Below, piece after piece: positions 1 through 41,227 of a DNA stretch of 41,227 nt. The stretch spans positions 1 to 41,227 of the IMG/VR virus record IMGVR_UViG_3300020042_011576; one strand, given 5' to 3'. The first letter of the stretch is position 1, and every line of letters begins with the position of its first letter. A program made the position numbers and the translations under genes. The stretch is from a virus (lineage: Duplodnaviria > Caudoviricetes). Below the pieces are notes generated by a model that saw nothing but the letters and a program-made list of their open reading frames with translations, was not told the DNA's origin and ran no database searches.

Positions 1-17
1 TTTTATTGTTTACAACT

Positions 18-48
18 TAAATATAATAACCTTTATTCACTAAACCAA
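18..48 (-). promoter_or_regulatory. Bacteroidota-type (-33/-7) promoter TTGG-N19-TATATTTA for the next gene, which lies outside the window
   Basis: Minus strand reads TTGG tttagtgaataaaggttat TATATTTA. Same 19-nt spacing as three other sites; resembles the Bacteroidota TTG...TAnnTTTG consensus. Confidence 0.65.
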
Positions 49-510
49 CTATAATTCAACGATCTTGAAAATCTTTGTATTAAGTTGCTTGATTTCATTA
101 TGTTGGGTCAACAATATACAATTTCGATAATGTTGCCAGCTTACTGGGAAGTGTGTGTCTACTACCCCACCATTTAATTTTTTAATCAATTCATTTAAGG
201 CATTGATTGTATAAAGGGTATTGGATTCCTTTTTTCTATGAACTAAGATGGTATTTTCGGGGATATCGTTTACATTTCCTTGATCTACATTATATGTAAC
301 AACATATTCGTTATTACTTTTAACATGTAGTACAAACATTTTGTCGTACATTATAATATAACGACTTGATAGTTCATTTACCAGCGCATCTAAATCAGCT
401 AATGCAGTAAAAGTACAAAACAGTCTATTATTCATTAATAAATTTTCAAATGTAACATCATAATCATATTGATTATACATATGACGGGGTTCTTCGAGAG
501 TATTGTACAT
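49..510 (-). CDS. hypothetical phage protein downstream of the PolA-like gene (start could be a later Met)
   Basis: 153-aa ORF starting 5 nt after the polymerase stop; no motif recognised. Confidence 0.75.
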   Translation of the reverse strand: MYNTLEEPRHMYNQYDYDVTFENLLMNNRLFCTFTALADLDALVNELSSRYIIMYDKMFVLHVKSNNEYVVTYNVDQGNVNDIPENTILVHRKKESNTLYTINALNELIKKLNGGVVDTHFPVSWQHYRNCILLTQHNEIKQLNTKIFKIVEL

Positions 511-515
511 AACTT

Positions 516-1766
516 TTATTTTATATTGGCATAATTAGTGCCTTTTTTGGTTTTTACTTGCAATTTATATTTGTTAAATATTCCTAATATTTTAAGCATT
601 ACATCCGGTTCGCTCTTATCGTAATCAAATAAAAACGAATCATACACATATAACACGAGTTTAGTATTTTTCCCTCGTAATATTTTAAAAATATCGTATA
701 ATATACAAACATTATTTGCTGTCTCCAAGTTTTGAAGCACATAATTTAAAAGTTTTGATGGGTTCATATTTTCCAGTTCGTTGAAGTAAAACTTATGATC
801 TGAAATTGGGCATTTAATATATCCCGCATAGTTAAATGATTCCCATAAATCGTCCGTATATGCTATTACCTTTTTAAAGAATTCAAGGTGTTGATATTCC
901 TTCCAAATACCTCCATATATTTGTTTAAAGGTTATTTCTTTTGCTTTGGCATAATCCACCCCATACATTTTAGCAAAACTCCCGTGGATGTCATCACTAT
1001 CAAAAGTGTAGTCCAATAAGTTAGCCAAAAGAGTAGGATGATAAGCACTGATATCCATTTCAATAAATGAATTGTTACGCGGTATAAAACATTCTCTTTC
1101 TCCATTGTTTTTATCTAAAGCCGAAAAATTAATTCCCCCAAATGCGTTTGAAGGTCTTGTAGTTAATGTATTTAAATTATATTGCGTGTAAATAAACTCG
1201 TTTACCTCTTTGTCGAAGTACTGCTCAAATTTGGTTTGGTCCACTTTTATACCCGCTCGTTCTAGTTGATTAAACACCAATGCCGCTTTATTGTAAAACG
1301 GGTTGAGTCTTATTTTTTCGTAGTTTGCAAAGTTTTGTTCACATACCTCATAGTGTTTTACTATCGGTACAATTGTGTTTAGATTTTGTATTTCCGGATA
1401 CTTATTGTATAACTGTGTGTGAGCTTGTGTTAATTGAGGTATATACGTATGGGGGGAGGGTGGTGGTTGGTAACAGTGCTTGATAGGGAAATAATGTAAA
1501 AATTCTTTTCTATCTCTTACATAAATATTTTCAATACTGTTTAATACCTTTTCTACTTCCTCTAATTCAAAGTTTATTGTTTCACTATGGTTTATAGGAA
1601 TAATATATCCTTTTGGATCATCTTTTGGTTTAAGATATATAGCACATACGCTATTTTCAATAGGGTGAAGATTGTGTGAGCAAGGAATTACATCAACGTA
1701 AGCCACTTGGTGACGAATACGACAAAGTGTTTCTATATGTTTAATATCTTCTATAAGCCAATACAT
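516..1766 (-). CDS. short, divergent family A DNA polymerase-like protein
   Basis: Motif A-like FIEMDISAYHP, motif B-like AKAKEITFKQIYGG, motif C-like LYVYDSFLFD, TLTTRPSN, and QLERAGIKVD (thumb start). Only 416 aa. Confidence 0.85.
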   Translation of the reverse strand: MYWLIEDIKHIETLCRIRHQVAYVDVIPCSHNLHPIENSVCAIYLKPKDDPKGYIIPINHSETINFELEEVEKVLNSIENIYVRDRKEFLHYFPIKHCYQPPPSPHTYIPQLTQAHTQLYNKYPEIQNLNTIVPIVKHYEVCEQNFANYEKIRLNPFYNKAALVFNQLERAGIKVDQTKFEQYFDKEVNEFIYTQYNLNTLTTRPSNAFGGINFSALDKNNGERECFIPRNNSFIEMDISAYHPTLLANLLDYTFDSDDIHGSFAKMYGVDYAKAKEITFKQIYGGIWKEYQHLEFFKKVIAYTDDLWESFNYAGYIKCPISDHKFYFNELENMNPSKLLNYVLQNLETANNVCILYDIFKILRGKNTKLVLYVYDSFLFDYDKSEPDVMLKILGIFNKYKLQVKTKKGTNYANIK

Positions 1767-1770
1767 GCTT

Positions 1771-1801
1771 TAAAGATACAAACTATATTTTAGGATCCCA
1801 A
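1771..1801 (-). promoter_or_regulatory. Bacteroidota-type promoter TTGG-N19-TATCTTTA, 4 nt upstream of the polymerase ATG
   Basis: Minus strand: TTGG gatcctaaaatatagtttg TATCTTTA aagc ATG. Confidence 0.65.
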
Positions 1802-2386
1802 GTAATATTTTAAGAAATCGCCTTTAAAATATTGAGAAAAACCATGCCAAATTTGTGTTTTTTCTACTAAATAAACAGATGATTGGTTTGATGCATATAC
1901 CGTATTTTTATCACCTTGGATTTGCCATAGTACAGAAGCCGGGGTATATAAATCCCATGCAATTTGTTGGTTTTTAGTTGATAATTGGGTATAGGTATCT
2001 AAACTAATTTCCATATACTTCAATTCATTATTTCGTTTGCAGAAATATCTTATATATTGACCATTTGTTTTTTCTTGTTGAGTAGGAACATTTGGATTGA
2101 ATTGGGGTAGTGATCGTGATAAAGGTGATATAGGAGTTACATACTCAAATTCAGGTTCTGTGGTAATTTCTAATGATGGGTTAAAGGAAGGTTGAGTTAA
2201 AAGAACAAGTTGGGGAGAGGGAATTATTTCAATATTAGTAGATTGATTAGGGTTTTTACCTGTAAAATATTTTCCAGTAGAAACCTTATAGTAATATCCT
2301 TTATATTCTTCTCTTGTTGTTGAAAGAATATACTCTCCACCATTAGTGTATAAATTTGGTTTTATTTGGGATTTTGGAAAATACAT
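1790..2386 (-). CDS. hypothetical protein, last gene of the baseplate cluster
   Basis: 198-aa ORF directly after the hub/lysin gene; the call is positional. Confidence 0.75.
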   Translation of the reverse strand: MYFPKSQIKPNLYTNGGEYILSTTREEYKGYYYKVSTGKYFTGKNPNQSTNIEIIPSPQLVLLTQPSFNPSLEITTEPEFEYVTPISPLSRSLPQFNPNVPTQQEKTNGQYIRYFCKRNNELKYMEISLDTYTQLSTKNQQIAWDLYTPASVLWQIQGDKNTVYASNQSSVYLVEKTQIWHGFSQYFKGDFLKYYLGS

Positions 2387-2394
2387 ATTTTATA

Positions 2395-5300
2395 TTAGTA
2401 AGTTGAATTTATTCTTTTCTTTACATCTCCTACAGTGTAATATCCTTTTCCATCCCCATCAAATGTAGGATTTTGTGTATAAAGTTTATTTTGACTAATA
2501 CCAAATATATTCTTTTTCGATCCTTTTATCCCAATTACAAAACTATCAGGTTTATTTGCTGCTGCTGGGAGGAAGGTGTACATATACACGTCACCTACTG
2601 TTTTGGCTTTACCAAATATTGGTTTATAATATTTTTCAACATATACTAATTGTTGAATTCCCGTCATAGTGCTTAAATTAGCAATAGTTGTTCCTAAACC
2701 TTTTGCAGTATCTGGCATAAATTGGATTAGTCCAGTTGCACTTGTCCATGGATTCCGTGCTGCGGGGTTAAATCCGGATTCGTGTTTCATAATTCTTAAA
2801 AGAACATCTCTATTTACTCCCATTTTATCTTCAAGTGCTTTTACAGCATCTAAAAATCCTGGTTCTTTAGTGGCTTTTCCTGAGATTTTAAGAGGTGTAC
2901 TAGATGAGAGTGAAGCTTTTATTGCAGCAACATCTTTAGAAATTGATGCTATATTATAATCAGAAATTTCAAGTTTACTAGTTTTAGGCATTACTATTGT
3001 TTCCAATGTAGTTTCCCAATCATTATTTTGTAATCTATGATTTACTCCAGTAATAATAAAATTTAAAGTTTCTCCATATCTGACAGGGAGGAAAGATGAA
3101 TCTACTTGGATTTTATTGTAAATTTTAACCCCAGAAAGACCATCCATTGTAATACCTAACTTAAATGGGATAAATCCTATAGTACCGGCTTGTTGGGTTT
3201 TTTGTCCTTTTTTAGCAATTACATATTTATAAAATTCTGTTACTACAGAAATATTTTTACCTACAAGATCACTATTAATATTACCTAATACTGGGGGGTT
3301 ATAATAAATATTTCCATCAAGACCATAACATGTAGTTGCGTGGTATAAAAATTCAGAACCATAATTAGTTGCTGCTTCTTTTATACTGCCTGTAGGGTCA
3401 GATTCGACTTGTTGTGGGGGTGGAACTAATTCGTTTTTAAATCTGTCAACTATACCTCTATTCCACACCGAGAATGCTGTAGCTTCTGTTCCTTTAACGT
3501 ATCCATTAGCGGTTGCTCCTACAGTAACCATAGTAGCATATTCTGGGGTGATTGTTGTTTTAAGATCTATATTGCGAATAAAATTAGATTCAAATTTGGT
3601 GAATTCTGATGATTTAGGATCGCGTTGAGTTCCTTTATATCCATATAACATTAATGTGTAATCATCATTACCTGTAAGATCAGGAGCACTTACACCTGGT
3701 ATTGGGGTGGAATCAATGATTTTAAGTACATTTGTGTCTTTTTCAATGATAGGTTCAAGATTATTTACTCCACCTAAAGCTTGATTAAGACCAGTACATA
3801 TGGATGAAATAAATCCATATAAGTTAGTATCTCCTCTATCGTTTTGATTGTTTTTTAAACTTTCGAGAATAAAATTAAAATTTAAATATATATTCAAAGG
3901 GAAAGCTAAATTTTGATTTTGAGCAAAATCATTGGTTGCTTTAGTATCTACTATTCTAAAATATTGTAATCCTTCAAATGCCTTTTCTGGTTTATCTTCT
4001 CCATTAAATCTTACAAAATGATCATTTCTAACTATACATTTTGTTGGATCTAAAGATATTTGATTTGGGAGTGAATACATATAATTACCCCAAGGTTCAT
4101 AATCTATAGTAAATAATGGGGCATTATCAGGTGAAGCAGCAATTTCAGGGATAACATTTTCTTGAAGAAATTCTAAAAGATAAGTAAATCTTAAATAAAA
4201 TTGTTTTTCTGTAGTATCTAATTGGAAAGCTGTCCATCCGGGTGCAGCCGCTATAGGATTATCAATTGAAGTTCCACCAGTAAGGGATTTTCTTATATAA
4301 TAAATTCTATATGTGGCATAAACTGGTACTTCAATTGTATCAGGCATACCATATTCGGCATTTACCATAGAACCATTAGGGTCTGATACGGTTTTAGTTC
4401 CGATTGGGAATTTATAAGTAAGTATTCTCTTTTTACCATTTCCACTGAGAACATATCCTTTTGTAGGATCTGTTCCTGGGGATTGGTTAACTGTAGCATA
4501 TTTTCCATTTCCAACAGAATGAAATCTGTCAATTAAATGTTGTTGAGCATTATCATCTGGTTCTATGGTTGTATAGGTTTGAGAGGGTAATTCTTCAAAA
4601 GATGTAGTTCCACTAGTTTTTTCATAAAATTTATATACACCTGTTTGATTAGTAAGAGAAACAGCTCCCCTATTTAAAAAATGACCAACAGTCCTTTTAC
4701 CACTTACCGCATCTAATCCTGAGAGAAAAATATTTACTTCTTTTGCACTTGTCCCAAATCGAGTAAATAACCAAAGCATTGCGCTAATGTTGTTTAAATC
4801 TTTACTAGTTTCAATTACTGGGTTGGCTATGGATCCTGATACTAATGTATTGGATGAGATAAATTCACTAACTTTACTGTTGATAGAAATATTAGATTTT
4901 AAAGATTCAATTACATCACCTAAACTAATTAAAGTTAAATCAATATCATATGAACCATCATTATTGAATGTCCAACTAAAATTAGATATTACTGCTAACA
5001 TCCCATCATAGTTTCCATCATATTTTTCTTTATATGAATTGATTAGTGGATCATCAGTTCCACCTATAAAATCTAAATAGGATCTGTTTCCTTCAAATTC
5101 AAAAAATTTATCTTCAATAATAGTATTGCGAACAATTTGTTTATCTCCTCCACCAGAAGTGTAAAAAGTATTCCCCCATTCAAGTAAAACTGTATATCCT
5201 AAACGCATATATAGCATGTCTAGAATATCAAGTTGTTGTCTGTTTTGGGCTTTAATTTTAACAAATGCTTTTTCTAATGAACCACGGTTTAAAGCTTTAA

Positions 5301-5787
5301 CCTCCATACTGATAATACCAGGCATTGGGTTGTATCCTGAGTCGGATCCGTGGGTTTCACTGCCTGCGTTTCTGTATCTACTGTAGATATAGGAACTATC
5401 TTCAGTATCTTTAACTATAGCACCTACGGTTTTACCATTTGAGATAACATCTTGAAAATTTGATGGTTTAAAACCTTGTCTTTGAGTTAATGCTCCATCT
5501 TCATATTCTGAAATTCCATTATAAAGGACATATTTTTTAGCTAGTCCCATTCCTTTAAGGTTAGCTCTTTCAGTAGTTGTAAATCCTAAATCTCTTAGTC
5601 TATCCTCATCATCTATATAAACCCCAGAAGCTAATTTAATCCATGAAGTATTAGAATTAAGAATACTAAGCTGATCAGGAGTTCTTGTATTATTTTCGAA
5701 TCTAACTCCACTTCCATGAAGTTTTTGTCTAGCTTTAATTTGATCAACTACATAACCTTCTAAAGGTTGTCCTATTACATTTCCCAT
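2395..5787 (-). CDS. baseplate hub-like protein with C-terminal lytic transglycosylase (SLT/lysozyme-like) domain
   Basis: 1130 aa. Hub-like segment FIITGVNHRLQNNDWETTLET; C-terminal IMKHESGFNPAARNP..SATGLIQFMP SLT catalytic motifs; follows the LysM-like gene. Confidence 0.75.
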   Translation of the reverse strand: MGNVIGQPLEGYVVDQIKARQKLHGSGVRFENNTRTPDQLSILNSNTSWIKLASGVYIDDEDRLRDLGFTTTERANLKGMGLAKKYVLYNGISEYEDGALTQRQGFKPSNFQDVISNGKTVGAIVKDTEDSSYIYSRYRNAGSETHGSDSGYNPMPGIISMEVKALNRGSLEKAFVKIKAQNRQQLDILDMLYMRLGYTVLLEWGNTFYTSGGGDKQIVRNTIIEDKFFEFEGNRSYLDFIGGTDDPLINSYKEKYDGNYDGMLAVISNFSWTFNNDGSYDIDLTLISLGDVIESLKSNISINSKVSEFISSNTLVSGSIANPVIETSKDLNNISAMLWLFTRFGTSAKEVNIFLSGLDAVSGKRTVGHFLNRGAVSLTNQTGVYKFYEKTSGTTSFEELPSQTYTTIEPDDNAQQHLIDRFHSVGNGKYATVNQSPGTDPTKGYVLSGNGKKRILTYKFPIGTKTVSDPNGSMVNAEYGMPDTIEVPVYATYRIYYIRKSLTGGTSIDNPIAAAPGWTAFQLDTTEKQFYLRFTYLLEFLQENVIPEIAASPDNAPLFTIDYEPWGNYMYSLPNQISLDPTKCIVRNDHFVRFNGEDKPEKAFEGLQYFRIVDTKATNDFAQNQNLAFPLNIYLNFNFILESLKNNQNDRGDTNLYGFISSICTGLNQALGGVNNLEPIIEKDTNVLKIIDSTPIPGVSAPDLTGNDDYTLMLYGYKGTQRDPKSSEFTKFESNFIRNIDLKTTITPEYATMVTVGATANGYVKGTEATAFSVWNRGIVDRFKNELVPPPQQVESDPTGSIKEAATNYGSEFLYHATTCYGLDGNIYYNPPVLGNINSDLVGKNISVVTEFYKYVIAKKGQKTQQAGTIGFIPFKLGITMDGLSGVKIYNKIQVDSSFLPVRYGETLNFIITGVNHRLQNNDWETTLETIVMPKTSKLEISDYNIASISKDVAAIKASLSSSTPLKISGKATKEPGFLDAVKALEDKMGVNRDVLLRIMKHESGFNPAARNPWTSATGLIQFMPDTAKGLGTTIANLSTMTGIQQLVYVEKYYKPIFGKAKTVGDVYMYTFLPAAANKPDSFVIGIKGSKKNIFGISQNKLYTQNPTFDGDGKGYYTVGDVKKRINSTY

Positions 5788-5789
5788 AA

Positions 5790-6104
5790 CTATATTGTAC
5801 CATTTATTGCACTATATTGTGATAATATCGTTGCTACTCTTTGAGGTGAAGGTATTCTAATTTGTGCTCCTATGGATGGATAAATAGAGTCTGAACTTTG
5901 TCCAGGATTTGCTTTATTAATAATCCACCATAAGGAAGAATCACCATAATAGTTTAAAGCCAAAATGTCAAATCTATCACCCTTAGTAGTATACACATAA
6001 ATATCCGATGGTCCAAGGGGAATTGTTGGATATTTTACAACAATATATCTTCTATTAGAATCTGTTGCAGTTGTAATTACAGGTATATTATTATATCTTG
6101 CCAT
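5790..6104 (-). CDS. LysM/tail-X-like baseplate wedge protein (gp53-like)
   Basis: YTTKGDRFDILALNYYGDSSLWWIINKAN...GAQIRIP is the LysM-like signature of myovirus baseplate proteins. Confidence 0.8.
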   Translation of the reverse strand: MARYNNIPVITTATDSNRRYIVVKYPTIPLGPSDIYVYTTKGDRFDILALNYYGDSSLWWIINKANPGQSSDSIYPSIGAQIRIPSPQRVATILSQYSAINGTI

Positions 6105-7999
6105 TATTGTTGAACTAGATTACCGGTGTTTTGGTTAGCTTGAATTGGTGTATTAGTTGGGGATGGGATTGAATTAAATTTACCTTGCTCATCATAATTA
6201 GATGTTGAAGGTCTATTTTGATCAATATATTTTTGCATTCCTGGGGTTTTTAATCTAACGCTATTATTCCCTGTTATTTTTCCTTTTGAATTTTTATCAG
6301 AATCATCTTCAAATGATTGTTTTTCTGGTCTGAATTTATGGATTGGAGTAAATTGTAATGAAACACGGATAATGTGAGGTAATTGTCTAACATCTTTTGG
6401 ATCTGCTTTTTCACCTTTTTCATCTATAGCGATTTCCCATGGTGATTCCTCAGGTATAGTATATTCTAGTGATGTAATTATACCGGGTTGGTCATCTATG
6501 TATTCTCCTAATGTTATATATGCAATATTTCCAGCCATATATCCTGCTGATATACTATCAAGATACTCAGGGGAGAGTGATGAGGCAAGGAAGTTTAACT
6601 TATCATACATTGCTGTGATCTCTTGTTTTGATTGAGCAGCAACAGTAAAGGCTAATGACATTTTTCTATCAAATCCTTTATATTTATAAAATTTTTCAGC
6701 ACGACCCATATAATTAATAGCATTCCAATCAGCATTATATGAATCAGAAATATTATCTATAAATGCTCTAAAATGCATATATTTTTTATAGGGACCTCCT
6801 TTTTGAAGTTCATTATTTAAAATAGCAATATTAAATTGAATAAGATCGTTATAATTTGGGTCTTTTCCATATCTTGATCCATCTACACTATCACTTTTAT
6901 AAATGTACGAAGCATTTACTTTATCTAGTGCCGTTGAATTACCATTATATACACTCCCAACAGAATAATTTGATCTATCTCTTAATCGACTTCCTGGGTT
7001 GTTTAGACCTAATTTATCTTCAATATTTTTAGTTACATAATCAGGAGATTTACTTAAGAAAGAATTCTGGTATACTTTTTCAGGAGTTAATACTTTTCTA
7101 AAATCTTCTTTAATAAGACTATCTAAATTAGTTTTTTGACTATTAATAGTTTTAGCATCCCATGTTTTAAAACGAGAAGTAAATGTAATATCTTTATTTC
7201 CGTCTGTATTAGAAGAAGGATTTAATAAGGATTTTAAAACAGTACCTGCATTATTTGTAGCAAACTTAATACTAGTACTCCCTACTCCCGCTACTGAATC
7301 CGGGCCTCCTGAGTATTGAATTAGGGTAGATTGGTTTGGGACAAGGGAATATTTATTAACTCCATTAAAATTATTTCCGGGAGAAAATGCATTATTAGTA
7401 ATATAAGTAAAAAGCCCAGTTAATCTATTGTCAGAAAAATCAAAATTTAAACCACGATTTAATTGATTTTCAGTAATAACATCCTGGTATTTTTTTAAAG
7501 ATGTTTCTAATAATAATCCACCTTGTTTATTTACATGTTTACCTAAAAATCCACCACCAGCTGAGGCTAATGTAGATAGAGGATTATAATATCCTTCGTT
7601 TAAAGCACTCCCTAAATATGCAAATCCTTTAGTTGCTTCTGTTTTTACTCCTGATTTAGATAGTATATTTTGTTTAGCAACAAAAAGAGCTCCTTTAGGA
7701 TTATTTAAATCTGTAAAATATTTTGTTAATCTAACAACATCTTCAGCAGCTGAAAATGGGGATAAAATTCCACCTCTTATTAAAAAATCATTATAAAAAG
7801 GGGCACTTTTAGTGTCATCATCTGCAAAAGTTGGAGATTTGATGATATATGGTTCTTTACTTGAACCACCTTTGAACCTATCCTTCCCAAAAGGAATTTT
7901 CCTAGGGTTAATTATATTAGGGCTTTCACTTCCTGGTTTTTGGTTTTGCCAATAAAATTGAAAGTTTCCCGGATCAGTTAAAAGTTTAAATAACCCCAT
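6104..7999 (-). CDS. putative baseplate / tube-initiator-like structural protein
   Basis: 631 aa between tape measure and the LysM gene. C-terminal FRAFIDNISDSYNADW..YMGRAE.FYKYKGFDRKMSLAF is typical of tube-initiator folds. Confidence 0.6.
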   Translation of the reverse strand: MGLFKLLTDPGNFQFYWQNQKPGSESPNIINPRKIPFGKDRFKGGSSKEPYIIKSPTFADDDTKSAPFYNDFLIRGGILSPFSAAEDVVRLTKYFTDLNNPKGALFVAKQNILSKSGVKTEATKGFAYLGSALNEGYYNPLSTLASAGGGFLGKHVNKQGGLLLETSLKKYQDVITENQLNRGLNFDFSDNRLTGLFTYITNNAFSPGNNFNGVNKYSLVPNQSTLIQYSGGPDSVAGVGSTSIKFATNNAGTVLKSLLNPSSNTDGNKDITFTSRFKTWDAKTINSQKTNLDSLIKEDFRKVLTPEKVYQNSFLSKSPDYVTKNIEDKLGLNNPGSRLRDRSNYSVGSVYNGNSTALDKVNASYIYKSDSVDGSRYGKDPNYNDLIQFNIAILNNELQKGGPYKKYMHFRAFIDNISDSYNADWNAINYMGRAEKFYKYKGFDRKMSLAFTVAAQSKQEITAMYDKLNFLASSLSPEYLDSISAGYMAGNIAYITLGEYIDDQPGIITSLEYTIPEESPWEIAIDEKGEKADPKDVRQLPHIIRVSLQFTPIHKFRPEKQSFEDDSDKNSKGKITGNNSVRLKTPGMQKYIDQNRPSTSNYDEQGKFNSIPSPTNTPIQANQNTGNLVQQ

Positions 8000-8008
8000 T
8001 TAATTGGT

Positions 8009-8308
8009 TTATTGAGGTAAATTAGCTAAATAAGGTAATGCTTGACCTCCTCCAGGTGTAAATGGTGGAATAGCTCCGTTAGTATCAAGTAATGAAGGTT
8101 GTGGAATTTGATTTCCTACACCATCTAAGTAAGCATTGTATTGGTTAGTTACCAATACTGCTTGTGTTCCATCCAATGAGTAACCAGGTGCATTTCCATC
8201 AGCATGTAATTTTGATTGCTGTGTTGCAAGTGGGTTAACAGGTGGAGTTGTTCCGTTATAAGCTGTCAAAGTAGAACCTTGAGTTGTTAGCATGTCATAT
8301 AGTCCCAT
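8009..8308 (-). CDS. small hypothetical virion-associated protein
   Basis: 99-aa ORF with its own upstream late-type motif at 8323-8332. Confidence 0.75.
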   Translation of the reverse strand: MGLYDMLTTQGSTLTAYNGTTPPVNPLATQQSKLHADGNAPGYSLDGTQAVLVTNQYNAYLDGVGNQIPQPSLLDTNGAIPPFTPGGGQALPYLANLPQ

Positions 8309-8322
8309 AATGTTTTATTTTA

Positions 8323-8332
8323 TTATAAATAT
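8323..8332 (-). promoter_or_regulatory. putative late promoter motif ATATTTATAA
   Basis: Recurring intergenic motif found upstream of structural genes. Confidence 0.6.
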
Positions 8333-8336
8333 TGTG

Positions 8337-10673
8337 TTATTGAGTATTTCTATTACTTATTTGTCTTTCACGGCCTAGATCATTGGAATTTGTTCTTTCA
8401 CCTTCTGCCATGAATGTAAATAATGTTTTTTTATCGATTTGTCCATAAACAGTTACTTGTACAGGACCACCATTCCCACCACCATTGTTAATCATATTAA
8501 ATAATTTGGATTGTTGGCTTCTATTTAAAACCATTTCACCGGAGTTGGCATTAATTTTAACATTATCACCAGCTAATGAATTACCTCCAACTATACCACC
8601 AGTAGCATAATTTGTTTTAGGGGGAGTTGCTACTTGTTCTTTAGCGTTATTAATAGAGGCTGCTATAGCTGCTATTGATCCTATTATAGCAAATGCTGCT
8701 ATTCCAAGAGTTAATGCAGATGCGGTAGCGGCCGAGGCTATGGAAAGAGTACCGGCTGAAACTGCAGCTACTGCTAATTGTCTTATAAGGGATGCAAGAC
8801 TTATAGTAGCAAAAATAGTTCCAATTTCATAAAGAATACCTTTTAAAGCATCAGCATTGGATAATATATTTACTAACCCCGTTGCAAATTTTAAAGCAGG
8901 ACCATCTACTATATCAGCTAATAATAATTTTAATTTTTCAACAGCTCCATTAAATTGGGTTTGAATGTCTACTCTTTTAAGAGCTTTTTCAGCATCTGTT
9001 CCATTAGCTATTTCTCGTTGAAGTTGTTGAGCTTCTTCAAATCTACCTTCTTCTTCTAATTGCTTTATTCGTTCAGAAACCTGTCGTGCACCTATACTTC
9101 CTAGTTTATTTAATCTTTCTTGATATAATAATGAATCAGAAAGTTCATCCGCACTCATACCTAAAGCTTTTGCTAATTGTTCTTGTTGAAGAACATTCAT
9201 TGAAGCAAACCCTGCGGATCCACCCATATTTTCAGCAATCAAAGCTGTGGCTTCTGCTGATTTACCATTTAAGGCAAGTAAACGTGCTTGTTCTAGGTTA
9301 AGATCTCTACCAATTAATAATTCAGCTGATAATTCGTCTTCAATGGATTGTTCAAAATTAAGTAATTGTTCAGCTATTTTTTTAGTTTGTTCTAGTGAAA
9401 ATCCTAATTTATTTGATTGAATTACGGCTGCTGCTAATTGATTAACATTATTTCCATATTGTAAACGCAATTGGCCTGAGATTTTAGATACATCTTGTAA
9501 GATTTTTTTATTATCTAATTGTATTCCGGTTTGTTTTTTATAGGCTAATGTTTGTTTAAGTACTTCTTTAGTAATACCATCCGCAGACATTTCATTATCA
9601 AATGCTAACTGTTGTAAACGTCCCGCTTCTTCAGCAGATAACCCAATTTGTTGGGTTAACATTATTTGGTTTTCTAATTGTTCTTTAGTAGGAAGAGCAG
9701 ATGCTCCTAAAGCATCACCTAATTGAGTAGCAGCTTCAGTTAATGAAGTCGTATTAATTAATATTCTTTTTTGATAATCAAGAGTTATAGCGGATGAATT
9801 TTGTATTTCGCTAAAAGATTCTCTAAGATTATGAGCTGAGGATTCAGAAAGTGCAAAAGATTTTGCTAATTGGGTTTCTTGTTTATCTACTTTGAATCCT
9901 AATTCTAGCAAAAATTGAAAAGCTTTTACTATTAAACCTATAGAAACTAAAGGATCTGCTAAAGATGATACTAAACTTTTACCTACACTAGCTAAACCAG
10001 CACCCATTGCTTGGAATGCGTTTCCTCCGGCTTTAGCTTTTTCTTTAGCCGCATCTAGTGCTTCATTTGTTTTAAGTAATGGTCCTACTATTGGGATTTT
10101 ACTCATCCCTGCTAAAAGTACACCAGTTACACCTAATTTTTTGTTTAATTTATCTTCTTCTTTAATTCTATCTTCAAGAAGTTTATTTGTTCGTTCAAAT
10201 AATGAAAATTCATCCTCATATCCTTGTAAAATTGCTCTTTCTTTATCATTTTGAGCTCCTCTACTTTGGATTGCTTCAGCTGCTAATCTAGCTTGATCAG
10301 CAAGAACTTTAAGTTTGGATTTTTCTTGTTTTAGTTGTTCTTTGTTTAATTCAGTATAGCCTTTTTGATCATTTTTTAATTTAGAGGCTATAGATTCTAA
10401 TCCCCTGAATGCTTTGGTAGCATCTCTAACGTGTTTGCCTTCGTTTTCTAATTCTTCGTTGATTCCCTTGATTTCTCTAAGTAAACCCGCAAAACCTTGT
10501 AATTGGTCTTCAACTCTAACGTTAATATCTCCAAGAAGGTTTTTGTATGTATCAAGAGCTGAGTTGTTATCATTAAGAGCTTTTAATTGTTCTCTATATG
10601 ACTTGGCTGAATCTTTATCCAGCTTAGCAATCTTTTCTTTGATTTTTAATATTACGTCGTCCTTCTCAGCCAT
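8337..10673 (-). CDS. tail tape measure protein
   Basis: 778-aa helical Ala/Leu/Gln-rich protein with hydrophobic stretches, C-terminal YATGGIV..DNV....SGEMVLN motif, located after the chaperone-like pair. Confidence 0.8.
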   Translation of the reverse strand: MAEKDDVILKIKEKIAKLDKDSAKSYREQLKALNDNNSALDTYKNLLGDINVRVEDQLQGFAGLLREIKGINEELENEGKHVRDATKAFRGLESIASKLKNDQKGYTELNKEQLKQEKSKLKVLADQARLAAEAIQSRGAQNDKERAILQGYEDEFSLFERTNKLLEDRIKEEDKLNKKLGVTGVLLAGMSKIPIVGPLLKTNEALDAAKEKAKAGGNAFQAMGAGLASVGKSLVSSLADPLVSIGLIVKAFQFLLELGFKVDKQETQLAKSFALSESSAHNLRESFSEIQNSSAITLDYQKRILINTTSLTEAATQLGDALGASALPTKEQLENQIMLTQQIGLSAEEAGRLQQLAFDNEMSADGITKEVLKQTLAYKKQTGIQLDNKKILQDVSKISGQLRLQYGNNVNQLAAAVIQSNKLGFSLEQTKKIAEQLLNFEQSIEDELSAELLIGRDLNLEQARLLALNGKSAEATALIAENMGGSAGFASMNVLQQEQLAKALGMSADELSDSLLYQERLNKLGSIGARQVSERIKQLEEEGRFEEAQQLQREIANGTDAEKALKRVDIQTQFNGAVEKLKLLLADIVDGPALKFATGLVNILSNADALKGILYEIGTIFATISLASLIRQLAVAAVSAGTLSIASAATASALTLGIAAFAIIGSIAAIAASINNAKEQVATPPKTNYATGGIVGGNSLAGDNVKINANSGEMVLNRSQQSKLFNMINNGGGNGGPVQVTVYGQIDKKTLFTFMAEGERTNSNDLGRERQISNRNTQ

Positions 10674-10685
10674 TGAGGTATTTTA

Positions 10686-10695
10686 TTATAAATAT
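10686..10695 (-). promoter_or_regulatory. putative late promoter motif ATATTTATAA
   Basis: 12 nt upstream of the tape measure ATG. Confidence 0.6.
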
Positions 10696-10710
10696 TAAAG
10701 GATAATATTT

Positions 10711-11052
10711 TTAGCTATATTTAATAGGTTTTTTAGAATTTGCCGCCTTTTGAAGTAATTCTGGGGTTTTTATAGTACCATCTGAATTAATTACTGTTTG
10801 TTTTCCACTATTAGAATTTGATTTCCCATCAGCTGCATCTTTTTGTTCTTCATAGTATTTTTTAATTTCATTAAAAGTATATTTACGAAGCCAGATTGGC
10901 ATATCGTAAATCGTATGCCAATCATATCCACCATTGCCGTGGAAAACTATTTCATGAATTTGTGTAAACAGATTTGCTCTTACTATAGGAGCTGTATCAT
11001 ATGTCAGGCCAAAAAAACTTAAGCCCAATTGGGAGATTGACTCTATCCTCAC
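10711..11052 (-). CDS. gp51-like baseplate hub/tail assembly protein; probably the frameshifted extension of the upstream ORF
   Basis: LFTQIHEIVFHG.GGYDW.TIYDMPIWLRKY resembles T4 gp51-like proteins. Only a GTG start is available, inside a 56-nt overlap. Confidence 0.65.
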   Translation of the reverse strand: MRIESISQLGLSFFGLTYDTAPIVRANLFTQIHEIVFHGNGGYDWHTIYDMPIWLRKYTFNEIKKYYEEQKDAADGKSNSNSGKQTVINSDGTIKTPELLQKAANSKKPIKYS

Positions 11053-11725
11053 TTCCGTCGGGAAAAAAAGTTAGATCAACATCTGGTTGAATCTCGCGGA
11101 TATATTCTCTTAGTGATCGTGAATCTTGTGCTAAGAGATAATTGTCGACAAATTCTCTAATGTCTTTTTTATCTCGTTTTCCTTCCACCGAAGTAATTAT
11201 ATATTTTAATCGTGTTGATAGTTCTGGAGATGAGTCTTTATTAATTTTCTTTAAACCTTCTAATTCACGACTGATTTCTTGTTCATCTTTGTGGGTTAAT
11301 AGTTTAAATGTAATATTATTTTTCGATTTAGGTAAGGTAAATGAAAATTCATTTGTACGAGATGCAAATAATTCTTTTTTAATTTCTTTATTATCAAGAG
11401 ATGATAGATCAACTATTTGTTCTTCCCCTGCATAATCAAAAACATATTCAGCACCGTATCCTAAAATACGAGCAGCAATCATAATTGCATTTTTATCACC
11501 AACTAATAAATCATCATAGTTAATTTTTGTTACAATTAATGATTTCATTAATTTGTCTAATACTGTACCGTTTTTGATGTATGATTGGTTTGTTAATATG
11601 TCCTCTTCTCTAGCGGTCATATATTTCATTTCAAGAACACCTTTTGCTAATTCAGAATCTTCGGGATAAAGCAAACCTTTTGAGGGTAATTCAATGGTTT
11701 CAGTAGGTAATTTAAATTCGCTCAT
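10997..11725 (-). CDS. gp26-like baseplate hub / tail assembly chaperone
   Basis: IELPSKGLLY...MTAREEDIL..., LLVGDKNAIMIAARILGYG, ending FFWP; lies between tube and tape measure. Confidence 0.7.
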   Translation of the reverse strand: MSEFKLPTETIELPSKGLLYPEDSELAKGVLEMKYMTAREEDILTNQSYIKNGTVLDKLMKSLIVTKINYDDLLVGDKNAIMIAARILGYGAEYVFDYAGEEQIVDLSSLDNKEIKKELFASRTNEFSFTLPKSKNNITFKLLTHKDEQEISRELEGLKKINKDSSPELSTRLKYIITSVEGKRDKKDIREFVDNYLLAQDSRSLREYIREIQPDVDLTFFPDGSEDRVNLPIGLKFFWPDI

Positions 11726-11766
11726 AATTTTTATTTGTTATAACTTAATTGTCTTATATACATATA

Positions 11767-12138
11767 TTAAAGGGAAGTAATATTATCAGGATTTACATTA
11801 TATGATAATACTCCTTTAATCTTCAATATTTCTCTTCGTATTTCTTCCATTTTTTCACGTGAAAAACCACCTTTTGTAATCCAAGGATGACCATCAACTT
11901 TAATAGTTAAAACTGTTTGAAATTTTTCAGTATTTTGTTCACTATATTCCATTGGTTCTTTTGCTGATGCTACTGTAATGCCTGGGAGTGAACGAATGTC
12001 TGAGAATATTTCTTTTTGTGGTCTTACTTTAAGATTAGTGAGAATCATACCAACCATTTTAAATTTGTCTTGATATTCTTCATTAAGCTTTTTGCTTAAT
12101 TCTTCTCTTACTAAAGTACGTAAATTGTTTAGTTTCAT
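11767..12138 (-). CDS. hypothetical protein, possibly an internal head protein
   Basis: 123 aa with N-terminal LVREEL..KLNEE segment; upstream late motif at 12143-12152. Confidence 0.7.
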   Translation of the reverse strand: MKLNNLRTLVREELSKKLNEEYQDKFKMVGMILTNLKVRPQKEIFSDIRSLPGITVASAKEPMEYSEQNTEKFQTVLTIKVDGHPWITKGGFSREKMEEIRREILKIKGVLSYNVNPDNITSL

Positions 12139-12142
12139 ACTG

Positions 12143-12152
12143 TTATAAATAT
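12143..12152 (-). promoter_or_regulatory. putative late promoter motif ATATTTATAA
   Basis: 4 nt upstream of the ATG at 12138. Confidence 0.55.
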
Positions 12153-12156
12153 TGCA

Positions 12157-14355
12157 TTATCTAATAAGATTAATACTTCCTGCAAATTCATATTCACCAT
12201 CATCTTTTTTACTACCAAATTGAATTTTATAATTATATAATCCTGGTGTACATGGAGTATTGTTATAAGTTCCATCCCAATAGTCGTTATGGTCATAACT
12301 TTCATAAATCATTTCACCCCATCGATTATAAATTTCTACATGGAAATCATATGGATCAAACCCACTTGTAAAAGTCCATTTAAAGGAATTATTATGCTCA
12401 TCCCCATCAGGTGTAAATGAATTTGGTATATAAAATAATAGTTCAGGACATTGTGCTATAGTAACTACATTAAATTGTGGGGGTGAAGCACATCCATTTG
12501 AATAATGTACTACAGAAATATCAAACATTCCGGGCGCATCCCAAGCGATATTTAATGTTTCTGATTGGACGGTATTATTCAATATAGTCCATTCATTATA
12601 ACCGGGTAAAGAAGCAACTACTGAATATATGCTTGATATAGAGTCACCATCACATAGTTCAAAAAATTCATTATATGGTGTAATTGGGGTAATAGTAGGT
12701 TGTTCATAAACAATTATATTAATTGTATCATCAAATATACATCCTGATTGGGTATAAGTGTATGTAATGTAATTATCTAAAGTATCAGCAAATCCAGGAT
12801 AAAAATCATTACCCATCATTCCTATTCCACTAAATACACCTCCAATTGGGGTAGCATTTAAAGTAGAAAATTCATCATTTGAACAAAATGGACCTGCAGG
12901 ATCAATTACTGGGGTTAAATTAAAAATAGTTAAATCAATTGTCTCAGGTAAACTTGGACAATTATTAAAATCATATCCTGTTACTTGAACCGCACCTGGT
13001 ATAAATCCGGATGAAATTGAGGTCCAGTCTACATTAATAGTATTTGTGCCTTGCCCATTAGTAATAGAACCAACAGCTGACCACTGGTATGTGTATCCAA
13101 TTTGGGGAATAACTGAGTATAATTCATTAGTTGAATTAAAACAAACTGTATCATTGAATGTAATAGGTCCAACAATGGGTACAAGCGGGTCGATTAAAGT
13201 AGCAACCCCACTTACATTACAACCCGCAGCATCCACAATTGTAAAAGGATAAACTCCAGCACATAAACCAATTGGATTAAATCCGTTAGCAGGTCCGTTC
13301 CAAGAAATAGTTTGAACTCCTGTTCCACCACTTGAAATGATATTAATTGCTCCATCACAAGAACTAGCACAAGTAGGATTAGAAGGAATAATAATGGGGG
13401 TAGGTAAATTAGGTGGGCCAGGAACTACAAGTACCGTGTCCGGTCCTAAACTAGTCCCAGCATTACAACTAGACCAACCTGCATTACAAATTGGATAAAC
13501 AAATTTACAAGTATATTGTGTAGGAATAGTTGGAGTAACATTAATAGAAGGACCTGTTCCAATTGCTACTGGGTTACCTACTTGATACCAAGTTAGGGTA
13601 GGAGTAACTACTGGTCCACTAGGTGTCCATCTCCAAGCATCATTATTAGCTGTCCAAACTGTTGAATTTCTTCCAGGTACTGGGATTCCAATAGTACCAG
13701 CTGTGTTATGAATACCTTCTACAGCAGTACCACCTTGCCACGTTACACAAGATGGTTTGGATTGAATGTAGTTACTAATGTAATTAGTTGATTCTTCAAT
13801 TACTATATGAAATGTTCCTTGATTAAATGTACAACTATACATTGGCACACCAATCCAGCTTACTATTAATTTTCTACAAGGAGCAGTACCAACAGTTTGA
13901 TATTTAATTTGTCCTCCAATTCCAGGATGCCAATCTTGCCATGGTCCCAAAATGCAATTTTTAGGAACTAAAATATTACCCGTAGGAATTGTTTGTGAAG
14001 TAAATGTTGTTGGTTGCCCACCGGAAAATGAAATCCATCCATTTGAACCAATATAAAATTGTGTATAGGTTTGTCCAAAAAAGCAAAAGTTAAAGCCTAT
14101 AGCAAATGGTCCTTGTTGGGAATCATCCATCATAAATACAGATGTTCCATTATTGACTTGAGCTACATATGGTATAGAAGCAACGTTGTAATTTGTTGTT
14201 TGATTGGGGTTATTGCCTGGTCCACATTGGCTTAAATCTGCGGTTAAAGTAGTTGTTCCTACACCACAAGGTAATAGTTGATCAGGTCCTAATGAAGGGC
14301 AATATTGAGCATATCCTGTAGATGCTAGTAAGAGGAAGATAAATAATTTTTTCAT
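12157..14355 (-). CDS. secreted protein with gliding-motility-associated (T9SS type B, CHU_C-like) C-terminal domain
   Basis: Sec signal MKKLFIFLLLASTGYA|Q; SprB-like repeat (PTCASSCDGAI...GLCAGVYPFTIVDAAGC); C-terminal YIPNSFTPDGD..N..F...IYNRWGEMIYES...WDGTY...G.YNYKI...GSINLIR. Confidence 0.9.
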   Translation of the reverse strand: MKKLFIFLLLASTGYAQYCPSLGPDQLLPCGVGTTTLTADLSQCGPGNNPNQTTNYNVASIPYVAQVNNGTSVFMMDDSQQGPFAIGFNFCFFGQTYTQFYIGSNGWISFSGGQPTTFTSQTIPTGNILVPKNCILGPWQDWHPGIGGQIKYQTVGTAPCRKLIVSWIGVPMYSCTFNQGTFHIVIEESTNYISNYIQSKPSCVTWQGGTAVEGIHNTAGTIGIPVPGRNSTVWTANNDAWRWTPSGPVVTPTLTWYQVGNPVAIGTGPSINVTPTIPTQYTCKFVYPICNAGWSSCNAGTSLGPDTVLVVPGPPNLPTPIIIPSNPTCASSCDGAINIISSGGTGVQTISWNGPANGFNPIGLCAGVYPFTIVDAAGCNVSGVATLIDPLVPIVGPITFNDTVCFNSTNELYSVIPQIGYTYQWSAVGSITNGQGTNTINVDWTSISSGFIPGAVQVTGYDFNNCPSLPETIDLTIFNLTPVIDPAGPFCSNDEFSTLNATPIGGVFSGIGMMGNDFYPGFADTLDNYITYTYTQSGCIFDDTINIIVYEQPTITPITPYNEFFELCDGDSISSIYSVVASLPGYNEWTILNNTVQSETLNIAWDAPGMFDISVVHYSNGCASPPQFNVVTIAQCPELLFYIPNSFTPDGDEHNNSFKWTFTSGFDPYDFHVEIYNRWGEMIYESYDHNDYWDGTYNNTPCTPGLYNYKIQFGSKKDDGEYEFAGSINLIR

Positions 14356-14359
14356 AAGT

Positions 14360-14390
14360 ACAATATATAAAAGGAAAGTGAAAGCCCCAA
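14360..14390 (-). promoter_or_regulatory. Bacteroidota-type promoter variant TTGG-N19-TATATTGT, 4 nt upstream of the T9SS-cargo ATG
   Basis: Same N19 spacing and same 4-nt gap to ATG as the sites at 1771 and 24228; the -33 element lies in the terminator stem. Confidence 0.5.
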
Positions 14391-14407
14391 ATTTCTTTGG
14401 AGCTTTC
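14369..14407 (-). terminator. intrinsic terminator after the tail tube gene
   Basis: Minus strand GAAAGCTCCAAA-GAAA-TTTGGGGCTTTC (12-bp stem, one G-U pair) followed by ACTTTCCTTTT. Confidence 0.75.
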
Positions 14408-14428
14408 GTATACTTTGTTGTTTTGTTC

Positions 14429-14917
14429 TTAGTAGTTCAAGATACAATAGTCTGGTTGTACAGTTACTTGGATGTTTACTGCTTGACCATCATCATCCCA
14501 GTTATAATCACCAAAATTAACTTCTGTAATTACAGCTCCTTTGATTACCCATTCAGAAACGATATCACCTACAGGACCAACTACGTTGAAAGTAATATCT
14601 TTCTTATAGAAATCCGAGTAACCATCACGACCTGTTACTGATTCGTGTCCTAAACGTACCCATTCCATTACTGCTTGAGCTCCACTTGGTGTGATTGACT
14701 CGTACATTGTGAATTGGATTGTATTCCAAATTGTTTTTCCTTTTACATAACGTTGAACGTTGATGTGGTTTAGAGCAACTGCACTTTGTGTTAATGATAC
14801 AGCACCTACTCCTTTTACCAAGTATGATGGAACACCATCCATATAAAGGATAAAACGGTTACTTTGTTTCGGTTCAAACGCCGTGAAAAATATTTCGTTT
14901 GGGTTTAATATTGGCAT
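14429..14917 (-). CDS. gp19: tail tube protein (T4 gp19-like)
   Basis: 162 aa directly after the sheath genes; FEPKQSNRF, YVKGKTIWNTI, YKKDIT, W.IKGA.ITEVNFGDYNW. Confidence 0.85.
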   Translation of the reverse strand: MPILNPNEIFFTAFEPKQSNRFILYMDGVPSYLVKGVGAVSLTQSAVALNHINVQRYVKGKTIWNTIQFTMYESITPSGAQAVMEWVRLGHESVTGRDGYSDFYKKDITFNVVGPVGDIVSEWVIKGAVITEVNFGDYNWDDDGQAVNIQVTVQPDYCILNY

Positions 14918-14938
14918 CTTATTTTTGTTTTAATTTTA

Positions 14939-14948
14939 TTATAAATAT
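14939..14948 (-). promoter_or_regulatory. putative late promoter motif ATATTTATAA
   Basis: 21 nt upstream of the tube ATG. Confidence 0.6.
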
Positions 14949-14964
14949 TAAATATTTCTATCTT

Positions 14965-16683
14965 TTATGCAGGGAATTGAGCTCCAGTTGGTTGTAATAT
15001 AAAGTCTAGAGATATAAATTCTGCTGTACGAGTTGGTTGGATATAAATTTGTCCTACTAACTGGTTTTGATCAATTACTGCTGGTCCATTGTTTGAATCA
15101 TCCATTACTACTCTATAAGCATATAATCCTTGTTTTTGTTGGATTGCTTCTAAGTATGGATTAACTCTAGCTATAAATGAATTTCTTGTTGCAATTGTAT
15201 TTTGTTCAAATACTACTGTATCTGCAATTTGACGGATATATGATTTTAATTCAATCATCAAACGACGTACATTTACACGATCTAAAGCAGATTGAGCTTT
15301 TTGCAATGTTTTTTGTCCGTATACTACAACACCTTGTTTAGGTAATGTTGCAATTGGATTGATATTATTTGCATATAATGTATCACGATTACCTTGTGTC
15401 AATTTCAATTCAACTTGAAGAACTGTGCTTAATCCACCTCGGTTTATACCTGCGGGTGCAAACCATGGAGCTGATACTTTATCATTGAAAGCATATACAC
15501 CTGGTATTACTGTTGAAGCTGGTACCCAAACATGTTTTCCTGTTGCTGGGTCAATGATACGAACCCAAGGCCAATATGTTGCAGCGTATGAAGTATTTTT
15601 TGTTTGTGCTTGGGTTAATGCTTGTCCAATTGAACTACCATATATTCCTAAATCCATTACAAACATATTATCACCTCTATTAATTGTATTAGAAACAATA
15701 TTATTAACTTGTGCTGGGTGGGAATCATTTAATAATCCAGGGGTAAATAGTATATTAAATTGATATGCTTCAGGATTTCCTAAAAGGGCAATCATGTTAT
15801 TATAATCTGTAGCTACTAATCCTTGGGTATTTAGACCAATTTCATTATATAATTTAATCGAACCACTTACGTTTCCAATAGCACCACCAAAACATCCATC
15901 TAATGAACCACTTCCTGTAGCTGGGAGAGAAGCTGTATAAGCATTTACAGCAACACCATTATTATCTAAATAATTTGGGGTAAGGAAATTAACTGTTCTA
16001 ACACGTACATATTTTGAATTATTTGGATAACTTCCAGAAATATTCATTTGATTGTTAACGCTGTCGTAACTTAATTTTTGATCACCAATTACTAAAGAAA
16101 TAAAACGTGATGAGTTTGGATCTAATGATACATTATTCCAAGCTTCTAAAACTGTTGGGTTGTCTGTTGTATCATCTCCTCTTCTAATTAATACATTAAA
16201 TGTACCTGAACCTGAGTTTGTTTGAGTAACTTGCCATCTAACATTATTTTTAGAACCAGAAATTAAAGAACCTGAAGCTCCTGATCCTGAGTTATTCATT
16301 ATAATTCCTTCAGAAATTGTTTCTAGAACAAAAGGTGATAAACCTGATGTAGGTCCAGCTGATGCTGTAGGCATATAACTGCTGGTTGCTGAGGTGTAAG
16401 ATCCACTTGCTACTCTAGCTACCAATAATGAAGTTCCTCCATAATTGAAATAGTTATAAGCTGCAATTGAAGTAAGGTATGAATATGAGTTACCACCACT
16501 AATAAAAGTGTCTCCAAACATTGTTTGGAAATCGGAATATGAAGTAACTAATGTAGGTTTTTCATAAGGACCTTTAACTGTTGGGCCTATAATAGCAGCA
16601 CCCGCTTGAACAGGTAATCCTGTCAAATATGTGTTGTCTATTTCACTAATTGCTACTCCAGGAGAAGATGTAAAATTTGCCAT
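14965..16683 (-). CDS. gp18: tail sheath protein (paralog 2)
   Basis: SPGV..SEID, AAIIGPTVKGP, YAATYWPW, PWFAPAGINRG, INPIA, GQKTL, DRVNVRRL, FEQN, QPTRTAEFI. Confidence 0.95.
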   Translation of the reverse strand: MANFTSSPGVAISEIDNTYLTGLPVQAGAAIIGPTVKGPYEKPTLVTSYSDFQTMFGDTFISGGNSYSYLTSIAAYNYFNYGGTSLLVARVASGSYTSATSSYMPTASAGPTSGLSPFVLETISEGIIMNNSGSGASGSLISGSKNNVRWQVTQTNSGSGTFNVLIRRGDDTTDNPTVLEAWNNVSLDPNSSRFISLVIGDQKLSYDSVNNQMNISGSYPNNSKYVRVRTVNFLTPNYLDNNGVAVNAYTASLPATGSGSLDGCFGGAIGNVSGSIKLYNEIGLNTQGLVATDYNNMIALLGNPEAYQFNILFTPGLLNDSHPAQVNNIVSNTINRGDNMFVMDLGIYGSSIGQALTQAQTKNTSYAATYWPWVRIIDPATGKHVWVPASTVIPGVYAFNDKVSAPWFAPAGINRGGLSTVLQVELKLTQGNRDTLYANNINPIATLPKQGVVVYGQKTLQKAQSALDRVNVRRLMIELKSYIRQIADTVVFEQNTIATRNSFIARVNPYLEAIQQKQGLYAYRVVMDDSNNGPAVIDQNQLVGQIYIQPTRTAEFISLDFILQPTGAQFPA

Positions 16684-16695
16684 TTTATATTTTTA

Positions 16696-16705
16696 TTATA
16701 AATAT
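16696..16705 (-). promoter_or_regulatory. putative late promoter motif ATATTTATAA
   Basis: 12 nt upstream of the sheath 2 ATG. Confidence 0.6.
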
Positions 16706-16729
16706 TGATATTTTTTTTAAAATATATTA

Positions 16730-18760
16730 TTAAGCAGGAAATGTTGCACCTGTAGGTAATATATTAAAGTCTAGTAAAATAAATTCTGCTGTTTTGGTTG
16801 GTTGTAAGAAAATTTGTCCTACTAATTGGTTATTATCTACCACGTTTGGTGGATTATTTGACTCATCCATTACAACTTTAAATGCTGTTAAACCTTGTTG
16901 TTGTTGAACAGAAGCTAAATATGGATTAATAACAGATAAGAAATTATTTCTGGTAACAGTATCATTTTGTTCAAATACAAATGTATCAGCAATTTGAGAT
17001 ATATAAGATTTTAATTCAATCAATAAACGTCTTACGTTAATACGATCTAAAGCACTTTTTTTCTTAGCTAATGTTTTTTGTCCAAATACTACTACACCAT
17101 TTGTTGGGTATGTAGCAATTGGATTAATATTTGCTTGATATAATGTATCTCTATTACCTTGAGTTAAAACACGTTCTGCTTGAATAGTAGTAGTTAAAAC
17201 ACCTCTATTTATACCAGCAGGTGCAAACCATGGAGCAGCAACATTATCATTAAATGCATATACTCCAGGAATCATTGTGGAAGCAGGTACCCAAACTTGA
17301 TTAGCTGTTGTTGGATCAATTGTTCTTGCCCAAGGCCAATATGTTGCAGCATATGATGTATCATATCCTGCTGTATTAGTTAATACTGATCCAATTTGGG
17401 AATTATATTTTGATGAATCAAATATTACCATTGCATCCCCTCTATCTTGAACAATAGAATTCATTAAACTAATAGCACCTGCAGATGTTGATCCTATATC
17501 AGACATCAATCCAGGGGCTGTTAATAAATTATATTTAAAAGCATCTTTATTTGATAGTAAAGAAATAGATTCTGTATAGTGAGCGGCGGATAAGCCTTGG
17601 ATATTAGTATCTGATATAATAGCTTCATAATAAGCACCCGCAATACCTGTTGGGATATTTTTTCCAGTTGCCGATCCAAATGAACCACTTGAATTATAAG
17701 GGATTGAACCGGTAAATTGTGGTTTTGGGTTTCCTACATTATCAAAGTAATTTGGAGTTGTTTGGTTAACCGTTTTAACACGAATATATGATGAATTGTT
17801 TGGATAACTTCCAGATAATTGAATGTAATATTCACCATTATCAACTTCTACATTTTCAATTTGATTACCAATTACTTTTTCAATATAATTTGAAGAATAT
17901 GGATCTAAAGATAATGGGCCCCAATTTTCTACTACTGATGGATTGATTGATGAATCATTACCTTGACGAACTAATAGGTAAAAAGTACCATTTGTTAGGT
18001 CTGAGTTAGTTATTTGCCATCTAAAGTTATCTGCTGATCCACTTAATAATGTATTGTAATTGCCTGTTGGGCCTGTACTATTCATTATTTCTCCTTTAGA
18101 AATAGTTTCTAAAATAAAAGCTTCGGTGTTTGTACCACCAGTATAATATACAATAGTACTTCCAGAAACATAATATGATAAATTTCCAGCTAAACCATTT
18201 GAATTAGTAGAAGTTACAACCATGTTAGGAGTAGAAAATGAAGCACTACTGTTAATGGTGAGGTTTGTATAAAAGTTAGTTGGGTTGGAAGGAATTATGT
18301 TTGAAGATGTCGCATTATTAAATACATTTTGAACTGATGATCCTGAAAGGATTACATTTATTCCATTAAATGATGCTGTATAAGCAACAGTTACAGCACT
18401 TGTTAAATCAAGAACTGCAGATGCTGATGTAGCAGCAGTTGATGTTGGGATTAAGGAGGAAGTAGCAGGTGAAAATGTACCACTTACTACTCTAGTTACT
18501 AATAATGAAGTTCCTCCATTATTAAAATAGTTATAGGCTGAGATTGAGGTAAAATAAGTGTATGTATTACTTCCACTAAGGAAAGTAGCACCAAATTTAT
18601 TTAAATAGTCTGAATATGTTGTGACTATTGTAGGGATACCTACCTTACCTTTTACTGTTGGTCCTATTATAGCAGCGCCTGCTTGTGTAGGTTGTTGAGT
18701 TACAAATGATTGATTGTTCTCTATTGCTAATACACCGGGTGATACAATTGTTTCTGGCAT
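16730..18760 (-). CDS. gp18: tail sheath protein (paralog 1)
   Basis: Same sheath motifs as paralog 2 (SPGV, PWFAPAGINRG, DRINVRRL, QPTKTAEFI), with a longer N-terminal insertion. Confidence 0.95.
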   Translation of the reverse strand: MPETIVSPGVLAIENNQSFVTQQPTQAGAAIIGPTVKGKVGIPTIVTTYSDYLNKFGATFLSGSNTYTYFTSISAYNYFNNGGTSLLVTRVVSGTFSPATSSLIPTSTAATSASAVLDLTSAVTVAYTASFNGINVILSGSSVQNVFNNATSSNIIPSNPTNFYTNLTINSSASFSTPNMVVTSTNSNGLAGNLSYYVSGSTIVYYTGGTNTEAFILETISKGEIMNSTGPTGNYNTLLSGSADNFRWQITNSDLTNGTFYLLVRQGNDSSINPSVVENWGPLSLDPYSSNYIEKVIGNQIENVEVDNGEYYIQLSGSYPNNSSYIRVKTVNQTTPNYFDNVGNPKPQFTGSIPYNSSGSFGSATGKNIPTGIAGAYYEAIISDTNIQGLSAAHYTESISLLSNKDAFKYNLLTAPGLMSDIGSTSAGAISLMNSIVQDRGDAMVIFDSSKYNSQIGSVLTNTAGYDTSYAATYWPWARTIDPTTANQVWVPASTMIPGVYAFNDNVAAPWFAPAGINRGVLTTTIQAERVLTQGNRDTLYQANINPIATYPTNGVVVFGQKTLAKKKSALDRINVRRLLIELKSYISQIADTFVFEQNDTVTRNNFLSVINPYLASVQQQQGLTAFKVVMDESNNPPNVVDNNQLVGQIFLQPTKTAEFILLDFNILPTGATFPA

Positions 18761-18777
18761 TGTAATGATTTATTTTA

Positions 18778-18787
18778 TTATAAATAT
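18778..18787 (-). promoter_or_regulatory. putative late promoter motif ATATTTATAA
   Basis: 17 nt upstream of the sheath 1 ATG. Confidence 0.6.
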
Positions 18788-18805
18788 GGTGTATTTAAAC
18801 CCAAA

Positions 18806-19069
18806 TTAATCCATTGGGGTAATTTCACCAGTTTCCGGGTCAAGACTAATTTTTCCATATTTATCTGACATGGATTGAGTAAACTCCTTTTCTTGGTTAG
18901 ATAATTCATCCAAGAATTTTTTAGCGGCGTTATGACGGTTTTCTAATTGTAATTTAATTAATTCAATTTCACCTAATTCATCAATAAGTGAACGAGTACC
19001 TGTTTGAATTTCTTTTAATTTTGCTTTTTCTTCTTCTGTTAAGAACTTTTTTTCTGAAACGATTGACAT
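18806..19069 (-). CDS. small coiled-coil protein ending KYGKISLDPETGEI
   Basis: 87 aa with a charged heptad pattern; sits just before the sheath genes. Confidence 0.75.
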   Translation of the reverse strand: MSIVSEKKFLTEEEKAKLKEIQTGTRSLIDELGEIELIKLQLENRHNAAKKFLDELSNQEKEFTQSMSDKYGKISLDPETGEITPMD

Positions 19070-19072
19070 AAT

Positions 19073-19408
19073 TTATTGGTTTAGATAATTTAAGGTTATT
19101 TCTTCTAATGGGTTAATATCTTGAGTGGCTATTAAAGTAATTATATTTTGTATAGAATCAATACTAAATGTTGCATTTGGAGTTTTACTTGAATTTACCC
19201 AACTTGCATGCCCTAAAGATACTATTAATCCATTAGAATGTGCATATACATATTTAATTAATTCAGTAGGACAATCATTTCCTGGGGGGAAATTTATTCC
19301 TGCAGATTGATTAATTATCTGATCTTTTTTGATAAATTCATTAGTAAATAAACCCCATCCATGTATAGATGATTGACAAATACTTAAATCACAACTTATT
19401 AATTTCAT
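19073..19408 (-). CDS. SET-domain protein (putative lysine methyltransferase)
   Basis: SSIHGWGLFT..FIKKDQII; VNSSKTPNA (NHS-equivalent); IATQDI..LEEITLNY. Confidence 0.8.
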   Translation of the reverse strand: MKLISCDLSICQSSIHGWGLFTNEFIKKDQIINQSAGINFPPGNDCPTELIKYVYAHSNGLIVSLGHASWVNSSKTPNATFSIDSIQNIITLIATQDINPLEEITLNYLNQ

Positions 19409-19413
19409 ATATT

Positions 19414-21099
19414 TTAGTATCCATTACCCCAAGCACTTCCTGTAGATGCTATTCCCATAGACATTAAAGTAATACTATTACCTAATGATGAACAAATAGT
19501 TCTAGTACCGTTAGATTCATTAATATTATTAAGATTTAAAGTATTACCAGACATAGCAGCATTTAATATTATGATTCCACCACCGGTACCATCTTTAATT
19601 TTAACTATTTCAACACATCTACCTGCAGAACTATTTAGAAAATTAGTTATGCTTAAATTTCCTTCTCCTACAACAGCGACACTAGTTGTATTATCTATTA
19701 TTAGTAATATATCATCATCACTTTGAATTGATGGTGTGGGAGAAGTATTATAATCGGCATTAGTTAATGTTAATGTTCTATATCTTCTAACTCTAGAACC
19801 ACTAGTAGTTAAAGTACTAGTTATATTTGTGGATCCTGTTATTTGAACTAAAGAGCCTGAGGCATATATTAGATTTGAACGAGAAGCAGCGCTAGTACCA
19901 TTTCCTACAATAAATGCGGATGCATTAGATGATGATCTATTAAAAGCACCCATCACATGTTGATAATTTCCATCTGCTACAGTTCCCCAACCTTCGGCGT
20001 GTGCATAGCTAGCATTATTTGATGATGTTGCATAATATCCTTCAGCATGAGAATAACTACCAATTGCTGTTGTGTTAAATCCTTCCGCGTGGGAATATTG
20101 ACCTCTAGCTACAGTAGTTAATCCTTCAGCATGACCACCAATACCCGTTGAAATTGTACCATATCCTTCAGTGTGGGAAAATGCTGCTTGAGCATATGTC
20201 CCTCCACCTTCAGAATGTGCATAATCTCCAGTAGCTTGAGTTGTAGTTCCTTCAGCATGTGAACCACTAGCAGAAGCAAGAGTTGAATATCCCTCAGCAT
20301 GAGAAAACCAACCAGTAGCACGAGTTTGAAATCCTTCAGCATGTGCATAATCTATTGAGGCCGATGTTTTAGAACCTTCAGCATGTGATCCTATCCCTTT
20401 TGCTACAGTTTGAGAACCTTCAGCATGTGAATAATCACCGGAGGCCTGGGTACTAAGACCTTCAGCATGAGATGAAATTCCTGAAGCGGTAGCTAGGTAA
20501 CCTTCAGTATGGGATGCAGGTCCAGAAGATAAAGTATCACGTCCTTCGGCATGAGACGCATCACCAGAAGCTACTGTAGTTAGTCCTTCAGAATGGGCAT
20601 AAAGACCGGTTGCTGCGGTGTTAAAACCTTGTTTAAGGGACTGTATATTATAATTCCATACAAGATTAGAATCTGCACCAAAAGTACTTCCACTATTATA
20701 TTGGATAAATTTATCTGAAGGAGCAACGTTATTTACACTACTACTAATGATAGTTTGGTTAATAGTACTATTGTTAATTGTATTATTTACTACACTACTA
20801 GTAATACTTTGAGTAACACTACTTGTATAAAAATTATTAACGGCAAATGTTGCGGATGATGTATAATAAACAAGTCCAGTAACAGTATCATAAGTTAATA
20901 CACTATTTTGTATTGGATTTGTTAAACCATTTATAGCTACGGAACCGGTTATAACTAATGATCCTGAAAGGGTAATGTCATAAGCATCAATTCCGGTAAA
21001 TGCATCTACAGATTGTGAAACGTGCCACGATTCAATGGGAAAATTTTGAACTACCTCATCTGTGGTAGGTATAAATATCTTTTTTAATACTTTTGCCAT
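19414..21099 (-). CDS. tail fibre/adhesin-like protein with 14-aa SHAEG repeats (YadA-head-like beta-roll)
   Basis: About 15 tandem repeats of the form A.G..[SA]H[AST]EG..T. Confidence 0.75.
   Translation of the reverse strand: MAKVLKKIFIPTTDEVVQNFPIESWHVSQSVDAFTGIDAYDITLSGSLVITGSVAINGLTNPIQNSVLTYDTVTGLVYYTSSATFAVNNFYTSSVTQSITSSVVNNTINNSTINQTIISSSVNNVAPSDKFIQYNSGSTFGADSNLVWNYNIQSLKQGFNTAATGLYAHSEGLTTVASGDASHAEGRDTLSSGPASHTEGYLATASGISSHAEGLSTQASGDYSHAEGSQTVAKGIGSHAEGSKTSASIDYAHAEGFQTRATGWFSHAEGYSTLASASGSHAEGTTTQATGDYAHSEGGGTYAQAAFSHTEGYGTISTGIGGHAEGLTTVARGQYSHAEGFNTTAIGSYSHAEGYYATSSNNASYAHAEGWGTVADGNYQHVMGAFNRSSSNASAFIVGNGTSAASRSNLIYASGSLVQITGSTNITSTLTTSGSRVRRYRTLTLTNADYNTSPTPSIQSDDDILLIIDNTTSVAVVGEGNLSITNFLNSSAGRCVEIVKIKDGTGGGIIILNAAMSGNTLNLNNINESNGTRTICSSLGNSITLMSMGIASTGSAWGNGY
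19950..20630 (-). repeat. degenerate 42-bp coding tandem repeat (SHAEG unit)
   Basis: ccttcagcatg recurs on the + strand at about 42-nt intervals. Confidence 0.8.
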
Positions 21100-21112
21100 T
21101 TAATATATTTTA

Positions 21113-21122
21113 TTATAAATAT
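21113..21122 (-). promoter_or_regulatory. putative late promoter motif ATATTTATAA
   Basis: 13 nt upstream of the ATG at 21099. Confidence 0.6.
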
Positions 21123-21132
21123 TGGCAGAGAA

Positions 21133-21687
21133 TTAAGGTTTATCTAGATTGTCTAAATTAGATTGAATTGCATTTTTATATATTTCGGGCATATCATATT
21201 TTTTCAGTTCTTTAAACAAAGAAAGTGACTCATCATATAACCCAATCCACCAAGCACACACCGCTTTTTCAAATAAAAATCCTAATTTGGTAGGATATTC
21301 TAAATCGGTTTGTGTTGAATATCCATCAATAGTAAATTCATGAGCGATAACAGATAATGTATATCCTTCTTGCCATTCTTGACTTCGTTCATAAATTCTA
21401 GCTAATAAAAAATATGCTTCAGGGCGTTTTGGAAAAATTGAAATTGCTCGTAGTAAAATACCTTTAAGAGTAAATACACGATTGCCTTGTTTTTCAAAAC
21501 ATAAAGCCATTCTACATAATGCCTCATATTGTTTATTCACATCATGACCAAATTCTACACTTCGTAGATAAAAACCAGCAGCAGATGCAGTTTGTCCTTG
21601 TTGTTCGTACTTCCATCCTAGATTAAAATTAATATTTTGATCTTTAGGATTTTTTATATAAAGTTGTAACCAATATTCTAGTGTCAT
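21133..21687 (-). CDS. tetratricopeptide repeat protein (likely start MTLEYWL at 21687, 184 aa)
   Basis: TPR-like helices (FNLGWKYEQQGQTASAAGFYLR; PKRPEAYFLLARIYE). The ATG at 21687 follows the upstream stop directly, which avoids a 53-nt overlap. Confidence 0.8.
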   Translation of the reverse strand: MTLEYWLQLYIKNPKDQNINFNLGWKYEQQGQTASAAGFYLRSVEFGHDVNKQYEALCRMALCFEKQGNRVFTLKGILLRAISIFPKRPEAYFLLARIYERSQEWQEGYTLSVIAHEFTIDGYSTQTDLEYPTKLGFLFEKAVCAWWIGLYDESLSLFKELKKYDMPEIYKNAIQSNLDNLDKP

Positions 21688-21688
21688 A

Positions 21689-24223
21689 TTATTTTTTATT
21701 ATCAGGTGATACAGCATTTTCACATCCTTGACATAAGGCAAAACATTGTAATGGTTTAGGGATTACATCTTCGTAATCTTGTTCAAATATATTTCCTAGT
21801 ATGTGTTTTAAACCATAATCCATACAACATAATGAAACGTCTCCATTAGGTAATACTACATTATGATACAAATCTTCAACACAACCACAAGTCATAGGTT
21901 TATCACCATGATCCATATGCTGGAATCTATCTTTATATTTTTCTAATTCAGGTTTGATGATTGCCTCACCCAATAAGTTACCTGCTCTAGACCAAAATGT
22001 AGGAACATGTACTTCAGGCCATAAATGTTTAACACTTTCATGTACCTCACCCATACACATAACATAAAAACCTTCTATGTGGTTTTCAAGTTCTTTGAAA
22101 CGCTCAAATACCTCTATTAATCGAGGAGTAATTGGATGTTTTGCAATACGTTCTTGATCTGGGATATGTAAGCAGAATCCACCATTTGGCCCATCAACAA
22201 ATTTAATATCTTTGATGCGTTCAACATCTTCTAAAGTCATACCTACACCTGTTGAAAATGCTGATATAGGGTGTCCTTGTTGGGAAGCATAGATAAGCAT
22301 ATCGGTGCAACGTTTGTTTAACCAAGGTTCAGTAAACCCAGAGAATGTAACACGTATTTCTTTTGGTAGTTTATCAATTACTTTTTTAAAGTTTTCAAAT
22401 GTCATTGTTTTATCTGCTTTATATACATTCAACAATGTTTTTTGAGGACAAAAAGCACAATCAATAACACATCCTTTTGGAGGGATCGATGTTGTAAACT
22501 CTAATGTAGGCCATTCTGTTAAACGCCAGTGTTCTTTTTTAGTTGGTTTACGATTGTCTATATAAAGTGTAATTTCACTATAATAATCTATAAAACTATC
22601 ATTCCACAAATCCCATTTAATATCAACACCATCCATTGAATATACTTCATATGTATGAAATTCTTTTAAATATGTGTCTCGGAATTTTCTAAATTTTTCT
22701 TTTAATTCAGGTTTAGACAAGTGCCATTCACCAACAATTTTCTTTACATTTTGTTTAATCCAAGATAATCGTTCGGGAATGAATATATCATATTCTCCAC
22801 CTTCACAATCAATTTTCATAAAATCAATATGTTCTACATTATATTCTTTTAGGAATGTATCAAAAGTAATTGAATCGGCTGTTGCACTTCGACCCCATGT
22901 TTCCTTTACATCGGAAAAATAAAGGCCTTTAAATTCTGTTTCACCATTTACACCTGTTATACCTTTATTAATTAAAGTAACATTTGAATGATGACCTATA
23001 TTTTCGGTCATAGTATCAAATAATGTTTTCTTTGGTTCAAAACAATATACGTGTTTAGGTTCTTTATGTAGTATAGAATATGTAAATGGACCCGCTGATG
23101 CTCCAATATCTAATACTATATCATCTTTATTAACGGGAAATAATGTTGTGTATATTTCTTGGGTAAATACTTCCTCAGTTACTGTTTCTTGGAACCATGG
23201 ACTATCTGCAATTTCTCCCCAATTGAATTTTTTATATGATTTTTCTTGTTCAATATAAGTATCAAAAAACGCTTGAGGCATTCTCAATATATAAGCGGCG
23301 TTATCTTGGAAGCCAAACGTTACTAATAAATCATCTTTAAATTCAGTTAAACCGCAGCAAAATTCAACTTCACCGTCCATAAAACTAAATGGTTCAGAAA
23401 TATGTTCAATATTCCAATCCATATCCCAAATTACAAAACGATGGGTGTATTTTCCGTCTTTTTGACCTAATTTATTTTTAAATAAATCAACTTCATGTAT
23501 AACACAAATACGTTTTCCTTTATATGGAATAACTTGTGAACTACCTCTCATATCCTGGTGTTCGCCGGTTCCTGGTTTTAGGATTCGTTGATAACATTCA
23601 AGGGTTTCAGGGTTTGCCTCTATTACCTCGGTTGGGTTTGTCCATTTTACCATATGATTAGGCATATCGGTAACAACCATCCAATTTTTTTCACAATAAG
23701 ATGATTGATCGTATGGATGTTTAATTCGGCTACGTTTTACTTCTCGAACTTTACCATCTTTTATTTCAAGTTCAGACATTTCCATTCTACCTTCACCATC
23801 AGAAGTTGTATCTCGTCTAACACCACAAATGTATAATTTGTTGTTCCAACGAACTAAACGTCCATCTTCTAAACCAACAAATTGCCAAATAGGAGGTACA
23901 TCTAATTTAGATGTATCGATTTGTGTGAATGATTTAACTTCTAAATTGTCAGTTACCTCACAAAAATAGTTTGTTGTGCGTAAATGTAAATCATTTTCTG
24001 GGTTTAGGTATGCTAATGGACCCCATCTATTGATATAAAGTTGTTCTCCTTCACAATGGTATAAAGTATAATTTACATGACGTAAGTTCATGATAAGTTT
24101 ACCATTATCGTTGTAAATGGAAGGATTCATTAATCCAGTACCATTTGTTTGGTCAGATGGAATAATAATTGGGTGGATTGAACCACCATTTTTTATAACC
24201 TGTTTAGTAAAGTTTGAATTCAT
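21689..24223 (-). CDS. three-domain fusion: glycoside-hydrolase-like beta-propeller + FkbM-family methyltransferase + radical SAM/SPASM(twitch)
   Basis: N-terminal NPSI, GLEDGRL, EKNW, VEFCCGL (GH130/GH43-like propeller); middle VLDIGASAG, FEP, KIDCEGGEY; C-terminal CVIDCAFC (CxxxCxxC), FSGFTEP, VLPNGDVSLCCMD..LGNI..CQGC. Confidence 0.85.
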   Translation of the reverse strand: MNSNFTKQVIKNGGSIHPIIIPSDQTNGTGLMNPSIYNDNGKLIMNLRHVNYTLYHCEGEQLYINRWGPLAYLNPENDLHLRTTNYFCEVTDNLEVKSFTQIDTSKLDVPPIWQFVGLEDGRLVRWNNKLYICGVRRDTTSDGEGRMEMSELEIKDGKVREVKRSRIKHPYDQSSYCEKNWMVVTDMPNHMVKWTNPTEVIEANPETLECYQRILKPGTGEHQDMRGSSQVIPYKGKRICVIHEVDLFKNKLGQKDGKYTHRFVIWDMDWNIEHISEPFSFMDGEVEFCCGLTEFKDDLLVTFGFQDNAAYILRMPQAFFDTYIEQEKSYKKFNWGEIADSPWFQETVTEEVFTQEIYTTLFPVNKDDIVLDIGASAGPFTYSILHKEPKHVYCFEPKKTLFDTMTENIGHHSNVTLINKGITGVNGETEFKGLYFSDVKETWGRSATADSITFDTFLKEYNVEHIDFMKIDCEGGEYDIFIPERLSWIKQNVKKIVGEWHLSKPELKEKFRKFRDTYLKEFHTYEVYSMDGVDIKWDLWNDSFIDYYSEITLYIDNRKPTKKEHWRLTEWPTLEFTTSIPPKGCVIDCAFCPQKTLLNVYKADKTMTFENFKKVIDKLPKEIRVTFSGFTEPWLNKRCTDMLIYASQQGHPISAFSTGVGMTLEDVERIKDIKFVDGPNGGFCLHIPDQERIAKHPITPRLIEVFERFKELENHIEGFYVMCMGEVHESVKHLWPEVHVPTFWSRAGNLLGEAIIKPELEKYKDRFQHMDHGDKPMTCGCVEDLYHNVVLPNGDVSLCCMDYGLKHILGNIFEQDYEDVIPKPLQCFALCQGCENAVSPDNKK

Positions 24224-24227
24224 ACGT

Positions 24228-24258
24228 TAAATGTATGAATAATATTTTAGGTATCCAA
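24228..24258 (-). promoter_or_regulatory. Bacteroidota-type promoter TTGG-N19-TACATTTA, 4 nt upstream of ATG
   Basis: Minus strand: TTGG atacctaaaatattattca TACATTTA acgt ATG. Confidence 0.65.
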
Positions 24259-24259
24259 G

Positions 24260-24613
24260 TTATCTAGGACAAGGACCAATATCATTTAATGTACCATTAA
24301 TGTAATCGGATAATGTTACTCCATCTGAGTAGAATCCGGGGAGTGCTTCTGTTATACCACATTGTCCAGAAACATACAAAACCTTGTTTGTAGAATCAAA
24401 ATCATAATTTTCAAATGTAGCGAAACATGCATATGAAGGGGGATTTCTTCTTCCATCTGAGTAGCCTAATGCTAGAGTGGTACAAGTTGGTGCACTACCT
24501 GGCCATCCTGGTAGGGAGTTTGTAGAAATACCTGCTATAGATGATATAGAGGTAGCTGCTACTCCTTTTATAGAGGATATATTTTCTACTGGGACTCCTG
24601 AGACTGTGGCCAT
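24260..24613 (-). CDS. small putative fibre-associated protein
   Basis: 117 aa; N-terminal ISSI.G repeats and a C-terminal domain with four Cys. Confidence 0.7.
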   Translation of the reverse strand: MATVSGVPVENISSIKGVAATSISSIAGISTNSLPGWPGSAPTCTTLALGYSDGRRNPPSYACFATFENYDFDSTNKVLYVSGQCGITEALPGFYSDGVTLSDYINGTLNDIGPCPR

Positions 24614-24622
24614 TAATTATGG

Positions 24623-25372
24623 TTATTCGATTATTTTAAGACCATCTATATATTGAGCTAAAGTATTCCAATTTTTTTGAATAGCAATTATTGAATTATA
24701 TTTGGCTCTTAATTCTGGGGTTAGTGTGGCATTGGAAAGATTTTGATATGCTTGGTATAAACCAATTAATGGTCCAATATTAAATTTCATAGATAAATCT
24801 TTTTCTATATTTGAAATATCGTTTTGAGCATATATTACATCTGTGGAAATTTTTTTCATAATTTCCATTTTTTGTTTAAGATTAGCAATTTCAGATTCTA
24901 TAGATAGTATATTATCTTTTAATTGTTCTCCATCATAATCATATTTTTTAGTATTCCAATCCATATCATTTTTAGCATCCTCCTCAGGAATTAAATAGAT
25001 ATAAATTATTTGTTCTTTACCATCTTTACTATTGTTTGTTTTAAGGATACCAACACTACTTCTTATATCATCATTTTCTACAGCTTTATTCCATTCAATC
25101 ATTAAAGATGATTCTGGGGAGATGTCAACACAGGGGATAAGTGTTCCATCTGAGTTGTAGTAGGATAACGATAATGAAACTTGAAAGTATCCTGTTTTAG
25201 ATTCTTGAATATTATTTAATATTTTATTTAATTCTTCTAAAGTTGAAGATATATCCTTTTGAAAAATTACATAAGGTTTATATAAATCAGTAATTGTGAT
25301 TTTTGCTCTTATTTTAGTTTTTGGAGTTATTCCGGTACTGTAATTTGGGTGAGATTCTATAATTAAATTCAT
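24623..25372 (-). CDS. hypothetical protein with C-terminal coiled coil
   Basis: 249-aa ORF co-oriented with its neighbours; no family recognised. Confidence 0.7.
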   Translation of the reverse strand: MNLIIESHPNYSTGITPKTKIRAKITITDLYKPYVIFQKDISSTLEELNKILNNIQESKTGYFQVSLSLSYYNSDGTLIPCVDISPESSLMIEWNKAVENDDIRSSVGILKTNNSKDGKEQIIYIYLIPEEDAKNDMDWNTKKYDYDGEQLKDNILSIESEIANLKQKMEIMKKISTDVIYAQNDISNIEKDLSMKFNIGPLIGLYQAYQNLSNATLTPELRAKYNSIIAIQKNWNTLAQYIDGLKIIE

Positions 25373-25400
25373 ATTTGTTTATTTTTAATTTAAGTTTTTA

Positions 25401-27224
25401 TTAAATAAGTACCCAATCATTTGATGGTCTAAATAGGATTAAGTAATAGGCTTCATCATTTGAGTATTTGTATGCATGTCCTAAAATTCTTACATATTGA
25501 CCAGAGCTAACAGGTGCTCCACTTTGCATAAATCCATTTATACTAACATTTCCATATAATGGAGAGGAATAATTATTCGCTGTAACATCTTGCAATCCTA
25601 CATATGGTTCATTATTTTTAGCATTATATCCAATAACATGTCCGTCTAATAAGAATTTACCATTACCCAAATATATTCCAAGCAGTCTAGTGGAACGGAT
25701 GTTGTTAAAATCAACTGTTTCCCATACACCTGAGGTGGCACGTAAAGCACATACATCTCCCACAGATGTTATATCTCCTTCAGCTCCTTCTATAACATGT
25801 CCAGACCACCATAAATATTCGGCATCTTTTGAAGACTCTATAACTCTAGATTGGGATTCCGCGGATACATAGAAATCGTTTTGATAGATGTTGGAAGTTG
25901 TTTTTGCGGTGTTTGGGTAATTACCTGCTGCCCAGTCTAATGCTATTTCAACGTCAGGAGTATGTAATCGTCTAAAACCCTCCCAACGCAATGCAGATAT
26001 TCCATTTTCATCGGTTAAGTTAAATTGGGGAGCATCAAAATTAAGTTGTATACCTTGTTGAGAACCACCCACACCAAAAGTAGTTTCCATGATATCAGTA
26101 TTACCTGAATTAATTCTCCAGAAACTATCTTGGAATGATGAAGAGTTTGATCTATATGGTATGTAATAATCTGTAGGGTTGATAGTTATCCCACCACCTC
26201 CACCTCCAGATATTCCTTGAATACCTTGAACACCTGTTGTTCCTTGTGTAGCGGTTCCAACTGCTCCTTGGGTTCCTGTTGTTCCTTGTGTAGCGGTTCC
26301 AACTGCTCCTTGGGTTCCGGTTGTTCCTTGAGTTGCGGTTCCAACTGCTCCTTGGGTTCCTGTTGTTCCTTGTGTAGCGGTTCCAACTGCTCCTTGGGTT
26401 CCTGTTGTTCCTTGAGTTGCGGTTCCAACTGCTCCTTGGGTTCCTGTTGTTCCTTGTGTAGCGGTTCCAACTGCTCCTTGGGTTCCTGTTGCTCCTTGGG
26501 TTCCAGTTCCTACAGCTCCTTGGGTACCTGTTATACCTTGGCGACCTTGAATACCTTGAGTACCTGTTGCTCCTTGCGCTCCTGTTCCAGTTGTTCCTTG
26601 TGTACCTGTTGCTCCTTGAGTACCAGTACCTGTTGTTCCTTGAGCACCTGTTGCTCCTTGAGTTCCGGTTCCAGTTGTTCCTTGGGCACCTGTTGCTCCT
26701 TGAGTTCCGGTTCCAGTTGTTCCTTGTGTACCTGTTGCTCCTTGAGTTCCGGTTCCAGTTGTTCCTTGTGTACCAGTAGCACCTTGTGTACCTTGTAAAC
26801 TTAAAGCTGTATTATATGCTAATTTTTTAGTAGTTGAATTAAATACTACAACATTTGTATCAGCTGCTGTACCTAAAGAAACCAATTTAACAGATCCACT
26901 TAATTGTAGATCACCACCTGAACCTGATACTACGATGGATTCAGCTCCATATTTTCCTATATTTACTGCATTGTCAGCGAATGCTTCAATTACAGGTAAA
27001 CCTGCAATTGTATTAACAGAGAATAATGAATTTGATAAGTCATCAGATACAGAAAATAACGTACCGTTATTTCCATTAACTGTAAGTATATCGGTTCTAC
27101 CAGTTGAACCAGAACCTTGTATAGTAAGAGAGCCAGAGGCTTCTTGTATTAAAGTTTGTATGTAATTTAATGAGCTAGTAAAGCTCATTATACTGGAACT
27201 GGGGGTTATTCTAATATCTGCCAT
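25401..27224 (-). CDS. collagen-like tail fibre/appendage protein
   Basis: 607 aa; central Gly-X-Y (GTQ/GAT/GTT) region; C-terminal G..VRILGHAY...FRPSNDW. Confidence 0.8.
26217..26797 (-). repeat. 42-bp coding tandem repeats ([14 protein letters not shown] and [14 protein letters not shown] units)
   Basis: Near-perfect 42-nt units, e.g. gcggttccaactgctccttgggttcc repeated six times at about 26250-26490. Confidence 0.9.
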
Positions 27225-27227
27225 GTC

Positions 27228-27563
27228 TTATTCTGTTGGTAATGGTTGTGTCCATTCTGGTGTTGCTAGTAAATCTAGCATTGGTTGATAATGGTATTCT
27301 GGGTATATAGGGGAATATATATCTGGTCTTCCATATGTTCCAGCCTCCACAATATAGGAACCAGTTTCATCAGTTTCTGCATTAACATAACTTGCTGTGT
27401 AACTTGCTGTTACTACAGTTACGTCATATTTTACAAACGTTTCCGTTTGATCTACACTATAACGTAATGTGGAGGGGCTAGCCTCTAGAACTTGGTTAAA
27501 GTTTATAGAACCTGTAAGGTTTGAAGGTAAAACCAACCATCTTCTATTTTCGAATGTATCCAT
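27228..27563 (-). CDS. small hypothetical protein next to the LamG cluster
   Basis: 111 aa; upstream motif variant ATATTTATCA at 27567-27576. Confidence 0.75.
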   Translation of the reverse strand: MDTFENRRWLVLPSNLTGSINFNQVLEASPSTLRYSVDQTETFVKYDVTVVTASYTASYVNAETDETGSYIVEAGTYGRPDIYSPIYPEYHYQPMLDLLATPEWTQPLPTE

Positions 27564-27575
27564 CTATGATAAATA

Positions 27576-28835
27576 TTATGATAAGTTAAAACGTGTTTTG
27601 TATTTGTTGTAGTTTTGTTTGACTTCTGATGAGGTAAGTGCTCTATTATATATTTTAGATATGTCTATGTTTCCTTGATATGGTTCATATCTTGCATCTC
27701 CAAATATCCCTATACATAATTGGCTTGGAGACATTCCAGCGTATGTCCATCCAGATACTGTCTGTTTTACTTCTCCATTAGCATATAAAACATAATTTCC
27801 AGAAGCATCAACAGTAGCCACTATATGGACATATTGATTAAGTGTAGGAATATATGTAGATTTATATTGATCACTCCCGTGTAATTGGATAGATCCGTCG
27901 TTAGTATGTTGATATAACATCCAATTATAAAGGCTATTGCTTCTATTTACTATTAAATCTTGGTATTGTCCTGCATTTCTTTGGGGTTTTATTACGCACT
28001 CTACTGTAATAGGATCTCCATTGCTTTTGTTGAATTGGGAAGTATTAATAATAATACCATCATCAGTTCCATCAAATGTCATTTGGGCATTTGAAGTAAA
28101 TGATACGTTAGATAAATCAATAGATGAATTTCCTACTATTGGTAATAGACCTTGAGTAGCAGAACGTGTTGTTCCTGAAGGGATGATTTCTCGTGGGGGT
28201 CTAATAGTATTTCCAGGTGATATACTTACTGCTGCTATTGATACTTTATCAGCAACATTATATTGATAATACCATAAACCAGTGTAACCTTTTGCAGCAG
28301 TTGGTTGAACTGTAAATGTATTCCAAGCATGATACCACCCATCTCCTAAAGATTCTTGTTGATTTGAATCAAATACACCATATTCTGTTAAATATCCTTC
28401 AGAACTGTTATATTCGTAATGGTACATGAAATTAGGACCTGTATATCCTGAAGTGCATTTATATATTATTTGGTATGAATATGTTTGACCTGGGGTCCAA
28501 ATGGAGCTCATCCATCCACCAGTGTAGTTGAATAAATTTGGGCAACATTGGTAATTACCATTACATCCATATCCACAATATGCATTGTTAATTTCAACAC
28601 TTTGTACAGTGGTAGGACCTAATGCAGGTATATTAACTACTTCGGTATATCCATTAGTTTCAAAAAACATACCACCACTATATGTTATTTTATCATAACC
28701 ATTATAGTTTCTACCAGCACCTGTTGTTATATTTGTACCAGGTTGTCCTTTATATGAATTAAAATTATCTCCTGTATCGTACATAAACGCCGAACCCGAT
28801 GTTACTACTTTTCCATATCCATTTGCTACTGCCAT
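27576..28835 (-). CDS. LamG/ConA-like lectin domain virion protein with carbohydrate-binding-like insert
   Basis: FDGTDD, YVHIVATVD, LYANG, YQGNI...KIYNRALTSSEVKQNYNKYKTRF. Confidence 0.8.
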   Translation of the reverse strand: MAVANGYGKVVTSGSAFMYDTGDNFNSYKGQPGTNITTGAGRNYNGYDKITYSGGMFFETNGYTEVVNIPALGPTTVQSVEINNAYCGYGCNGNYQCCPNLFNYTGGWMSSIWTPGQTYSYQIIYKCTSGYTGPNFMYHYEYNSSEGYLTEYGVFDSNQQESLGDGWYHAWNTFTVQPTAAKGYTGLWYYQYNVADKVSIAAVSISPGNTIRPPREIIPSGTTRSATQGLLPIVGNSSIDLSNVSFTSNAQMTFDGTDDGIIINTSQFNKSNGDPITVECVIKPQRNAGQYQDLIVNRSNSLYNWMLYQHTNDGSIQLHGSDQYKSTYIPTLNQYVHIVATVDASGNYVLYANGEVKQTVSGWTYAGMSPSQLCIGIFGDARYEPYQGNIDISKIYNRALTSSEVKQNYNKYKTRFNLS

Positions 28836-28838
28836 ATC

Positions 28839-30035
28839 TTAACTTAAATTGAAACGTGATTTATATTGTCTATAGTTTTGTTGTACTTGGTCTGCTGAGA
28901 GTACTGTGTTATATATTTTAAAAATTGGGAGTTTCATGTGAGGGTAATATCCCGATCCCTCTCCCCCTATTTGTAATATACCACTATTACTCCAAGTTCC
29001 AATAGTACCTGCGGTTAAATATGAATATAGTTGTCCATTTACATATAATCTCCACGAAAAACCATCTTTGATTGCAACTAAATGATAATATTGATTATTT
29101 TGAATAGTATATGCTGGGTTAGAGGTAGCATAATAAGTTCCATCTCCATTTCTACCGGCTAAAGCAAATGTGGCACCAGTCTGACAAAATAATTCCCACC
29201 CAGTACCATTATATTTGTTTGCTATAATATCTAAAACAGGGTCTGTTGATAGTCTCATATAAACACATTCAATTGAAACATTATCCACTAATTCTATAGC
29301 AGAGTATGAATTTATTGAAATTGTATCATCTGTACCATCCCATATTATTTGTGCATTTGAATCAAATGAAACACTTGATAAATCTATGGTTGGATTGTTA
29401 ATTAAAGGTAATAGACCTTGTGTTGATGATCGCGTTCCATCAACAAATTGGGATGGCGTTGTACCAACTTCCATCATTAAATTTGTATAATATCTAGCTC
29501 CGGTATAACTTCCTCCATCATATCCTACATACCAGTTAAAGTCGTTACTATAATCTGCCGGAGTTGTGATTGTAGCATAACAAAGTCTCCAAGTAATACC
29601 TCCAATTTGCACAGTTTTTAATACAGTTCCGATTCCCGTTCCTAATGCAACGTGTGCGCCTGAAGTTGAAAAAGCTCTACAATGAAACATTCTACTCGCT
29701 CCTGCATAATCTGCAGATTCTGCATACCATCCAGACAATACGTATGTTGTATTAGATTGGAGTTGATTAGTTAAGTTGATTTGATACTCAGTGTACGCAA
29801 CACCCATAGTTTGTTGCAATACATATGGTGAGTTACCTGGGTTTGGTAATTGTATAATAGTATTAGTAGCATTGCTACCCCCTTCCTGTGAAATACCATT
29901 ACCACCAGAAAAGTGTCCATTTGTATAAAAGTTAGTTGTAGGCTTTCCGCGGAAAGAATTTGAAGTATCTCCCACATCATATGAAAATATGATATTACTA
30001 TCTAAAGCTGGGTTTGGTCCTGCGTGTGTTGGCAT
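28839..30035 (-). CDS. LamG/ConA-like lectin domain virion protein with carbohydrate-binding-like insert
   Basis: WDGTDD, YYHLVA, LYVNG, KIYNTVLSADQVQQNYRQYKSRF. Confidence 0.8.
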   Translation of the reverse strand: MPTHAGPNPALDSNIIFSYDVGDTSNSFRGKPTTNFYTNGHFSGGNGISQEGGSNATNTIIQLPNPGNSPYVLQQTMGVAYTEYQINLTNQLQSNTTYVLSGWYAESADYAGASRMFHCRAFSTSGAHVALGTGIGTVLKTVQIGGITWRLCYATITTPADYSNDFNWYVGYDGGSYTGARYYTNLMMEVGTTPSQFVDGTRSSTQGLLPLINNPTIDLSSVSFDSNAQIIWDGTDDTISINSYSAIELVDNVSIECVYMRLSTDPVLDIIANKYNGTGWELFCQTGATFALAGRNGDGTYYATSNPAYTIQNNQYYHLVAIKDGFSWRLYVNGQLYSYLTAGTIGTWSNSGILQIGGEGSGYYPHMKLPIFKIYNTVLSADQVQQNYRQYKSRFNLS

Positions 30036-30036
30036 G

Positions 30037-30735
30037 TTATATGAATCTAGATTTTAAAGCGTTGTAATTCTGCAATACTTGAGCTGCTGTTAGAGCTGTT
30101 CCTCCATACATGGAAAGAACTGCTATACTACCGTTATAAAATCCTGCCCAGCTTGCTCCAATTCTATCTACAGGATTATTATTTCCTGATGTAGAGTTAG
30201 CAACTGATGCATCTAATACTCCGTCTACGTACATATCCATTGTATAGTTTGTATAATTTACCCAAGTCAACATACGCCAAGTATTGTTATTTACTGTAGC
30301 AGTTCCTAATTTTTGTGCCCAGCTATCGTTCTGGTATGTCCAGTAAACGATTTTATTAGCGTTAACTCCCATCATGGAATAGACAGGTCCTCCACTTGAA
30401 TTTGATAAAATAGAGCCTAATCCTAAACCATTTACTGTAGTAGATGTTTTTACCCAAGCATTAACGGTCCATGCAAGATTTCCATTTCCTAAACTAACAG
30501 CATAATTCCCTCCTATTATTTCTACATAATCATTTGAACCATCAAATGTAAAATTAGAGGATGGGGGGGTATTATTAAATACAGGACCATTAACTAGTAA
30601 ACAATCAGGAGCTCCCTTAATCATATTAACCCAAGAAGTACCAGAACCAGGGTATGATTGGGGTTTAACAGCATCAATATAAAATGTCAATCCGTTAGTA
30701 TAACCAGGAATTATAGGTCCATAAATCAATGCCAT
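30037..30735 (-). CDS. LamG/ConA-like lectin domain virion protein
   Basis: DAVKPQSYPGSGTSW, FDGSNDY, MYVDGV, ALTAAQVLQNYNALKSRF. Confidence 0.8.
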   Translation of the reverse strand: MALIYGPIIPGYTNGLTFYIDAVKPQSYPGSGTSWVNMIKGAPDCLLVNGPVFNNTPPSSNFTFDGSNDYVEIIGGNYAVSLGNGNLAWTVNAWVKTSTTVNGLGLGSILSNSSGGPVYSMMGVNANKIVYWTYQNDSWAQKLGTATVNNNTWRMLTWVNYTNYTMDMYVDGVLDASVANSTSGNNNPVDRIGASWAGFYNGSIAVLSMYGGTALTAAQVLQNYNALKSRFI

Positions 30736-30738
30736 AAC

Positions 30739-32871
30739 TTATTCTTTATCAAATTCTGTTATCAATCTATCAGTATCTTTACGTTCTGCAAACACAGCAT
30801 AAAAACAATCTAATTTTTTATTTTTAGAACCAATAGTAATTATAGTATCTGTTATACCTTGTACCCAAAGTTCTTGATGTTTTCCAATTGGTGTTAAAGC
30901 AACTGTAATTGTATCTTCATGAACTAAAGCATGCCAATAATCTGGGAGTAGAATAGTATTAATGTCCGTAAGTCTACCACGAAGATATACTGAATGTTCA
31001 GGTCCCTCAAGTACACCATATTGTAGTTTTTTACCTTCTTTAGTTGGGTGATCAATGATAAAGGACTTAACAGTAGCACGAATAGTTCCTATTACATTCA
31101 ATGTAGATCCATCAAATGTCATATTTGATTCACCATTAAATGGTGTTGTACCATTACCTGTAGCAGTAACTACATAGTTGTCTACGTTATTTGTAATAGC
31201 AGTTGCTGCACTTGTGCCTTGTGCACCTGTTGTTCCTTGAGTTCCAGTAGTACCTTGTGTTCCAGTAGCACCTTGTGTACCTGTTGTGCCTTGTGTACCT
31301 GTTGTTCCTACAGCACCTTGTGTACCTGTTGTGCCTTGTGCACCTGTTGTTCCAGTTGTACCTTGAGAACCTGTAGCACCCACTGTTCCTTGTGTTCCAG
31401 TTGTTCCTTGAGCTCCTGTTGTACCAACAGTTCCTTGCACTCCAGTAGCACCTTGTGAACCAGTTGCACCAACAGTTCCTTGTGTTCCAGTCGTACCTTG
31501 AGATCCTGTTGCACCTACTGTACCTTGTGTACCAGTAGTTCCTTGAGTTCCCGTTGCACCTTGTGTACCTGTTGTTCCTTGAGCTCCTTTATCACCGGTA
31601 GTTACAAAAGATACTATAATATCTTCTAAGTTAGTGAATGGAGATGCAGCTGAAAATGCTTGGTTTGTGATTGTTAATGTCCACCAACCTGTATTGTTTG
31701 TTAATGCTGAAATTTGGAATAATAAGAATTGGGTTGCATCTGTTCTGTTTGCAATTCGTACATATCCTTTTATGGCTGATGATACAGCATTAATTGTATT
31801 TAAGAATGAGTCTATATTAGCGGATTGATCCGTAGTTGAATCAATATACATCGCAGTAGCGGTGTTTTCCGTCGCGTTATTTAATCGTACTTTACCAGTA
31901 CCAGGATCTGATGCTGCTGTTGAGGTATCGTAGGTGTAATCGAATGTTGCACCACCAAATGAACCATCATTTCCTTGTGTTCCAGTAATACCTTGTGCAC
32001 CAGTTGTTCCTTGAGTACCAGTAGTTCCTTGTGTTCCTACTGTACCTTGTGTACCAACAACACCCTGTGTTCCAGTTGTTCCTTGTGTACCTACAGTTCC
32101 TTGTGATCCAGTTACACCTTGTGTCCCTTGTACTCCAGTAGTACCTTGCGCTCCAGTAGTACCAACGGTACCTTGTGTTCCAGTTGTTCCTTGAGAACCA
32201 GTAGCTCCATTTACACCTTGTATACCTTGTGTTCCAGTAGTACCTTGTGATCCCGTTGTACCTATAGTACCTTGTGTACCTATTGTACCTTGTGTTCCAG
32301 TTGCGCCTTGTACTCCTGTAGTTCCTTGTGCACCAGTAACACCTTGTGAACCAGTAGCTCCTTGTGACCCTGTTGCACCGGTTGTACCTTGTGCTCCAGT
32401 TGTTCCAACTGTTCCTTGTGATCCAGTTGCGCCTTGTGTTCCAGTTGCGCCTTGTGTTCCAGTTGTACCTTGTGCACCTGTTGTTCCAGTTGTACCTTGG
32501 GTTCCTGTTATTCCTTGTGCTCCAGTAGCACCTTGTGTTCCAGTTATACCTTGTGCACCTATGGTTCCTTGAGCTCCAGTTGCGCCTTGTGTTCCTACTG
32601 TACCTTGTGCGCCAGTTGCGCCTTGAGTACCAGTTGTACCTTGTGTACCTGTAGTACCTTGTGTACCTGTAGCACCTTGTGTACCTTGTAAACTTAAATT
32701 ATTTCTATATCTTAAATCACCATCTGCTGTTAATACAACAATATTGGTTTCTGTTGTTCCTAAAGGGACTGAAGTAAGAAGGGCTGTAGAGCCCGTAATA
32801 CTAGTTGTTACATTTAAAGAGTTTAAGGCTGCATTAGAGCCCGATACTATGACTTTTTTCCAGTTTGGCAT
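30739..32871 (-). CDS. collagen-like tail fibre protein with C-terminal KSF.IDHP..LEGPE domain
   Basis: 710 aa; two Gly-X-Y blocks separated by a globular domain; C-terminal [31 protein letters not shown]. Confidence 0.8.
31215..31590 (-). repeat. collagen-like 9/18-bp coding repeats, block 2
   Basis: [12 protein letters not shown] triplets. Confidence 0.85.
31970..32690 (-). repeat. collagen-like 9/18-bp coding repeats, block 1
   Basis: About 80 consecutive Gly-X-Y triplets with no Pro. Confidence 0.85.
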
Positions 32872-32880
32872 TTATATGTT

Positions 32881-32937
32881 TATTACGGTTGGTTATACAG
32901 AATATGCTGTATCCACTTCCCTTTAGGGCCTATAATA
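32881..32937 (-). ncRNA. candidate structured cis-regulatory RNA (three-way junction) in the 5' leader of the collagen fibre gene
   Basis: P1 TATTAT(A)GG/CCGTAATA; P2 CCC-TAAA-GGG; P3 TGG+ATACAG/CTGTAT+(AA)CCA. Lies between a late motif (32941-32950) and the ATG (32871). Confidence 0.5.
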
Positions 32938-32940
32938 CGG

Positions 32941-32950
32941 TAATAAATAT
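32941..32950 (-). promoter_or_regulatory. putative late promoter motif variant ATATTTATTA
   Basis: Immediately upstream of the structured leader. Confidence 0.55.
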
Positions 32951-32951
32951 A

Positions 32952-33191
32952 TTACTGTTTTTTCCTGGTTAAAGTTTTAGTTTCTTCATGTTGGATCATT
33001 TGTTGAAGTCCCAAAGTTTTGGCTTCTTCTTCAGCTTTTATCATTTGAACAATTTCTTCAAGTTCTTGTTCTAATTTCATTTGGATGTGAGCACAAAATT
33101 TAGCATCTTTTCCTTGGATAGGAATAGTCTCTAGTGCTTGACGTAGAAAATTTAATTCTGCGTGTGAAAAATCAATTGAAAATAAATTCAT
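32952..33191 (-). CDS. small helical protein (possible fibre chaperone)
   Basis: 79 aa; FS..EL.FL...L....I.G.D pattern shared with the 66-aa neighbour. Confidence 0.7.
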   Translation of the reverse strand: MNLFSIDFSHAELNFLRQALETIPIQGKDAKFCAHIQMKLEQELEEIVQMIKAEEEAKTLGLQQMIQHEETKTLTRKKQ

Positions 33192-33197
33192 ATATTA

Positions 33198-33398
33198 TTA
33201 TTTAGTCTGTTCTATGTATTGGCTTTGTAGCTTAACGACTAAATTATATAAAGGTTCTATATCTTCTCCAAGGAAGTTTGTTCTTTTTATCATAGAAAGT
33301 AAAACTTCTATTTCTTGGGTTGATAATTGATCTAAAGTTAATTCTTTCAGATGTTGTTGGGGTTGTGTTGGTGGTTTAATTCTGTCTAGAATACTCAT
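33198..33398 (-). CDS. small helical protein (possible fibre chaperone)
   Basis: 66 aa; LSTQEIEVLLSMIKRTNFLGED...LVVKLQ. Confidence 0.7.
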   Translation of the reverse strand: MSILDRIKPPTQPQQHLKELTLDQLSTQEIEVLLSMIKRTNFLGEDIEPLYNLVVKLQSQYIEQTK

Positions 33399-33406
33399 AA
33401 CATTGA

Positions 33407-33442
33407 TTTTAAAAATTAGGGGTAGGATTTTACACCTACCCC
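33407..33442 (-). terminator. hairpin, probable intrinsic terminator
   Basis: Minus strand GGGGTAGG-TGTAAAAT-CCTACCCC (33442-33419) followed by TAATTTTT. Confidence 0.65.
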
Positions 33443-33448
33443 ATTATA

Positions 33449-34681
33449 TTAAGCATAAATATAAATATCTCCTGTATCTGTTTTAACATGGATATTACCA
33501 AATCCATTTGAAGCACCTCCATATAATGGAGCAGCTGATGGAACTGCTGTACTTACTTCAGTTGTAGTAATAAATGCTGCCGGTGTGAATGAAGCTCCAT
33601 TAGCTGTAAAACTTGAGGTAAATGCCCAACGATTAGTAGCACTATCATATCCATATAATTCACCTACATTTTGAGTACCTTGTTGAATTACGATACCACC
33701 ATCTCCTGCTGTGTTTGATCCAGAAGCAAATAATACAAATCTATCTGCTACTTCTAAGTTGGTTGTTTGTTGAAAAGATGCTGTACCTTGTACTGTTAAG
33801 TTACCTGTAATTACTTCATTTCCTGTTACTGTTAATGTAGTACCATCAAATGTTAAATTTCCTTCACCATTAATTGTACCACCACCAGTTGCTGTTAATA
33901 CTCTATTATCAGCATTGTTGGTGATTGCAGGAGTAATGTTAGATGCAGTTGTTGCTGTCCCAGTTAAATTACCTACAAAAGTAGTAGAAGTAACTGAAGT
34001 AAGTCCTGTAATAGTAGTTGCTAGTGTTAAACTATCTGTAGATTCAACTGCTAAATTAGTACCAGCTAAGTCAGTTAATAAATCACCATAAGTAATATAT
34101 TGGTTAGTACTTTGACTAATAAAGAATTTATCTGTACTTGTAATATTATTTACTTGTGATGTTGGGAAAATAGCGGTTGCAGTTACACCCGTTAATGCAG
34201 CACCATTACCTGAAAATGATCCTGTAAATGATCCAGTTAATGCTGAACTAGCTCCACTTAACTGTAATGAAGTAGTACCTGTAATTGCAGTACCATTATC
34301 TGTTAAAGATGAGTTAGCAAATGCATTACCTGTCCATTTTGTAATATTATTAGTACTTAAAGCTGAAGCTCCTGAAACTGCTACTGTCGCAGTTGAAGCA
34401 CCATCATAAGTAAATGCTGTAATACCAGTACCTTGTGTTAAATCGGGTAAGTTAGTGGTACCAACAAAATTACCTTGGAATGAACCACTAAATGAACCAG
34501 AATGAACTAATCCTGTAGCATTTGTTGTTGCTACGATATTACCAGTACCATTAATTGCTGTTGTAGATAAATTGGAAGTACCACCACCAATTACTACTTG
34601 TCCTGATGTAAGATTGTCTACTTGTAATGCTGCTAAATTAGCTGTACTACCGGAGACTATTACTTTTTTCCAAGTTGCCAT
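33449..34681 (-). CDS. Thr/Ser/Gly-rich tail fibre/appendage protein
   Basis: 410 aa; N-terminus [12 protein letters not shown] shared with the 710-aa fibre; GNLTVQGT..TTNLEVADRF fibre-type motif. Confidence 0.75.
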   Translation of the reverse strand: MATWKKVIVSGSTANLAALQVDNLTSGQVVIGGGTSNLSTTAINGTGNIVATTNATGLVHSGSFSGSFQGNFVGTTNLPDLTQGTGITAFTYDGASTATVAVSGASALSTNNITKWTGNAFANSSLTDNGTAITGTTSLQLSGASSALTGSFTGSFSGNGAALTGVTATAIFPTSQVNNITSTDKFFISQSTNQYITYGDLLTDLAGTNLAVESTDSLTLATTITGLTSVTSTTFVGNLTGTATTASNITPAITNNADNRVLTATGGGTINGEGNLTFDGTTLTVTGNEVITGNLTVQGTASFQQTTNLEVADRFVLFASGSNTAGDGGIVIQQGTQNVGELYGYDSATNRWAFTSSFTANGASFTPAAFITTTEVSTAVPSAAPLYGGASNGFGNIHVKTDTGDIYIYA

Positions 34682-34699
34682 ATTTGTTTTTTTATTTTA

Positions 34700-34709
34700 T
34701 TATAAATAT
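34700..34709 (-). promoter_or_regulatory. putative late promoter motif ATATTTATAA
   Basis: 18 nt upstream of the ATG at 34681. Confidence 0.6.
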
Positions 34710-34716
34710 ATGTATT

Positions 34717-35058
34717 TTAATCTAAACCAATAAAAAGTGAAGAAGAGGTAAAATAAATCCCACCATTAGGTGCTGTACCTGTAGGGTTTATAGATTGAGT
34801 AGCCAATATTACAATTCCACTTTGAGATACTGTTAAAACAGGTACATTATTGTTGGTAATCAAAAATATTGTTGATCCAACATCTACACTAGCAGATACA
34901 CTTCCTGTAGCTATTCTAAAAGGAGTACCTACAACACCACCACCATTCATGGCATAAGAAGCAGTCAATGCGTAATTCGCATATGATGAAGTTCCAAATA
35001 ACGAACCCGTTATATTGAATGAACCCGATCGTAACTGTTCCGGTTTTATTAATGCCAT
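34717..35058 (-). CDS. small Ser/Thr-rich virion protein
   Basis: 113 aa with many SGS/TGS/TAS/TSS motifs. Confidence 0.75.
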   Translation of the reverse strand: MALIKPEQLRSGSFNITGSLFGTSSYANYALTASYAMNGGGVVGTPFRIATGSVSASVDVGSTIFLITNNNVPVLTVSQSGIVILATQSINPTGTAPNGGIYFTSSSLFIGLD

Positions 35059-35059
35059 T

Positions 35060-35203
35060 TTACTTCCCTTGTGCTACGTATGCTTTTACGTAATTTTTAC
35101 TATTTTTGCTTTTACTTGATTTTGATTTTGCGTGAACACCTGGGTTTTTCTTTTTAGGTTTTCTCACGAATGAAACTACTGATTGTCCTTTTGCTTTTGC
35201 CAT
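35060..35203 (-). CDS. 47-aa highly basic protein, absent from the ORF track
   Basis: Translated by hand: MAKAKGQSVVSFVRKPKKKNPGVHAKSKSSKSKNSKNYVKAYVAQGK*. It fills the gap exactly, its stop is 1 nt before the next ATG, and the motif ATATTTATGA lies just upstream. Confidence 0.8.
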   Translation of the reverse strand: MAKAKGQSVVSFVRKPKKKNPGVHAKSKSSKSKNSKNYVKAYVAQGK

Positions 35204-35223
35204 TTTGTCATAAATATTAAACG

Positions 35224-36498
35224 TTAACTACTAAATTTTCCAATTGCTATAACTTCATCATTTATATCAAAACCATAACCCAATTGAGCCGGGTTAATTA
35301 TTAAAGTTGTTAGATTTCCACTTTGTGTAAATGAAGAAATGGAAGATAATTCCATTAATTGTCCATTAACAAAAATTGAGAAATTACTTATTGATGTAAC
35401 AGGTAAACCTGTTGGAGCTGATAACCAACCACTAGCAAATGTTATTGTAGTTGAATTAACATAAGTACCTGCTTGTTGTGTATTTGTATTTAAATATGTC
35501 AAAGTTGCTTGACTTATAGTGTTACCACCACCTCCACCACCTCCACCACCGGAAGGAATAATAACTGGTGATGTTTTTTTCTTACCTGAAGATACAAATT
35601 CAGATACACCATTTACTGTTTCTAGTCCAATTACAATTTGAGCTTTACTATTATATTTTTTAATAGCTGTTGCTTCTTTTTGTACCGTATCAGGAACTAT
35701 GTAACCAAATAGTTTTATAGTAAATGTACTTTTAACAACACGATTTGTATTGTCTGAAATTTCTACTGTTGTAGCATATGAATCAATAGTTGCCTTAAAT
35801 TTAAAGCGTTCTGGGTCACCCCAATATGAATCTGAAGCATAGTTAATAGCTTCAACTATTTTATTCATTTGTTCAACATAGTATGTTTGGACAGTACAAG
35901 TATAGGTTAAAGTAACATAATCAGGTACTACATTGACAATAAATTGTTCAACAGGTATACGATTTGTTAATACATTAAAATTAGAATATGCATTTTTTTG
36001 GTTGTATGGTTTTCCCCAAGATGTATATAGATGGGGTGAATTAGCATCTAATTTATTTGTTAATGATCTATTTTTATCAACCGTGTCTCTTTTAAACATA
36101 ATTAATGGGGCCATAATAGCACCATTTTTATCTTTATAGTAACCATCTTTTTGTACCGATTTCCAACGTTCAGGAGAACCATATATTACAGGTACCTCTA
36201 TTCGAACACCATTTTGGTAAACAAATGGGCGAATAACATTTTGAAAATAAAACATTATAGATTCATCAATATCTTGTAAACCTACTGTAAATGGTTTTGT
36301 AGTGTCACCTTTAAATGACATCTGTTCTGAACGGTTAAAGTCAACTCCACTTTGATTCGTTGGAGTAAATTGTCTAAATTCAGATGGTATATTAGGATTA
36401 CCTAATGATTCGCCGGTTTCAGGAAAAACATAAGGTTCTATCTGGCTATTTTGGATCTCTAATTGAGATTTTGGTGTGGGTTTTCTAGCTGATGGCAT
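35224..36498 (-). CDS. tail terminator / sheath stabiliser-like protein (gp15-like) with C-terminal extension
   Basis: VPVIYGSPERW, PLIMF, PDYVTLTY..YYVEQMNKIVE; follows the neck genes. Confidence 0.6.
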   Translation of the reverse strand: MPSARKPTPKSQLEIQNSQIEPYVFPETGESLGNPNIPSEFRQFTPTNQSGVDFNRSEQMSFKGDTTKPFTVGLQDIDESIMFYFQNVIRPFVYQNGVRIEVPVIYGSPERWKSVQKDGYYKDKNGAIMAPLIMFKRDTVDKNRSLTNKLDANSPHLYTSWGKPYNQKNAYSNFNVLTNRIPVEQFIVNVVPDYVTLTYTCTVQTYYVEQMNKIVEAINYASDSYWGDPERFKFKATIDSYATTVEISDNTNRVVKSTFTIKLFGYIVPDTVQKEATAIKKYNSKAQIVIGLETVNGVSEFVSSGKKKTSPVIIPSGGGGGGGGGNTISQATLTYLNTNTQQAGTYVNSTTITFASGWLSAPTGLPVTSISNFSIFVNGQLMELSSISSFTQSGNLTTLIINPAQLGYGFDINDEVIAIGKFSS

Positions 36499-36501
36499 GT
36501 C

Positions 36502-37074
36502 TTATAGTCTTTCTCTTGTAATTTGTACTTTATCCGCAGGTACGTAATGTGCTGTACAAATGATTGATAAATTTGTACCAAAATTTTCTAATCCTGGGTT
36601 TAATGGATTCTCATCATATGGGTAAGCTGGGTCTTTACCTACAAATAATTGATTATCATTCGTATTATTAACTTCCCAATATCCCTCGTACCACATAATG
36701 ATATCCCCTACTTGAGGGACTAAATCAGCACCATAAGGTGAATCGATATAATTACCTATGTCAGGACCTCCACCAGTTGTAACCGGATTTTTACCTCTTA
36801 AATCATCTCTTAAGAATTTAAACGTCATTGGACGTTCATAATCCACACCCATGTCTCCTGTTGGAGAAGCATTTTCACCTCTTTCAATAAGAGCATTTAA
36901 TAGTACAGGTGAATTATAATATTTAGCTCCTGTTGATTCACCATACATGTTTACTCTAGTTTCAGCTACTCTTAATTGATAAAATACACATTGTTGTGTA
37001 ATAATATCCCATAACAACTCACGGTTAAGATGTCTAAATAAAGAAACGTCACGTTGTGTACCAAATAATGCCAT
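36502..37074 (-). CDS. neck / head-closure protein (gp14-like)
   Basis: NMYGES...PQVGDII.WYEGYWEV; follows the gp13-like gene. Confidence 0.6.
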   Translation of the reverse strand: MALFGTQRDVSLFRHLNRELLWDIITQQCVFYQLRVAETRVNMYGESTGAKYYNSPVLLNALIERGENASPTGDMGVDYERPMTFKFLRDDLRGKNPVTTGGGPDIGNYIDSPYGADLVPQVGDIIMWYEGYWEVNNTNDNQLFVGKDPAYPYDENPLNPGLENFGTNLSIICTAHYVPADKVQITRERL

Positions 37075-37075
37075 A

Positions 37076-38227
37076 TTATCCTATAAAAATTGTCATTGGA
37101 ACATCTGCTAATATATTCATTTGACTTTGTGCTTCTTCTGCTTTATTTGCTAATAAAGTTTTGCGTGAAGTTGTATCAAAATATGCTCTTAAACGTTCAA
37201 TTAATGCTAGTTTCTCTGCAGTAGCAGCAGTTATTAAGTCTCCTTGGTTTAAAGTTACCTCAGAACCAGGGATTGGGAGTGTAGAGTATTTTCCTCTAAC
37301 ATATCCTAAAATTTCTTTAACAATTCCTAATCCATATTCAAATATCCATTGACGACCAATCGAGTTAATACGTGTATAAGTTGGGTTCTCATAAGGAACA
37401 TTAGAGGCGTTGGTGATTACACTTTGGCCGTTTCTATCCGCGTATGGTTGATTGCGATCAGTAAGTAAAATATATTCAAAATGTAATTCACGAATTCCTC
37501 CTCCTTGTGGAATCGGGAATATTCTTAATACATTATTGACTAATTCAAATGTATATTGTGATTTTCTAATTTGATCATTCAATTCAATTGCTTGAATTTT
37601 TTGCATATCATAACTAATAGGCATTAACATAAAGTTAATAGCTGGTGAATATGATCCCCACCCAAAACTATCTAACATTTGCATCATACCCGTACCTGTA
37701 CCTGCATATGGATCAAAGTATCTTGTGATTGCAGGAGGTGCTTCGTAAAATATACGTTTTACTTCAATACCACCTTGTATACCTTGGGATATTGCCCAAG
37801 ATTTTAAATCATAATTTTGTACTCCTGATGTTAGGTAAATTGATCCTGTATGGTATGTAATAGTACCTCCAACTCCAGCTTCTTCACCATATTGGTTAGA
37901 TAAGCGAACTATAGCAGCTAAATTTTCTTCAACTAGTTCGTTATTTCCTGGGTTAATTGTGGTTGATGCCCCCTGGAATGTGAGTAAATTTTCAGCTACT
38001 TGATAAGCGTATAATTCATTTCCATATGTAGTAACTGCTTCTTCGAATGCAGTATAAAAATTTATATCTTGTAATTCAACTTCAACTAAAGGATAACCTA
38101 AACGTTGTGAAGCAAATTTTGCAAATTTGTCAGCATCTGTTTGAAATTGATTATCATAGTCATAAAAACCAAATGGAGTGTCTCCAGGTTGAAATGAGCT
38201 TGATCCGGGCCAAATTGGAATATTCAT
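37076..38227 (-). CDS. neck / head-tail adaptor protein (gp13-like)
   Basis: RLGYPLVEVEL, W...Y....KEILG.VRGKY..IPG..VTLN, ending PMTIFIG. Confidence 0.75.
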   Translation of the reverse strand: MNIPIWPGSSSFQPGDTPFGFYDYDNQFQTDADKFAKFASQRLGYPLVEVELQDINFYTAFEEAVTTYGNELYAYQVAENLLTFQGASTTINPGNNELVEENLAAIVRLSNQYGEEAGVGGTITYHTGSIYLTSGVQNYDLKSWAISQGIQGGIEVKRIFYEAPPAITRYFDPYAGTGTGMMQMLDSFGWGSYSPAINFMLMPISYDMQKIQAIELNDQIRKSQYTFELVNNVLRIFPIPQGGGIRELHFEYILLTDRNQPYADRNGQSVITNASNVPYENPTYTRINSIGRQWIFEYGLGIVKEILGYVRGKYSTLPIPGSEVTLNQGDLITAATAEKLALIERLRAYFDTTSRKTLLANKAEEAQSQMNILADVPMTIFIG

Positions 38228-38234
38228 AATTTAA

Positions 38235-38660
38235 TTAGTTTGTAGCGATAAAATATTCAATTTGAGCAGATGATCCTGATGATTCAATATAAACATTTTG
38301 AATGTCTTCTAAAGTAAAATTACTATCAATACTACCTGTTATTTTACTGGTAGATATATAGAAAGAATTACCTGCAGCTATTAAGAAGCTTGAATCCGTT
38401 GTAGGAGCCTCTATTGATAATTTTACTGAGGAAGTTGATAAATTAGTTATTCTAGCGTATTGTAAACTACTAGTTACAAAAGTACCAGCACCAGGCATTG
38501 CACCTAAGGAAAAAATTGAAATTTGTGATCCTGTAGGACAATTCATATTCCTTGTATCAATATAATTGATGTTAGGAATTATTGTTGGTGTGATTACTGT
38601 TTGAGTTTCATTATTAGCTAAAGTAATTTCTTCAGTAATATTTATGTATAAGTTAGCCAT
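38235..38660 (-). CDS. hypothetical virion protein
   Basis: 141 aa, beta-rich; upstream late motif. Confidence 0.7.
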   Translation of the reverse strand: MANLYINITEEITLANNETQTVITPTIIPNINYIDTRNMNCPTGSQISIFSLGAMPGAGTFVTSSLQYARITNLSTSSVKLSIEAPTTDSSFLIAAGNSFYISTSKITGSIDSNFTLEDIQNVYIESSGSSAQIEYFIATN

Positions 38661-38672
38661 CCCGAGTTTTTG

Positions 38673-38682
38673 TTATAAATAT
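38673..38682 (-). promoter_or_regulatory. putative late promoter motif inside an 8-bp inverted repeat
   Basis: + strand TTTTGTTA-TAAATAT-TAACAAAA at 38668-38690. Confidence 0.55.
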
Positions 38683-38705
38683 TAACAAAACCCTTGATTT
38701 TACTA

Positions 38706-39404
38706 TTACGATCTAAGATTTTTATATACATCTAAGATAAATTCTACAATTTCATGTCTATGATTTTTCTCTAACGTAATTACCTCAAATCCAGGTACGT
38801 CTTTCATATGCTTACATACTACATCAAATCCTGAGGTTTTACGATCTTTTAAATCTATTTGGGCACCATCACCACAGAATATCATTTTAGAACCATGACA
38901 TATACGAGTCAATAATAACTCCATTTGTGTATCAGTTAAGTTTTGAGCTTCATCAATTACAACTAAACAATTAGTAAAGTTTCTACCTCGCATAAAAGAT
39001 ACAGGTACAATCTCTATTTCACCTTCAGATATACATTTTTCGATTTTTTCTTTGTTATATAATCGATGCATGTTCTCATATACAGGAGCTGTAAATGGAG
39101 CAAGTTTTTCATTAACGTCTCCTGGGAGGAAACCAATGTCTTGTCCTGCTACTACAGTTGGTCGAGTAATGATAATCTTTTCGATTTCTCTACTAAATAA
39201 TAAGTCAAGTGCTATATTAGCTGCTAAGAGAGATTTACCAGAACCTGCTTTACCTTTTAATACTGTGACTGTGTTGTTTAAGATTTGTTCTTTTGCCCTT
39301 TTTTGTTCTTCATTTAATTGAATTTCAAACTTAATTGGACCTTTAGGTTTTCTTTTTGATTTAAAAACTTCTTGTGCTTGTGGCGTTCTATTAAAATCGT
39401 TCAT
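38706..39404 (-). CDS. phoH: PhoH-family ATPase
   Basis: Walker A GKAGSGKS, ITRP, IGFLPGD..EK, FMRGRNF, IDEAQN, GD..Q.D, HRH. Confidence 0.95.
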   Translation of the reverse strand: MNDFNRTPQAQEVFKSKRKPKGPIKFEIQLNEEQKRAKEQILNNTVTVLKGKAGSGKSLLAANIALDLLFSREIEKIIITRPTVVAGQDIGFLPGDVNEKLAPFTAPVYENMHRLYNKEKIEKCISEGEIEIVPVSFMRGRNFTNCLVVIDEAQNLTDTQMELLLTRICHGSKMIFCGDGAQIDLKDRKTSGFDVVCKHMKDVPGFEVITLEKNHRHEIVEFILDVYKNLRS

Positions 39405-39418
39405 ATAACTATATTTGA

Positions 39419-39428
39419 TAATAAATAT
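39419..39428 (-). promoter_or_regulatory. putative late promoter motif variant ATATTTATTA upstream of phoH
   Basis: 14 nt upstream of the ATG, just after the capsid terminator. Confidence 0.55.
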
Positions 39429-39439
39429 TGGGGGAAAAC

Positions 39440-39465
39440 TAAAAAAGCCGGACTTTCGTCCGGCT
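39440..39465 (-). terminator. intrinsic terminator after the major capsid gene
   Basis: Minus strand AGCCGGAC-GAAA-GTCCGGCT followed by TTTTT. Confidence 0.9.
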
Positions 39466-39489
39466 CTTCATATTAGGTTTTATCTAATA

Positions 39490-41199
39490 TTAGATAGTGT
39501 TCAAGTTAGACACGAAGATACGACCGTAAAATTCAGGACGGATCATTTTCTTAGCGTAACGAGTCAATAAACCTTTACGTGGAGTAAACGTTGTTGGATC
39601 GTACACAAGTGGTGTCATAATCAATGGAACATATGGAGCAAATACAGCACCAGTTTCAAGGAATTGAGCTCCTCTATAACCCATCAAGATAACATTTTCT
39701 GTCATGTAAGGGTTTTTGTAAACTGTGTAACGGCTGTTCATTTGACCTGCTTTTTGGATACCAAATGCGTAAGACGCTTTAGTAACATCACCATCAGAAG
39801 ATGAAGCAAATCCAGGGATTGATTCAATGATAGTTGCAACTGTTGGAGAACATACTAAGAAGTTAGCACCACCACGTAATGTTTTTTGGTGAATTTTGTT
39901 ACTAACTTTTTGCATTTTCGTTCCTAAAGTTTGGAACCATTGACCTTGTGTGTTGTAGAAACCTAAGTTATCGTATCCTGTTCTAGCAGCATTCAATTGT
40001 AGGTTATTTTGAGCATTCCAGTACTCATCCCATGCATTAGCATCTTGGATCAACATATCTAAGTTTTCTAAGTCGATCTCTAATGCGATATACTCAGACA
40101 TAATAGATGTTAATTCTGCTTCAGCATCCAATGATTGGTATGCGTTCAAATCCTGTGCGAATTCTGGTGTCCATTGTGCTTTCAACTTACGTGTTTTAGC
40201 AACAATAGCCTCAGATTTCATTTGGATATTGATTTGTGGAATAGCTAATTGATCTGCAGATGTAGATTCAGCATTTGGATAACCAGCACCGCTGTTATCT
40301 TCGAAGTCACCTCTGTAGTTATCAGCTGGTTGTAAGTTGTAGAATACAGTGTTTGCAAATGATCCAGTTCCTGGGATTGGAGATACAACACTTTGACCAC
40401 TCATTGAACCTGAATAGATGAAAGATACTGTAGATGTACCGTTTGTAGTTGTAAATTGAGGTAACAAACGAGCCATTGTAGCATCTGATGGTACTGTTGC
40501 TGAACCTGATGCTAATACAAATGCACGAACACCTTTCCAGTCTGGAGTTCTACCAGCGATTGCAGGGATAGTAACTGTTACTTTAGTGTATTGGTTAGCG
40601 AAAATTGAAGCAGATAATTCAGCCTCAAAGTTTACATCTCCCCAAGAAGCTGTAGTAGCTGTTGTTGAACAAGATGCTGAGAATTGGTTGATTGAGTAAG
40701 CGAAACGACCTGCACCATATAAACCTTGAGATGCATCAACATTATCGCCTGGGTTTGTAGCACCATATAAAGATGAAGTAGCACCATAAGTGTCACCGCT
40801 AGGTCCAAATTTACCGTAAGGAGCAGCTTTACCATCTCCATATTGGAAATCTAAGAAGAATACAAGTCCAGAAGGCAAGTTCATTGGTTGTACAGACATG
40901 AATTCTTTAGTTGATAAAGAACCAAATACTTTACGTACCAATGGAAGAGCTACACCAGCCCATTGTTCACCTTGTCCTACTGTAAAAGAACCTCCATTAA
41001 TGTTGTTAGAAGATTGTTCTGTTACTAATTGTTTTGCTTGATTTTCGAGGATCATAGCCATGTTGTTTTTATCAACTTCGCTACCAAGTCCTTCTAATAG
41101 ACCTGTTTTTCCCCATTTTGACGCCATTCTATTGGCATCGCTCTGCATGTTTTTAAAGCTACCTGCAGCGCTTTCGAGTAATGAATTAATACTTGACAT
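39490..41199 (-). CDS. gp23: major capsid protein (T4 gp23-like)
   Basis: ILENQ, VQPMNLPSGLVF, AKTRKLKAQWTPEFAQDLNAY..LDAEAEL, GAVFAPYVPL, FTPRKGLLTRY. Confidence 0.97.
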   Translation of the reverse strand: MSSINSLLESAAGSFKNMQSDANRMASKWGKTGLLEGLGSEVDKNNMAMILENQAKQLVTEQSSNNINGGSFTVGQGEQWAGVALPLVRKVFGSLSTKEFMSVQPMNLPSGLVFFLDFQYGDGKAAPYGKFGPSGDTYGATSSLYGATNPGDNVDASQGLYGAGRFAYSINQFSASCSTTATTASWGDVNFEAELSASIFANQYTKVTVTIPAIAGRTPDWKGVRAFVLASGSATVPSDATMARLLPQFTTTNGTSTVSFIYSGSMSGQSVVSPIPGTGSFANTVFYNLQPADNYRGDFEDNSGAGYPNAESTSADQLAIPQINIQMKSEAIVAKTRKLKAQWTPEFAQDLNAYQSLDAEAELTSIMSEYIALEIDLENLDMLIQDANAWDEYWNAQNNLQLNAARTGYDNLGFYNTQGQWFQTLGTKMQKVSNKIHQKTLRGGANFLVCSPTVATIIESIPGFASSSDGDVTKASYAFGIQKAGQMNSRYTVYKNPYMTENVILMGYRGAQFLETGAVFAPYVPLIMTPLVYDPTTFTPRKGLLTRYAKKMIRPEFYGRIFVSNLNTI

Positions 41200-41227
41200 T
41201 TTGTTTTTTTGTTTTAAGTTTATAATT

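Follow-up and report, generated by a model that had tools for sequence, protein, structure and literature searches.

A covarying three-way-junction RNA in the leader of a collagen-repeat fibre gene of T4-like phages is a candidate translational OFF switch

The stretch of DNA analysed here (IMG/VR record IMGVR_UViG_3300020042_011576, positions 1 to 41,227; 41,227 nucleotides, hereafter the window) comes from a T4-like phage, and the 41-kb fragment has a completeness of about 25%. The major capsid protein most similar to its own is that of Flavobacterium phage immuto (56% identity), followed by those of Microcystis phage Mel-JY01 and then of an uncultured jumbo phage and Rhodothermus phage RM378. 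The gene under study encodes a collagen-repeat fibre protein, the immuto counterpart of which is annotated as 'putative tail fiber-like protein'. Two genes upstream of it lies a paralogue with a 20-nt A-rich leader. Only some 16 N-terminal residues of the fibre protein are conserved, and they are common to the paralogue, which is devoid of the element described below. Gene order and element are the same in the cultured Flavobacterium phage immuto_2-6A. Two small paralogous helical-hairpin proteins are encoded between both WKKVIVSGS fibre genes (32952-33398, minus strand), and relatives have one or two copies. Neither a family nor a fold match was found for these small proteins, their conserved residues are only G and K, and their adjacency to the element is not constant; they may be fibre chaperones.

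The leader of the fibre gene comprises 80 nt from the stop codon of the 79-aa ORF to the ATG of the 710-aa gene and is filled by the sequence considered here, with the core of the element at 32881-32937 of the minus strand (Table 1). A preliminary description of the locus, made from the sequence alone, had noted that the late-promoter-like word lies unusually far from the ATG. This is correct in kind, and the distances had to be revised: the word is 71 nt away, not 69, and for the 12 further copies upstream of window genes the distance to an ATG is 5-23 nt, not 3-21. The intervening sequence is also richer in G+C, as had been stated, namely 37% in the element versus 33.6% in the window; four other late leaders have 12-21%. 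The coding-strand word, (A)TATTTAT(A), corresponds in reverse complement to TATAAATA, the consensus of T4 late promoters. Copies on the minus strand are found, for example, at 39427, 38681, 35216, 34708, 27575, 21121, 18786, 16704, 14947, 12151, 10694 and 8331, and at three ATGs the word ends 5-6 nt before the start codon, implying very short leaders. Of 173 distinct records of the motif, 137 have a TATTTAT-like word no more than 45 nt ahead of the core. Because it mostly lies 11-17 nt before the core GG (108/173), the 5' end of the RNA is probably located a few nucleotides downstream of TATTTAT, just before P1.

Table 1. Genes and parts of the RNA element at the fibre locus, in window positions
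Feature	Positions	Strand	Basis or remark
Regulated gene: 710-aa collagen-repeat fibre, MP[NS]W[KR]K family	30739..32871	-	sequence, ORF
P1 3' strand CC-GUAAUA, covers -17 to -10 including A-13 and A-12	32881..32888	-	sequence
Two-base bulge AA, P3a 3' strand CCA and single junction A	32889..32894	-	aligns with A69-A70-C-C-G73-R74 of c-di-GMP-II, A at the G73 position
P3b hairpin AUACAG-CAUAUU-CUGUAU	32895..32912	-	folding
P3a 5' strand UGG (URG)	32913..32915	-	alignment
Junction strand AAG, nearly invariant	32916..32918	-	alignment
P2 hairpin CCC-UAAA-GGG	32919..32928	-	alignment
Bulged A and P1b 5' strand GG (immuto variant GA/UC)	32929..32931	-	alignment
P1a 5' strand UAUUAU	32932..32937	-	5 pairs, double changes in all
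Late-promoter-like word TATTTAT	32943..32949	-	12 other copies before ATGs; same word upstream of core in relatives
79-aa helical protein, no known family, directly upstream of element	32952..33191	-	
66-aa paralogue of the 79-aa protein, predicted helical hairpin	33198..33398	-	
Paralogous MATWKK gene, same N-terminal motif, short unstructured leader, internal control	33449..34681	-	

The three-way junction of P1, P2 and P3 proposed in the preliminary description is the minimum free energy structure of both 32872-32940 and 32878-32938, and it is also the RNAalifold consensus of 71 homologues. Judged as a single sequence, the fold is no better than chance, with z scores of -0.45 to -1.44 in five of six minus-strand segments and +0.07 in the sixth; an alternative P1 register was favoured in two of the six. 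That the single sequence does not fold better than its shuffles, and that the opposite strand folds slightly better than the minus strand, would fit a chance fold in an A/T-rich spacer or an element acting at the DNA level. The alignment gives a different result. From the 173 distinct records, 71 representatives with less than 86% similarity were chosen and aligned by sequence, and RNAalifold returned P1a, a bulged base, P1b GG/CC, P2, AAG, P3a URG/CYA, a 2-nt bulge, P3b and a single A. In the covariation test, 12 of 17 pairs were changed on both sides (7.1 in shuffles), none of 500 shuffles reached any of the five measures, and the paired cells amounted to 96.2% versus 84.5% in shuffles and 25-48% in slid controls, with the caveat that the descriptor used to collect the records itself favours pairing and prescribes several core columns, that cells are sequences and not events, and that the protein-anchored locus set described below lessens this bias and does not abolish it. 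On the coding strand, G.U and A-U pairs alternate and GNRA loops are seen, indicating that this strand is the RNA. A chance fold does not account for covariation above all 500 shuffles and all slid controls, nor for these strand-specific features; the alignment has already largely refuted that reading, and we regard it as hardly credible.

Several bases are fixed even inside the stems (GG/CC, C-G, AAG, U-A, G-C and G.U), and the lengths of P2 and P3b vary. P2 comprises 8-24 nt in the relatives, with an invariant first C-G pair and common GNRA loops. The middle pair of P3a is G-C in 61 and A-U in 10 of the 71 representatives, and the junction-adjacent U-A pair shows no compensation, its only change being to U.U (2/71). 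The window copy is slightly atypical in that its P3b starts with A-U/U-A (1/173 records) versus G.U/C-G in 138 of 173. As invariant bases are found in stems and junction, something is likely to recognise the RNA, and the fixed stem bases suggest a recognised three-dimensional surface, beyond a merely stable fold.

The reading of the element as functional had been made to depend on conservation upstream of homologous genes, and such conservation was found. Loci were collected by the coding start alone, which yielded 114 distinct leaders, 110 of them with a family-like N-terminus and a leader of at least 100 nt. At least 99 of these 110 MP[NS]W[KR]K leaders pass a strict structural descriptor. 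Among the 11 misses, the core is discernible by eye in six, lies about 105 nt farther upstream in three and is absent from two (L148, L211); on its contig, L148 is followed 1.3 kb downstream by a motif-bearing copy, which puts it at the position of the paralogue. None of 108 distinct MA[TN]WKK paralogue leaders (87 family-like) carries the element. In a first scan with part of the element, which was thus motif-selected, most of the 120 viral matches listed precede an MP[NS]WKK gene; 20 distinct matches among the 120 listed viral loci of the half-pattern scan are without P1/P2 and were treated as chance. A motif-first metagenome scan placed 110 of the 120 matches listed directly before a family gene, the others being four incomplete, two chance-looking and four variant loci. 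A covariance model detected one copy each in the window, in immuto (whole genome) and in five large IMG/VR records, of which four have a completeness of at least 90%, and no copy in RM378, Mel-JY01 and LR756508. Scanning GTDB with the pattern gave six matches, of which three precede family fibre genes in MAG contigs and the other three are apparently due to chance, and the single match in a model scan of 101 genomes is a phage-like contig already among the GTDB matches. The abundance is estimated at about 1,100 IMG/VR stretches with the 3' half, where about a sixth of the listed matches is chance, and at about 2,800 metagenome stretches with the full pattern. In one lake metatranscriptome, contigs of relatives span the leader; such contigs carry no strand, start or level information.

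P1 closes 9 nt before the ATG in the window, as previously stated, and across the records 6-20 unpaired nt (median 10) separate it from the start codon. It covers -12 or -13 in 55 of the 71 representatives, and both positions are A in the window. A-12/A-13 are described to promote initiation in F. johnsoniae reporters (PMC6847099). Furthermore, 47 records contain an SD-like word, and in 25 of them P1 extends over it at least in part. Additional contacts with the start region differ between lineages. The P2 loop pairs over 5-8 bp with UGCCA in 21 of 173 records, the P3 loop pairs over 5-7 bp with AUGCC in 18 of 173, and in two records (L372, L394) the P3 loop pairs over 7 bp just before the AUG. 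Three extended leaders have strands complementary to both sides of P1, and the anti-P1 strand leads to a mutually exclusive fold that is predicted to be 10-13 kcal/mol more stable. Forcing the junction lowered the predicted accessibility of -13..-1 in two of these three leaders (from 0.72 to 0.39 and from 0.58 to 0.44) and left the third unchanged. Each pairing platform is probably one lineage, and where a platform is visible, the predicted pairings indicate that a folded junction mostly means a hidden start. Since the folded RNA is paired with the ribosome site or the start codon in several ways, depending on the lineage, it likely represses translation.

A loop-to-start pseudoknot as a family-wide feature was rejected. 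Such pairing is absent from 134 of 173 records and comprises only 4 bp in the window, where GCAU in P3b (32904-32907) could pair with AUGC at the start codon. For the 71 representatives, loop-start pairing was 9.66 versus 8.92 +/- 0.21 for shuffled loops, a modest excess; there was no cognate specificity, 99 of 300 swaps being as high, and covariation at the Pro2 wobble was weak (5/18 pair). The predicted accessibilities of motif and paralogue leaders also differ little (0.55 vs 0.66 at -17..-10; 0.62 vs 0.59 at -9..+3).

The distance between RNA and start codon is maintained when the first ORF differs, either as a uORF (L514, L583) or as an endonuclease gene (L379, L463, L549). The uORF of L514 and L583 has 17 codons, begins 11 nt after the core and has a stop codon overlapping the fibre AUG; it contains an SD-like AGGAGG for the fibre gene. 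Homing endonuclease genes are located between RNA and fibre gene in L379, L549 and L519 (HNH-like) and in L463 (GIY-YIG-like by eye). The first codons, MPN, are retained in the HNH-like endonuclease genes; in L379 the fibre gene comes next and overlaps the end of the endonuclease gene. In L134, L221, L227 and L553, the leaders are lengthened by about 105-130 nt with extra hairpins, and in L221 GAG replaces the AAG that is invariant elsewhere. Inserts in L005 and L022 had been considered as group I introns and turned out to be leader extensions of about 105 nt.

The earlier proposal of a cis-regulatory RNA acting on translation is thus well supported by near-universal presence before orthologues, strong covariation and start-hiding pairings, and the element may, as suggested, serve to set fibre stoichiometry. 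A search of Rfam 15 with the window and five relatives yielded no match, in agreement with the earlier remark that no known riboswitch or ribozyme fits. The comparative sequence evidence indicates that the element is a real cis-regulatory RNA family that is uncatalogued in Rfam and a member of no tested family. It is probable, on the same evidence, that it is a translational OFF switch, whatever the ligand. As the best explanation we favour, with a probability of roughly 0.35, an OFF switch held shut by a phage late protein, probably the unassembled fibre or a fibre-assembly protein. In this mechanism, transcription would start just before P1, the invariant core would be the putative binding site, and binding would stabilise the weak, A/U-rich P1 over -17..-10 and block initiation, until the free protein would be titrated by virion assembly. 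The case for a protein operator consists of precedent and of one site before one structural gene, with one copy per genome searched. The scaffolding protein of phage P22 reportedly regulates its own synthesis. Gp32 of T4 represses its own translation via a leader pseudoknot, and the gene 32 operator resembles the element in that one structure in a phage leader overlies the initiation region of a single gene, as described in the parts of PMC10690425 that were consulted. In contrast to the gene 32 and P22 operators, the element has a different fold and precedes a virion fibre gene whose product is without a known nucleic-acid-binding domain, and its binder is putative. None of the candidate proteins stands out: the fibre N-terminus is common to the unregulated paralogue, and the small proteins are poorly conserved. 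A resemblance to the c-di-GMP-II riboswitch also counts against a protein and toward a small molecule; on balance, a phage protein is slightly ahead of c-di-AMP as the candidate ligand.

This resemblance concerns the GG/CC top of P1, a URG/CYR helix, a 2-nt, mostly AA bulge, an RC/GY helix and one purine before the 3' strand of P1 (RF01786; PDB 3Q3Z according to the available part of PMC13715770). The P4/P1 strands of that class, UGGRY ... GY-AA-CC-G-R-CC with the 2-nt bulge, are recognisable, and the motif was compared with 16 c-di-GMP-II matches above the cut-off from 121 genomes of one class. Between the 5' UGGRY and 3' GYAACCGRCC of c-di-GMP-II and the URGRC and GUWWCYAACC of the motif, 12 of 15 columns agree in the majority base, although several motif columns are fixed by the search descriptor; in two further columns the base of the motif is found in 6 and 2 of the 16 matches. 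At the column of G73, c-di-GMP-II has G in 15 of 16 matches and never A, and the motif has A in 171 of 173 records, the residue numbers having been mapped onto the motif columns by this analysis and not by the cited paper. A69, A70 and G73 contact the ligand in the c-di-GMP-II aptamer, and a related pocket binds cGAMP isomers (PMC13715770, as far as the available text goes). A version of the motif with G at this position preceded a family gene in none of 90 viral matches. In the order to which a Flavobacteriales MAG belongs, a DAC domain is present in 45 of 61 genomes and a GGDEF domain in 0 of 61, and therefore c-di-AMP is the natural candidate. The available part of PMC10085705 does not mention c-di-GMP. 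The element could thus be a phage-specific riboswitch with a rewired c-di-GMP-II-type pocket, in which the change of G73 to A reads an adenine-containing cyclic dinucleotide, likeliest host c-di-AMP, and shuts off fibre translation according to the state of the host; multiple expression platforms would suit a riboswitch equally well. However, the topology differs, with a local hairpin instead of a P4 pseudoknot formed from the P3 loop with its P2-P3 internal loop, no P3 or kink-turn-like loop and no linker A after the GG, between P1 and P2. RF01786 gave no match even at E<=10, let alone at the gathering score, and with A at G73 membership of c-di-GMP-II was rejected. The bulge is AA in only 109 of 173 records, and the invariant AAG could fill the pocket in cis, leaving no room for a ligand. 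Unlike c-di-GMP-II, moreover, the motif occurs in phage contexts only and before a structural gene, it was not found in host chromosomes (GTDB scan; model scan of 101 genomes), and five phage genomes encode neither cyclase. We therefore consider the rewired pocket a serious and yet unlikely alternative, and we have similar doubts, by no means smaller, about a phage-confined class in which the pseudoknot has become a hairpin, G73 has become A, and sensing of host c-di-AMP decides whether the variable adhesion fibre is made.

Three further explanations were weighed. The fold might itself set the level of initiation as a ligand-free attenuator or coupling element, which ribosomes from the upstream ORF would melt in operonic copies. 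The lineage with P2-loop pairing is consistent with this, as a stop-like triplet abuts P1 in 17 of its 21 records (frame confirmed in L381, L385 and L388) and 20 of 21 lack the promoter word, and the uORF and endonuclease variants show coupling in use. Yet a plain hairpin would suffice for attenuation, the base-specific invariance and the anti-P1 alternative fold would stay unexplained, and 137 of 173 records have a promoter-like word of their own, so that we judge this explanation unlikely too. An action on the RNA rather than on initiation, be it by stabilising the 5' end, as a site of processing or self-cleavage, or as a signal at the level of transcription, would be in accord with the position at the inferred 5' end of a late operon and with the compact invariant core; it is improbable in view of the tight start-codon spacing and of the several lineages that pair with the start. 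A known self-cleaving ribozyme or an intrinsic terminator in particular was rejected, because there was neither a ribozyme or terminator match in Rfam nor a U tract following the hairpin. More improbable still is a riboswitch for another small ligand (e.g. an amino acid or ion) of the kind of the glutamine-I three-way junction. The change of the junction-adjacent U-A pair to nothing except U.U would suit a loop-E-like non-canonical pair, a reading that rests on isostericity. Glutamine-I (glnA RNA) is likewise a three-way junction of about 60 nt and has the string GGAAGUA in common with the element (PMC5393176, PMC6698751, in the portions available). In the element, however, the G bases preceding AAG form covarying pairs in P2, and no Rfam match was obtained. 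Membership was rejected, as loop E (GAAGUAA/UGAAGC) with its partner strand GAAG and the C1:G59, G22 and C58 contacts given in the available portions of PMC6698751 and PMC5393176 are missing, and the element has URG/CYA pairs. The downstream gene is also unrelated to nitrogen metabolism, which differs from glutamine-I. By eye, the element bears a poor resemblance to SRP helix 8 and to the S8/S15 rRNA sites.

The motif was not found in the literature searched. Fremin et al. 2023 screened IMG/VR for structured RNAs, and their GP20-a, GP20-b and other candidate viral RNAs are likewise covarying cis-regulatory candidates at most 25 nt from phage genes, whereas the three entries before 'Collagen' genes in the consulted material of that study stem from host-associated gut sets and not from aquatic ones (PMC10690425). 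Sequence words of the element do not occur in four supplements of PMC10690425, whose tables, in the material consulted, hold no sequences; the alignments lay outside this search, and an unnamed entry there is possible. The element represents a compact covarying RNA family that is widespread in aquatic phages and tied to one hypervariable virion fibre gene. If it is a protein operator, fibre control would be coupled to assembly, and one core would have been reused on several independently evolved start-codon blocks. In the event of c-di-AMP binding, the element would be a riboswitch confined to phages and a known aptamer rewired by nature, and host physiology would set the surface of the progeny particles. 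A cultured phage-host pair, immuto_2-6A on Flavobacterium sp. LMO8, carries the element, and both readings are testable with a 60-nt RNA.

Some further features of the window and its relatives were observed. A very basic 47-aa ORF with its own late word (35060-35203, minus strand) has homologues in immuto and in one of four large relatives; it had no PHROG match and is a possible nucleic-acid binder. Mel-JY01, deposited as a Microcystis phage and free of the motif, encodes ribosomal protein bS21 beside its head genes (L492:17188-17415), an arrangement that has been described for phages of the Bacteroidetes type. On the minus strand, 14965-18760 is occupied by two tandem genes whose N-termini are similar and which have a late word each; they are probably tail-sheath-like. 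Terminator-like, G+C-rich hairpins followed by U-rich runs are present on the minus strand at 33399-33448, after the MATWKK gene, and at 39405-39489, after the capsid gene.
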